From positions 41,974,001 through 42,038,000 of the forward strand of contig CM059446.1 in assembly GCA_030390025.1 (NCBI GenBank): DNA of 64,000 nucleotides, written 5' to 3'. Shown one piece after another: positions 1 through 64,000 of the stretch (within the stretch, counting starts at the first letter, position 1; each line of letters starts with the position of its first letter). Source of the stretch: Squalus acanthias. Taxonomy: Eukaryota. Made by a program: the position numbers and the translations under genes. The notes beneath the pieces were generated by a model. That model made no database searches. It was not told the DNA's origin and was given only the letters and a program-made list of their open reading frames with translations.

Positions 1-3
1 GAT

Positions 4-14
4 TTTATTTTATT
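4..14 (-). terminator. Overlapping double polyadenylation signal AATAAAATAAA (distal)
   Basis: Plus-strand TTTATTTTATT at 4-14; the cleavage site would fall just outside the window. Confidence 0.5.
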
Positions 15-305
15 AGAAAGGTCATTCTGACAGTATTTTCAGAACAAGACTTTTTTAAAACAGCATTGTAAACAGATACATCGAGAAAAATACAGTAATT
101 TGTATCAAATCTAATTACATCTACATTCCAGAATCTTTTAATGCAATGGAAACAATTTAGTATTCCTGAAATTCTGAACTGCAGTACACATTGATTTGTC
201 ATGCTGATTTAGACTCCTTGGCTTCATTTACTAAAGTGCTCTCTGACCTTCATTTCAGTAGCCCAACATGTACCAAATCAACTCAAATACCACAGCAAAT
301 AAAAG

Positions 306-316
306 TTTATTTTATT
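306..316 (-). terminator. Overlapping double polyadenylation signal AATAAAATAAA (proximal)
   Basis: Plus-strand TTTATTTTATT at 306-316; downstream on the minus strand is a GU-rich stretch (TTTGCTGTGGTATTTGAGTTGATTTGG). Confidence 0.55.
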
Positions 317-465
317 TGGTTTTTTTTTTAAAAAAAAGGAAAATAATGTTTATCAAATAAGAGTTCATTAAATAAACTCCACCTGGAATCTAATCTTTCA
401 ATCAAGTATTTGGCAGGTTTTAAACATTTTGGCATCATTCCAGTGTAAAAACTTGGCAATGCACC

Positions 466-486
466 AGTAGTAGTAGTAGTAGTAGT
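466..486. repeat. (AGT)n microsatellite in the 3' UTR
   Basis: AGTAGTAGTAGTAGTAGTAGT. Confidence 0.9.
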
Positions 487-1116
487 TTAGGCACATACTT
501 GTAATGAAGTTAAAACAATTCAGAAAAAAAAATTAAAACCTTTCGCTCAAATCACAAGAACCAGGAATTAGCGCTGAAACTATAAATAATGAATCCGACA
601 CCAAGTGAGAACGATTGATTTTCAGAAGAAGCCCCAATGTTTTTTAAAAAAGGGGATAAAAAAAGAGAAAGACTATAAACATATGATGTACCAAGAAGAC
701 CCATGTAAAATGCAGGTTGTATAAGCAAAGATTGTGCATTGGGCGTTTGATTAGTTTTTGGCTGTTGATTCTTACCATACCGGGGCCCATATTGTACTCA
801 TTAAAATTATGAAGTGCAATGGCCAAAGACAGCTTATCTGCCACTCATATTTGCGAGATCTTGAACCAGCCCACAATAAAACTACTGCTGGTACTCAGCC
901 TGCCCTGACCTCCTGTAGAAACAGAAGAGTACATATTCACACAAGGCATCAGCAACCTCTTTCATTTTTCTTTGACGGTCCGCAAATAAAGTAGTCAATT
1001 TTGTTCTCATTATACCAAAATTAGTTTGGGGGTAACAGCATGCATTTGGTTAAGAAAGAAAAAAAGAGGGAGTGTTTAGCTCAATTATTAACAAAAAGGT
1101 TTCCCCACAGGTCAAT

Positions 1117-1318
1117 CTAGCAAGCACATTTGCTTTTGTCCTGGTCTTCTGCATTTAGCTGTTCAGTGGAGCTATGGCCGTTGGACCTTACAACCCCTTC
1201 AGGTATCCAAGATTTGTCCACACACCGTTCCATGCGCTTCATGATGAGCTCCAACAGCATCTCCACCGCCTTATTCACATTGGACGCAGTTGCTGCACTG
1301 GTTTCAAAGTAGGCTAGT
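1117..1318 (-). CDS. RAB27A: Rab-27A last coding exon (G5 ETSA, hypervariable tail, CXC prenylation motif, TAG stop)
   Basis: [66 protein letters not shown]; acceptor CTTCACAG with AG at 1320-1319; the [20 protein letters not shown] tail is diagnostic of RAB27A rather than RAB27B. Confidence 0.97.
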
Positions 1319-2684
1319 CTGTGAAGAAAGCAAGCCATCAGCTAGATATAAACAATATCAATTAAAAGACATAAACCACATATATTAGGCTAGTGGATGC
1401 AGGACAGCAATTAAATGCGAATATTGTAATAACACTGAACATTTTAATAAAACCAACCATAATCAATTGATCCACGTTACTGTCACACAAAACCCAATCA
1501 AGCTTCAATGTTGCTTAATTGCATCAAAACATGAATTGATCCTTGCACTGCCATTATGCTGAAGGACATTAAGCACAACAGCTCGAGATAATCAAATGTC
1601 AGTAATGAGACTCAAGGTCATTAATGACTGATAAAAGCAGAAAAGATAGCCAAAACAGTCTGGAGATATCTACATTTCCAACAGGGTCATTTGGCCAAAC
1701 TAGTTTCCTTCATTTGATGTTATTGCCTGCATAAGATTCACACAGTTACATGATATCTGGGTCAATCCTGTTCAGAGTTTATAATGTAGGCAAGTTTGTA
1801 GACTAGGGGGAAGTAGATAGTCACTTCACATCTGACCCTATCAGGATTCTGCTGGTCACCTCTTATCTGCTCTAGTAGTAGAGACGGTTGGTATCTCGAT
1901 TGTCTAACCGATGTGTAGAATCCATTCGATCTTCAAATGTGCCTACCCAGCCCTCAAAGAAAAAGACAATACCCTAACTGGGTAGTAACCCTGGGGTACA
2001 AGTACACTGCTTCACACTGCCTATTCCACAAACTGGGAAAATAGGCCCCAGAGAGCCATAGACTGAGTAGTTGTTCACCCAAGCTTCCAACTAAAAATTG
2101 TTCTGACATCAAGTACTGCACAAGTGAAGCATTGACTGTTGGTCATCTGCTGTACTCTTGTGCCTCTGCTATATTTTTCAGCTCATGTGTAATTATCTTG
2201 TTTGTAAAATAAGTCTATTCACATTTTAGCCTGAATGTTACAGTCCAACAAGGCAACTCTGCCTCTCAGCATGGACAAGAGGAGAGCATAGTGGACATAC
2301 CATGTCCAGCAGGTTATAAATATGGGGTAAAAGGGGCGCTTATTAGTCCTATGGCATGATATCTCGTTCACAGCATGCAGTAGAGTGCAAGCTTCAGTTC
2401 ATGAGACCGTCTGCTTATGGAAACAACCCTTTTTGCAATGAACATGAGTAACTGTGTTGAGCGACACCCCAGTTTTAACCATCTTAATAATTATGCCGAT
2501 AATTGACTTGATTTTCCAGTCTGAACAACCCTGTGAAACTACTTGTAATTGTTTGTGCGCTTTCCGGGGTTAATCAGAGGCTGCTTGCAATGGTTAGCAG
2601 TCTGTTACACACATGGCCTTAATAGTTTACTCAGCAACCAGATATTCATGCATGCATTATATTTCATTAATGTCTTAGTCAAAC

Positions 2685-3415
2685 TGTTTGCACCACATTG
2701 ATTGACAAAATAACCCGTAATTTGCGGTCAGCGGCGAAGCAAAGGCGCTCACTGCTGGCCTCGAAGAAAGTTGTCCTCGAAGAAAGTTGCCCGAGAAGTT
2801 TGCCTTTCCCGACGTGAAATTGATTGGAACGCTCGGTAAGCGGTCGGTATTCCCAGCTGCTGCGAAGTCAACAAGCTGTCTAAGCAGCCAATCACATTGA
2901 AGAATTCTCACAGGTCGCAAACCAAGAAATGAAAAGCAGCTTTTATCCAGACTTTAAAAATGTTAGAGAGCGAAATAAAGATTGGGACTTTCACATGAGG
3001 ATAAAAAGGTAGAAGCTGAAATATCATGAACAAACTTGACCTTTTTTTTTTTAAATCAATGGAGAAATTTGACACTCCACAAATATAAAAATTACTGTTT
3101 CAGAGGCAGAACAGTTGTTTAGCAGTCAATACATTGTTAAAACCCCAGTTACACCTATTCCAAACAAGGCTCAACATTTAATGGGGTATTTAACAGCGAT
3201 AAGCGCACAGAAAAGCCCAAGTTTTTGTCAATTCCACTGATTGCTGGCTATTTTGGGGGCGGGGGGGGGGGGTGGGATCCACAGCGCAGATGTGTTGGAG
3301 CAGTGAAGGACTGACCGCCACTTCAGGATTCCTGCATTTAGATGCGCAGACGCCAAATCCTGTGGTTGCCTTCATTTTCAAAGGGGTAAAAATGTCGAAC
3401 AAAATCCGGGCAATC
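2685..3415. mobile_element. Probable non-autonomous DNA-transposon-like interspersed repeat
   Basis: CpG-rich segment unlike the flanking intron, ending ...CAAAATCCGGGC; similar in character to the segment starting GGCCCAGAATTTG at 63472. Termini and TSD not confirmed. Confidence 0.4.
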
Positions 3416-4344
3416 GCAAACCAACACTGAAAAGACAACTAATCTTAAAAAACCAAGTGGAAATATTGAACTGCGCGCCGTTTACAAACCCACGAGGTAC
3501 AATTATGGGCCATAAAATAGTTCACCATAACAACCTGCATTTCCACGTGGATATTCAGTTAGGGCCTTTTGTGGATTCAGTGACAAACCGGTCTTATTCC
3601 AGAGAACTGCAGCAATTTTAATTCCTCTTTCCTTTATTTAGAGGTAAGTAACCCAGTCTTTTTACAGCTGCTGTTTTTTTAAAACAATGTGCTGCTAAAG
3701 TAAAGGCTCCTTTGAGGAGGAATAATTTCAGAAACAGGAGATTTACAAGACCACACCTCATTATAGATACTGCAGCTCTGACATTTGTTTTACACAAACC
3801 ATACATTTCTAATGCAATCAGGTACATGAATACAATGTAATTCAAATCAGCCCTCGCCACAGCCTCCCAAGATGTGGCAGCTGCTGTAATTTCTCTCTCC
3901 TGAATTCTATGGCAAGCTATTTGGATGAACATGGTGCGACTTAACATAGGTCTTCCTTTGTGGCTCATTTCATTCCTCTTTCCATCTACTCTTCGCAACT
4001 CGACTAAAATTCACGTCATTCCCACCTCCTACAAAAGTGATTCAGTGCAACACACTAATTCCGCAAATACACCTTTAGCCCAGACACATTGATGCCTGAA
4101 TCCAAACATTTCAGGAAGACAAATCCAAACATTCGATAGATAGTGGTTAATGTAAAGATGAGGATCTGAACATCGTGGTTTTTTTGTTGTTGCACCTTTT
4201 CCATTATAGTAACATTTGCTTGTGGATCGATTATTCATCCCCATCAAAATGATCAACGAACACTTTCTCGCTGGTGTTGTGCGGTTTTTGCTATCGCCAT
4301 CTTATTCTGGGCAATTTGGCAAAGCAATTTAAAAAGCAAAATAT

Positions 4345-4536
4345 AATGCTGAACTGTGTAGCCAAAATAATAGAGCACAAGTCAAAGGAAGTCATGCTCA
4401 AACTACATAGGGCTCTAGTCAGACCACTAGTTATGTCCAGTTCTGGTCAGTGAAACAAAGGGAGAGATTCAAGCACAGGCGGCAATTCAGAGAAGAGCCA
4501 CAGGATTGATCCCTCCAGCAGGACCTTTCGGGATAG
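4345..4536 (+). mobile_element. Old degenerate CR1 LINE fragment (5' part; continues at about 5180-5432)
   Basis: Degenerate coding for ...KSKEVMLKLHRALVRP..VQFWS.., a CR1 ORF2 C-terminal motif; interrupted by a younger CR1. Confidence 0.65.
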
Positions 4537-5174
4537 ATGGCCTTCATTACAAGAGAATTTGAGTACAGGAGTAAAGAAGTCTTACTCCAATTATATAGGG
4601 CCTTGGTGAGACCACACCTGGAGTACGGTGTACAATTTTGGTCTCCTTACCTAAGGAAGGATATACTTGCCATAGAGGGAGTGCAACGAAGGTTCACGAG
4701 ATTGATTCCTGGGATGACGGGACTGTTGTATGAGAAGAGATTGAGTAAACTAGGCCTGTATTCTCTTGAATGCAGAAGAATGAGGGGATCTCATTGAAGC
4801 ATACAAAATTATTACAGGGCTTGATAGGATGGATGCTGGGAGAATGTTTCCCTTGGCTGGGGAGTCTAGAACCAGGGGCCACAGCCTCAAGATAAAGGGG
4901 AGGCCATTCAGGACTGAGAGGAGAAGAAATTTCTTCAGAGGGTGGTGAATCTTTGGAATTCTCTACCCCAGAGGACTGTGGAGGCTCAGTCATTGGGTAT
5001 ATTCAAAACAGAAGTCGATAGATTTCTGACTAGTAAGGACATCAAGGGATATGGTGATAGGGCCGGTGAATGGAGTTGAGGCAGAAGATCAGCCATGATC
5101 TCATTGAATGGCGGAGCAGGCTCAAAGGGCCGAATGGCCTACTCCTGCTCCTATTTCTTATGCTCTTATGTTCT
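4537..5174 (+). mobile_element. 5'-truncated CR1 LINE (ORF2 C-terminus plus 3' UTR)
   Basis: ORF 4537-4797 YRALVRPHLEYGVQFWSPYLRKDILAIEGVQRRFTRLIPG; terminal GGCCGAATGGCCTACTCCTGCTCCTATTTCTTATG(C)TCTTATGTTCT tail. Confidence 0.93.
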
Positions 5175-5179
5175 AATGA

Positions 5180-5432
5180 ATGGACTTCTCCAACCATATT
5201 TATCTTGTATGAACAGTGGCGTACAAGTGTTCAATAGGTTTTGCTTAAGCTTGCAGCACGGTTTAATTCTGGTCCATACTCGGTGATAAATAGCTGGAAT
5301 AATCTGCCAGGCAGGATAGCAGCGTTTAGGACATTTAAAATGCAGCTCGATGCCATAAAATGGGAGTTAGTGGATTAGAGGGATGAGTTTTGATGGGTTC
5401 AATGTGCACATCATCTTTGACATTTATGTTCT
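5180..5432 (+). mobile_element. Old degenerate CR1 LINE 3' part
   Basis: ...GGTGATAAATAGCTGGAATAATCTGCCAGG (VINSWNNLP-like) and a degenerate GATGGG...ATGTTCT 3' end. Confidence 0.55.
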
Positions 5433-5919
5433 TTGACAATTTGTAGAGAGAGGTTTTTAAACCTTCTAAAATCACTGGCAAGAACCGGTTCACAAATAAA
5501 CCTTCGATTCATCCCACATCAGCAGCCGGTGCAGCAATATGACATTGGGTTTTTGAATTGAAATCAACAAGTGTGGCTAATTTATGCTACAGCCCAGCAG
5601 ACAGGAGATGCAACATGCAGTTACACCTCAGACCCAGTGTTGATGAGTAGGACATTTTAAAACACAAGAGGCAGCAACTTTAATCTTTAGGTTTCACATG
5701 CTGCTATTTATGTTTCTGCCTGGACATTGATGCTGTCACAATAACAAATCTGACTCCAGGTGAACTATTGGAAGCGTATACAGAAAGGTTATTTAGCAAT
5801 CTCCAATACTGACAGGCCATCAATTTAAGGTCGGTCATAACTAATGTCTACAGTGGGCAATAAAAAGCTATTCATTCTGGGTCTGCAAACTGTTCACCCA
5901 ACATAGGCATCATCTCTTA

Positions 5920-6143
5920 ATGTCTCTTCATCTCCCCCTTTGTTCCTTTATCCCCTCCCCCTTTTCCCAGCTTTACCCTGGCCTTAAATCTATTTGATTT
6001 CCGGCTCTTCCCAGTTCTGATGAAAGGTCATCGACCTGAAACGTTAACTCTCTTTCTCTCTCCACGGATGCTGCCTGGCCTGCTGAGTTTTTCCAGCGTT
6101 TTCTGTTGTTATTTCGGATTTCCAGCATCCGCAGTATTTTGCT
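5920..6143 (+). mobile_element. Penelope-like element terminal (pLTR) remnant, family A
   Basis: Contains a hammerhead core followed by GATGCTGCCTGGCCTGCTGAG...TTTCCAGCATCCGCAGTATTTTGCT; closely similar copy at 47388-47640. Confidence 0.75.
6013..6049 (+). ncRNA. Minimal type-I hammerhead ribozyme motif
   Basis: Helix I AGUU/AACU, core CUGAUGA, helix II AGGUC-AUC-GACCU, GAAA, palindromic helix III ACGU, cleavage triplet GUU. Confidence 0.75.
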
Positions 6144-7315
6144 ATCAAACTAGATGATGCTTTGAGAGAATATACAAATGCTTCTCACATTAGCTCCTTT
6201 CTTATGTCAGATCGTACACACCATCCGCCTTCCTTTTCTATGGTTCACTTTTATACACAGCTATGCACAACTCTGCATATGAACATTGATTTCCAGCTCG
6301 TTTCCCTTCACCGTTAAAGGTCAAGTATCCCTTTGTGTTTTGTGTCATGTCAGGTTTTGTTTTTCTGGAGGGCACAACCACAGGAGATCGAGAAAATAAA
6401 TAAAGGGAGTAGATATCAGTGAATGAAACATCCGAAACATCAGAAAATCCTTCCACTGACAATTACTCCCGTACAAACATCAGGGCATTAAGTTCATACT
6501 AAATCAATATGGATTTTTTCCTCTTCAAAGCAATTTAAGGTTTCTGGTTCAAAATTTAATCTGCTCATTTTCAGCCTGTCAGGCAGTGATAGTTCCAGGC
6601 CAAATAGCCTTAGGAAGACAACTTTTGAGAATACAGCAAGTCTCTGAGCTTCCAGGGAAAGCTTGAATATACTAGTGAAATAAACATCTCTCTATATATA
6701 TCACAATGGCAATCTTCCGATTTAACAAAAGCTATAGCATCCTGCTCTGCAGAAATAAAACTTATAAAATGGGCATACCGCATGTAATTAAAGCAACCAG
6801 TGAAATTAAAAAAATGCAGTTGGACGAATCCGAAAATTATTGTAAAGCTGCCTTGTTTGGAACCTTGGCCCCTTAGTTCACATCCTGAACGAACCTCCTC
6901 GACCAAAATCCTTACAAGCAACAAATGGTGCCCAGAGCCTGAACATGGTTTTCCTCAAGTTCTCCAACCTGGTGGTGCCTGGTCACCTCACAAGAACACA
7001 TTTTAAAAAGGGGGCTGGGAGGAATTAGTGAAATTCATTGAAGCGGGGATTCTTCAACTGTTGGCTGCGAGGACACCGTAAGTGGCAAGAAAGGAATGAT
7101 CAGGGGATAGTTGCCACAACAGAAATTGGTCTGCTCTCCTGCTTCTAGATCATTGCAGTAGTCAGGGATTTGCTGTGAGCTTTTAACTGTCTGATGAAGG
7201 GGTCAGACTTTCCATGTCCAGGGGCGCTCAATGTTTTGAGATACCAACTTGTAAATTTAGCTTCTTCCACACCCTCCCCCCCCCGCCGCCCCCCAAATCC
7301 TCTTTCCTACAAGGG

Positions 7316-7756
7316 GTCAGCCTGGGCTCCATGATCACGCTTGCCTCCGAGCCAGTACATTGTGGACTCCAGCCCCACTTGAGCACATAATATAGGCTGC
7401 CATTTCAGTGCAGTACGGAGGGAGTGCGACACTGGGAAAGGTGCTGACTTTCAGATGAAACATTAAACCGAGGCCCCAACTGCCCTTTTTAGGTGGATGC
7501 AAGAGATCTCAAGGCCCTATTCAAAGAACAGCAGGGAGTTTGCCTGGTGCCCTGGCCAACATTAGTCTCGCAACCAACATCACTACAACAGATTATCCTG
7601 GTCATTCAACTCACTGATGTTTGTGCACCTTGCTGTGTACAAACAGGTTTGTGGGTTAGCCTGCATATCAAAAGTAATTCAATGACTGAAACATTTTGGG
7701 ACATCCCAAGGACGTGAAAGACACTATATAAATGCAAGTCCTTTTTTCTTTCTTTC
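7316..7756 (+). mobile_element. tRNA-derived Deu-domain SINE (SacSINE1/AmnSINE-like), diverged
   Basis: Shares CTTTCAGATGAAACATTAAACCGAGGCCCC...AGGTGGATG..AAGAGATC core and GTGAAAGACACTATATAAATGCAAGTC tail with the other copies. Confidence 0.85.
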
Positions 7757-10476
7757 AATATTCTAGCAATATCAGACTTGTGTTCTCCGAGGTAACTAGT
7801 CAGAACTACCATAGCAGTACCTGCAGTGAATGGGACACAAGTGGCTGAGAATATTCTTTTGGTGTTGGGGGGAGGGGGCAAAGAGAAGGGCACTTCCTTT
7901 TCCTTTGGTTTTCTGGGTTTAAAAGAAACCGATGATGGGATGAAGGTTTATTGTGGAGTGACAGACAGTTAAAATCCTTAATTTTATAGGGAAAATGTAA
8001 AAAAAAAGCCACTTCCCTCCTGAAGCTAGAGGAGAGCTTGTGGTCTTTGTTACACTGGTCTGTGGCATCCGCTTATGCTTACAGCATTAGTAATTCAAAG
8101 GAATAATTATGTAAATACATAAGCTTAAACATGACACAACATGGCTACTGAATGCAAGAAACCCAGTAACTAGTGCACTCCAACCTCTTGCATATGCTGT
8201 AGGTGAAATGCAGAGGAAAATTCCTTGCATTTTTCTTTTGCAAATGTGACAGTACAGGGCAGGGGCAGTACAGGCAAAGGGGCAGCAGCTCCCAACATCC
8301 ATTCAGGGCCCAATTATTATGGATGCTAGTATTGTACCTGAAAGTTCACAAGGCAGCAGTTCATATGGAAGAGTCAGGAGCCCAAGTTTAATCATCTATT
8401 AATATTAAACAAGTAAAGAAACACAGCAGCTTTCTTGGGGGCAGAGGCACATGGTGACAGAGTGTGAGAAGTGTCTTAATAATCAATTTTGAATGTTGTA
8501 CCAACGAAAGCAATGTAGAAACACTGCAATCAGGAAATCTTCACTCCGTAAAGACAGACTCTTGAAAGTGGTCTCACCTGGAAACGCTACACGATGAGAG
8601 CTTTTTACAAACCTTCCCAAGTTTAGTGCAATGGGAATGTAATAAGAAAAAATGATTACATTCCGCACTCACTCATGGTAATTTGTCAACCTTGCTCAGG
8701 GAGAGCAAATGGAATACATTTTTGTAATAATACAGTAGGAAAGACTTAAGAGGTCGTAGGTCAGGTTTAAGCCATGCTAAATCTTAACTGGAGTCCTTGA
8801 AATTGTTTTGTTTCTTTTAAAAATGCAACTCCAACCTTGACAAATGCATTTAGACAGAGACACAGACATTTGCACTTGTAAACAGTTCTATTGTAGAAGA
8901 GCAACCTCATGCTACAGTAAATTTTGTAGGGTGAGGAAGCCAAAAAGTCACTTAATGATTTCAGTTTTACCCAAAAGAAATGCTCTTTTAAACTGTTGGC
9001 CTTTATCAACCCAGCAAAATGGAACACTCAAGGAAACCAAGTATAATTGCCCCTCAATAAAGCAGACACGGGGCTCTTTATGCCCGGTTACCAACAGATT
9101 GGTTTGTTCTGTTGCAGTTGACTCAGGTTTGTAGCCAAGTGCTGCACATGGACTTTGCAAATCAAACTCAACTCCGACAAAGGAGAGAGCAGCAGACATT
9201 CAGTTTCAAAATTCATCACAGTTACTGAGATTGCAATTTACAAACTGACTGCTAGGCATTGTAAATATCTGTATTCACAATTCCAATCAATCAGAGAGAG
9301 AATAGCAAGCATTTGTTGTGATGCACACTTTCTTCTCCTTTCCAGGGGGCTGATGAGTAGCATCTGAAGCTGTTAACCGTATTCGGGTTTAAGGTGCATC
9401 CAACGCTGATGTAAATGGTTAATTTTTCCAAATTTAGAAGTTTCATTGAAATAAAGTCCATTTCATAATTTCTCAAGTACCCTTTCCTTGGCTATTTTGC
9501 ACAGAGTTTTGTGCCATGAAACTCCACTCCCCCCTCATTAACAAAGGCTCTCAAGACAAGTCCTGTATTACACGGAGAGAAGTGCCATAAACATCCCATA
9601 ATAGTGGAACTTGGAAGCAACAATCCAATTCAGAGTGTATAACATTTAGAAAAATAGGTCGGGGAATGGAACTCAATTATTGGGGGGAAAAACCATTTAA
9701 TTTAGATTTCGGCCAAACTGATTAAGAAATCAAAGTCAAACAAGGGAAATAAACATGCACCACATTAAAAATATATTTCCAACATCAGTAAAAGTACAAA
9801 TTTCAAAGAGAAAACTGCAAACATCACAAACGAAAATTGTAATTGGCTTATGGCCATGAGTTTATAACAATTTTTTTTTTTTAATAAACTGACCCATGGT
9901 TAGTTTGTACTTTTTTCCTCTGCAGTTTTTCTAGATTTTTCAGATATTTTCACATTTCTGGGTTTCCACTGTTAATGGGCATGAATTTCTTTAAACCCAC
10001 CCAATTAAAAAGAAACTTTATACTGGGGCATTGATTCGGTATCCATGTTGGTAGACTTTTCAAACAAAGCTTGGCGTCAAGAATTTCAAGATTATATACG
10101 AGTTAGATACAGAGTGAGGTTCCCAGACTCATTCCAGTTAAGACTGACCAACATTTAAGTCACTGACCACCATTTATCTGGATATTGTTCAGATATACAA
10201 GATCACAGTCCCCAAATCTTTCTGCAACATCACTGCATTCTTGATATATAAAAGTAGGCTTTTATATAATTTGAGAGCCCCCAAAAGAGGCATTTTCTTT
10301 TTTCTCCCTTTCCAGTGTGACACCCAAAGACCTTTGGTCGCTGCCCAACACGAGAATGAAGCCTGTAGTAATGTGCACTCCCTTCCCTGTGGGAATGTGC
10401 TGGGACTCTGCTTAACATCTCCTAAATCATGGCAAAACGCATCAGCAGGTCTCAGCAGCCCAGTGCAGCTCAAAAG

Positions 10477-10541
10477 TGCGCCACACTGCCCGCTCACCCC
10501 ACCCTACTGCGCCACACTGCCCGCTCACCCCACCCTACTGC
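10477..10541. repeat. Perfect 31-bp tandem duplication
   Basis: TGCGCCACACTGCCCGCTCACCCCACCCTAC x2. Confidence 0.95.
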
Positions 10542-11956
10542 ACTCCAGCCTGTCCATTTTTAAAATACCTTTTTCAAAAATTGCACAACCTATTGTGGAC
10601 ATGAAGGTAGCAGACAACCTACGTTATACTCTCCAACCTACATAAATCCCTCATCTCCCCAACGACAATGCATTGTCAACACAGAAAAATGCACCGTGTT
10701 GGTTAGATATTAAACAGAATACAGCCCCTGCATGTGAAAGCAATGCTATTGCAACATAGGCTCTACTGATCACAGGGAAAGAAGTGTGCTTTCCAAAATT
10801 ATACTAGTAAAATGTAGATATCCAATAAATTAAGGAATGAAAAACAATTCTACCCAAATCACAAAATGCCAAGAGAGATTCTAGCGCCAAATGTGAAAGG
10901 CAAGATGACATGAAACAGTGCATTCAATTCTATTCCACTACTCCCAAATGACCAGTAAAAATGCACCTCGTCTGAGAGCAGAGAATAGTAGGGACAGATT
11001 TTTCAAAGTCAAACACTACAATATTTACACCGCAATAAAATGTCAGATATTCTATTGAGAAATCATCCATTCAATACTGGTACAGGACATACATCATCTT
11101 CCCTTCAAATACAAATCACACTTAAATTTACTTTCCTCCTACATTGGCAAGCACTCAACTCCTCACAATGTTAAGCATATGGAGCAGGCACTGATTAGCT
11201 GGCAGCTCAGGTTATCTGTGTTCTCTCACTCTAAAACGAGCAAACCATGTATTATTAACAAGATCCAATGCATCCTACTCCCCATTTGTATTTCACTACA
11301 ATAGCAGGCTGCATAAATGATATATAACTATACACTCTACTTATCTACCCAATAGGAATCTGAGCACGGAAAATATTTGATAGCTGATGTCAGGCTGCTG
11401 ACCACTGAATCAAAGAATTATTACTAATTATAGATCAAAGTCACCCAAATTGGCTAAATTGCCCGTGTCTCGATTTTCAGTGATCTTGGGTCACTCAGGA
11501 TTAGGAGCAACAGCACTTCAAACTTCCATATTTTAATGCAAATTCAACTAGTAGCTGGTAGAATTTCAATGAACTTGTGCACTGAAAAATAAACCAACTT
11601 GAGATCAAGGACTAAGCAACACACAAGCTGGGTTCATGGATGACCAGCCTCACAATCTAATTGGCTCGATGTCTTCTGTACAACTAAGTCATCTTTTAGC
11701 TCCAGTTTCTCCTCTTCCATTTTTAAGAATTTGTTTAAAACATTTAAGTGAGAATTGCTGCACAACTGTCTCACCGTAATCTTATACTTAACCTGTAAAT
11801 ATTTCCTCAGCAGCCGTATTGAACATGCTGCTTTGCGATATTCTTACGGGCTATTTTAGCCAGTGTCTGACTCACAATAAAGTTCACTCAAGAAATATAG
11901 GGACTTCCCATTAGATAAACATCACACATTTTACTGCTTGGGAGGAGAACACTTAC

Positions 11957-12080
11957 CCATATTTCTCTGCCAACTCCCTGGCATCATCTTCTTTTACAGC
12001 CCTCTGATCCTCTAAATCACATTTATTGCCGCATAATACAATGTCTGGGTTTTCACAATATGCGTGCATCTGAAGCTGAC
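11957..12080 (-). CDS. RAB27A: Rab-27A coding exon 4 (G4 NKxD motif)
   Basis: 124 nt, [40 protein letters not shown](G); acceptor GTCTAG, donor GTAAGT. Confidence 0.97.
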
Positions 12081-12802
12081 CTAGACATAACATTTATCAA
12101 AGAGACACAGACACAACTGTATTTTAGGAACAGATAACACGGCAGTTAAAAAGTGAAATAGCACAATCCCTCAGAGTACCCATTGCAGGTGAGGCATTGA
12201 GCAGAGAAGACTACGGATGCAAGACAATTCTAGCACCAATCGTCTTCCCTTGCCTTCCCCAAGGAACAGGGAACGCCCTGGAAAGGAGTATTCCAGGATA
12301 AGGCACTACAGTGGCTCAAAAGTATTTCACTTTTAAAGAAATGCACCTGAACCAGAGATTAGTGAAAGGATTTTATTTAAAAACTCGCCATACAGCGGTT
12401 CACCTCCTGACTTCTACTAAATCTCCAATGCTTCTGTGAAATTTGTGCAAAGTGTGAAATCCCAGTACTTTCCACTTCACTGAAGGGGGATGAGCAGTGG
12501 AGCCGAGCCAGAACAAGATGATCTGCCATTTCTATACCTGGGGTTATTGCAAAGCTGCCCTCGCCAATGGCCAAAACACCTATAATTCAGAAATGTGGGA
12601 GCTTATCCAGGAGTAATCCTTTACAAAGCTGTCCCTTCTGTTCTTAAACAATATAGGATTTTACATTCAAACTTTAACTCCATTTATAACTTCTTAACCT
12701 CTTCGTACAATAGCTTTTTGCTTACATGGGTCATGAGTGGGCTGCCCAACTCCTTCACAACGTGGTCAACCAACAGGAGGTGCTTTTTTTGGGGGTGGAG
12801 GT

Positions 12803-12925
12803 CAACATTCCTGTTGAGCTACGTGGCCGTGCACCGGAAGAAACCGCATATGCACGAAAATTGGAACGGCCAGCACAGCCAGTTAAAGGGACCGCGCGCA
12901 AAAACTAAAATTAGAGGGAACATTG
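12803..12925. mobile_element. hAT (Tip100-like) MITE with 8-bp TSD
   Basis: Right TIR TTAGAGGGAACATTG, degenerate left TIR CAACATTCCTGTTGAG; flanked by direct repeat GTGGAGGT (12795-12802 and 12926-12933). Confidence 0.8.
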
Positions 12926-14527
12926 GTGGAGGTGTGAATCCAATACCAATAGCCACCCCCACCCTCTGTGCAATGCTGCACTTCCGTAAGGCATCTACTC
13001 AAGAACAGATGCAGCTGTCAGCCAAGTGCTGATCCACAACACCACCTCAAAATGAAGTCACTGCAGCTTGGTGTCAAATGTGTTGCCTTAACCTTTCTTG
13101 AATTCTTTTGCTTTCTACATACTTTATTCATGAAATGTCAGTGTAGCAAAAATCCCACTGGCTTATTGCGAACAAGGGAAGAGCAATGTAAACCGAAACA
13201 CTGAAGTGTAATTACTGCTCATGGGGAGGTACGACAAAACCTGCTACATGATGCACAAGGTACTGCACAGCAGAGGTCCGAGGTATTCACCAGGCACGTC
13301 GCCCACATTAATAACTTATGGATGAATTCTAAAATCCCTGAATGTATCTGGCTCCCCTACACAGTACATAACACTTGGCTGAATAAACTATTGGGAAAAA
13401 ATACTGCTGGGGGGGGGGGGGGGGGGGGGGGAAAGGAAAGAAATTCAGCCAGATATTAAAACAAAAATGATTAAAATACAGGCGATATGATGCTCAGAGC
13501 ACGATGCGAGTTTTCCCCCCGCCCATTTAAAATTAAATTCCTAGTGAACAAGTTTTTAATATTTGGTCATTTACAAACAGTCAGTAACCTCTCAAAGAGC
13601 TCGTAAGGTCTGCAGGATAATTAAAAATTTTATAAATGACTGAAGTCATTTTGCATTTACCAGATACAAGATCAACCGTTTCAAAATGTAAACCCTGCCA
13701 GTGTGTAAAATGATTCAAAAATTCCAGGCACTTTTTAAAAAAAAAAGAGTAAAATGGTTAAATGAGATTGCCATGGGAGGTAGAAGGAGCAGAAGAAATA
13801 AAACAGTTAAACAAGAGGAAGAGGTATTAAAAGGAAGCAAGAACAAGCTCTGGGAGGGCTGCTGTAATGCTGTGCAGCAGGTATGGATGACAGGCAGGAA
13901 GCGATTGTGAATGCAAGTTAATTCAGGAGGTGTACAGGTCAGCTAATGATTCAGAATATTACGCACAGCACACAGGCCAGGGAATTCACATCAACACTGG
14001 CAGGTTTCTCAGTGCTACAACCTAGAAGGTAGATGCAACACAGGCTGCGTATAACGCTGCACACATATATAGAGGGACCAATAAACCGTTGAGGATCTCT
14101 GATCAAAAAGAGAAAAAAAAAAATCCAACCAATTCTTAGAAATGTAAATGACTTGCTAAAAGTATAATGGCTGATTGACCAATATGAAATTATGACTAAA
14201 AACTTCTGTATCTGTACGAATGCAAGGAGATTCCTCTCACCCCTCCCATCCACTTCACACTGACATACTCCAGTTTTTAATTCCCCATTCCCACATACCC
14301 TTCAGTGGGTAAGCTGGCGAATAGACCTTTATCACTGCCATTGTTGACCTAGCTCTAAGGACATGCAAGTATGAGCCAGAGAGACTCGACCTCTCCTACC
14401 CTGCAGAGAAACTCAAGCATCAATGCACTCTTACAATCTGCCTGTATATCAGTCACGACAAAGCAAAAGAAAAACACCACACATATTTTGGGCTTAAGTA
14501 CACAGAAGCAAGCTTATTTTTATTTTA

Positions 14528-14680
<153 letters not shown>

Positions 14681-14829
14681 TCAATTGCAATACATCAGAG
14701 GGCTTCAAAATAGCAAAAACCTGATGCAACTGGCATGAGTCGATAACAGAAGAGGTTATGTCTGTGAAATAAAAGTTAGAAAAAATACAATTACAAAAAT
14801 CAAAGAACTTTTACCGTTCTAGGATAGGA

Positions 14830-14980
14830 GCTCCTGCCTTCAGGCAGCTTTGGCAATGTGAAGAATTAGAGACTTCCTCAATGGTAAGCAACTTGGTGGT
14901 AACTGTGCTCTGAAACTCCCTCCCCAGTTTGCTCCATTTTGCTTAAAAACCTTCTCAAAGCCCTCATCTTTGATTGGGCC
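14830..14980 (+). mobile_element. Degenerate L2 LINE 3' fragment
   Basis: CTCTGAAACTCCCTCCCC...TTAAAAACCTTCTCAAAGCCCTCATCTTTGA resembles the L2 LWNSLP...FKxLLKTxLF end seen at 57850-57950 (minus strand). Confidence 0.45.
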
Positions 14981-16509
14981 TTCAGCCTCTACCCTTCCCC
15001 CCGCCCCTCCCTCATAACCTCTCTCCTGCTCCCTTCCCCCAAGTTTTCTTTTGACCTCCTGCTCAATGTCAACTGCTTCTCCTCCTGTGCGTGAGGAACA
15101 CTTCGAAATCAGCGCAGTTTTAGGGACAATGGCTCCAACGCCAAGTATAGGGACCAATTATCCATCTCTGGCCCCAACTGAAGTCTTTCTGATCATTTGC
15201 ATGTCAAGACTGTAGAACTACATGGGCAGAGAGAAAGGGAGAGGGAATAACACTTTACATTATAAATTCAGAGACCAATTCCTGCCCAAAAATAGAGGGA
15301 GGAATGCCTTTTTAGGAACCTGGCCAAAGCTTCACATTGTGCATTCTTCCTGGTGAGGAGCTTTGATTCAGCTACACTGTCTCAGTGGCCATTTTACCTC
15401 AGACATCGCTATGTCATTTAAAAATATTTAACTAAAATGTCCTAACATTCTATGGTGCTGAACTGGGCTGGAAAAGATGCATCTCCTTTTTAAAAAAAGA
15501 GAGAAAGGCAGCACCTCTCGTCACACTAATACAGACTCTACCCCACAACTGGCATCAGGTGAATTCAAGGGGTGAGACTTTCAGTCACATCAGCCCCATA
15601 GCCTCACATCAGAAACACAAGTGCCCAGGTACAAACAAACAATTACACAGTCTTTACCATCACCATGAATGCTGCGGTTTGAGGCAGTGATTATCTCCAG
15701 CCGTCATTGGAGAAATTTGAAATCATATCTCTGGGTAACTATGAGAAGATCAGAAATCAGCCAGAAGTAGTTATCTTGCTGATATGAATAAGCCTTAGCA
15801 GCTGGTGAAAGGCTTCATCACTAGTGACTGCTCTACTACCATTCACATTCTAATAATTTAAAAAACAGCAGAGACACACTCAACTCTCATCGACAAAAAA
15901 CCCCCATACTGGTGCTGGGGAGCCAGCGAGCTCCCTGCAGGTCTGGACACACAGCTCAGCCTTCCTAACTTCAGAACACAAGAGGTGAACAGGACTCCCA
16001 ACTTGTATGGAACTGAAACTAAAAGTTAAAACTGCATCTTTCAGTGCAGTAAACATTTAAATATCATCTTTTGCAGCCCCTTGGCTGTGGGGATTTTTGG
16101 GGTCCCCATTCAGCAGCAAGTCTTCCTCATTTTCACTGGAGTTCGAGACGGACGTGCACACACAGACTACGATGTCATTGTCTTCCCTTACTGCCTCACT
16201 GTGGAGAGAGAAGGAAACTGCACCTCCCGTCTTGCAGTCAGGTGCAGAAACAAATAATTAACGATACCACTCTGCACTATGGGGAAATTGAGTGTGGGAG
16301 GTCACTATTGTGATCTCACACACAATACATACAGGTTTGCTCCACCCGATTCCTTCCCTTTTACAGTGGTGCAATTCTTTTGCTTTTGAAGGAAGGGAAC
16401 AAAAAAAAGGGAAGAATAGGTCTTAATGTGGCACTACAGAAAACTGCATGTCAGTTACCAAAATAATGTGAATAAAAATCTGGTAAACAACCCAGAATGG
16501 GTTTTGAAA

Positions 16510-16725
16510 CTTGGCCAATATTTAATCCCTCAACCAACATCACTAAAAAACATTATCTGGTTATTATCACATTGCTGTTTTTGGGACCTTGCTGTGCACA
16601 ATTTGGCTGCCGCATTTCCGACATTACAACAGTGACTACACTTCAAAAGTACTTCTTCATTGGCTGTAAAACGCTTTGGGACGTTTGGAGATAGTGAAAG
16701 GCACTACATAAATGCAAGTTCTTTT
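16510..16725 (+). mobile_element. Deu-domain SINE, 3' half
   Basis: TGGCCAATATTTAATCCCTCAACCAACATCAC...ACAGTGACTACACTTCAAAAGTAC...GTGAAAGGCACTACATAAATGCAAGTT. Confidence 0.85.
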
Positions 16726-17160
16726 TGTTTTTATATCCCTTCTGAGGGGACACAGGAGTGAGGCCCAGCTAAAGGTCTCAATAGATCAGGATAAAACAGC
16801 ACACCTGATGGAGGAGACGACTTTCAGAGGTTGGGTTCAAGTCCGAGTTGCTAATGGAACAAATTAGCATTCAGTCAGGCCCACAACGTCACTGCCTTAC
16901 AGCAACATGCAAGACATTAACAGGTGGAAAAAAAATAGGAAATTTTTAAATGACAGTTAATTGAGAAATGACGACTAGGCCAATCTGGAAAGGCAACAAG
17001 ATGGGCCTCACTGCGCAATGCGACCAGTGCAGTTTGCTGTATAGAATAATTAGAGGCACACATGAATTTGGTTCCATTTACAGTTTGAGTTGTAGGATGG
17101 AACCAAATTTCTGACCAATCTTATTGAATAAGGGAGCACGAGAGGTATTTCAATATTATT

Positions 17161-17750
17161 CATTAATAGAGGCAGAGAGTACAAAAGCAAGGAAGTTATG
17201 ATGAACCTTTATAAAACACTGGTTTTGCCACAACTGGAGTATTGTGTCCAATTCTGGGCACTGCACTTTAGGAAGAATGTGAAGGCCTTAGAGAGGGTGC
17301 AGAAAAGATTTACGAGAATGGTTCCAGAGATGAGGGACTTCAGCAATGTGGATAGACTGGAGAAGCTGGGGTTGTTCTCCTTAGAGCAGAGAAGGTCGAG
17401 AGGAGATTTGATAGATGTGCTCAAAATCATGAGGGGTCTAGACAGAGTAGATAGAGAGAAACTGTTCCCATTGGCAGAAGGGTCGAGAACCAGAGGACAC
17501 AGATTTAAAGAGATTGGCAGAAGAACCAAAGGCGACATGAGGGAAACTTTTTTACGCAACAAGTTGTTAGGATCTGGAATGCACTGTCTGAGAGGGTGGT
17601 TGTGGCAAATTCAATCGTGGATTTCAAAAGGGAATTGGATAAGTACCAGAAGGGGGGAGTGGGACCAGCTGAAGTGCTCTTGCAGAGAGCCGGCACGGGC
17701 TCGATGGGCCGAATGGCCTCCTTCTGTGCTGTAACCATTCTATGATTCTA
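17161..17750 (+). mobile_element. 5'-truncated CR1 (HER1-like) LINE
   Basis: ORF 17198-17734 LYKTLVLPQLEYCVQFWALHFRKNVKALERVQKRFTRMVP; GATGGGCCGAATGGCCTCCTTCTGTGCTG...ATTCTATGATTCTAT tail. Confidence 0.93.
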
Positions 17751-17837
17751 TATATTGAAAATAAAAGAATCAAATATAGTATCCACAGATCTTATCTCAC
17801 ACTGCATGAATAAAAAAAAAAAAATGATAACACCCAC

Positions 17838-17923
17838 CTCTCCTGGCCAGCTGTGTCCCACAGCTGAAGGTGTATCCTCTGTCCCCTTCCTGCATTACCA
17901 TCTGGGCCACTGGCCTTATAAAC
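17838..17923 (-). CDS. RAB27A: Rab-27A coding exon 2 (WDTAGQE, G3 motif)
   Basis: 86 nt, [28 protein letters not shown](R); acceptor TTTTATAG, donor GTGGGT. Confidence 0.97.
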
Positions 17924-18426
17924 CTATAAAAAGATTACAACTTTATTAAAAATCAGTAACTTAGGTTACGACAGCAGAGCAGCGAATATGAGAATAATGC
18001 AAGTTGGCCATAGTCGGAGAGGAGGTCAGAGATTCTATATAGCGCATTTCTGTACAAGCACCGGCTGATTTAACTTGGCCTTTTTGCCAGAATGAAGGGC
18101 ACGTGCAACACTGGTTTTAAAGCCAATACCATCTGGAAAAGGTCAATATTTGTTTCCATGCGGAACACCTACAGACATTAGGCAATAGGCTTCATTGTGA
18201 AGTTATTGCTCATATGGGCCCCATTCTATAGCATCTTAGTGAGCTGGCAGGAGTGTTTCCAACATTCGATTGGGTGAAGATAGCACAACACAACAATTCA
18301 CCAAAATATGTTTTGCCACATCTGGTCAGTCACAGCGAGAGGCCCTAGTGCTGGAGACCAGGATATTTCCAGTCTTCACACCCAGCCTCAGCATCAAAAT
18401 CACTCCCAGGTAAATTAAAATTCTCA

Positions 18427-18810
18427 CCCCCTCCTCTGAACCTCAGAGGAGCTCCTACTGCTGCAACACTGGCCATGACTTATTGCCAATTTGTACCATT
18501 TTATGGGTAGGGCAAGTGATTCATCAAGCAGAAAATGGCATTTTCACCATCTCAGGGACTTTTAAGAAGCGAACTTGTGGTGCTCATGAACCAAATGCAC
18601 TTCAAAAAGGCAAGTGTAGAAATGTGTAGTATCTGTGGTGGATGTCAGGCCACATCACTAGTCCTAATTATGGGCAGTTTTATGCTGTGGGCCCAAAGCC
18701 ATCAAAGACGGCCAAGAAAGAAGCACAACCCCCCCCTCCTCCGAACCTCAGAGGAGCTCCCACTGCTGCAACACTGGCCATGACTTATTGCCAATTTGTA
18801 CCATTTTATG
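18427..18810. repeat. Dispersed direct duplication of about 79 bp (18427-18505 and 18732-18810)
   Basis: CCCCCTCCTC(T/C)GAACCTCAGAGGAGCTCC(T/C)ACTGCTGCAACACTGGCCATGACTTATTGCCAATTTGTACCATTTTATG occurs twice, 305 bp apart, with 2 differences. Confidence 0.92.
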
Positions 18811-19072
18811 AGGGGAAATCTAGAACTTGGGGGCACAGTCTCAGAGGGTTGTAAATCTGTGGAATTCTCTGCCCCAGAGAGCTGTGGAGACTGGGTCATT
18901 AAATACATTTAAAGTGGAGAGACACAAATTTTTGCAAGATAAGGGAGTGAAGGGTTATGGAGAGCAGGCTGGGAAGTGGCTTTGAGCCCAAGATCAGCCA
19001 TGATCTTATTGAATGGCGGAGCAGGCTCGAGGGGCCAAGTGGCCTATTCCTGCTCCTATTCCTTATGTTCTT
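18811..19072 (+). mobile_element. CR1 LINE 3' fragment
   Basis: TGTGGAATTCTCTGCCCCAGAG...GATCAGCCATGATCTTATTGAATGGCGGAGCAGGCTCGAGGGGCC...CCTTATGTTCTT; same subfamily tail as 4537-5174. Confidence 0.9.
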
Positions 19073-20142
19073 AACCCACGAGTAGCCACTGCATGGAAAG
19101 TGTGAACAGCCGAGACTACATGCAGTGATGAAAGTGAAGTCTTTGCATTCGTCATGTATGAACTTATTCTTTTTTCTTGACGAATTAAGGTTCACCAAGA
19201 AAAATAGTGCAGACATTTTAACAAACTGTATATCCTCCAGTGACTTCCTGCTGGAGACACGTGTTGTTGGAGACGCGGGTTACGGGCTTCTGGTTTGCAA
19301 ACTGAAGAGGAGGATGAACATCAAGCCCAAGGGAGCTGGATGCCAAAAAGGTGCTCAACACAAGGGCAGGACGGAAGCAGTGACCCCAGGAGAAAGAGGG
19401 AGCAGATAGAAGGTTGGCCGAGTCTGTGTGATGGAGACAGACAAGGTACAGAAAACCACACTGGCCTTGTATGAAACCCAATTACAAGTCTCAGTAGGTT
19501 ATCTTACTGAGCAATCCAGCAGTAATTCATTGGAAAATCTCAGTGACTAAAACAAGTGGCACTTGGCTCTATAACTCCTTCAAGTGCAATATGTTCTTGC
19601 TGAACCAGATCAGCTGTTGGTGGCTTTTTGATGAGAGATAAAGACGAACGGCGGCTGAAAGTGGTTTTTGGCAGCTGCGCCACCCACGCCACTGTCGATG
19701 AAACATGTTGGAGCAAATTGTAGCTCAGACACGACCCTGGAGGCACTTCTGGCTACAGATTTTGGAAAAAAGTGGCTGGAGAGTGATCAGCTGCAATAAA
19801 AAACTCGAGGTAATGGGAACAATTCAACAAGAAACTAACTAGAGGATTAAACAGTTACAAGTCAGCAAAAACAGCTCTCAAAATAATCAGACAATAATAA
19901 TTAGCTGCTGCTTAAAATCAAGACAGACGACTATTAAACCACAATGCAAGTCAATTGCTTTAATTATAGCACTTAAATTCACAGCAGAAAATACTAGAGA
20001 CAGCACTTCATCCACTAGGTGAATCACATGCAATTATTCTCACAATCAAAATAGTTGCAGAATGATCAGACACACTTAAGCTCACAGACAAAATACATTC
20101 CAAGGTGAAGGAGGCAACATCACTTTTTATCCTTTTACAAAA

Positions 20143-20594
20143 AGAAAAAGACTTCATTTATATAGCGCCTTTCACGACCACCTGACGTCTCAAAGTGCTT
20201 TACAGTCAACGAAGTACTTTTGAAGTGTAGTCACTGTTGTAATGTGGGAAACACTGCAGCCAATTTGCACACAGCAAGCTCCCACAAACAGCAATGTGAT
20301 AATGCACAGATAATCTGTTTTTGTTATGTTGGTTGAGGGAGAAATATTGGCCAGGACACTGGGGATAACTCCCCTGCTCTTCTTCGAAATAGTGCCATGG
20401 GATCTCTTACGTCCACCTGAGAGCGCAGACGGGGCCTCGGTTTAACATCTCATCCGAAAGACGGCACCTCCGACAGTGCAGCACTCCACTAGAGTGTCAG
20501 CCTAGCTTTATGTGCTCAAGTCCCTGGAGTGGGACTTGAACCCACAACCTTCTGACTCAGAGGCGAGTGTGCTACCCACTGAGCCACAGCTGAC
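20143..20594 (-). mobile_element. Near full-length tRNA-derived Deu-domain SINE
   Basis: Minus strand: A box TGGCTCAGTGG, B box GGTTCAAGTCC, Deu-like core, L2-like tail GTGAAAGGCGCTATATAAATGAAGTC. Confidence 0.92.
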
Positions 20595-23500
20595 AGAAAA
20601 AGGACTTTTTTTTAAAAAAGGTACTGAAGGTAGCAAAGCACCAATATTTCAAATCTCACTTCCATACTCTCGCCCCAGTGTACTTGATACTTACCTGCAG
20701 CAAGCCCTCGTTTTTGGGAATGGTGCTCTCCCCCCCCCCAATTAAGCCTTCGAAAGGACATAGACTGCCATCTCACTAGTTTGAGCGCATTGGAGTCCAG
20801 GTTCCAGAATCAAGTGTCGAAACCCATAGGGTTGCCAATGCTTCAAGTACTTTTGAGCCTCCACTTAACATTTATGTCTTTTTTCAAAAAAAGTGTATAT
20901 TTTTTGATGCTATGCAATATAAAAAAAATCAACTTTCCCCCTTCCTGAAAGAGTGGTTGGGTTGCTGGGTTACGATTCCATTGGTACCTCAGTTGTGATT
21001 CATCTATGGGAATTCCCAGCCAAGGCTGATCTAGTTTTCACCCAAAGCCCACGTTCACACAATTCCCATCGGGGCCACTGAACTGGTAACAGGTGTGAGA
21101 ATCCTGGTCAATTGTTCCCTCCCTGGGGCTAATTATAGGCCCCTACTCCTGCATGGTTGAGATCAACTAACTCCGCAGACTGGAGATCCAACCTGGTGCC
21201 TTCTGGCCTCAGCTCAACGGCGCTAAACTTTAGCAAGATCAAGGTTGCACCAAGTTAAAAATGTATTTTTGGAAACAGAACATTTTCTATTTCAGTTACT
21301 CTGTAGCATCAATCCCCCCCCCCCCCCCCCAAACCCCCAAAGTTGGGTACAACAGATTAGGTGCAGGGTAAAGTTCCCTCTACTCTTTCCCAACAATGTA
21401 CTTCACTCATCAGCCTCAGATGAACACCCCCCCCCCCCCCCCCCCACACCCCACATTCTGTTTCTACACAAGCCATCCTTGTGGCTCATGAGATTACCCA
21501 TTAGAGCCAAGTTAGGGGCAGTTTTATGCTGTGGTGCCAAGCCCATTATGAACTGGCTTGACAAAGAAAAAGGTCTTCAGCATGTCAGGCAAGCTAGAAT
21601 TAAAAAAAAACTTAGCTCCTGGGAGGGAATGGCCAATGCACCAACTCACTGCACACCCAGTTCCCCTTTATATACTGTGTGTTTTTTTTTTAAATTGGCA
21701 CTTGTTGAGCCAACTTTTTGGCTAATAGTAACCCTATGACCAGGGTATCACTTTCAGCACTCACTGACCAGTAACAATCACGTGACTTTTCATTACAGGG
21801 CTCTGGACCAAGGCCAGTAAAGGTAGGCTAGGAATTTGGCAGGTTTGAGCTTGTACAACCACCACTCTTCAAATAACAAATCCAAAACACCGTGTCCATT
21901 AGCTCATAATAAACATCTGTGCTAATGTCACCAACCTCTTCCCTTTAGACCCAGCCTGCCTCAACATTTCCAGCTGAGTGAGTACAGCTCGCCCATCATT
22001 ACAGCTTTTATTGTGGCATCGCCAACCCTCAATTGGGATGCCGTTGTGGAATTTGGGCTGGTGCATTTCAGAGATTTGTTTTGCTGTCAAAAAAAAAGAG
22101 CAGAAACAGAAAGCAAATGGCAGAAGAGCCAATAAGAGAGCAGGGATAGGCATGAGAACATGCTGCGCAGACAGAGAAGTGTAATAGAGCACAAGAAGAG
22201 AGTGTAACTTAACCTCAACCACACAATTTCAACTCATCATTGTGGTGTTCAGACAGTGTGATGGCTGCAATCGTCCCATCACAGGCCAACAGTTTTTGGA
22301 TTCATAAGTAAAGCATTCAATAAGGCAGGCATGTCTGAGCACCTCTGAAGTTTTTCTTTAAACACTTTGGGGGGGGGGGCAGGAAATGTCTCTTTGATAA
22401 ATGCTGATGATAACTGGGGGGAAATTTTGCTGAGAGAAGTTAATGAGCCTGCGAGTGAGAGGAAGCTAAATTAACATCAGTAGATGAAGTCATTAACCAA
22501 GAGCTGATCAGAGACTTAATTTCGATGGCATTTACTAATTTAGCTCCCACACGCTGGCAACATCTCATCTCCCCGCTGTCATCAACATTCATCTTAAAAA
22601 CAAAAAACAGTCCAAATATTTAAACAGTATGGAAGGGAGAAAAAGAAAATGTAAAAATTAAACCATTATTTCAGATAGTCTGACATAACGAGATATACTG
22701 AAAATGAGGTTGCCTATTAAAAAGTACAGATAAATATTAAGGCTGTAGCTGCCCGTTCATGGTTGAGGGCTTCCCAAGGGCTCTGTGAATAAGTGGACTT
22801 TTGGGCGCCAAGCCAGATATAACAATAAAAGGACCCAAGATTTAATCCTTGGTTTTTGAAGAGTTTGCTGAATGCCACACTCTGCTGAGGTGGTACCATC
22901 AGTGAGCAAAGGATAAATCAGCCAGACATGCCAGTGACCCCTGCTGAAAAGTGCACGTAAAGGAAGGTCCAGTAAGACGACGACCAGGTGATGCCCATCA
23001 TTACCAAACACCATGGTCTAGGTTCTTGCATGAAGACTGACCACTTCAATGCAGTACAAAGGGCTCCTGATGAGAGTGGAACTCAACCCCAGCTGGCATC
23101 AACATCGGGAGTGGAGGGGAGAAAAAAATTGCTTACTTCCCTCCCGTCCCCCCCCCCCCTTCACTTTTATTGGTGTATTCTCATCTCTCTCTGCACAGAA
23201 AAAAAAACATATGCTCTGAAGTTGCCATAACATTTCCTTTACTGTCAGTCCCTTTGTTGCTTTAATTTGGTTTGTCTTTCTCCTGGAGGAACAGATGGAA
23301 GCAGATTGTATAAAATGCAAGTCTTTTAAGGCCGCAGCATATTTTTAGCTATGGACACATTACCTCATACCTCTAGTAGCCTCAACTATTTTTCCAATCC
23401 TGCCCCTCACAAATTGACTATGAAGCCCAAAAGTTGTGGGAAGAGATCTGCTATCAAACAAAAAACGTCAACCCATCCCAATTTAACAAGCCTTTCAAAG

Positions 23501-24784
23501 TGTTTACTGTAGTTTTAAGAATGTGGTTTTACTAACGAAGTGAGCTTTTGACAGTCAAATTCTTTGACGACAGATTTCACGCTGCCACAAGACTGCAGCT
23601 GCCAAGGCAATAGCATGCCATTAATTGAAGCATTCATCAAAATGTATACTACACTATTACAAGTTTCATAGATGAGAACCTCGTGATTGAGCCATCTGGG
23701 AATCAAATTCAGACACAGATCACACTGCAGCTAATGGAGACAAACTTCACTCCTAATGAATCAGCTGCAGCGTTCTGTGAGCAACCCTTGGAGACATATC
23801 AACAGGGGCCACTATCCTATTGGCAAGGCCATTGACTGTTTACAGAAAAATGGATGGACTGATGAAATGAGATACCAGCCCACTGGGGGAAAAATACCAG
23901 AATCCCATGGAGCAAAAATGGAATTTTACTTATTCGTGTAACATAAACCAGAGGCCTTAAAACATAGAAGGGGACAGAATTGCAGAACAAGATTCCCAGA
24001 ATCCATTAAAAAAACACAGAAGTTAGCTTGATTAAGATTGCAATAAACAGACGCTCAACCACTGCAAAATTATTTGCCCAGCATCCACAACTCCAAAGGC
24101 AGGGCATACAGAAATAAATAGCTGGACGAGGAGCAGGACACGGACAGCAACTTGACCACTGCATCTTTATTGGAGGTTCTTGGTTGACATTAAGATTGGA
24201 GAGTGGGGTGAGAGACAAAGGAAGTAGTTAAAAAGTGTTGGAATAGGTTTTCTAAAGTTACATATTTGAACATTTTTACTGAAGTGTAGACAAAAAAAAA
24301 TGCCAAGTGGGTCAGTTTTAAAAAACAACCACACTAAGAGGTAAATAAAATGCATATCCTGTTGAGTTGATGGTTGCAAATTGCTCCAGCCGTCTCCTTC
24401 CTCTCAGATTATTAATTTCAACAAACATTTGGCCAAATTCTCAAACTTCCTTTGCAAATGATCCCTCGGATCTGGGTTTTACTACAAGGATGCATGTACT
24501 CGAGTCGGTTTCTCAAGATGGAGGAGCTAAACTGGGAGATATGGTCTTGCCCATTTTTCAGAAGCTCATCTTTCTTTAAAAAAACCTCCTCCTCCAAGAT
24601 CTAAAGTATAAAATTGGGGAGGGGTTGGGGGGGTTTAAGCAATGTAATTACAGTTTATTCTGAGACTTGGGGTTGAAACTCCAGGGGAGGGATTTTGGGG
24701 TAAAATTTCCACTTAACCCACAAATGTGCCCCGACCCCATTCCGAATCCCAGGCCGTGGTATATTGCAAGTGGGTGATCTGAAC

Positions 24785-24998
24785 CAGGGTCTGGAACTCA
24801 CAGCCTGAAAGGGTGGTAGAGGCAGAGATCCTCATCACATTTAAAAAGTACTTGGATATGCACTTGAAGTGACATAACCTACAAGGCTACAGACCAAGTG
24901 CTGGAAAGTGGGATTAGGGTGGATAGCTCACTGTCGGCCAGCATGGACAAGATGGGCTGAATGGCCTCCTTCTGTGCTGTAAATTTCTATGATTCTAT
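24785..24998 (+). mobile_element. CR1 (HER1-like) LINE 3' end
   Basis: Closely matches the 3' end of the element at 48635-50270; ends TTTCTATGATTCTAT. Confidence 0.9.
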
Positions 24999-25764
24999 CT
25001 TCAGCATAACTGAGGCACCCGTTCAAGGTGGTCGAGGAACAACTGCGCTGACATGGGGTGTGACAGCAAAATATTTAAAAAAATTAAACTGAGCATTTGT
25101 TTTTGGAAATGAAATAAAACAAACATTACTTAAAGCCTCCTCTTAAGGTGTGCTTTGCACCCAATAGTTACAAGCCTCAAGTGGAGGAAAATATATTGGA
25201 TGGCAGCTCAATATGGCCGCCCACTGCCAGAATTTCCGATGGGAAGGAGGGGGCGATGGGAGACAAAAGGCCCCGTGGTAACCATCCCCAACCCAAAAGG
25301 TTTGGGGCCCATCATGACCAGACTCTCTAGTTCAGCAAAGGTTTTGAATATTAATCCAAACAGGAGAGCGAGTGAGAAAAAAAGATAGCAAGGGAGAGAC
25401 AGATGATAACAGAAATAAGACAAGACACCAGAAGGGTGGAAACCTCTGGTTTAAAGTGTCTCAGGTTGTATTAGTGATAGGAGTCTGAATTAGCTAGACC
25501 AGCCAATGGGGATTGTGGGGGCGGGGTAAATTAGTATGGGGCACCAATCAACACATTAGATGAGTTGAGGCATGAATTTCAGTCAATTTTAAGCCTTATT
25601 CAATCTTCAAAATGCAGGATTACTCTGGACTTGCAGATCAGAAGAACATTCATTTAACAATTTTCCCCATAATTGACAACAACCAGAGTTGCTATACACA
25701 TTACAAAAAAAGAATGGAAATGTTCATTTGTGCCTTATTATTTGCATTTACAATTCCAAATCTG

Positions 25765-25831
25765 AAGAAATCCTCAAAAAGAGTCACTATAGCTCAGCTG
25801 AAATCCTCAAAAAAAGTCACAATAGCTCAGC
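25765..25831. repeat. Imperfect tandem duplication of about 33 bp
   Basis: GAAATCCTCAAAAAGAGTCACTATAGCTCAGC / GAAATCCTCAAAAAAAGTCACAATAGCTCAGC. Confidence 0.85.
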
Positions 25832-26084
25832 ATTTGTTCAACAGGAAGCATTGAAGCAAAACATCTCGCTTATCTGTACTCATACCATGCTTCACGCTCT
25901 GCTGAACCTGTTGTCAAAGAAGCCACAGTCCGTATAGACAACGGCCAATATATCTGCATCTGTCAAACAAATTTCAGTGGGAACAAACTTCTGCCTTAAC
26001 CCCTCCTGCAAACTGCAGCAATAATAAAAAGTTTAACCCAAAATTGTAGCTTAAACCATTCTTGCTTAATCCAAATTAAAAAGC

Positions 26085-28030
26085 AGAACCTCAAAAGGTA
26101 ATAATCTCTGGATTGTTACCCGAGCCACGTGCAAATTGGCATAGGGACAAACAGATCAGAGGTTTAAATGCGTGGGAAGGGGTTTCAGTTCATGGGGCAC
26201 TGGCACCAGTACTGGGGAAAAGAGGGAGCAGTTCCGTTGGGACGGGCTCCACTTAAACCAGACTGGGACCAGTGTCCTGGCAAACTGATTAGTTTAAAGC
26301 CCTGTCTACTGCCCTAGTTAATGAGGGGGGGGGAGGCGGCTTCAGGAAAGATTAAATTTAAAAGCAGAAAGAAATGTCAAGGCTCTAGAGCAGAGTAGAG
26401 TTTTGGGTAAAAATAAGTAGAGTGGGTCAGGAAGGGACAGAGTGTAACAAAGGTAATAAGGCATCAGTGACAAATGTGACATCAGGGAAAAAGAGAAATA
26501 AGTCAAAGCTAAAGGCACTATATCTGAATGCGCGAATCATTCGCAACAAAATAGATGAATTAATAGCGCAGATAGAAATGAACAGATGTGATCTAATAGC
26601 CATAATAGAGACATGGTTGGGAACTAAATATTCCAGGATACTTAACTTTTAGAAGAGATAGGCAAAATGGAAAAGCAGGAGGGGTCGTCCTGACAAAGGA
26701 TGGGATAAAGTCTGTAGAGAGAAAGGATCTTGGCTCTGAAAATCAAGTAGTAGAATCAGTTTGGGTGGAGCTAAGAAACAGCAAGAGGCAGAAAATATTG
26801 GTGGGAGTTGTTTATAGGCCCCCAAACAGTAGTTGCAATGTAGGGCAGAGTATAAATCAGGAAATTAGAGGCGCATGTAACAAGGGTAATACAGTAACCA
26901 TGGGGGACTTTAATCTACAAACAGACTGGGCAAACCAAATTTGCAGTAATAGTGTGGAGGACGAATTAATGGAATGTATGCAAGACAGTTTTCTAGTTCA
27001 GTATGTTGAGGAACCAACTAGGGAACAGGCTATTTTAGATCTAGTATTGTGGAATGAGAAAGGGTTAATTAATAACCTTGTAGTAAAGGGGCCTTTAGGA
27101 AAGTGTGACCATAATTTGAGTTTGAAAGTGATTTAGTTAAATCCAAAACTAGGGTCTTAAATCTAAACAAAGCAAACTACGTAGGTATGAGGGGCGAGTT
27201 GGCTAAGGTAGATTAGCAATGGCTAGCACTTAAAGAATTAATACATAATTTACAACAAATATACATTCCTTTAAGGCACAAAAAACCCACAGGAAAAGTG
27301 GTCCAACCATGGCTAACAAGGAAAGTTAAAGATAGTATTAGATCAAAGGAAGAGGCTTATAATGTTGCCAAAAAGAGCAGTAAGCCTGAGGATTGGGAGG
27401 ATTTTAGAATTCAGCAAAGGAGGACTAAGAAATTGATAAAGGGAAAATAGAATAGTAGAGTAAACTAGCGAGAGACATAAAATCAGACTGTAAAAGTTTC
27501 TATAGGTATGTAAAAAGGAAAAGATTAGCAAAAGTAAACATGGGTCCCTTACAGGCTGAGACAGGAGAAATTATAATGGGGAATAAGGAAATGGCAGAGA
27601 AATTAAACAAATACCGTGTGTCTGTCTTCACAGAAGACGCAAAAAACTTCCCGGAAATAGTGGAGAACCAAGGCTCTAGCGAGAATGAGGAACTGAAAGA
27701 AATTAGTATTAGTAAAAAAATAGTATTGGAGAAATTAATGGGACTGAAAGCCAATAAATCCCCTGGACCTGATGGCCTAGAATAAGGGGTCGGCCATTTA
27801 GGACTGAGATGAGGAGAAATTTCTTCACTCAGAGGGTGGTGAATTTTTGGAATTCTCTACCCGAGGGCTCTGGAGGCTCAGTCGTGGAGTATATTCAAGA
27901 CAGAGATCGATAGATTTTTGAATATTAAGGGAATCAAGGGATATGGGGATAGTGCAGGAAAGTGGAGATGTGGTAGATCAGCCATGATCTTATTGAATGG
28001 CGGAGCAGGCTTGAAGGGCCTGCTCCATGT
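26085..28030 (+). mobile_element. CR1 LINE with ORF1 (esterase-like) C-terminus, ORF2 AP-endonuclease and 3' end; RT domain deleted
   Basis: ORF1 remnant (..ISGLLPEP.., WDGLHLN); ORF2 start LKALYLNARIIRNKIDEL..IAIIETWL; GVVYRPPNSS, MGDFN, EEPTREQAILDLVL, KSPGPDGL; then an abrupt jump at about 27778 to the 3' end. Confidence 0.92.
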
Positions 28031-28964
28031 TCTTTCTCCTTTAAGGGCACATGGAGCAGAGCAGAGGATATCCGGCAGCCTGATTCTCTGCTGTGGTGGT
28101 AAACAAGTCATTTTACTTTGGTCAACTGCCAGCCTGGACAGTTTGCTTTGAGCGTCATTTGAAGTCTGGAGTCATTTCACACAGATAGGAGTTTCACACT
28201 CCTCGATCAAGGGCTTTATTGCAAGGAAGGGCACAGTGATTATAAAAGAGTATAGCGAATCATACAGAAACAGTGCGGGCAATTTCATCTCTACAAACGT
28301 GTTAGTGTGGTTTATTATATTAAAATAATCACTCGACATGAGAGTAGAACAAATCCGCAACATGTCAAAGTTCATCAGGAAGCCCAGCTCGAGTAGCCGA
28401 CTCCTGCACCATTACTCACGTAGAGTCCGGTCCAAAATAGAACAGATTTTTTCTTGGAGACATTTCTTCTATACTTCATCCACCCTCAAAACTATACATG
28501 GTCATTCTAGAGATACTTTCTCCAACTTAAAATTAGAAGTAAAAAAAGGTCTGCAATTATACAATACCCAAACACATGGTAAAGCTTAATAACTGACTAA
28601 ATTATATTTAGTTAACATATTTTCTTCTTCAGTTATAAAGATAAAATAATTATACTTCAGTTGTGATGTGGTGGGTGTAGGAGACTGGAATACTCCTTCA
28701 GACCAATCCCCCACCTCTGTCGAGTTCCCAATCTCGGTCACATTGTTGTGCGGACCAGTCACAGGAAGGTGGTAGGGGTGAGGGGAGCTCCCCACTGGGA
28801 TATTTTCATACAACTGCTGGGAATCTGCTGCAGAGTAGCAGAGAGTCTGGGAGCAGGTTTACACAGTCTCACCTACATGACTCAGGATGATGAAAAATGA
28901 GAGAAAACACCCCACAGACGGTCATATTTTCCATGATCAATTTGTGGCTATGATTCATTTTGGA

Positions 28965-29090
28965 TTTTTTAATTCATTCACAGGATGTGGGCGTCACTGA
29001 CAAGGCCAGTATTTATTGCCCATCCCTAATTGCCATCGAGAAGGTGGTGAGCCGCCTTCTTGAACCGTGGCAGTGTGGTGAAGGTACATA
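28965..29090 (-). mobile_element. 3' terminus of a non-LTR retrotransposon family
   Basis: Minus strand ...TTCAAGAAGGCGGCTCACCACCTTCTC...GGGCAATAAATACTGGCCTTGTCAGTGACGCCCACATCCTGTGAATGAATTAAAAA; the last ~45 nt recur on the plus strand at 31590-31635. Confidence 0.7.
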
Positions 29091-29569
29091 TAAAAAAAGA
29101 CATGCCTTCTAACAGTTACGAAACGAGTCAATATAGCCTCCAATGTCAGTGCAGCACACTCTCTTTCTGCCAACCCAGACATTTGTTCAGAGAAATTTTA
29201 ATAAAACCAAGAAACTGCACTGTCCAAAACCACCTTAAAAACTCGAGGAGACAGAATATTGCAGTTTTGACAGCATCTCAACTATTACATTCCTTAACTG
29301 ACTTGCGAAATATGAAATCATCTTACCAACAGAACTGTTGGCAACAGAAAATACATAAACGGATGATGGAAATAACCAGGCACAAACGGAGCTGATCACA
29401 AGGACTCCACCAGAGGGAGCGCCACAGCAGTGCACTCAGCTCCTCAATGTTCAGTACTCATTAAATAGTGAAAAGCAAAAACCCTCACCCAAGGGAAGGC
29501 AGCTTGAAAGACCTGCCCCGTGTCGATTAATTAAACTACAGTGGAATCTTGTTCAGTGAAACATCATCT

Positions 29570-30045
29570 TTCATTTATACAACTCCTTTAATGTAGTAAA
29601 GCCTTGCAAGGAGTGTTATCAAACAAAATTTGGCATCGAGCCACATAAGGAGATTTTAGGACAGGTGACCAAAAGCTTGGTCAAAGAGGTAAGTCTCAAG
29701 GAGAGTCTTAAAGGAAGGGAGATAGGGACAGAGAGAGCTGGAAAGGTTTAGGGAGGGAATTTCAAAGCTTTAGGGCCTTAGCAGCTGAAGGCATGGCCGC
29801 CAATGGTGGAGCGATGAAAAATTGGGAATACTCAAGGAGGTCAGAATTGGAAGAGCGCAGAGATCTCAAAAAAGAGTTGCAGGAGATTAGAGATTGGGAT
29901 GGGCTAGGCTATGGAGGGATTTGAAAACAAGCGCGAGAATTTTTTTTTTTAAAACACAAGGCGTTGCCGGACCGGGAGCCAACGCAGGTCACGGGTGAAC
30001 GAGACTTGGCACGAGTTAGGATACGGGCAACAGCGTTCTGGAGGA
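29570..30045 (-). mobile_element. L2 LINE 3' fragment
   Basis: Aligns by eye with 57725-58230 (GACCAAAAGCTTGGTCAAAGAGGTA, GAGGGAATT, GGGAGCCAA..AGGTCA). Confidence 0.8.
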
Positions 30046-30419
30046 CAAGTCAAGACAGACAATCCACAGCAACACAGAGCACAAGAATCACAGCATAACT
30101 TCGCTTTTGGATCAAAATTACAGCGAGTGTTTAGCCTCAGTGTTGAGGTAGAGATCTCAAATTATACTTTCATTAAAGTAGGTTACGTCTTTTGGAATAA
30201 AGTGAAACTAGTTTAGGCGTAGTTTCTATTTGTCATTTTACACACACATCTGGAATAATCAGTCTTCGCATACCACCAGAGAAAAAGCATGCAGCTCCCT
30301 TTCTCCTCACTACTTATCCCACTAGGAAGGAGTATCCTCCTCTCCCCGCTCACTATACCAGCAGGAAATCAAAATCCAAAATACACCACCTTCAATGCTT
30401 CTCCAGAAAAAGACAGAAG

Positions 30420-30578
30420 TAACGTTCCTCCTAAGGTGCATGGCCGCCCATCAATCGAGAGGTCCCGGGCAGACCGCTCACCAGTTGCTGCTGCTGGAAG
30501 GGACACGGCGCATGTGTGGCCATACAGCAAATTTAAAAGGGACTGTGCATGAAAAAAAAAAATTAAGAGGGAATATTG
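30420..30578. mobile_element. hAT (Tip100-like) MITE with 8-bp TSD
   Basis: TIRs TAACGTTCCTCCTAAG / TAAGAGGGAATATTG; TSD GACAGAAG at 30412-30419 and 30579-30586; same family as 12803-12925. Confidence 0.8.
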
Positions 30579-30614
30579 GACAGAAGCGCCCTCATTGCCA
30601 GGAAACTGGCCTAG

Positions 30615-31042
30615 ATAAGCAAAGCTGTCAAGTGTTTGCTTGGCTCTGTGGATTCAGGTCCCACTCCAGAACTCGAGCACATAACCCAAGCTAGCATTTC
30701 AGTGCAGCACTGAGGGAGTGCTGTATTGTTAGAGGCGCAGTCTTTCGGATGAGACATTAACAGAGGCCAAGTCTACCTGCTCGGGTGGGTGCAAAAGATC
30801 CCACGGCACCATTCAAAGAGAAGGGTGCGCTCCCCTGTGTCCTGTACAACAGTCATCCCTCAACCCAGCACCACTAGAACAAATGTACTGGTCATTCGTG
30901 ACATTGCCATTTGTGGGGCACGGCTCTGCACAAGTTGGCCGGCGTGTTTGCCTACAGAACAATAACCATTTGTCAGAAAGTAATTAATTAATTAGGTGCA
31001 AAGTACTTTGGGACGTTCGGAGCATGTGAAAGGTACTATACA
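30615..31042 (+). mobile_element. Deu-domain SINE, diverged
   Basis: GTCTTTCGGATGAGACATTAACAGAGGCC core, AAAAGATCCCACGGCAC, tail ACTTTGGGACG...GTGAAAGGTACTATA. Confidence 0.8.
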
Positions 31043-31672
31043 AGAATATGGGTTTGTGTCCCCTTCTTGGGCAAAATGTCCTCCGCCAGGCAGTTTTCCA
31101 CATCTGAACACGTTGAACCCCGCCCGATATTTTAAGCTCAAGTTCTAAGTTTGTGCTATTTGAGAGCTTAATTCTCTCATTTTAGATCTACAATTCAATC
31201 AAGCACTCATCCCATTCAATTAACCGCTTACTGCAAACAATGTACATCTGTTAAATGTTAACCAGTTGGATAGATGGGGCTGGAGTATCCAATTTACATT
31301 AAATTATAGGGCAGGGGAAAAAAGGTTTGTTGGAGGGGGAAAAAAAAAAAACTTGACTTATTACTGAATATATTCACCTTCTATGCAGTGCTTAGATTTA
31401 AAGCACATCTTGCTCTGGGCCAACATTGCGTCTCATTGTTGAATTGCAGAGTGGTGATTAATAAAACTACAGGTAAAACATTTGTGGAATGCAAGATGGC
31501 TAGTTGTGTACAGAATTTTCCGTTCCCCCTTTTGCTGTAAGACCGGATCAACCAGATGTGTACACACACACACACACACTCACTCACTCTGCTGGCTTTG
31601 CCAGTGACGCCTACATCTGGGAGAATGAACTAAAATAATTTAAAGAAAGGAGAGGCAAGGCTGAGGACCCAG

Positions 31673-31996
31673 TAGGGTTGCCAACTCCGATAGGGTGTAT
31701 TCCCCTGGAGGTTTAATCACATGACCTCCCACCATGAACCACCCTGCCCTGCCCCGCCATTGGTCCATCCTCCGAGCATACTGCCGTCCCCGTGCCAACT
31801 GGAAAGGAAACGGACGGTTACCCAGTTGGATTAAGTGTGACTGTTAATCTCCAAAAATGAAAGTGTTCGAAGAAAACAGTATTTTGTTTAATGACCCGAT
31901 ATTGGGTGGCTTGCAGCAGAGGGCTGGGGATTAATCGGAATCTGCAATTCCTGGAGATCCAGGACAATCCTGGGAGGGTTGGCAATGGCAATCCTA
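31673..31996. mobile_element. hAT MITE with TAGGGTTGCCA TIRs and 8-bp TSD
   Basis: Left TAGGGTTGCCAAC, right TGGCAATCCTA; TSD GGACCCAG at 31665-31672 and 31997-32004. Confidence 0.85.
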
Positions 31997-34066
31997 GGAC
32001 CCAGTCGGAAGTTTGTTTTTTCTACCTCACTGCCTCTGCACAGCTTTCTGGACTCCCACCTCACCTCACCCTTCACCTAGCTACACACAAGGAGCAGTTG
32101 GTAAACTGGTAGCTTTTTGCTTCGAAGCGCATCAGGGATTCAGGCGGCCGAGTGCAGTAAATATTGACAGCAGCTACCAAATAAAGTTAAAAAGTGAAAT
32201 ATAGGCTACTGAAAATTACAGTCTACTCTTTTTAAAGTTCGAATTATCTGACAATTCAAATTTATTTCAGCACTAAAATTAACTCATCTCTTCCTTTAAA
32301 ATTATTGGATAATTCCAGTAAGTGTTAAAATTGACTCGATCAGGACTATACTGTGGCTTCAAAGTAACTAGAAAGCCTCTTTCACGTCCCCCCCCCACTC
32401 CCCTGCCACGTGTTACTCAGCAGAGCTCACTACTAAACATACAGTAACTAGCCAGGACTCCCACCATCCGAGCCATGGGACCATCCATGAGCAAGTGTAC
32501 ATTCAATGTGCTTATATTTAAAAGACAGACTACGGAGTACTTCCATCTCATCAACTCACAGAATGAGCATTTTCTATTGCAAACACTATTTTTTGAGGTA
32601 ATAAAAAGGATCTTAAAATGGGTTTAAACAGACAAGATAAACCAATCTTCCAGTTGTAGTAAACCTCCCGCAGGAGAGAGTGAGGCAGACTGTTAAGGTG
32701 GGGTGGGGGGGGGGGGGGGGGGGGGGGGTCAATGGGTTAAATGTCGTCTAGACAACAGTGATGTGAAGCGCTAATGTATCTTGCAGGACATTTACTGATT
32801 GCTCTTCTGCACCAGCGACGATCAGCCAAGCAAAAGCCGACTGAAATGCAACGGAAAAACAACCTTCAAAACATGGAGGACGAGCACATCACTAGGTGAA
32901 CATCCAGCAGCTTACAAAGGGGACTTTCGTACTGCACAATAGAATTATACTTATCTTACGGACCGACACAAACCAGAGCCCCGAAACAATTACCACCACT
33001 GCACTGAATTTAAGAGGAAGTCAGCAGCGTAGCTGCTTAGTACAGGACTTAAAACCAGTGTACAGAAGAGGGTCAAGATAAATCAGATTCTCCAATTGAC
33101 TCCACACATCATCTGAAGTACTGAATTGAAAAACCTCTCTCAATGAAGGAGGAGAGATGTAATCGTGGTCAGTCACCACCGGAATTACCAAACGTGTGTG
33201 AACCAACACTTTTTTTTTTGTTTTAAAAGGGGAAAGTCTAGGGGGAAGACTATTTTCTTCAATGGATTCTTCAACTTTTTCTTTAAAAAAAGTGTCTATT
33301 TTCCTCCCATCATTGGATACCCTCAAGTAAGAGCTCCTGCCAGGCTACAGGAGACATCGGAGAGCAGCTTTTCAGAACTGAATGGGGCAGAAGGAAGGAC
33401 ACAACTGTAGTCGAAGGCCCAATGACAGAAGGCCACACTATAGGCCTCTGAATGCAAATTCCACAGCCCATAGCATGGTTTTCCAGTTCGCCCTGGAATA
33501 GTCCTTAGATCTTTGACCTTGCACCCAGGCAGGTTCGAACAGAAACTCAAATGTATTGGCCATCCCTTACCAGCGCAGCCCAGGAGGGAGGGAGACCCCA
33601 CTAGAGGGTCTCCAGGTCAGCAGATAAATTGGAGGAGTTTGAGGGCATGATTTCCTACCCACAGCTACAAGGCAACTTCATGTCCAAGTAGCAGCCCTCT
33701 ACTGTCCAGGCTCAGATTGAGAACGGACATTTGAGGGCTATTCAATCACAGGGGCCACATCAAAGTCCAATCCGAATTAAGGAGAACCAAACAGGCTTAA
33801 GGAGAACCAAAGGCAGAGGCATCTCATATCGTAATAGTGCATGGTTTCTTTTTTAAATAAAATATGCTTAGAGTCACAGGATAATTAAATCAAAAATCAT
33901 GTACTGAATAGGAACATAAAATCGGAGTTACAGCTACAGGCACAAAATCAAAAGTATCCGAAAAAGTAAAAGCTCAATGTCCCAAATGGTCATTATTATG
34001 GACTTACATAAATCGAGCGAAGGCAGTATTGGAGAACAGTCAGTGTCCTGCTTCCGATTTACTTAC

Positions 34067-34219
34067 CACTCTTTTTTCTCTAAAATCTATGCCAACTGTG
34101 GTGATGAACTTGGAGTTGAATTTGGCATCGGTGTATTGATAGAGAAAGCTGGTTTTTCCTACTCCTGAATCACCAAGTGCTAGGAATTTGATGAGGTAAT
34201 CATATTCTCCATCAGACAT
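34067..34219 (-). CDS. RAB27A: Ras-related protein Rab-27A, coding exon 1 (ATG; P-loop GDSGVGKT, switch I)
   Basis: ATG at 34219-34217; encodes [51 protein letters not shown]; donor GTAAGT at 34066-34061; acceptor AG at 34241-34240 with a polypyrimidine tract, giving 20 nt of 5' UTR in this exon. Confidence 0.97.
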
Positions 34220-35299
34220 AGTGAAAACTTAATGCTGACCTGCAATAAAAGAAAAAAAAATGGTTTCAAATAGGCTCTGACCAAGAAATATGTAACCAGA
34301 CTCTTTCCCCATCACCCCTTTAAAATACATAGTCACTGGTTTTCCCCTTGATACTTGAACAGTGGCACCTCCATTATCCACCCGAACAGAGGACCAAGGG
34401 TGGAGAATAGCAATTGGCAGATAATGCAGAGTTCAACAGTGGAGACGAGGATAACACAAAGAAACTGTATTCAGTTTTTCTTGAGCAGTGAAGTTGATTG
34501 ATAGCAGAGAGCGAACGTCATCAGTAGGCCAAGTATCTAGCACGGAGAGATGGTGCCGCCAGTTACCTGGCTTCAAAACACAAGGGCCTGGAAATTAATC
34601 TCCGGTGGTGGTGCAGAACGGGCTGTATCGGCTCGGCCACCCGTTATACGCAGTCATTGTTGACTGCAATGGAGCCGACCATCAGGCGCTGCGTATCTCC
34701 ATCGCCATCTCCAGAGATGAATTCCTAGACCAAGAACTCTCCGTAGCAAGTTTACTTTTCCATCATCTTTATGTCGAAAAGCACCACAGCTGCCTAAAGG
34801 CGACATGCCAGCAACAGAGTAAACAGGAAAACACTGGAAATACTCAGCCGGTTACACTCGAGGCATTCCCAACCACGGGCATTAAAATCCCAGTCTCGAG
34901 AGATAATCAAATACAGAGCCCTTTGGGAGGCGGACATACTGCAGCGTGTCACCATGCATCAGGTGACTGCCCCATGAGTAGCCATTCAGACAAAGTGCAA
35001 CATTCTTCTCCAGCAGTTACTTGTCACAAGTATAACTAACGCAACAGATGACATTTTTTTTTTAAAAAAGCAAGTCAAAACCTGTTGAACAAAAGCAATT
35101 ACTAATTGAAGATAAAAGTTTGGACACCTCGGCCTAAAACATTATTTGCAGCTGAAAGGATCGAGTTATAAAAAAGGAGCAGAGCCTTAAAGGCAGAGGG
35201 CGGCACAGAAAGCAAACAGCAGGCCACAAATCTAGCTACAAAAAAAAACCACTTCAGGTCTCCATTTCAAACTGCCATAAAAATACGCAACTATCAATA

Positions 35300-35545
35300 C
35301 TGAAACGGGCCATTCGGCCCCACCAGTTCGTGTCAGTGTTCACCCTTCACATGAGCAAATCGTTCCAATCATAGTCACCCACCCTGCTCCCAATTCCCTT
35401 CAACTCCTTTCTCCTTCATTTAAGAGATTAGTTGGGTGTATGTTTACAGTTTCTGCCTCAACCACGAACCACAGCCTCACAACTCAAGAAGCTTCTCCTG
35501 TCCCTTGTTGTAAATCTCTTACATTTAACCTTGTATCTATGTATT
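35300..35545 (-). mobile_element. Degenerate CR1 3' fragment
   Basis: GAAACGGGCCATTCGGCCC is the reverse complement of the CR1 terminal GGGCCGAATGGCC; TGCCTCAACCAC also present. Confidence 0.6.
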
Positions 35546-36224
35546 CCATACCTCGAGATACAACCTAGTATTAGATTAGATTAGTTTTCAGCTTTATTAA
35601 CCCGAGGCGTTGCCTTTAATATGTTTGGTAAACTGGTCGGTCGCTCGCGTGCCCCCGCCCCTCCCCTCCCCCGTGTAAATATTCTACAGGATAATGCACA
35701 GATCTTGAAGCTACTTTCCCTGTCCAGTGATTGCTAATGACCTCCTCCCTATTCAAATATTTGAAGACTCTCCACCACAATAGTGAGTCATTGGTTGGGG
35801 ATCAGAGGCAACACCTCTGGCTTTGTAAATTAGTATTTTTGTCCCAATTTAAACGTGCCTCCATAACTGGTGGGCATTTGACCCTCCAAAGTAGACAATT
35901 TAAGTTTTAATTTTCTTCGCTTCTGTGACAGGTTTGTATAATTGGTCAAGACTTTATCTAATTTCTTTAGAGTATTCACAGGGGCATCCACTAGAGCTGG
36001 TCTGTTGACATAGCTGTACATGTTTGGAAGGCATTGTACATCAAAATAATTGACGGTTTGCTTGCTGTGGTATGTGGGGAGAAAGAGTGGCAGTGTGTTC
36101 TTCGCAGTGTTTGGGCAAAAGGTGTTATGTTAATTCCTCATCTCTATTGTGTAGGTCTGGTAAATGATTTTACCAGAATGTTTCTTGGTGAAAAGACAAG
36201 ATTCATTTAGCCTCTAGGAAAGGA

Positions 36225-36401
36225 TGCCGGTGTTGGACTGGGGTGGACAAAAGTGAGAAGTCGCACAACACCAGGTTATAGTCCAACAGCTTTATTTGAA
36301 ATCACAAGCTTTCAGAGCGCTGCTCCTTCGTCAGGTGAAGTCATGATTTCAAATAAAGCTGTTGGACTATAACCTGGTGTTGTGCGACTTCTCACTTTTT
36401 T
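36225..36401. mobile_element. Miniature Penelope-like insertion with inverted terminal segment and 12-bp TSD (family B)
   Basis: TSD TCTAGGAAAGGA at 36213-36224 and 36402-36413; perfect 56-bp inverted repeat 36249-36304 / 36344-36399; homologous to 37877-37995 in opposite orientation. Confidence 0.82.
36302..36338 (-). ncRNA. Minimal type-I hammerhead ribozyme motif (same strand as RAB27A)
   Basis: Minus strand UCAC CUGACGA AGGAGC AGC GCUCU GAAA GC UU GUGA: helix I UCAC/GUGA, helix III palindrome AGCU, triplet CUU. Confidence 0.7.
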
Positions 36402-36654
36402 TCTAGGAAAGGAACCCAAGATATATTTCTTCATCGCTAGGTGGAGGCCTTACATCATCCAGATTGGAAGATGTCCCAAGAGAGAGGTTTTACCACAACC
36501 GAGGCACTACCTTTTTGCTGCTAGCATTGAAACCTGCACTCCATATTACCGTTTATAAAACCCAACATTCTGTTGCCCTTTTTCTATCTGTACTCCAATT
36601 CAGGGAATTACGTATTTGAACTCCTAGTTCTCTTCATCCACATCTTTCAATTGA

Positions 36655-37035
36655 GCCTAGACCCCCAATTTCTGGTCTTTCCTCCCAAAATGTATTACAT
36701 TACACTGATCCACATTAAATTGCATCGCCACCTGTCAACCCATTCCACTATACATGCTTTGGACTTGTGCATAGAACAAAAGGTGAACCCAGCAGTGACC
36801 CAGCAGTACACACTTCCAATCCTTCCCCAGACCAAGCAACGCCAATTTACTCAAACTCGGTTTCTTGTTCGTCAAACCAACTTTCTATCTATGCTGCTAT
36901 ACGTCCTCTTCTACCATATACCAGAATTTTAATAAGCCTCTTAAGACACTTTATTAAATGCTTTCTGGAAATCCCAGTATGCTACATCTACACATTCCCT
37001 TTATCGCTCCAAAATTAGTCACTTCTTTCATTGAG
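36655..37035 (-). mobile_element. Degenerate CR1 RT fragment
   Basis: Reverse complement encodes VDVAYWDFQKAFNKV-like and WRCNLMWI..HFGRK-like CR1 RT motifs. Confidence 0.6.
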
Positions 37036-37699
37036 GAATTAATCTGAGCCCCATTCCCCCCCCTCTTGAAGATTCTACGTTGTTTGTGGACGAGAGGTGA
37101 ATAAGTTAGCAATAGTCAAGGCTTTTTACATGGTCATGGCATAGCTTGGGGTAGGGTGGGAGAAAGAGAAAGGAGAAGAGGTGATACCATCAGGTAACTT
37201 TGGAGTTTCTATTGAACAGCTGGGGCTTCAAGGTCGTGCCTAATCCGAATAGGTCAACACGCACCATATTTGATAAGTGGTAGCTGTATGGTCAGATAGT
37301 AACTTTTGTGGAGCATCTGACCTATCTTCACATTCTTCTGATGACCTGAATCCATTCACTCTCGGCATGTTGGCTGTTCATTGCTTCAGACTGGGGTGAG
37401 AGGACTAACAGGTTGTTAAACAATAAAAAAAGTTGCACAATACAATAAACTGATCCTGTTGAACAATAGAAATCAATGGAGCACTCCAGGGGCAGTGAGC
37501 GAGACAGAGCGAGACAGAGAGACCCCCTGCAAATATCGATGGGGCCGAGGACCCACTTCCAAAAGAGAACATCAGATACTCAAGAGGAACATTGTGGAAC
37601 CATTGAAGGAGATGATTTTATTTATTTTAAAGTAACGTGCATCAGAGAATGTTTTGGAAGGATGGAATATTGTAGCATGTTAAACAATACATTATTGTC

Positions 37700-38006
37700 C
37701 ACCTCATTGTCTTTGATGTAATGTTTTCCTGACTGACCTGTTTGGACACCATCCACACCTTTGATTGCCGTGATTATCTCTCTGCCGAGGTGTGATAAAG
37801 GGCAGTTAGAAAGATTAACTGTAATCATCTGGCAGTGTTCTCTGACTATATATGCTGTGCCTATATGCATCTCTTCACTTCACCTGACGAAGGAGCAGCG
37901 CTCCGAAAGCTTGTGATTTCAATTAATCCTGTTGGACTATAACCTGGTGGTGTGCGACTTCTCACATTTGTCCACCCCAGTCCAACACCGGCATCTCCAC
38001 ATCATG
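37700..38006 (+). mobile_element. Penelope-like element terminal remnant (family B)
   Basis: Hammerhead core followed by CTGTTGGACTATAACCTGGTG...GTCCACCCCAGTCCAACACCGGCATCTCCACATCATG; homologous to 36223-36340. Confidence 0.78.
37880..37916 (+). ncRNA. Minimal type-I hammerhead ribozyme motif
   Basis: UCAC CUGACGA A GGAGC AGC GCUCC GAAA GC UU GUGA: intact core, perfect helix II, AGCU palindromic helix III. Confidence 0.78.
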
Positions 38007-38579
38007 AATACATTATTCAGTTCTGATGTGTGTCCCTTTGAAAGTGAACAGTCTAATTGAAAAGTAAACACCAGTTGAGTCCATAAGAGGTCAGTTAAAG
38101 AGAGAGGCTGTAGATATTGTGGATCCAGTATCTTGTGTTCCTTGACCATCTTTTGAGACACAAATGTGCGTTATACTGACATCTGATGCACAGGACGTGC
38201 ATGTGCATACATACTTAACAGTCCTGTGTACATCTACAATAAAGCTTTCCGCATTAGCATCACATTCATGTTGCATCTTAAAAACAAATAGTATTGCTAA
38301 GTTATCCACACGGATTGTCTCAAATTTTCCATTTTTACCAAATGTGCACCAAGCAAAAACTAGTCTCATTCAGTACACGGGCAAGAAAAGCAAACTAGCA
38401 ACCAAAAAAAATCACTGAAGCTACAAACCAGCATGCATCACATCTAACCAAAATTGCTCAATATCACCCCGCTATCTCTCGCTCTCTCCTGCTGGTCCTT
38501 TGATGTGCCATATTTCACTGTACCCTTCATTTGCCCAAAAGTTCAATTTTTACCATAATACAATCAAAATGACAACATT

Positions 38580-39010
38580 GGCACACATTGGGAAGCTAGC
38601 TTCCCTTGTATAGGTGCACTCTCAACCCACCTAACCCCCCCACACCCAAAAATAAATTCTGGGGCTGGTGTCGTGTTCTTTTCCTAGATTCTTCAATTGT
38701 GGCAGGAGGTTCGAGCTCCCATTGACAACCAGAATAATTATTTATACACAAACACACAGGCACATTTTGAGTTGCAATATATGCCCCCAGAGTGCAATGA
38801 CTGAGGGACAACTGAGTGAGATGCATCATGGGTACTGGAGGAGAAACTACAATACCCAGAGTGCAGTGTGACAATTTCTATCACATGACACAGAAAAGGC
38901 TCCTTCCACTGGGCAGGAGGTGTTCTAGTGCTGAGGTTTGAGATGGAGCACTGGGGGGGTTGTAGTTTCCATCCATCTCCTGTGAAACTACAGTCCTCAG
39001 AGTACATGGT
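38580..39010. promoter_or_regulatory. Cluster of ZNF143/THAP11 (SBS, ACTACA) like motifs plus M-box; candidate promoter/enhancer
   Basis: ACTACAATACCCAGAGTGCA (38846-38865), TACCCATGATGCA (minus, 38822-38834), CCCCCAGAGTGCA (38784-38796), ACTACAACCCCCCCAGTGC (minus, 38948-38966), ACTACAGTCCTCAGAGTACA (about 38987-39006), TTCCCAATGTGTG (minus, about 38582-38594); TCACATGAC at 38881. Confidence 0.5.
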
Positions 39011-40426
39011 AACAACCCGGCAGAAAGGAGACATAAGCGACAGAGGAAAAAAAAAATCTTAAATAAAACGTTTTGAAATTTTCTTCTGTTAAATAACAAT
39101 GGAAGGTTAAGTGTTGACCTTATTTTATGGCCCACTGAAGTCAATGGAGCACAAAAATCAGCCTGGGTGCAAAATGGACATCTGACCCAAACCTGTTCCT
39201 ACCAGCCCGCTAATGTTAAATAGAGGCCAACAATATGGAGACATTTGTATCTTTCAGCATCAGTAGTCTAATATTTTTAAGCTGTCAGTCGTGTATTGCT
39301 TCATTAAGTGTCGAGTTTGAGCAATAAGCAAACTACTGCCACATTTAGGCTGCTACACGGTTTAGCCACAGAAGTTGCACGCCCGCTCTCAGACTACCCA
39401 GTGAACAGCAGCAATGGTGACCGACTAACATGCGCTTTGACAAGCAAAAAGCAGCAGGGGAGTATGGCATCAATTTTGCTCCCAAAGTAAAACAGTCCAA
39501 TCCAAGTTAGGTGCTAGAGGCTGGAAGAGGACAGGAAATGTAGGCATGTCGCATTCACTGGAAGAGGTTAGGGGAGAGCTCAATGAGCTCCTGTCCCATC
39601 ATCTTAAACATCCCACTGTAGAGTGGTCAAACCCACAGAGGTTGGTAGATTTTACAGTCCATCAAGTTGTACTTGCTCCTGAAAAAACAGCTGCATTTAT
39701 TCAGATTCCCAAATAATCCAGTTACATGATGTAAACTTGAACTCCATAAAAACCCTATTTAGGTCATTGATCATTTTAATTGCCTTTCAATACAGACTAG
39801 GAGAAAACAATAAAAAGAGCAATTCAGAGTATGACAATCGTGCATTTAGAATACAATTTTTATGCAGATAACTTAGAAAATGGGGCTTATACAACAGATA
39901 TAATGGTGACAGACGCCACATGTCTGATGTTAGCTGCCGTTGCTAGATTACCAGTAGATTAGAATAAGGGAACCCCTCTCAAGCTCGGCAATATTTGAGT
40001 GTAGGAATGGGTTAACAGCAAAGGCTCAAAATAACTGCTGGAAACAAAATGGTTCAGATTTGGGGTTTTAGATTTATGAATATTTCCCAACACCACCCAA
40101 GACAGGCCAGGCAGAACAGCCCACAATCAATATTGCTCAACACAAGCACCAATATTCCCCTCAGAGGACCGGACCAAGTCTCAGGCACCCCCAACTCAGT
40201 TCTAGCAGGCCAAGTCAGCAAGTTAGACTAAAATGATGCAAGGAATTAAAGAGTAGGAGGCGTTCCAATGGATTCGGACTCTGCCACTCAAGGTACGTAT
40301 GGATAAAGTCAATGTGGATGAGTGTTCAAGATGACAAATGTGGTTTTCACACAAGTTGTGCAGGGAATGGAAGCCAAAAATAGGGCTTCATGAACAAAAA
40401 CACTGCACGTTGGAGGGGATTCCATT

Positions 40427-40600
40427 ACATAGAATTTACAGCACAGAAACAGTCCATTCGGCCCAACTGGTCCACGCCAGTGTTTATGCTCCACATGAGC
40501 CTCCGCCCACCCCCATCCTTCTATTCCTTGCTCCCTCATGTGCTTGTCTAGCTTCTCCTTAAATGCATCTGTGCTATTCGCCTCAACTACTCTTGTGGTT
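40427..40600 (-). mobile_element. CR1 3' end
   Basis: CATAGAATTTACAGCACAGAAACAGTCCATTCGGCCC is the reverse complement of the CR1 tail; ORF fragment VVEANSTDAFKEKLDKHM. Confidence 0.8.
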
Positions 40601-43480
40601 TCCTGGTGGTGCATTTGGGCCTTGGAAGCACTCATTTTATGAACTACTCCCCCGACAGACCCAGTTAGACAGACATCCTGGACTGGGTGTCGCTGCCATC
40701 AGTGTGTGGCTGGTATCAGAGTGCGGCTGGTATCAGAGTGCGGCCAATGCGCAAAAGAGAAGGGCAGCAGTTAGCGTGTCTGTCTTCTGCCCTCTTTACA
40801 TTAGTGGCGTGGCTAACAGCAGCTCTGCAGTACAGGGCAGCACAGCACCATCGCTGCCAGGACTTCCCCCTCCCTCAGCTGGCGAAGAATCATTTTTGTA
40901 AGAATCCACTCTGGCCACCAAAGACCAATGCCCAGAAAAGAAGTCATAATCCAAACTTTTAAACAAGTACAAGCTTGAAGAATGGTCACTTGGCCAAGGT
41001 ATGAAATGGCCACTTGTGCCTGTGGAATCGTATTCGGTGAGTAACTCGCATAAGGTATAAAGAATTTTTTTTTTTTTTAAATAAATGAGCGGAGAACAGC
41101 ACAACTTTCCAATCAAATTGAAGGTAAACTTGAAGCAAATGCTATCTGGAGAACAAACCGGAAAGGTTGCATTGTGCAGTTGAGCAGAAACTGACCTCAA
41201 TATTGTGCTGCGTCTAAATTCCTGAACATTCAGGGCTTCAAACAAATGGTACCAAACTAGTCACCTTAGCCAAACCAATGTACCAAAACAGTGCCCGTGA
41301 AAGCCATCACCACATTCCCTTCTCCAAGAGCGTCATCTCTAAACAGTTTCAAATTTGTGCCATTTCAACTTGTTTAAAATGCCAGAGTACATTTGTTCAA
41401 AAAAAAAACACCCTAATTCACAGCAACCTCAGTACCCAACTGCTGCATTCCAAATACATCAACACATTCTACACGCCAGGGCACAAAACACCCGGTTGGC
41501 ATCCCATGCTGATAAACTGCAAACCACTGCTGGCACTTAAGGAGTTAAATCCTTGAAAACTGCCCAAGCACACAAGCCCGTGAAATAAAAAGCATGCGCA
41601 GGCAACAGCAATATTTCAAAACTTTTTTTTAGAAAGATTAAAAAGTAAAAGCATTGTAGAGTGGTTAACAGGGGAAAAAAGAGAGCCTGGGATTTTGGAG
41701 AACTAAAAACCACCACGTCGTAACATTCAGTAGCTCTTCTTCCAACATTCAAACCCATTCTTACCTGCAGTAGTTCTACAGATTAAGATTTTGTTCAGGT
41801 TAAAAGTAACTCGGCTCAGCCTGCAGCAGCACTTTTACCAGCTCCACCTGCAAGGCACACAGCATTTTAGCTTACGTGTCAATGTTTGCATTCGGTCAGG
41901 AACTTCCTGAAATGAGGCGTGGCAGCTACGAGTGTAGTGATGGAGGATTAAGGTAAGTGGCAGGTTTTAAATTACTCCACTGCCCTAAATACCATGAAAC
42001 ATTTCTAAGCGTTAAAAAGAACCATTGGAGACGGATACCTGGATTTAGCGAGTGAGCAAAATGAATGCAAAGCCAGAGGAAAACAGCTTGATAGGTTTTA
42101 AAAAATAAAAAATAAAAATCTTTGAAACAAACATTGGATTGAGTTTGAGTGTAAATGTGATAATTTGAGAGATTGTGAAAAAATTGGTCAAGAAAATTGT
42201 GCTCACAATCCCAGATGAAGAATGGTTTACTAATCCAATTGCAACATCTGGAGGCCAATAATGTGACACTGGAGCACCTGGTGTGTGAAAGCACCTCAGG
42301 CACTAGCTCCTCATATTTTCAGGCATGCTCAATGTGGACCCAAAGCTCTGCCTGCACTTCGTGCTTCTGTGTGCAAGGCTCATTAAGAAGGCCCCCATAA
42401 ACTGGACATGGCTCAAAGGCCCCCATAAGCGATTTGACTTAGCAGGCTTTCCCATAAAGCATCGGGAGCACCCATGTGGTACCACCCTTCCATTTTTCAA
42501 TTTGGTCCCAAATCCTCTTTCCACATCTAACCATTCAAGTCCCAATCTGGCAAAGGAAAGATAGCAACGTTCAGGCAGCCAGCATCCCTTTCCATGGCTG
42601 CTGGTGCCCAAAATACCAGCTCCACCCCCACTCCAGACATTCCCAACCTGCTACTCGCCAGAAAAATATTGAAGTGAGCGGACGTTGCATTATATGGGGA
42701 GGGGGGGGATCAGCTTGTTCATGTGCAGGTCCACTTGACCTGCACTAGTCCTGACACGGATAGTGGAGTGGGGACCTCAGTGTCAGCAAACACTTCCAGG
42801 TCATGGCCAGTTGCAGAATAAATTTCTAACTGTGCCCCAATAATCTACCTCAGCCTTTACTTCAAGGTGGATTTTCAGTGAGGTCGGATTATTTGGTGTG
42901 AAATTGGGCCGGGGGTGGTGGCTTCTGTATGTACTGTGGGCCTGTACTCACTAGGAACTGGGTTTAGGATGTCTAAGTTTACTTCACAAAAGGACCCAAG
43001 ACATTAGAAACACGAGGCTTCCAATAACAAAGCAGTATGTGCTGTATTCAAACAGATCCCAGAGCATTCCAACCCATTGCACCTTCAGGGACTTTGGAAA
43101 TCATGAAACCCTGGCAGTCTCCTGGCACAGCCTTTAAGGATCCAAATACTGGAATATTTACTTCAACTAAAAAAAAGTGAGCATGCTGTTTTAATGAAAA
43201 CAATCTTAAATGTTAAAGTGGTTTATACTGATCCAGCGTCTTAATGGATTATTTTAAGAAAAAAAATTGCTTTTGCCAATTTGAACAAAGCAAACTAATT
43301 TTGTGACCAGGCCAAATTATTACAAGTCCTGTTTAATTTCACAGCTGTTACATTATCAAACATCTTCAAGTACTTTATTTGTGGTGGGGGGGGGGGAGGG
43401 AAATAAAGGGAAAGAGGACAGAGGGTCACGCAGATAATGAGCTGGAGGTGAAGACAGTCAGGTGGGGAGACTTAAGGCGC

Positions 43481-43728
43481 CATAGAAACAGGAGTAGGAG
43501 TAGGCCATTCAGCGCCTTGGGCCTGATCCGCCCATTCAATTCAATCATGGCTGAACTGCACCTCGACTCCATTTACCCACCTTTGTTCCACATCCCTGGA
43601 TACCCTTGCTCAACAAAAATCTGTCAAACTCAAGTCTTGAAAATTTCTTTTGGGAAAGCGAATTCCAGATTTCCACTAGCCTTTGTGCGGAAAAAACGTG
43701 CTTCCTGATTTCACTCCTAAAATGGCCT
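43481..43728 (-). mobile_element. CR1 3' end
   Basis: CATAGAAACAGGAGTAGGAGTAGGCCATTCAG tail; FRSEIRKHVFSAQRLVEIWNSL in ORF 43545-43763. Confidence 0.8.
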
Positions 43729-44084
43729 AAAAAGGATTTGGAAAGCAGGAAGAGAGGTGACAAGGTGTAGCGGTGTGGGAAAAGGATCCGAGGCCAGGAG
43801 CATGATGGCTGAGGGACTGACCTCTACTGGCAGAGCAGAGTATTGTGGAAAACAAACTACTCCAGAGGCCTATGGCTAAAGCGGATTCAAACTGGATGGG
43901 GCAAGGTGGTGGAGGAATTGAGATTCAGAGAGACACACAAGGGGCTAGTGGTACTTTGCCAGGGACCTCGGGCCTCCCCTGCAATAAATTTATGAATTAG
44001 CAGAAGTTTTGGAAGAGTGGTCAGCACAATAGCAAGGAACCCAGAGACCATTTGAGAAATTCGTTCCAGAGATCATAATTTGAC

Positions 44085-44240
44085 AACAACCCAGTTTCTT
44101 ATTTGCTTTGCTTATTGCTGCCCCACAGGCTCTAGATGTGGTCAACAACAGGTCAACCAACACCCCTAAGTCTCTAGTTCTACCCCACTTATTTGAATGC
44201 ACGTGCCTATTTTCAGTTCCAATATATGTGGTAACGTGCT
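44085..44240 (-). mobile_element. Old CR1 ORF2 fragment
   Basis: RDLGVLVDLLLTTSRACGAAISKANKKLGC resembles the CR1 DLGV..D..L....C..A.KKAN.MLG motif. Confidence 0.6.
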
Positions 44241-47200
44241 TTTGTCCATATCAAATTTTGTCACTGATGAGTCCATATGTAAATCCTGCCAATCTCTTGG
44301 ATGTCTCTCTCGGGTCCACAGCAACCTCCACTTGGTGTCAGTTGAATTTAACTATCTTATGGAGAGCGACTGCCGATCACTTACACATACTAGGAACTGG
44401 AGTGATCCCATCACACACCAGAGGCCTCTCCTACTGCAACTCCGATATAGCATCACTGGTCCCATTTTAATACAGAAAAACCACCACCAGGGTTACAAAC
44501 AAGTGTGCCTTTAAAAGGAGAGTGGGGACCACCACTTAATTGTGCCACTTTAAACCAAAATTGAATTAAATTCAAAAAAGGTCACAATGATACAAGAGGG
44601 TGCAGGTTAGGGAGATCAGAGGAGGTAGTTCACAATGGAGAAGGAACGTTTGTCCTTGGCCTCCAGGATGAGCCGAGTGAGGGGGGATCTGGCTACTGCA
44701 ATGCAACAATAAAAAAAAAGTACTCCATAGAGCACGTGCAACAATTTGGATACTTAACCATCCTACTGAATTGGAGAGAAACAGTTCGCTGAAGATCTGC
44801 TGGAATAGAGGGTGGTAAAATGTCACTAGGATCTTGCAAAGTCATGGTAACATCATCTGATACTTATCTACTTTCAACAGAAATCCTTACTACTAAAGCA
44901 GATCTGGAAATAAGAAAATCTACACTTCTTGCCCCAAGGCTGGATTTAATACATTCACTGGACAGCGATTGCAACAGTGCTACAAAGACAGAGCGCTGAG
45001 AGAAAGTGCTGGGAGCGCACTCCAGGTGCAGTCTCAGTGCAAGACGCAGTTTCACACTAATGCATACATTTAAAATGGTGCAAGCCAGTAAGGTATACAG
45101 GCAAGGTGTTGTGTTTTGTTTTAAGAATGCTCCAGAGGGAACCAAGTACCATAGTTTTAAAAGCAAATCGATTCCCTTGAGGATTTGATTGTTTTCATTC
45201 TGGGCCTTTTGAAGGCTCCATACAGGTTTGAAGTCTGCTCGTAAGGAGACGTAGGTTCTGCTCGGCCTACTTGGAACAGTTGCTGGCCAGAATCCCCATG
45301 GTAGCCTGGAACCATCCCGCAGACACGCCCCTAAAAAGTCTCGACCAGATGGAAAGGTTGGCAGACTTCCTCTTTCCACCCCCCCCGGCAAGTATTTTCA
45401 ACAGAAAATACTCCAATCACTGAGAAAATCTTTATCAAGAACAAAACCGGTTATAAAAATGTAAATACACACGCTGCATTTCAACACATTCAAGGGCAAT
45501 GACAATATAGTTTTCAGCTGTTACACAATGTTCCATAGCATTCGACCCAAGGATGGAAGCAGTTGCCACATTTAGTCAGTAAAAATGGGACCTTCTATTG
45601 AGGAAAATGCACAGCAAGTAGAAACACACCACAGTTAGTCATTCGGCTGATTCTCTGCACTACCTAATTATTTATGTCGAATTCAGTAGCACTTGCCAAA
45701 ATAAAAGTATGTTTTTGATGCATTAAAATTAGCATTCAATTTATATTTTGCAAGCTAGATGTTTTAAACTGGCTCTGCACCATCAAACATCATCCATTTG
45801 TACTGTAGGAAATCATTAAGATCTACCACGGGATTGAGACGGGCAGGGAAGAAGCTAACTCAAACCAACATCATAAAAGCCCGATTGTAGGTCAGACATT
45901 CTAGACTCATTGGCAGTGACTTAGTTAGCTGAAGAGAAAAAACAACTCCAAGGAACAAATTTCCAGGGGGAAAAATAAATTATTCCTAATACTTGAATAT
46001 TAGGAATCTTATCAAAATGCAATCACAGCTTTCAAAGAGAGTGAACTGCTTGAGAGAAAAGAGAATTGGTTTGTTTAGTTTTTTTTTAAACCCACGGAGG
46101 TGGTGTGGTTCTGATCTATTCCCGGCACTGACGCAACTGCCAATATTCTGAGTCAGAATCTAGCATGAAGGGTGCAAATTAATTCACCCATGGGGAAAAC
46201 AGATCAACGTGGCTTGCTCTCCCCCGCCAGATGACACGAGCTGAAAGTCAGGAACTTCAGGGGGTGGGGGGGGGGGGGGGGGGGGGGGCAGAAAACCATC
46301 CAAGCCTGACCACTGCACGAACAGGCTGCACATTTAAAGCAGATTTTTATTACCAATTTGGAGGGGCTGGGAGCTACAGATTCATTTTACATCAGCCCAA
46401 ATGCTGGAAAAAATAATAAGTGGCATAAAACAGTAACTTTGCTTGAAACAAGTGATTTCCTTCATGATGTACAGTGCTCTGATGCAGTTATATGGCAATA
46501 TCATACTTCAGGATACATACATTATTCCTAGATTCAGATGGCTTCATTCATACTGCTTACAGCACTTGAATTCAATGACCGAAGTCTTTGCTCACTCACC
46601 GCCGCACATTATAAAAATGAATTGGCTTGGTTTATCTTAAAAAAAAATCCATTTCACTTAATTACATCAGAGCCAGTGAACCATTTGAACCCACTCAAAC
46701 CCAAAAGCTGCCTCACCGATTCAAAAATCAGTGGATCAAAGTTGTTGAAGTCTTCATAACACTTCAAAATACTGAACAAAACCAATTTTAATATCGATCT
46801 GGTGTTAAAAATTGTGCAACTGCTCATACCTCAGTATGATGGGGGAAGAAAAATGCAGTCCAGCGTCTGAACCTTCAGTGTCCAATTCCACTATGAAGCA
46901 AACTCTAGTCTCCTGCCTTGGTCACAAAATGTCCGTTTCATCCAGAAGGCTGAAGTGGAGAGGGGGGGGAAAAGAGAAAGATTTGAAGAAAATCAGAACA
47001 CCTCGAAGCACTTAACTGGGTCCTTGTCTAATGTGCAGAAACTATAAGAGAGACAAACTTACAAAAGGAAATCCAGCAAACAAGAAGCTCCGTCACCAAC
47101 TACAAAGACTGCAGCCTTTCTTAATAGGCATCAGCTGCTTATCATGTGGTCCTGCAGACTGATCAGGGATCTTTTCCTTCAGCACAAACTATCCAATTAA

Positions 47201-47387
47201 ACACTGAAACCACGTCTCCTGTATATTAACCAAATAGTTGAATATTTTGAAACTTCCATACTGAGAAAACTACATTAAAAAAATGTTCACCATTAAACAA
47301 GCCGCAGTCCAGGTACCAGTGTTATTTGCAGACCAAAAGTTTCATTTGTCCACATTGAACAGCCCCGGGGACTGAAAGGACCATCCA

Positions 47388-47640
47388 CCGTTTTATCTCT
47401 TAATCTCTCCTGCCTTCCATCCTATCAGATCTTCCCTTTTGTTGTTTCCTCCCCTCCCCGCTTTCCCTGCCCTTGCTTAAAAACCTGCTCCACCTCCAGC
47501 TTTTTCCAGTTCTGACGAAGGGACATCGACCTGAAACATTAACTCGGTCTCTCGCTCCACAGATGCTGCCTGACCTGCTGAGTATTTCCAGCATTTTCTG
47601 CTTTTATTTCAGATTTCCAGCATCCGCAGTATTTTGCTTT
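47388..47640 (+). mobile_element. Penelope-like element terminal remnant, family A
   Basis: Pyrimidine-rich lead-in, hammerhead core, CAGATGCTGCCTGACCTGCTGAGTATTTCCAGCATTTTCTG...CATCCGCAGTATTTTGCTTT; homologous to 5920-6143. Confidence 0.78.
47508..47544 (+). ncRNA. Minimal type-I hammerhead ribozyme motif, partly decayed
   Basis: AGUU CUGACGA AGGGAC AUC GACCU GAAA CA UU AACU; helix III palindrome broken (ACAU) and helix II mismatched. Confidence 0.6.
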
Positions 47641-48099
47641 TAACTTAAAGGAAACCTTTTCTCCCAACTTTAGGATAAAAAAAAATGATTGTGTACATCT
47701 GTAAAATGAAAGTCATGCGTCTACAACACATCTGTATCGGATTGGCTCAAATGTCATTCATAAACAGCAATAAAGCACGACTGAACAGGTGTTGAACCTA
47801 CAAATGAACAGTTAGCAAAAAGTACCAAGAAGGTATGAAAGTCAGTAAAGAACTAGTAAAAAAGTAACCACTGAAAATACTTTCTGCTGCCATCCTATTT
47901 GCTCAGTAACTCAAGGGCCTAATATTAAATACAAGGTTTCAAGAAAAAAAAGTAATTGTTTTATGTTCAAGTTATGCATTTCAGATTCACGCCTTTTGAA
48001 ATCTCTCCCATTGTTCCTCTTGAGGCCTGCCCTTCTTTCAAGTGCCTGATTCTTGAATTTTAAAAGGCTTTCCTGGCTGAAGAGACTCAACCAGGTAAA

Positions 48100-48546
48100 A
48101 AGAAAAAAAGGCTTGCATTTATATAGCACCTTTCACGACCATCAGAAGTCCCAAAGCGTTTTACAGCCAATGAAGTACTTTTTTTAAAAAAAAACATGTA
48201 GTCACTGTTGTAATCTAGGAAACGTGGCAACCAATTTAAGCACAGCAAGCTCCCACAAACAGCAATGTGATAATGACCAGATAATCTGTTTTAGTGATGT
48301 TGATTGAGGAATAAATATTGGCCAGGACACAAGGGATAGTTCCACTGCTCTTCTTTGAAATAGTGCCATAGGATCTTTTACATCCACCAGAGTCTCATCC
48401 GAAAGACGGCACCTCCGACAGTGCAGCACTCCCTCAGCACTGCAGTGTCCGCCTAGATTTTTGTGCTCAAGTCCCTGGAGTGGGACTTGAACCCACAACC
48501 TTCTGACTCAGAGGCGAGAGTGCTACCAACTGAGCCACTGGCTGAC
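48100..48546 (-). mobile_element. Near full-length Deu-domain tRNA-SINE
   Basis: A box TGGCTCAGTTGG, B box GGTTCAAGTCC; highly similar to 20143-20594. Confidence 0.92.
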
Positions 48547-48634
48547 ACACAAAAGGTAGCTGACTACAATTCTCAGAACGCAACCAAAGGCTCCCTATCT
48601 TCTTAATGAATACTTTGCATCTGTTTTCACAAGA

Positions 48635-50270
48635 GGGGCGATGCAAACATTGCAATCAGGGAGGAGGTGTGTGAAATATTAGATGAAATAAACAGAGAGA
48701 GAAGTATTAAGGGGTTTAGCAGCTTTAAAAGTGGATAAATCCCCAGGCCAGAATGAAATGTATCCCAGGCTGTTAAGAGAAGCAAGAGGAAATAGCAAGG
48801 GCTCTGACCAGCATTTTCCAATCCTCACTGGCTACAGGTGTGGTGCCGGAGGACTGCTAACATTGTACCTTTGTTTAAAAAAGGGAGAAAGGGATAGACC
48901 GAGTAATTACAGGCCAGTCAGCCTAACCTCTGTAGTGGGAAAATTATTGGAAAAAGTTCTGAGGGTCAGGATAAATCTTCATTTAGAAAGACACGGATTA
49001 ATCAAGGACAGTCAGCACGGATTTGTTAAGGGAAGGTCGCGTCTGACTAACTTGATTGAATATTTTGAGGTGGTAATAAGGAGGGTCGATGAAGGTAGTG
49101 CATTTGATGTAGTGTACATGGATTTTAGCAAGGCCTTTGATAAGGTCCTGCATGGCAGACTGGTCACAAAAGTGAAAGCCCATGGGATCCAAGGCAAAGT
49201 GGTAAGTTGGATCCAAAATTGGCTCAGAGGCAGGAAGCAGAGGGTAATGGTTGATGGGTGTTTGTGTGACTGGAAGGCGGTTTCCAGTGGGGTGCTGCAG
49301 GGCTCAGTTCTAGGTCCTTTGCTTTTTGTGGTATATCTCAATGATTTAGACTTGAATGTAGGGGGTATGATTTAAGAAGTTTGAAGATGATACAAAAATC
49401 AGCTGTGTGGTTGATACTGAAGAAGAAAACTGTAGACTGCAGGAAGATATCAATGAACTGGTCAAGTGAGCAGAACAGTGGCCAATGGAATTCAATCCAG
49501 AGAAGTGTGAGATAATGAATTTGGGGAGGACTAACAAGGCAAGGGAATACACATTAAATGTTAGGACACTGAGAAGTGTAGAGGAACAAAGGGACCTTGG
49601 AGTGCAGGTCCACAGATCCCTGAAGGTAGCAGGCCAAGTAGATAAGGTGGTTAAGAAGGCATACGGAATACTTGTATTCTTATGCCTCGGCTAATAAAGG
49701 CAAGAGCAGGGAGGTTATGCTTGAACTGTATAAAACACTAGTTAGGCCACAGCTAGAGTACTGCGTGCAGTTCTGGTCACCACATTACAGGAAAGATGTG
49801 ATTGCACTAGAGAGGGTACAGAGGAGATTTACAAGGATGTTGCCCGGACTGGAGAATTTTAGCTACGAGGAAAGATTGGATAGGCTGGGTTTGTTTTCTT
49901 TGGAACAGAGGAGGCTGAGAGGAGACCATGTTGAGGTGTATAAAATTGAGGCGCCGAGATAGAGTGGATAGAAAGGACCTATTTATCTTAGAGGGGTCAA
50001 CAACCAGGAGGCATAGATTTAAAGTAATTGGTAGGAAGTTTAGAGAGGATTTGAGGGGAAATTTCTTCACCCAGAGGGTGGTTGGGGTCTGGAACTCACT
50101 GCCTGAAAGGGTGGTAGAGGCAGAGAACCTCATTACATTTAAAAAGTGCTTGGATGTGCACTTGAAGTGTCGTTATCTACAGGGCTACGGACCAAGAGCT
50201 GGAAAGCGGGATTAGGCTGGATAGCTGTTGGCTGGCGCGGACACGATGGGCCGAAATGGCCTCCTTCCGA
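48635..50270 (+). mobile_element. CR1 (HER1-like) LINE, RT domain to 3' end, disrupted by stops and frameshifts
   Basis: NYRPVSLTSVVGKLLE, SQHGFVKGRS, VYMDFSKAFDKV, SGVLQGSVLGPLLF, (F)EDDTK, LYKTLVRPQLEYCVQFWSPH, GATGGGCCGAAATGGCCTCCTTC. Confidence 0.95.
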
Positions 50271-50312
50271 GTCTAATGAAAACTTGGAGCAGGGGCACAA
50301 CACCAGATAGAT

Positions 50313-50786
50313 TCTGCGGCCTGGAGGAGTCCGTCTATCACATTTATATTGAGTGTGAGAGGTTGCAGCCCCTCTTTCATTATTTGAAGGGGCTGCTCCT
50401 CAATTTCTGGTTGCACTTCAGCCCCACGCTCCTGATCTACGGTCACCCGGTGCGGAGGGGAGCGGGTAGGTCGGAGGACCTCCTCGTAGGACTGCTCCTG
50501 GGCCTGGCCAAGAAAGCCATTAATTGGTCCAGGCAGCGGGCGGTCGAGGGGGTCGTTCGGCCCGATTGCCTGCCTCTCTTCCGTGGCCATGTTCGCGCCC
50601 GGGTGGCCCTGGAGATGGAGCACGCGGTGTCCGCCGGCACGCTTGAGTTTTTCCGCGACCGGTGGGCGCCGCGGGGGCTGGAGTGCATCGTCACCCCGGA
50701 CTTCCAAATTTTGATTTGATTTATTAAGTTTCATTTAAAGTTTTAATTGATTTACAGTAAATTTTGATTTGTCCAACCAAAAAGAG
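50313..50786 (+). mobile_element. 5'-truncated Tx1-clade (L1-like) LINE with 15-bp TSD
   Basis: Open GC-rich ORF2 C-terminus FCGLEESVYHIYIECERLQPLF..LLNFWLHFSPTLLIYG..LLLGLAKKAI with a partial CCHC-type zinc knuckle, stop at 50719, T-rich 3' UTR and A tail; TSD CAACACCAGATAGAT at 50298-50312 and 50787-50801. Confidence 0.88.
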
Positions 50787-51011
50787 CAACACCAGATAGA
50801 TGGATCTTAGTTTTAAAAAAAGGATGGACAGCAAAAAAAAAATGGTCACTCACTCACCATGCTGTTTGTAAAACCACCTTCCTCTCCCATTCAATGACTT
50901 TCTAGCACCAAACAAAACAGAATAAAAATATAAAAATCGACAGGAAAAACAAAATATAACCACATCAAGGGGTTTATAATATACAATAGTGCAAACATGC
51001 TACAGTTAGAG

Positions 51012-51670
51012 AACCAGCTAGGTTCAGTTGGTAGCACTGTCACACAAGTCAGAAGGTTGTGGGTTCAAGCCAGACTTCAGTACATAGTCTAGGTCGGTAC
51101 TGCAGTACCGAGGGAGTTCTGCATTATTACAAGTGGCATCTATTGGATGAGATGTTAAACCAAGGCCTGCCTGCCCATTTCAGGTGGATGTAAAGGATCC
51201 CACGGCACTCTTCAAAAGAGCAGGGAGTTCTCCACTCCTCTTGCCAACATTCAGTCTTCTCTCAACCAACACCACTAACAAAGAATACAACCATTAACTG
51301 CATCATTTTTCATTTTCTGTTTGTGGGACGTTGCTGTGCACAAATTGGCTGCACTTTGGGATGTCCCAAGGACATGAGGCACTTTATAAATACAAAATCT
51401 CTTTCTTTAATTCTGCCACTCCAGTCACTGCAGGAACACTTCCACCTTCTGGATTTCACTGCTCCCAATTGCCAGGTAATAAAATCAACCCTTATCTGGT
51501 CATCATCATACTGCTGTCTGTAGGATCTTCCTGTGCATGAATTGGCTGCCACATTCCTAACATTACAACACTAACTACATTTCAAAAAGTAGTTAATTAG
51601 CTGTAAAGCACTTTGGAATGTCTGGAGGTTGCGAAAGGCGCTATAGAAATGCAAGTCTTTTTTTCTTTTC
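51012..51670 (+). mobile_element. Deu-domain SINE followed by a second SINE 3' half
   Basis: Head GGTTCAGTTGGTAGC...GGGTTCAAGCC, core, first tail ending about 51405; second 3' half 51490-51670 ending GAAAGGCGCTATAGAAATGCAAGTCTTT. Confidence 0.85.
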
Positions 51671-51689
51671 CAACCTAACCTACCACTTC

Positions 51690-52880
51690 ACTCCTCCACT
51701 CCCCGGGCCCGTGCTCCACTCCCCACCAGACTCCTCCACTCCCCGGGCCCGTGCTCCACTCCCCGGGCCCTTGCTCCACTCCCCGGGCCCGTGTTCCACT
51801 CCCCGGGCCCGTGTTCCACTCCCCACCAGACTCCTCCACTCCCTGGGCCCGTGCTCCAGACTCCTCCACTCCCTGGGCCCGTGCTCCAGACTCCTCCACT
51901 CCCTGGGCCCGTGCTCCAGACTCCTCCACTCCCCGGGCCCGTGCTCCACTCCCCGGGCCCGTGCTCCGGTCCCCACCAGACTCCTCCACTCCCCGGGCCC
52001 GTGCTCCAGACTCCTCCACTCCCCGGGCCCGTGCTCCAGACTCCTCCACTCCCCGGGCCCGTGCTCCGGTCCCCACCAGACTCCTCCACTCCCCGGGCCC
52101 GTGCTCCACTCCCCGGGCCCGTGCTCCACTCCCCGGGCCCGTGCTCCACTCCCCGGGCCCGTGCTCCACTCCCCGGGCCCGTGCTCCGGTCCCCACCAGA
52201 CTCCTCCACTCCCCGGGCCCGTGCTCCGGTCCCCACCAGACTCCTCCACTCCCCGGGCCCCTGCTCCGACTCCCCGGGCCCCTGCTCCGACTCCCCGGGC
52301 CCCTGCTCCGACTCCCCGGGCCCCTGCTCCGACTCCCCGGGCCCCTGCTCCGACTCCCCGGGCCCCTGCTCCGACTCCCCGGGCCCCTGCTCCGACTCCC
52401 CGGGCCCCTGCTCCGACTCCCCGGGCCCCTGCTCCGACTCCCCGGGCCCCTGCTCCGACTCCCCGGGCCCCTGCTCCGACTCCCCGGGCCCCTGCTCCGA
52501 CTCCCCGGGCCCCTGCTCCGACTCCCCGGGCCCCTGCTCCGACTCCCCGGGCCCCTGCTCCGACTCCCCGGGCCCCTGCTCCGACTCCCCGGGCCCCTGC
52601 TCCGACTCCCCGGGCCCCTGCTCCGACTCCCCGGGCCCCTGCTCCGACTCCCCGGGCCCCTGCTCCGACTCCCCGGGCCCCTGCTCCGACTCCCCGGGCC
52701 CCTGCTCCGACTCCCCGGGCCCCTGCTCCGACTCCCCGGGCCCCTGCTCCACTCCCCACCAGACTCCTCCACTCCCCGGGCCCGTGCTCCACTCCCCACC
52801 AGACTCCTCCACTCCCTGGGCCCGTGCTCCAGACTCCTCCACTCCCTGGGCCCGTGCTCCAGACTCCTCCACTCCCTGGC
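51690..52880. repeat. GC-rich compound minisatellite (VNTR)
   Basis: 23 perfect 21-bp units CTGCTCCGACTCCCCGGGCCC (52261-52743), flanked by 20-bp CTCCCCGGGCCCGTGCTCCA units interleaved with 10-bp modules GACTCCTCCA and CTCCCCACCA. Confidence 0.97.
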
Positions 52881-54049
52881 CAGTATCCTGGACTAACTGA
52901 GCAACGCCACAAAAAGGAGATCTATTGATATGGAAAATGTAGGCATAAGTTTTTCTGTTAATGTTTGTTACACTGCACTAAACCTACCAACACTGGCCAG
53001 TAAATCCCCAGATGTGGTAGTACTGCAATTCTAATATCCACAGTTAAGCTATAATGGTGTCTACGAAGAGTGTAGAGACCTAAATAAGATGTAGCACAAT
53101 GATAAACTGGCCAATCAGCAAGCTTAAAAAAAAGACGATAAAATCCACCAGCATTTTAATACTGCTACTTATGTCTGAAATAGAAATTCAAGCCCAGAGA
53201 AAAATCTAAACCTTGGTAGAGTTGTGATGGATGTTTCCTCTTCGGAAGGCATTCACCGTCCTGGCACATGGCATTATTGTATCGGGCCCCATGTGCGGGC
53301 AGTGTTCTACCAGCCTGTGCTGATCCTCCATACTAGACAGAACGGCTACAATTTCATTTAATATTCTAGGTAGAAGTAAACAATCTTCAACCATAACGTG
53401 ACATCTAAACTGGAGAAGGTGTGGATGTTTATTTAAAGATAAGCACAGTTGTTGAAGCTGGTTACACCTTTTGTACATGAACTTCTATTTAAAAAAATTT
53501 TTAAAAATCAAACTTGAACAGACAGGATACAATTTCTACACCAGTTGAAAATACATCCAGGTAACTGTAGTATGTGAACCTACATTGTCCATCATCTTAC
53601 TTCATGTTATCCTCTCCTTTGTCGGCTATTCTTGTGCCACGCACCATTTCCTGCTCAAGAAAAAAATGGCAGGCTGGACTTCTATTAAAGTGGGCACAAG
53701 TACAACTCTTCCACTTACTCTCCCTCCAACATCTGGCCTCAACACACTATTCCCTCCAGCACCCAAAGATCTGAAATGGGTTCGGTGAAACTTCTTCCAA
53801 GGGCTCTTCAGCTAATCAGTGTTCCAACTTATTTATTACAGGCATAAACTGCATTTAACAAGGAGCTCAACAGGCCTTTAGGAAAGAGCTGCCACATTAG
53901 TTACAAGCCAAGTGGGAATCACAGATTTTGGCTGGATTAGGCACTCAAGGCCCCATCCCCCAGCTCTACAGATTAGGCCTTCAGCTGTTGCTAACCAAAA
54001 GGTAGGATGTTGTCATTGGTAAAGACTGTTTAACTGAGCAATAAAAGAC

Positions 54050-54330
54050 TAAAAAAGGTCTCAGTTCAATTCCCAATCTTTTGCTGAATTAGCTCAAGTC
54101 AGCCAAGGTGCAGTGCAGGCACTAGTGGACTAGAGAGAAGTCACCCAGAGTTCCCACTCAGTAACCAGGAACGCCTGCAAGTGTGGGCACTGGAGCAGGT
54201 TTGGGTTTTGATTCAGCCGTGATGTCCCCTTGGTTGACGAGGTTATCAACACACACCATTCAGGCTTACACATTAAGAACACCTAGTTAACCAAGAAGAC
54301 AGCCATGGAACTATACTCCATCTACCTTCC
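54050..54330 (+). mobile_element. Ancient degenerate SINE-like repeat (second family)
   Basis: B-box-like AGTTCAATTCCC then GCTGAATTAGCTC..CAGCC; loosely related segments at about 22830-23100 (+), 21060-21200 (-) and 60230-60420 (-). Confidence 0.4.
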
Positions 54331-56314
54331 AAGAGAAAATAAAAAAGGAAGCAGAGAGGAAAGAAACTGGTTAAACCAACACTTTTGCAGGTGGGTAACT
54401 CAAAAGCAAAAAGCTTCCATCAGCAGGTAGGAGACATGGGGGTGAAATTGGTCTTTGGCAGTAGCACAAAATGGTCGATAACGAATCGGCAGTCTGCTTT
54501 TCTTTTCCACTAACTTCAATGGAAGAGGCTGCTAATTTGCGGTCACCAAAAACTAATTTCACTCTCATGGCGAGGTATGGAATAGAATTTATTTCCCATG
54601 AGCAGGCAGGCCTGGTATGACCAGCACTATTGGACCCATTCATACTACACAATAGCCAATTACATTTTCAATCCGTGCTTTATTGATGTGGATCACAGCA
54701 ACAACACTGATGAACCTTGTGCCACAGGTTCTCAATTATGTCTGAAATGGGAAAATATCTCCGATGATAGCATCAGCGTGTTTGTTGGTTAAAAGATTTC
54801 ATCAAGTTTAACAACTGAAAAATGCAAGAGGGCAGAGCTTCACTGGAAGAGCCAAGGACCCAGAACTGGTTTTCTGATTCTGGGGTGGTTGTGAATCATA
54901 ACCTTTGCAGGCAGGGGCTGCACCAACTCCTCTCCCTTTCTTAACTCAAGTCCATTCCCCAATATCACTATAAAAAAAAACTCATTTGGAAAGGTCCATT
55001 TGATTTCATCCTTGTAGAATAGCGACCCCACCATCTGCCCTTTCCAGATAGCACCATGCACCGAGGAGGCAGGTTTAACATCTCCAAAAGGATGGAACTT
55101 TATAGTCATTGCTGGCACCTCAGCATTTCATGGAGAGCCTCAACCATCTCGGTACGGCAATTAACGAGCAAAGATTGTGTGTTCAAATCCTGGTTGTGAA
55201 GCTCGAACGCACAATCTTCTGACTTGGAAACAAGGGTGCTGCCAATGACTCAGAACGGCTGCCTTTTGATCTGAAACAGCTGGTATCAAAACGGGACAAA
55301 GTCAGCAGACCATCGGCAAACCAAGACAAGACTCCAGTGTTTGCATTCAGCTTAGAATCAAGAAAACTTTGAATTAAGTGGGAGTAAATGTAACTGGGCA
55401 AAGTCTGCCCATATAATACAGCAATACACAAACCAACTTAAAATTGAACACACCCACCAACCACATACTCCTTGCATATGTAGGCAAAGCATTTACTTAA
55501 GCTCAGTTTAAAAATAAAGTGATTCTTTGAAACCAATGCGTCTCAATTTCACATTGTTGATACTGTAATCTTCCCAGAAAATAGGTCAGTGATAAGTGGG
55601 ACAGGCAAACTGAAAAGATGGCAGCATTCTAACTCCAGTTTCCAGCTTGCCCCACTTTCCTTGCACTTTGCAGTAGGGCTGGAAACAGGGTGGAGAGAGA
55701 TTAAAGGGGGAAAAAAATCCCCAAAACAGAAATTAAAACTCCCAGCCCTCAAAAGGAAAGAGCGCATTAAGAGAGACACAAATGAAAGAAGCCGGTCTCA
55801 GACTGGCACGGAATTAATACATCCAACTTCATCCTTGCAATGACTCACTGCCAGATCTCAGGGCAGGCTGCAGCACTGGAACCCCACCTTACTGCTATTC
55901 CACTATCCCCAAGGCCTAAACACATCAGCAACCAAGAATGAATAGCTAAATAAATAAAATAAGTATATATATTTTTTTTTTAAATGATTAATACGATCAG
56001 CAGCCTGCAAGTTTCAAGCCAGTTGTGTAGTTGACATTAACTCAAATTAAAATGGCAAATTCTTCACAGCATAACTGACTAAGTGCTTCCGTTGACCCGT
56101 GTGATAGTGATCAGTGATGCCCACACGGCAGTGCTGACTTGGGGGGGGGGGGGGGCGGAAATCACTTCTTTGGATCAAGGTAAAAGCATTTGTCCAAAAC
56201 CAATCTTGTTAAAATTTATATTTTAATCCATTTGCAGACGTTTACACCTAAAAGTCTCATTCTTTAACACCTCCTCTTCCCTGCGGTTACATTTGTACAA
56301 AACTCATTGCTTTG

Positions 56315-56670
56315 AAAAGAAAAGAACTTGTATTTATATAGCACCTTTTACAACTTCAGGACATCCCAAAGTGTTTTACAGCCAATTAAATATTTTCTGA
56401 AGTGTAGTCACTGTTGTAATGCAGGGAAACGCAGCAAGGTCCCACTAACAGCAATGAGAAGATAATCTGTTTTTTTTTTAAAGTGATGTTGGTTTCGGAA
56501 TAAATATTGGCCAGGACATGGAGAACTGCCCTGCTCTCCTTCGAATAGCACCTGAGTGCAGCACTCCCTCAGTGCACTGGGATGTCAGCTAGATTATGTG
56601 CTCAAGTCTCTGAAGTGGGATTTGAACCCCATGACCTTCTGACTCAGAAGCGAGTGCACTACCATGGCAG
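56315..56670 (-). mobile_element. Deu-domain SINE with internal deletions
   Basis: Tail CTTGTATTTATATAGCACCTTT and B-box region GGGATTTGAACCC (reverse complement); central core missing. Confidence 0.85.
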
Positions 56671-57724
56671 ATACCTTAACGTTGTTTTTCCTCTCCATTT
56701 CTCAGCTTTCATGGAGATACTTCAGTCTGATATGCTATAAACACATTAAGATTTGAAATACTATTTTAAAATCTAACTATACAACTTCCTTAGGAACAAA
56801 ACAACATTAAATCAAATTGAGATTTGAGTTTCTATTTCTTCACATCAGGGTCACAGGTCATCACACTGTTCCTACATTCATGTTCAACATGTTTCCACTC
56901 TCAAACAACATGGGATGATGTGGGAGTGGAGCACAAAGCTTTATAGTGCTGAGCTGGCTTCTGAACTGAAAAAAATAAAATGTTCACTGCCTCCCATGAG
57001 ACAATCTTTTAATAGAGTACACAAGTGGAGGTTGAATTTCGGTTTATAAAACGGATTTCAAGAACAATTAAAAAGAATCACAAAATAGCGACGGATGAGA
57101 AAGAACATTCATCCCATCCCATCCCAAGATTGTCCAGCCAGGAAGAACCTACAATTGCATCACAGAATCAGCATGTTTTAGGGTCTTTTCCACTACAAGT
57201 CCATTCCCTTTGTTCTTATTCTTTGTGCAAAAGAGCTCCGCGACATTAATCATAAATAGGCAAATTTAGGACTGAAGAATTGATTGGTCAATAAAAAAAG
57301 GGAACTAGTTCTGGTCATTTCAGAACAAAACAAATCTCTATGGAAAGATATAGATATTAAAAATCTTGTGTATGGGACACACTTTCTGTAACAAGATGAT
57401 TCTGCGAGTAAACATTTAATAATGGACCAATTTCGTAGTCAGTTTGTACATGAATTGAAATCACTCGAGTGCTTTTTGAAATAAAATTTCTCCCCCTCAA
57501 CTGCTATTTCCAGGGTTTGTAAACAAAAATAGAAAAACTACATATTTCACAATAACCAGATTTTTAAAAAAAAAACTGAATTGTTGAGCCTATTAATACG
57601 TTCATTAAATTGTTTACTTTGAACCCTCAGCCCCTCAAGAACTTGGGCTGATCTGGTTACCCAAACATTGGTTTCAGATTGCTTAAAACCTTCCTTGTTG
57701 AGCCAATCACTTGCACAGTGGGAT

Positions 57725-58638
57725 ACAACAATAATTTATATAGCGCCTTTAACGTAGTAAAACGTCCCCAGGCGCTGCACAGGAGTATTTTAAGACAAAA
57801 AATTGTGACACTGAGCCACATAAGGATAAATTAGGGCAGGTGACCAAAAGCTTGGTCAAAGAGGTAGGTTTTAAGGAGCGTCTTAAAGGAGGAAAGAGAG
57901 GTAAGCGAGGCAGAGAGGTTTAGGCAGGGAATTCCAGAGCTTAGGGCCCAGGCAACAGAAGGCACAGCCACCAAAGGTTGAGTGATTATAATCAGGGATG
58001 CTCAAGAGGGCAGAATTAGAGGAGCGCAGATACCTCGGGGGGTGGGGGGGGAGGGGCTGAAGTAGATTACAGAGATAGGAAGGGGAGAGGCCATGGAGGA
58101 ATTTGAAATCAAGAATTTTGAAATCGAGGCACTGCTTAACCGGGAGCCAATGTAGGTCAGCGAGCACAGGGGTGATGGGTGAACGGGACTTGGTGCGAGT
58201 TAGGACATGGGCAGTCGAGTTTTGGATCACCAAGTTTACGTCGGGTAGAATGTGGGAGGCTAATCAGGAGTGCGTTGGAATAGTCAAGTCTAGAGGTAAC
58301 AAAGGCATGGATGAGGGTTTCAGCAGCTGATGTGCTGAGGCAAGGACAGAGACGGGCGAAGTTACGGAGGTGGAAATAGGCGGACTTTGTTATACTGCGG
58401 ATATGTGGTTGGAAGCTCATTTCGGGGTCAAAAATGACACCAAGGTTGCGAACGGTGTAGTTCAGCCTCAGACAGATGTTAGGGAGAGCGATGGAGTCAA
58501 TGGCTAGGGAACAGAGTCTGTGGCGGGGACCGAAAACAATGGCTTCGGTCTTCCCAATATTTAATTGGTGAAAATTTTTGCTCATCCAGAACTGTGCGTC
58601 GGACAAGCAGTCTGACAATTTAGAGACCGTGGAGGGAC
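57725..58638 (-). mobile_element. 5'-truncated L2 LINE (RT C-terminus plus 3' UTR)
   Basis: LSDCLSDAQFWMSKNFHQLNIGKTEAIVFGP, VRNLGVIFDPEMSF, AETLIHAFVTSRLDYSNALL, ITPVLADLHWLPV, LWNSLP; tail AAAGGCGCTATATAAATTATTGTTG. Confidence 0.93.
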
Positions 58639-61600
58639 ATACACTACACAACATGTATAGAAATATAAAGCTGTGCCATCGCCCAGTAACTGACTACAAA
58701 TTAACTCCAGTAATCCCACAGTGACCACACAAGATTGAACTTTCAGTGAGGGGGTAGATATATAACCGGCCAGTAACTCCTGGCTATTGCTGTCAGTTCA
58801 CAAACAGTCTTCAACTGGATTTTTTTTTAAATCTCAAAACACTTGAGGTTTCAACCTCTGTGCACTGAGCATGTGCAGTTTGCCAAATTTCTCAACATGC
58901 ACTCTTAACGATAAGAGTTTGTGTTTCGTTTGGAAGCCTTTTGAGACAAGCAGATATTTAATTCTCAAAGCTCATTTCAGGCACATGATATATTTCATTT
59001 CTAAGCCAGTATTCATTTTCAATTTCTATGAACTTCAGACAATATCTGATAAAGATCTTTGTACTACAGGAAAAGATTGAGAATGTATTTCAAGTCACTT
59101 TCCTCTGTTTTGGCAGAAAGTCTAGTTAAAAAGAATCTCCCCTAAATCATTTTTTGACGCTCAAGGACATTTAAAAAAAACTGGATTATAAAATTGAGGT
59201 GATTTGAGACACTGAGTAATTTTAATAATTGTTGTGTCAACCATTTGGGTGTTATGAAGGCATGCAGGTTTAAATTGGGTTAGGGTTAGTTCAAAATCAA
59301 GACAGCAGCTGGCACTAGTTTGAAAAAAACCTTTGATTGGCTGCTGCTTGGCGATTTGTAATGCTCGTCTACCGGGTTTAAAATTACCCAATCACTGCAC
59401 CCAAATAATGGATCAAAAACATTTCAGCAATCAGAATTCGTGACAGTGACACCTGAGGGACACAAAACAGAACAGTGCCCTCTCCCAGTCAACGACTGCA
59501 CCACAAAGATTAGGGAGTCGTCATTCAACAGAACGAAGCCTGCTTTCCATTGCTGTCAGTTCACACACGTCCCCTCCATCTTCCAGACTAACACAGGGTT
59601 AACAGAGTCTACAGCACAGAATCAGGCCAGTAGGCCCAACTGTACAACTCTTCACACAGCTACAATAACCCAATGTAGCCACTTTCAGCCAAATAAGTAA
59701 GCCCACCTCCGGCTTCAGATGGCAAACCAGTGAAGCTTTACTAGGAACCACTCAGAGATCTTGCGTCACGGCCGTGCCGTCTGGTGTTCAACTTGGCATC
59801 AAGGAAATTTAAAAAAAAAATTAAAAATCGCCAGAGTCAGTGGAAAACAAAATCTGCAGCTGTAAGGGCATCATTTCCTTAACTAAAAGGAAAGTCTTGG
59901 AAAAAGAAACATTTATTCCAGTTCAGCAACATGAAAGGACTGTAATCCTTTGATAGAGCACTTACTCAAATTCATTTCTGTCTAGGGTCCTGACCTGTAA
60001 TGGGCTTCATGCAAAAGCTAAATTCTGGAATCCAGCGGTGAAATGGCCGATTCGTTTTTAAGCTAACAGTCAGTTCAGAGTTTCAAACCTCACCTCCACA
60101 GCACCCCCTCACACCTTGCCCCAGGCATCTTTCTTAATCTGGGAGCCAGGACATGGACATAAATGGGGAGGGAGGGAGGGAGGGGGGGCGCGCAGGGGGC
60201 GGTAATGGGATAATGCAGCAGAATCCTCTGCCCATCCTTACCCAATGTCTATATAGATACAAAGACACTTTTCTAGTAGTGATCATGGGACAGGAATCAG
60301 GAGCAGGAAATCTGGACAATTTTTCCCCCTTGCTAGGCCAGTACTGAGGCCGATTGTGGCATCGCTAACAACTGTCTCTGGTCATCAATTAATGCCAGTA
60401 AATGAACTTGGGATCCTTTGGCAGTATTGTGCAATTCCCAGAAAATGTTCAAAGACAGCTGCCAACTCTTCTTTGTATGTGGAGCAGCAATTACTGGACA
60501 GCATTGGAAAGTGCTGATCCGCTACAGGTTAAAACACAAACATTCTCGACATACTTATGTCTGGCAATGGGAGACATTGTCTAATCTGCAAAACAAAGCA
60601 AGTCGTCCAAAATATGCCAGGGAAGGGAGGAGTCCGATTACACTCGTCTCCACCTCTGATAAGAGACATGGCGCCAGCTCTCATGGTCGGGAAAGGTACA
60701 GACTGATGCAAAGTATAATTAACCCATCACACAACCCCCAAGTTTAAGCCAAATCAGTCTCTTTAAAACTGCCAATCAAGTTATATAGGGCTGTAAAAGA
60801 CAAGGTTTTCACTTGAGGGTTCCTAATTCTATTAGATGAACTGGACTTTTAGATACAAATAATTATCCTCATGCAAAGGATTTCTGCTGATTTTTTTGGC
60901 CAGATAATGGTCATGTCACAATAAGCTTTCCTAAAATCAGAATACCCAGCTTGGCAAGTTCCTTCTATATATTGGTGGAGGACGAGGGAAGCACTGAGTT
61001 TAGATGAACAGCTAGCTTCGGCTAGCATCAGTAATCAAAGCATTAAACTGAAGAACCAACACTCAAAGCCAAGTCTGTGGTGGGAGGCAAGATTGACTTT
61101 CCATTCGACACTGGCATGGCAAACCAGGGAGTACAAAAAGCAGAGTCTGGCTGAGGGATCGCAGCCCAGTGCCACAGTTAGTGCATAGCCTAGGGAAGGA
61201 AATTTTAAAAAAGGGACATAATCAAGGAAACATGAAAGTTATCCTGCACTATTATTCAGCGCCACAGCAAGAGTTTAGGGCCAGCATAACCTGCCTTATC
61301 TTGGGAGAATGTCAGAAGAATTTGGAAGGTTTAACAGTCATCAATTGATCTTAGCTCACCAGCTCGTCAGACTTCAAAACTCAGTCACATCTCCTCCATT
61401 GCTATAGCTGGCTCCAAGCTCAGTCTCCTCTTGTACCAAATGCTGCTCTCCCTCAAAGGCAACTCTATAAATCCCAAGCATGACTAATTTTTCCCTGATC
61501 CAGGGAGGCTCCAACACTGCTTCAATTTCACAGGTTACAAGCAGCAGTGGGCAACCCTCTCAGCTCTAGCCGGCACCTCATTCATTTAACTGGTCGTCAC

Positions 61601-61787
61601 TGTTATTCGTTTAAAACTTGATGGAGCTGCTTTGGAGTATTACATACCTCCACATCGTATGTCAGGATTTGAGCAACACCTCTTCAGTCAATATTTACAA
61701 TGCAAACAGCCTATATAAAATGATTTAGGATGGCAATTTACCCATCACCATGTAGTTACAGGCTTCCTGCCTCTAGGTGGCCCTGTA

Positions 61788-62350
61788 CATAGGATTCTAC
61801 AGCAGAGAAACAGGCCATTTGGTCTTGGGCCAAATTTAAAACTTCAGGAAGTAGTCACTTTATTAAAAAGTCAAAATTCACTTTCCTTCTCTTTCTCCCC
61901 CCACCACACAAATTCACATATACACACACGTATGTGGCCTCCTTAAACCTATCAAAATGCACCACCTCACACTATCTATATTGAAATTAATTTGCCATTT
62001 ACACACCCATTCTTCTTGGTATTTTGTCAGTCTTCAGTATTAACTATTCCCCCCCCCCCCCCCACCCACTGCCCCAATTTGGTGTCATCTGCAAATTTTG
62101 AAATTGTACTTCTGATTCTAGAGTCAAACACGTTTATGCAAATAGTGAACAGTGGACCCAGCACCGATCCTGGTGGACCACCACTGACCACCTTTTGCCA
62201 TTCTGAGTTACTACCTTTAACCCCTACTCTCGTCTGTTTTGTTGCCAGCTTGCTACCCATTCTGCTACTTGTTCCTGACCCCACATGCTCGGACCTTAAA
62301 TCAGGAGTCTATGTGGTACCATAATCGAAGGCCTTTTGAAAATCCAAAGA
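61788..62350 (-). mobile_element. Fragmented CR1 LINE (RT piece and 3' tail)
   Basis: SEWQKVVSGGPPGSVLGPLFTICIN..ISKFADDTKLG; DFQKAFD at about 62330-62347; tail remnant CATAGGATTCTACAGCAGAGAAACAGGCCATT at 61788. Confidence 0.82.
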
Positions 62351-63471
62351 TTTTGATCATTTAGTCACATGATCAAGCCAAATGCCAAGGTAGACTCAAA
62401 ATACAAAAAAAGTCACTTTGCCCAAGATTCTCAGGACATTAATAAAACAAAGTTAGATGTGCCTGCCCGACCATAGATATGTAAAACATGACATCAGCAT
62501 GCCATCATCTGTGAAGTATGCCCATGGACAGCTCAAAATTTTGCTGCATTACTGTCAATACTTAAACTACCAATCGTAATACCAGTGGCAGAGACCGACC
62601 GAGGCTAGAGACGGTATCCAATGAGGCACCACTCACAGAAATAACCAGTGGAGACTTCACGCTGACGGCATCGCTAAGATCTGTGGAAATAATTAAACAT
62701 TTTGACCATGTGATAATTAAATTCATAAACCTGTAACTAGAAAAATAGAAAGTGGGAAAAGCCTTCATCTGCATTAGTCTCATTCCAGACAGGCACAGTT
62801 CATGTGGATTTAAAAATTAATATTTCAATATTAACCCAAAAACATTAATATTTTTATATTTCAGTAAAATCTACCAAGACTCATTTTCAATCCATAATAA
62901 AACTGCATTAAATATGACCCATTTTGTGTTATTGGACCACTCATGTAAATTTGAAACAGGTTAAACTTTTAATAGTGTTCAGCAATATTTATTAACTGAA
63001 TGCATTAAACATGGAACCTCTTACACTGGACATTCATAAATTGCAGATTGCTCATTAACCCTGTAAAATGTATTGTTCTTATTTAAACTTCTCAACTCCA
63101 TTTGGAGGTTTGCTTTTTTTTTAAAAAAAAGGCTGTACACAACTGATTTTTGCACCTGGATGCTCATCATCAAGAAGCTGCTCCCTCTGTGTCCCCTCCC
63201 CTCTTGCAGTTGTTGACTCCTTTCTGGAGTCTGGTTCCAGTGCATTCTGGTATCCCACCCATTTATGCATGAACCTCGGAGTGTCAGCAAGCCATTCTAC
63301 CGTGGAGGTGGGGTGGGGTTACAACAGAGACCGATCCGGCCCTCACATCATTAGACAAGAATCAGGAGCCCCGAGCGTTTCAAAAGGTCAATCACAAATC
63401 ATTTAGCTAATCACCAAATGAGTTTTTCCAAAAATCTATCACTCCATTCACGTATCCCTCGAAAACACAAT

Positions 63472-64000
63472 GGCCCAGAATTTGCTGGGAATAGACGGGC
63501 AAGTTTAATGCACACGTTTGTTAGTGTGTAAATAACCCAGCAATCTGTGGCAAGGAAGAGCGATCCCGTGAATTACGAATCGCCACAAATTGCTGGACGA
63601 TTTGCGTCGCTCCGCCATTAGCCTGGCCAAAAAACGACAGCCCATCGTCAATCTCCGAGTTTCAAGAAATTGCTGCAGTTGTGCATTAATTACCAATTAA
63701 TTACCAGCCCTAACCTTCTGCGGTGAGTTTCAGCGCAAGTACCCTGTTAATGAGGAGATTTACATTCCTGCAATGCCACTCAACCGCTCCAGCTCAGAAA
63801 AGAGAGCAATTGGAACTGTGGAGACTCATTCCAGCAGGTAGTAAATTGTACTTCGCAATGTTTAAAATTTCAAATTTTCCTCAGTCTTTTTTTCCCCCCT
63901 CTTAAATCAAATCTTTCTTTCCCTCTCCATTACTCTTCTTGTACCTAATTACACTCCAATTCACCCGGTTTCCTACTCGGTCATTCCTGTTTCTTTCTCA
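63472..64000. mobile_element. Probable non-autonomous DNA-transposon-like repeat, running off the window end
   Basis: Starts GGCCCAGAATTTGCTG, CpG-rich, resembles the segments at 2685-3415 and 22417-22600; other end not visible. Confidence 0.4.

What the first reader, a model, noticed from the sequence alone, without database searches (positions are those of the whole stretch)
36213..36413. 177-bp Penelope-like insertion: a hammerhead ribozyme in the loop of a perfect 56-bp hairpin, with the inversion junction at the predicted self-cleavage site
Seen: 12-bp TSD TCTAGGAAAGGA; perfect inverted arms 36249-36304 and 36344-36399; the 39-nt loop holds almost exactly the hammerhead core (minus strand CUGACGA...GAAAGCUU-GUGA). 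The second arm starts TGATTTC, within 1 nt of the predicted scissile bond CUU/GUGAUUUC. Established: Penelope-like elements (PLEs) carry minimal hammerheads in their pLTRs and often insert with inverted terminal segments. Inference: this copy may record reverse transcription of an RNA whose 5' end was made by ribozyme self-cleavage, followed by a template switch. It is also the only one of the four hammerheads on the RAB27A sense strand, about 2 kb upstream of the first coding exon, so it could be transcribed in the pre-mRNA.
Basis: partly seen in the sequence, partly recalled or inferred. Interest (0 to 1): 0.72.

Follow-up and report, generated by a model that had tools for sequence, protein, structure and literature searches.

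The report
Penelope hairpin records cap and cut
This 177-base hairpin is one of thousands of tiny insertions left by a Penelope-type jumping gene; across the genome their inner ends pile up at the likely capped start of the element's RNA and, less often, exactly where its small ribozyme is predicted to cut, a likely fossil record of how these elements copy themselves.

Summary
Observation confirmed: 12-bp TSD, perfect 56-bp arms, minimal hammerhead, one arm starting 1 nt 3' of the predicted cut. The head-to-head layout is known for Penelope-like elements (PLEs) and routine here (58 of 99 sampled copies). The other arm starts at the family's main hotspot, 30 nt behind a TATA box, with an extra G (2,817 G versus 1,448 A/T genome-wide): likely a copied 5' cap on uncleaved RNA. 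A smaller peak sits exactly at the scissile bond (368 versus 65, 99 and 157 at neighbouring positions; 2-3-fold after removing microhomology joins), and 12 of 70 such loci start both arms there. Arms of one hairpin differ at recurrent variants above background, which favours two separately primed cDNAs over a template switch or fold-back. For this copy, cleavage is about even odds. In RAB27A pre-mRNA the ribozyme is predicted to be locked. This scan noted the cap-G start and single cut-site hairpins before in other genomes; the controlled genome-wide cut-site excess and the arm discordance were not found in the papers searched. No cleavage or cap data were obtained.

The parts
36213..36224 (.). 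target-site duplication, left copy (12 bp)
   Evidence: 12-13 bp is the family mode, 82 of 122 hairpins
36225..36248 (-). one-sided 'tail' of the forward arm, ending at about +117 to +119 (usual end about +129, at the ORF start codon)
36249..36304 (-). paired part of the forward (tail) arm, +38 to +93
   Evidence: I10
36305..36341 (-). minimal type I hammerhead in the loop: stem I 5' strand 36338-36335, CUGACGA 36334-36328, stem II, U11.1 variant 36314, GAAA 36313-36310, palindromic AAGCUU, predicted cut 36306/36305; 36341 = +1
   Evidence: architecture as in PMC4209133 passages
36342..36343 (-). 2-nt non-templated linker (T,G on the minus strand); G inferred to be the copied 5' cap
   Evidence: template has C at -1; TG ends 15 of 25 short linkers in G-class hairpins
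36344..36399 (+). inverted, tail-less arm, starting 1 nt 3' of the predicted scissile bond
36400..36401 (+). two extra T at the outer end of the tail-less arm
36402..36413 (.). target-site duplication, right copy
37691..38006 (+). separate solo copy of the same family with the longer pLTR: TATATA at 37847, +1 at 37877, hammerhead core 37884, full tail; used as mapping reference
   Evidence: (I1)
34066..34239 (-). first coding exon of the RAB27A-like host gene (context, about 2 kb downstream of the insert)

Best explanation
The hairpin is a dead mini-insertion of a high-copy Penelope-like retroelement, likely built from two short cDNAs that were primed on the two strands of one staggered cut and joined head to head, one likely running to the capped start of the RNA and the other stopping 1 nt from the predicted ribozyme cut. 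Shown: TSD, arms, tail on one arm only, family-wide hotspots of arm 5' ends, extra G, arm discordance. From the literature: PLE protein nicks and extends both strands and starts internally at two sites that define the tail (PMC11167929). Inferred: the template is the first ~130 nt (5' UTR) of the element's own Pol II transcript (TATA at -30, start at ACTTCAC, ATG at the tail end); the G is the copied cap; a minority of templates family-wide (order of 1% of arms, my rough estimate) are the 3' product of hammerhead cleavage. Whether this copy's short arm came from cut RNA is about even odds. In host pre-mRNA the 56-bp stem is predicted to lock the ribozyme.
For: Hairpin form in 58 of 99 tail-anchored copies; 30 of 58 have an arm starting within the 8-nt zone around +1, 45 of 136 truncated arms (automatic mapping). 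TATATA at -30 to -34 in 22 of 24 long reference arms. G before +1: 2,817; A or T: 1,448; 0 of 91 G arms but 12 of 30 A/T arms read through from upstream, G share about 76%; 18 of 91 G arms have no inverted partner, and in some the G lies outside the TSD (L243, L291). Extra G marks cap copying in L1/SVA (PMC11702581, PMC3287187 passages). ORF ATG lies at the tail end in L402. Cut-site peak: 368 at cs0 versus 65 at cs+3 with equal filter probability, 99 at cs+1, 157 at cs-2; corrected 1,029/182/252/255; 41 of 71 inspected cs0 arms are not explained by GTGA microhomology or read-through, scaling to about 590 (hand classes). 12 of 70 cs0 loci have the partner arm also at cs-1..+1; L328 has the same build as this copy but exactly at cs0. 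Arm discordance at recurrent variants: 16 of 202, 6 of 93, loop II variants 20 of 73; 6 hairpins differ at two such sites; background 54 of 3,350 sites.
Against: No cap, 5'-end or cleavage data. Many G junctions are ambiguous because the partner arm can supply the G. Hand tally of the 100 listed matches is broad, with no sharp cs0 peak (-1: 11, 0: 7, +1: 11, +2: 7, +3: 7, +5: 8). The two-letter filters can drop palindromic junctions such as this copy's own (C at -1), so cs+1 may be undercounted. cs+1 is not above cs-2. Only 1 of 71 G-class hairpins has its partner at cs-1..+1. Short arms tend to pair with short arms at control positions too; double-cut excess versus controls is 12 of 19 against 2 of 10, Fisher p = 0.05. 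Deep subfamily markers almost never differ between arms (0 of 93, 2 of 93, 0 of 172), and discordance is far below independent draws (0.53, 0.21, 0.67), so mutable sites, RT slippage or gene conversion could contribute. PMC11167929 found no RNA reads ending at the Anolis hammerhead cut and no need for cleavage in vitro.
Confidence: 0.7

Rival explanations
1. One reading: one cDNA ran off the 5' end of hammerhead-cleaved RNA and switched template to make the second arm; cleavage sets the junction in this copy.
For: Short arm ends 1 nt from the bond; family peak at cs0; in 7 of the 12 double-cut loci one arm sits at cs+1, so loss of the last base is plausible.
Against: The other arm holds the whole uncleaved hammerhead and starts at the main hotspot with extra G; a switch between sense RNAs gives tandem, not inverted, copies (reasoning); cs+1 equals the cs-2 control. 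Cleavage for the short arm alone stays about 45% likely and is part of the best explanation.
Confidence: 0.1
2. Self-priming or fold-back on a single (possibly antisense) template makes the head-to-head arms, as proposed for Adineta Penelope; junction positions reflect palindromes and microhomologies (here TCATGA; elsewhere stem I GTGA).
For: PMC3846280 Discussion passage; this copy's arms are identical; 22 of 71 cs0 arms are joined through GTGA-type microhomology; deep subfamily markers agree between arms.
Against: Arms end at two different fixed 3' points (about +91 and +129), matching two RT start sites; discordant recurrent variants between arms, two at once in 6 hairpins; extra G and solo copies starting at G+1 need a sense template with a defined 5' end.
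Confidence: 0.15
3. The +1 hotspot is an RT stop at the outer edge of the hammerhead fold or a splice boundary, not a capped start; the cs0 peak is an RT pause.
For: +1 lies 3 nt before stem I; in D. virilis an intron ends at the 5' end of helix I (PMC4209133 passage).
Against: No AG before +1 in any of 24 references and no constant upstream exon in 18 solo G copies; TATA spacing; G bias at +1 but not at internal stops (hand tallies); a pause on entering stem I would peak at cs+3/+4, the lowest counts.
Confidence: 0.04
4. The insert is a functional intronic ribozyme acting on RAB27A pre-mRNA.
For: Sense strand, about 2 kb upstream of an exon with a clear acceptor, so probably intronic.
Against: Stem I probability 0.0006; U11.1 variant; stem III needs a partner RNA (PMC4209133 passages); one of at least 21,367 near-identical copies.
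Confidence: 0.01

Closest known systems
Head-to-head insertions of EN+ Penelope-like elements (PMC3846280, PMC8557442; passages read)
   Same: Inverted 5'-truncated copy, 30-40-bp tail on one side, TSD, TATA plus TCACT-like initiator in the pLTR, hammerhead in the pLTR.
   Different: Minimal size (no ORF); published model is self-priming on an antisense template, whereas the data here favour two sense-templated cDNAs with 5' ends at the RNA start or the ribozyme cut.
Poseidon_Ac in vitro TPRT (PMC11167929; main text and part of methods read)
   Same: Internal RT initiation at two sites that define the tail, both strands nicked and extended, predicted protein dimer.
   Different: There the ORF starts inside the hammerhead and no RNA ends were seen at the cut; here the ATG is at the tail end, the partner ORF has a Neptune-type Cys linker, and genomic ends do peak at the cut.
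Minimal type I hammerheads of metazoan PLEs (PMC4209133; passages read)
   Same: Core boxes, extra base after position 9, palindromic remnant of helix III, predicted dimer.
   Different: This copy has G10.1-U11.1 and is trapped in a 56-bp stem; activity untested.
L1/SVA cap-derived extra G and twin priming (PMC11702581, PMC3287187; passages read)
   Same: Extra G at complete 5' ends; two primers on the two target strands give an inversion with a clean TSD.
   Different: L1 twin priming copies different parts of one RNA; here both arms copy the same 55-90 nt from near its 3' side.
Non-LTR retrozymes (10.64898/2026.07.22.740005; first fifth of the text read)
   Same: PLE-derived, non-coding, type I hammerhead.
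   Different: Retrozymes are tandem repeats thought to move through circular RNA; this is a single inverted pair with TSD and a junction that varies from copy to copy.

Membership tests
EN+ Penelope-like element (insertion of) | Inverted 5'-truncated copy next to a direct pLTR end | tested here: met
   58 of 99 copies
EN+ Penelope-like element (insertion of) | 30-40-bp tail on one side only | tested here: met
   family ends at about +91 and +129; 24 nt of tail kept here
EN+ Penelope-like element (insertion of) | Target-site duplication | tested here: met
   12 bp; found in 115 of 122 hairpins
EN+ Penelope-like element (insertion of) | Same pLTR flanks an ORF with RT and C-terminal GIY-YIG endonuclease | tested here: met
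   L402: pLTR-ORF-pLTR, RVT_1 E = 2e-9; VVY...YIGET motif seen by eye in L400/L401; Pfam gave no GIY-YIG hit at E <= 0.01; these loci are sister subfamilies that share the tail
Neptune clade | CX2-5CxxC linker between RT and EN (PMC8557442 passage) | tested here: met
   C-x4-C-x2-C before the endonuclease in L400, L401, L402
Neptune clade | Phylogenetic placement of the RT | not tested
   no reference PLE proteins fetched, no tree
Minimal type I hammerhead ribozyme | CUGANGA, GAAA, NUH, stems I and II | tested here: met
   4-bp stem I forms with p about 0.85 in the solo neighbour
Minimal type I hammerhead ribozyme | G10.1-C11.1 pair | tested here: not met
   U at 36314 in this copy; C in 97 of 100 listed copies
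Minimal type I hammerhead ribozyme | Self-cleavage (dimer or protein-assisted) | not testable with these tools
   indirect only: cs0 peak
Non-LTR retrozyme | Tandem hammerhead-bearing units | tested here: not met
   single inverted pair between TSDs
MITE / miRNA hairpin | Fixed internal junction shared by copies; family score above cut-off | tested here: not met
   junctions differ among copies; MIR821 63.5 bits versus gathering 249

The most novel reading that the evidence does not exclude
These mini-hairpins are a genome-scale 5'-end map of the PLE RNA in the germline: a protein dimer reverse-transcribes two RNA molecules at once from the two nicked strands; most templates are capped, while a distinct class are pairs of RNAs that cut each other through the dimeric hammerhead, leaving hairpins whose two arms both start at the scissile bond. 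That would be in vivo evidence that PLE hammerheads cleave inside the transposition complex and would replace the antisense self-priming model for head-to-head insertions.
Probability: 0.4. Interest if true: 0.78.

Novelty: new variant of a known kind. Interest (0 to 1): 0.57.

Why it matters
The role of PLE hammerheads and the origin of head-to-head insertions are stated as open in the papers read (PMC8557442, PMC3846280, PMC11167929 passages). The copy itself is ordinary and very likely inert. The family statistics turn both questions into direct tests: a named start site with a cap signature, a measurable 2-3-fold excess of ends at the cut, and a prediction that one insertion can carry arms from two RNAs. 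PLE reverse transcriptases are the closest relatives of telomerase, so their mechanism has wider interest.

Tried and rejected
DNA similarity search of the own genome with the element returned nothing because common words are skipped; patterns were used instead. Rfam has no model that fits the minimal hammerhead. Expression: no RNA holder listed; contigs of four guessed-RNA runs laid on 33000-42000 gave no exon joints and cannot show starts or strand, so neither the RAB27A 5' exon nor the PLE start site was observed; the stretch further upstream was not examined. No CpG-island-like promoter stood out upstream in the window except a GC-rich tandem repeat near 52 kb. My early reading that the cut site is not enriched (hand tally) was overturned by whole-genome counts. 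First automatic arm mapping used references contaminated by inverted arms and was replaced; still misplaces a few ends by several nt. Splice-acceptor, MITE, miRNA and retrozyme readings rejected (see rivals and membership). Empty orthologous site not tested: no relatives are held for this genome. Lunse et al. on PLE hammerhead dimers could not be read; only a review passage citing it was seen (PMC6765202). Supplements of the papers were not read; Fig. S2 of PMC11167929 may bear on end mapping.

Full report
1. Observation. A 12-bp direct repeat (36213-36224, 36402-36413) encloses 177 bp. Two 56-nt arms are perfectly complementary and 39 nt apart; no shuffle of 200 folds as well. On the minus strand the loop reads as a minimal type I hammerhead with the predicted cut between 36306 and 36305, and the paired stem begins 1 nt 3' of it. 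The host gene is RAB27A-like (best PDB hits Rab27A, E 5e-28, versus Rab27B 9e-26), on the minus strand, with a clear acceptor 20 nt before its ATG, so the insert is probably in a 5' intron; that was not shown with RNA.

2. What it is. A 31-nt piece of the hammerhead region has 21,367 exact matches in the genome and a 31-nt piece of the tail 32,980. A solo copy with the longer pseudo-LTR lies 1.3 kb away. Sister copies flank an ORF with a reverse transcriptase (Pfam RVT_1, E 2e-9), a C-x4-C-x2-C linker and a GIY-YIG-like C terminus seen by eye (Pfam did not call it); the ATG sits at the end of the tail. This is an endonuclease-bearing Penelope-like family, Neptune-type by the linker (PMC8557442 passages; no tree made). 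Inverted 5'-truncated arms, a one-sided tail and a TSD are the published layout (PMC3846280 passages). Of the first 100 listed tail matches (99 distinct, first 9.6 Mb of contig C1, several subfamilies), 58 have an inverted partner within 40 nt. TSDs are 12-13 bp in 82 of 122 hairpins, and the two arms end at about +91 and +129. The build of this copy is therefore ordinary.

3. Main hotspot: the RNA start. In that sample 45 of 136 truncated arms begin in an 8-nt zone around ACTTCAC, 7 nt before the catalytic core, against 5 of 136 in the 3-nt zone at the cut; 36 further arms run on upstream (automatic mapping with a few-nt noise). TATATA lies 30-34 nt upstream in 22 of 24 long arms; a TATA box with a TCACT initiator-like motif is described for rotifer pLTRs, while D. 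virilis Penelope has a TATA-less internal promoter (PMC2377424 passages). The template base before +1 is C (T in some subfamilies), yet genome-wide G stands there 2,817 times against 1,448 for A and T together. None of 91 inspected G arms reads through from upstream, while 12 of 30 A/T arms do; G makes about 76% of non-C junction bases (91 of the 100 listed G places and 30 of the 100 listed A/T places were inspected). Many of these G's could come from the partner arm, but 25 hairpins have a short non-templated linker ending in G (15 of them TG) and 18 arms have no partner; in L243 and L291 the G lies outside the TSD. An extra G at complete 5' ends is the accepted mark of cap copying in L1 and SVA (passages). 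The query copy has exactly this: TG, then ACTTCAC. Its hammerhead-bearing arm was therefore copied from RNA that was not cut.

4. Minor hotspot: the cut site. Counting arms that start exactly at a position (two non-template letters in front): cs0 368, cs+3 65 with equal filter probability and a two-letter longer anchor, cs+1 99, cs-2 157; corrected for the filters 1,029, 182, 252, 255. I inspected 70 of the cs0 loci (71 arms): 22 are joined through GTGA-type microhomology with the partner, 3 are ambiguous, 5 are read-through or complex, 41 are precise, which scales to about 590, 2-3 times the uncorrected controls (hand classes). In 12 of the 70 loci the partner also starts at cs-1..+1, mostly without microhomology; among hairpins with two short arms that is 12 of 19 against 2 of 10 in control loci (Fisher p = 0.05, binomial against uniform 5e-5). 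An RT pause on entering stem I would peak at cs+3/+4, which are the lowest. Against: my hand tally of the 100 listed matches is broad without a sharp peak; filters drop some palindromic junctions; only 1 of 71 G-class hairpins has a partner at the cut; and PMC11167929 saw no RNA ends at the Anolis cut. I put the reality of the peak as a cleavage signal at about 65%. The query's short arm starts at cs+1, which equals the cs-2 control, though cs+1 occurs in 7 of the 12 double-cut loci and L328 shows the same build exactly at cs0; about even odds for this copy.

5. One template or two. Fold-back copying predicts identical arms apart from later mutation (background 54 of 3,350 sites, CpG included). 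Among 217 hairpins, arms differ for recurrent alleles at one site in 16 of 202, at the base before the cut in 6 of 93, and in loop II in 20 of 73; six differ at two such sites. Deeper subfamily markers almost never differ (0 of 93, 2 of 93, 0 of 172), and all rates are below independent draws, so arms come from the same young pool and often perhaps the same RNA. These loci were gathered by several patterns and are not an unbiased sample; RT slippage, mutable sites or gene conversion may contribute. With two fixed 3' ends, and with the in vitro finding that a PLE protein extends both nicked strands from two internal start sites and is predicted to be a dimer, the simplest model is two cDNAs joined at their 3' ends. 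The published reading of such junctions is self-priming on an antisense template.

6. Function at this locus. In minus-strand RNA the complementary arm is made first; stem I has probability 0.0006 and costs 4.9 kcal/mol, against 0.85 in the solo neighbour; core position 11.1 is U. A ribozyme effect on RAB27A is very unlikely.

7. Novelty. Layout, tail, promoter motifs and hammerhead are known. Searches (Penelope with hammerhead, cap, extra G, cleavage site, twin priming, head-to-head, shark) listed no paper that maps PLE junctions to a cap or to the cut, or reports discordant arms; most subscription papers and all supplements were outside what I saw. Earlier AI notes of this scan describe the cap-G start (e1-9960851), a single double-cut hairpin (e1-9162017) and joins through helix I (e1-9506604) in other genomes; my reading was noted before I saw them and they are not counted as support. 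Verdict: an ordinary dead copy whose family carries a testable record of PLE mechanism; new variant of a known kind; interest 0.57.

Noticed in passing
window 37691-38006 (+): Solo copy of the same family, 95% alike, with TATA box, start site, hammerhead and full tail; a ready test substrate.
   Followed up: partly
window 6017 and 47512 (+): Two hammerhead cores of a different PLE-like family (different stem II and 3' side).
   Followed up: no
L190, L191, L196, L198: Four loci share the same junction (partner stopping in stem II, TG linker, +1), either a favoured join or a hairpin that was itself copied.
   Followed up: no
loop II of the hammerhead, many loci: A recurrent 1-nt insertion (A or C) at one spot differs between arms in about a quarter of hairpins: possible RT slippage hotspot.
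   Followed up: partly
L001-L030, L400-L407 flanks: Many copies sit inside LINE-like RT sequence (CR1/L2-like by eye); target preference versus abundance not tested.
   Followed up: no
L375, L419: Short pieces from the start of the PLE ORF appear as linker at the junction, suggesting a third priming or capture further 3' on the RNA.
   Followed up: no
L402: Near full-length element with an inverted partial ORF copy upstream and a frameshift in the endonuclease region.
   Followed up: partly
window 51674-52896: GC-rich tandem arrays (21-nt perfect unit, 10/20/30-nt units) upstream of the RAB27A-like coding exon.
   Followed up: no
window 40424-40592: Another very high-copy short repeat with sharp ends in the laid contigs.
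   Followed up: no
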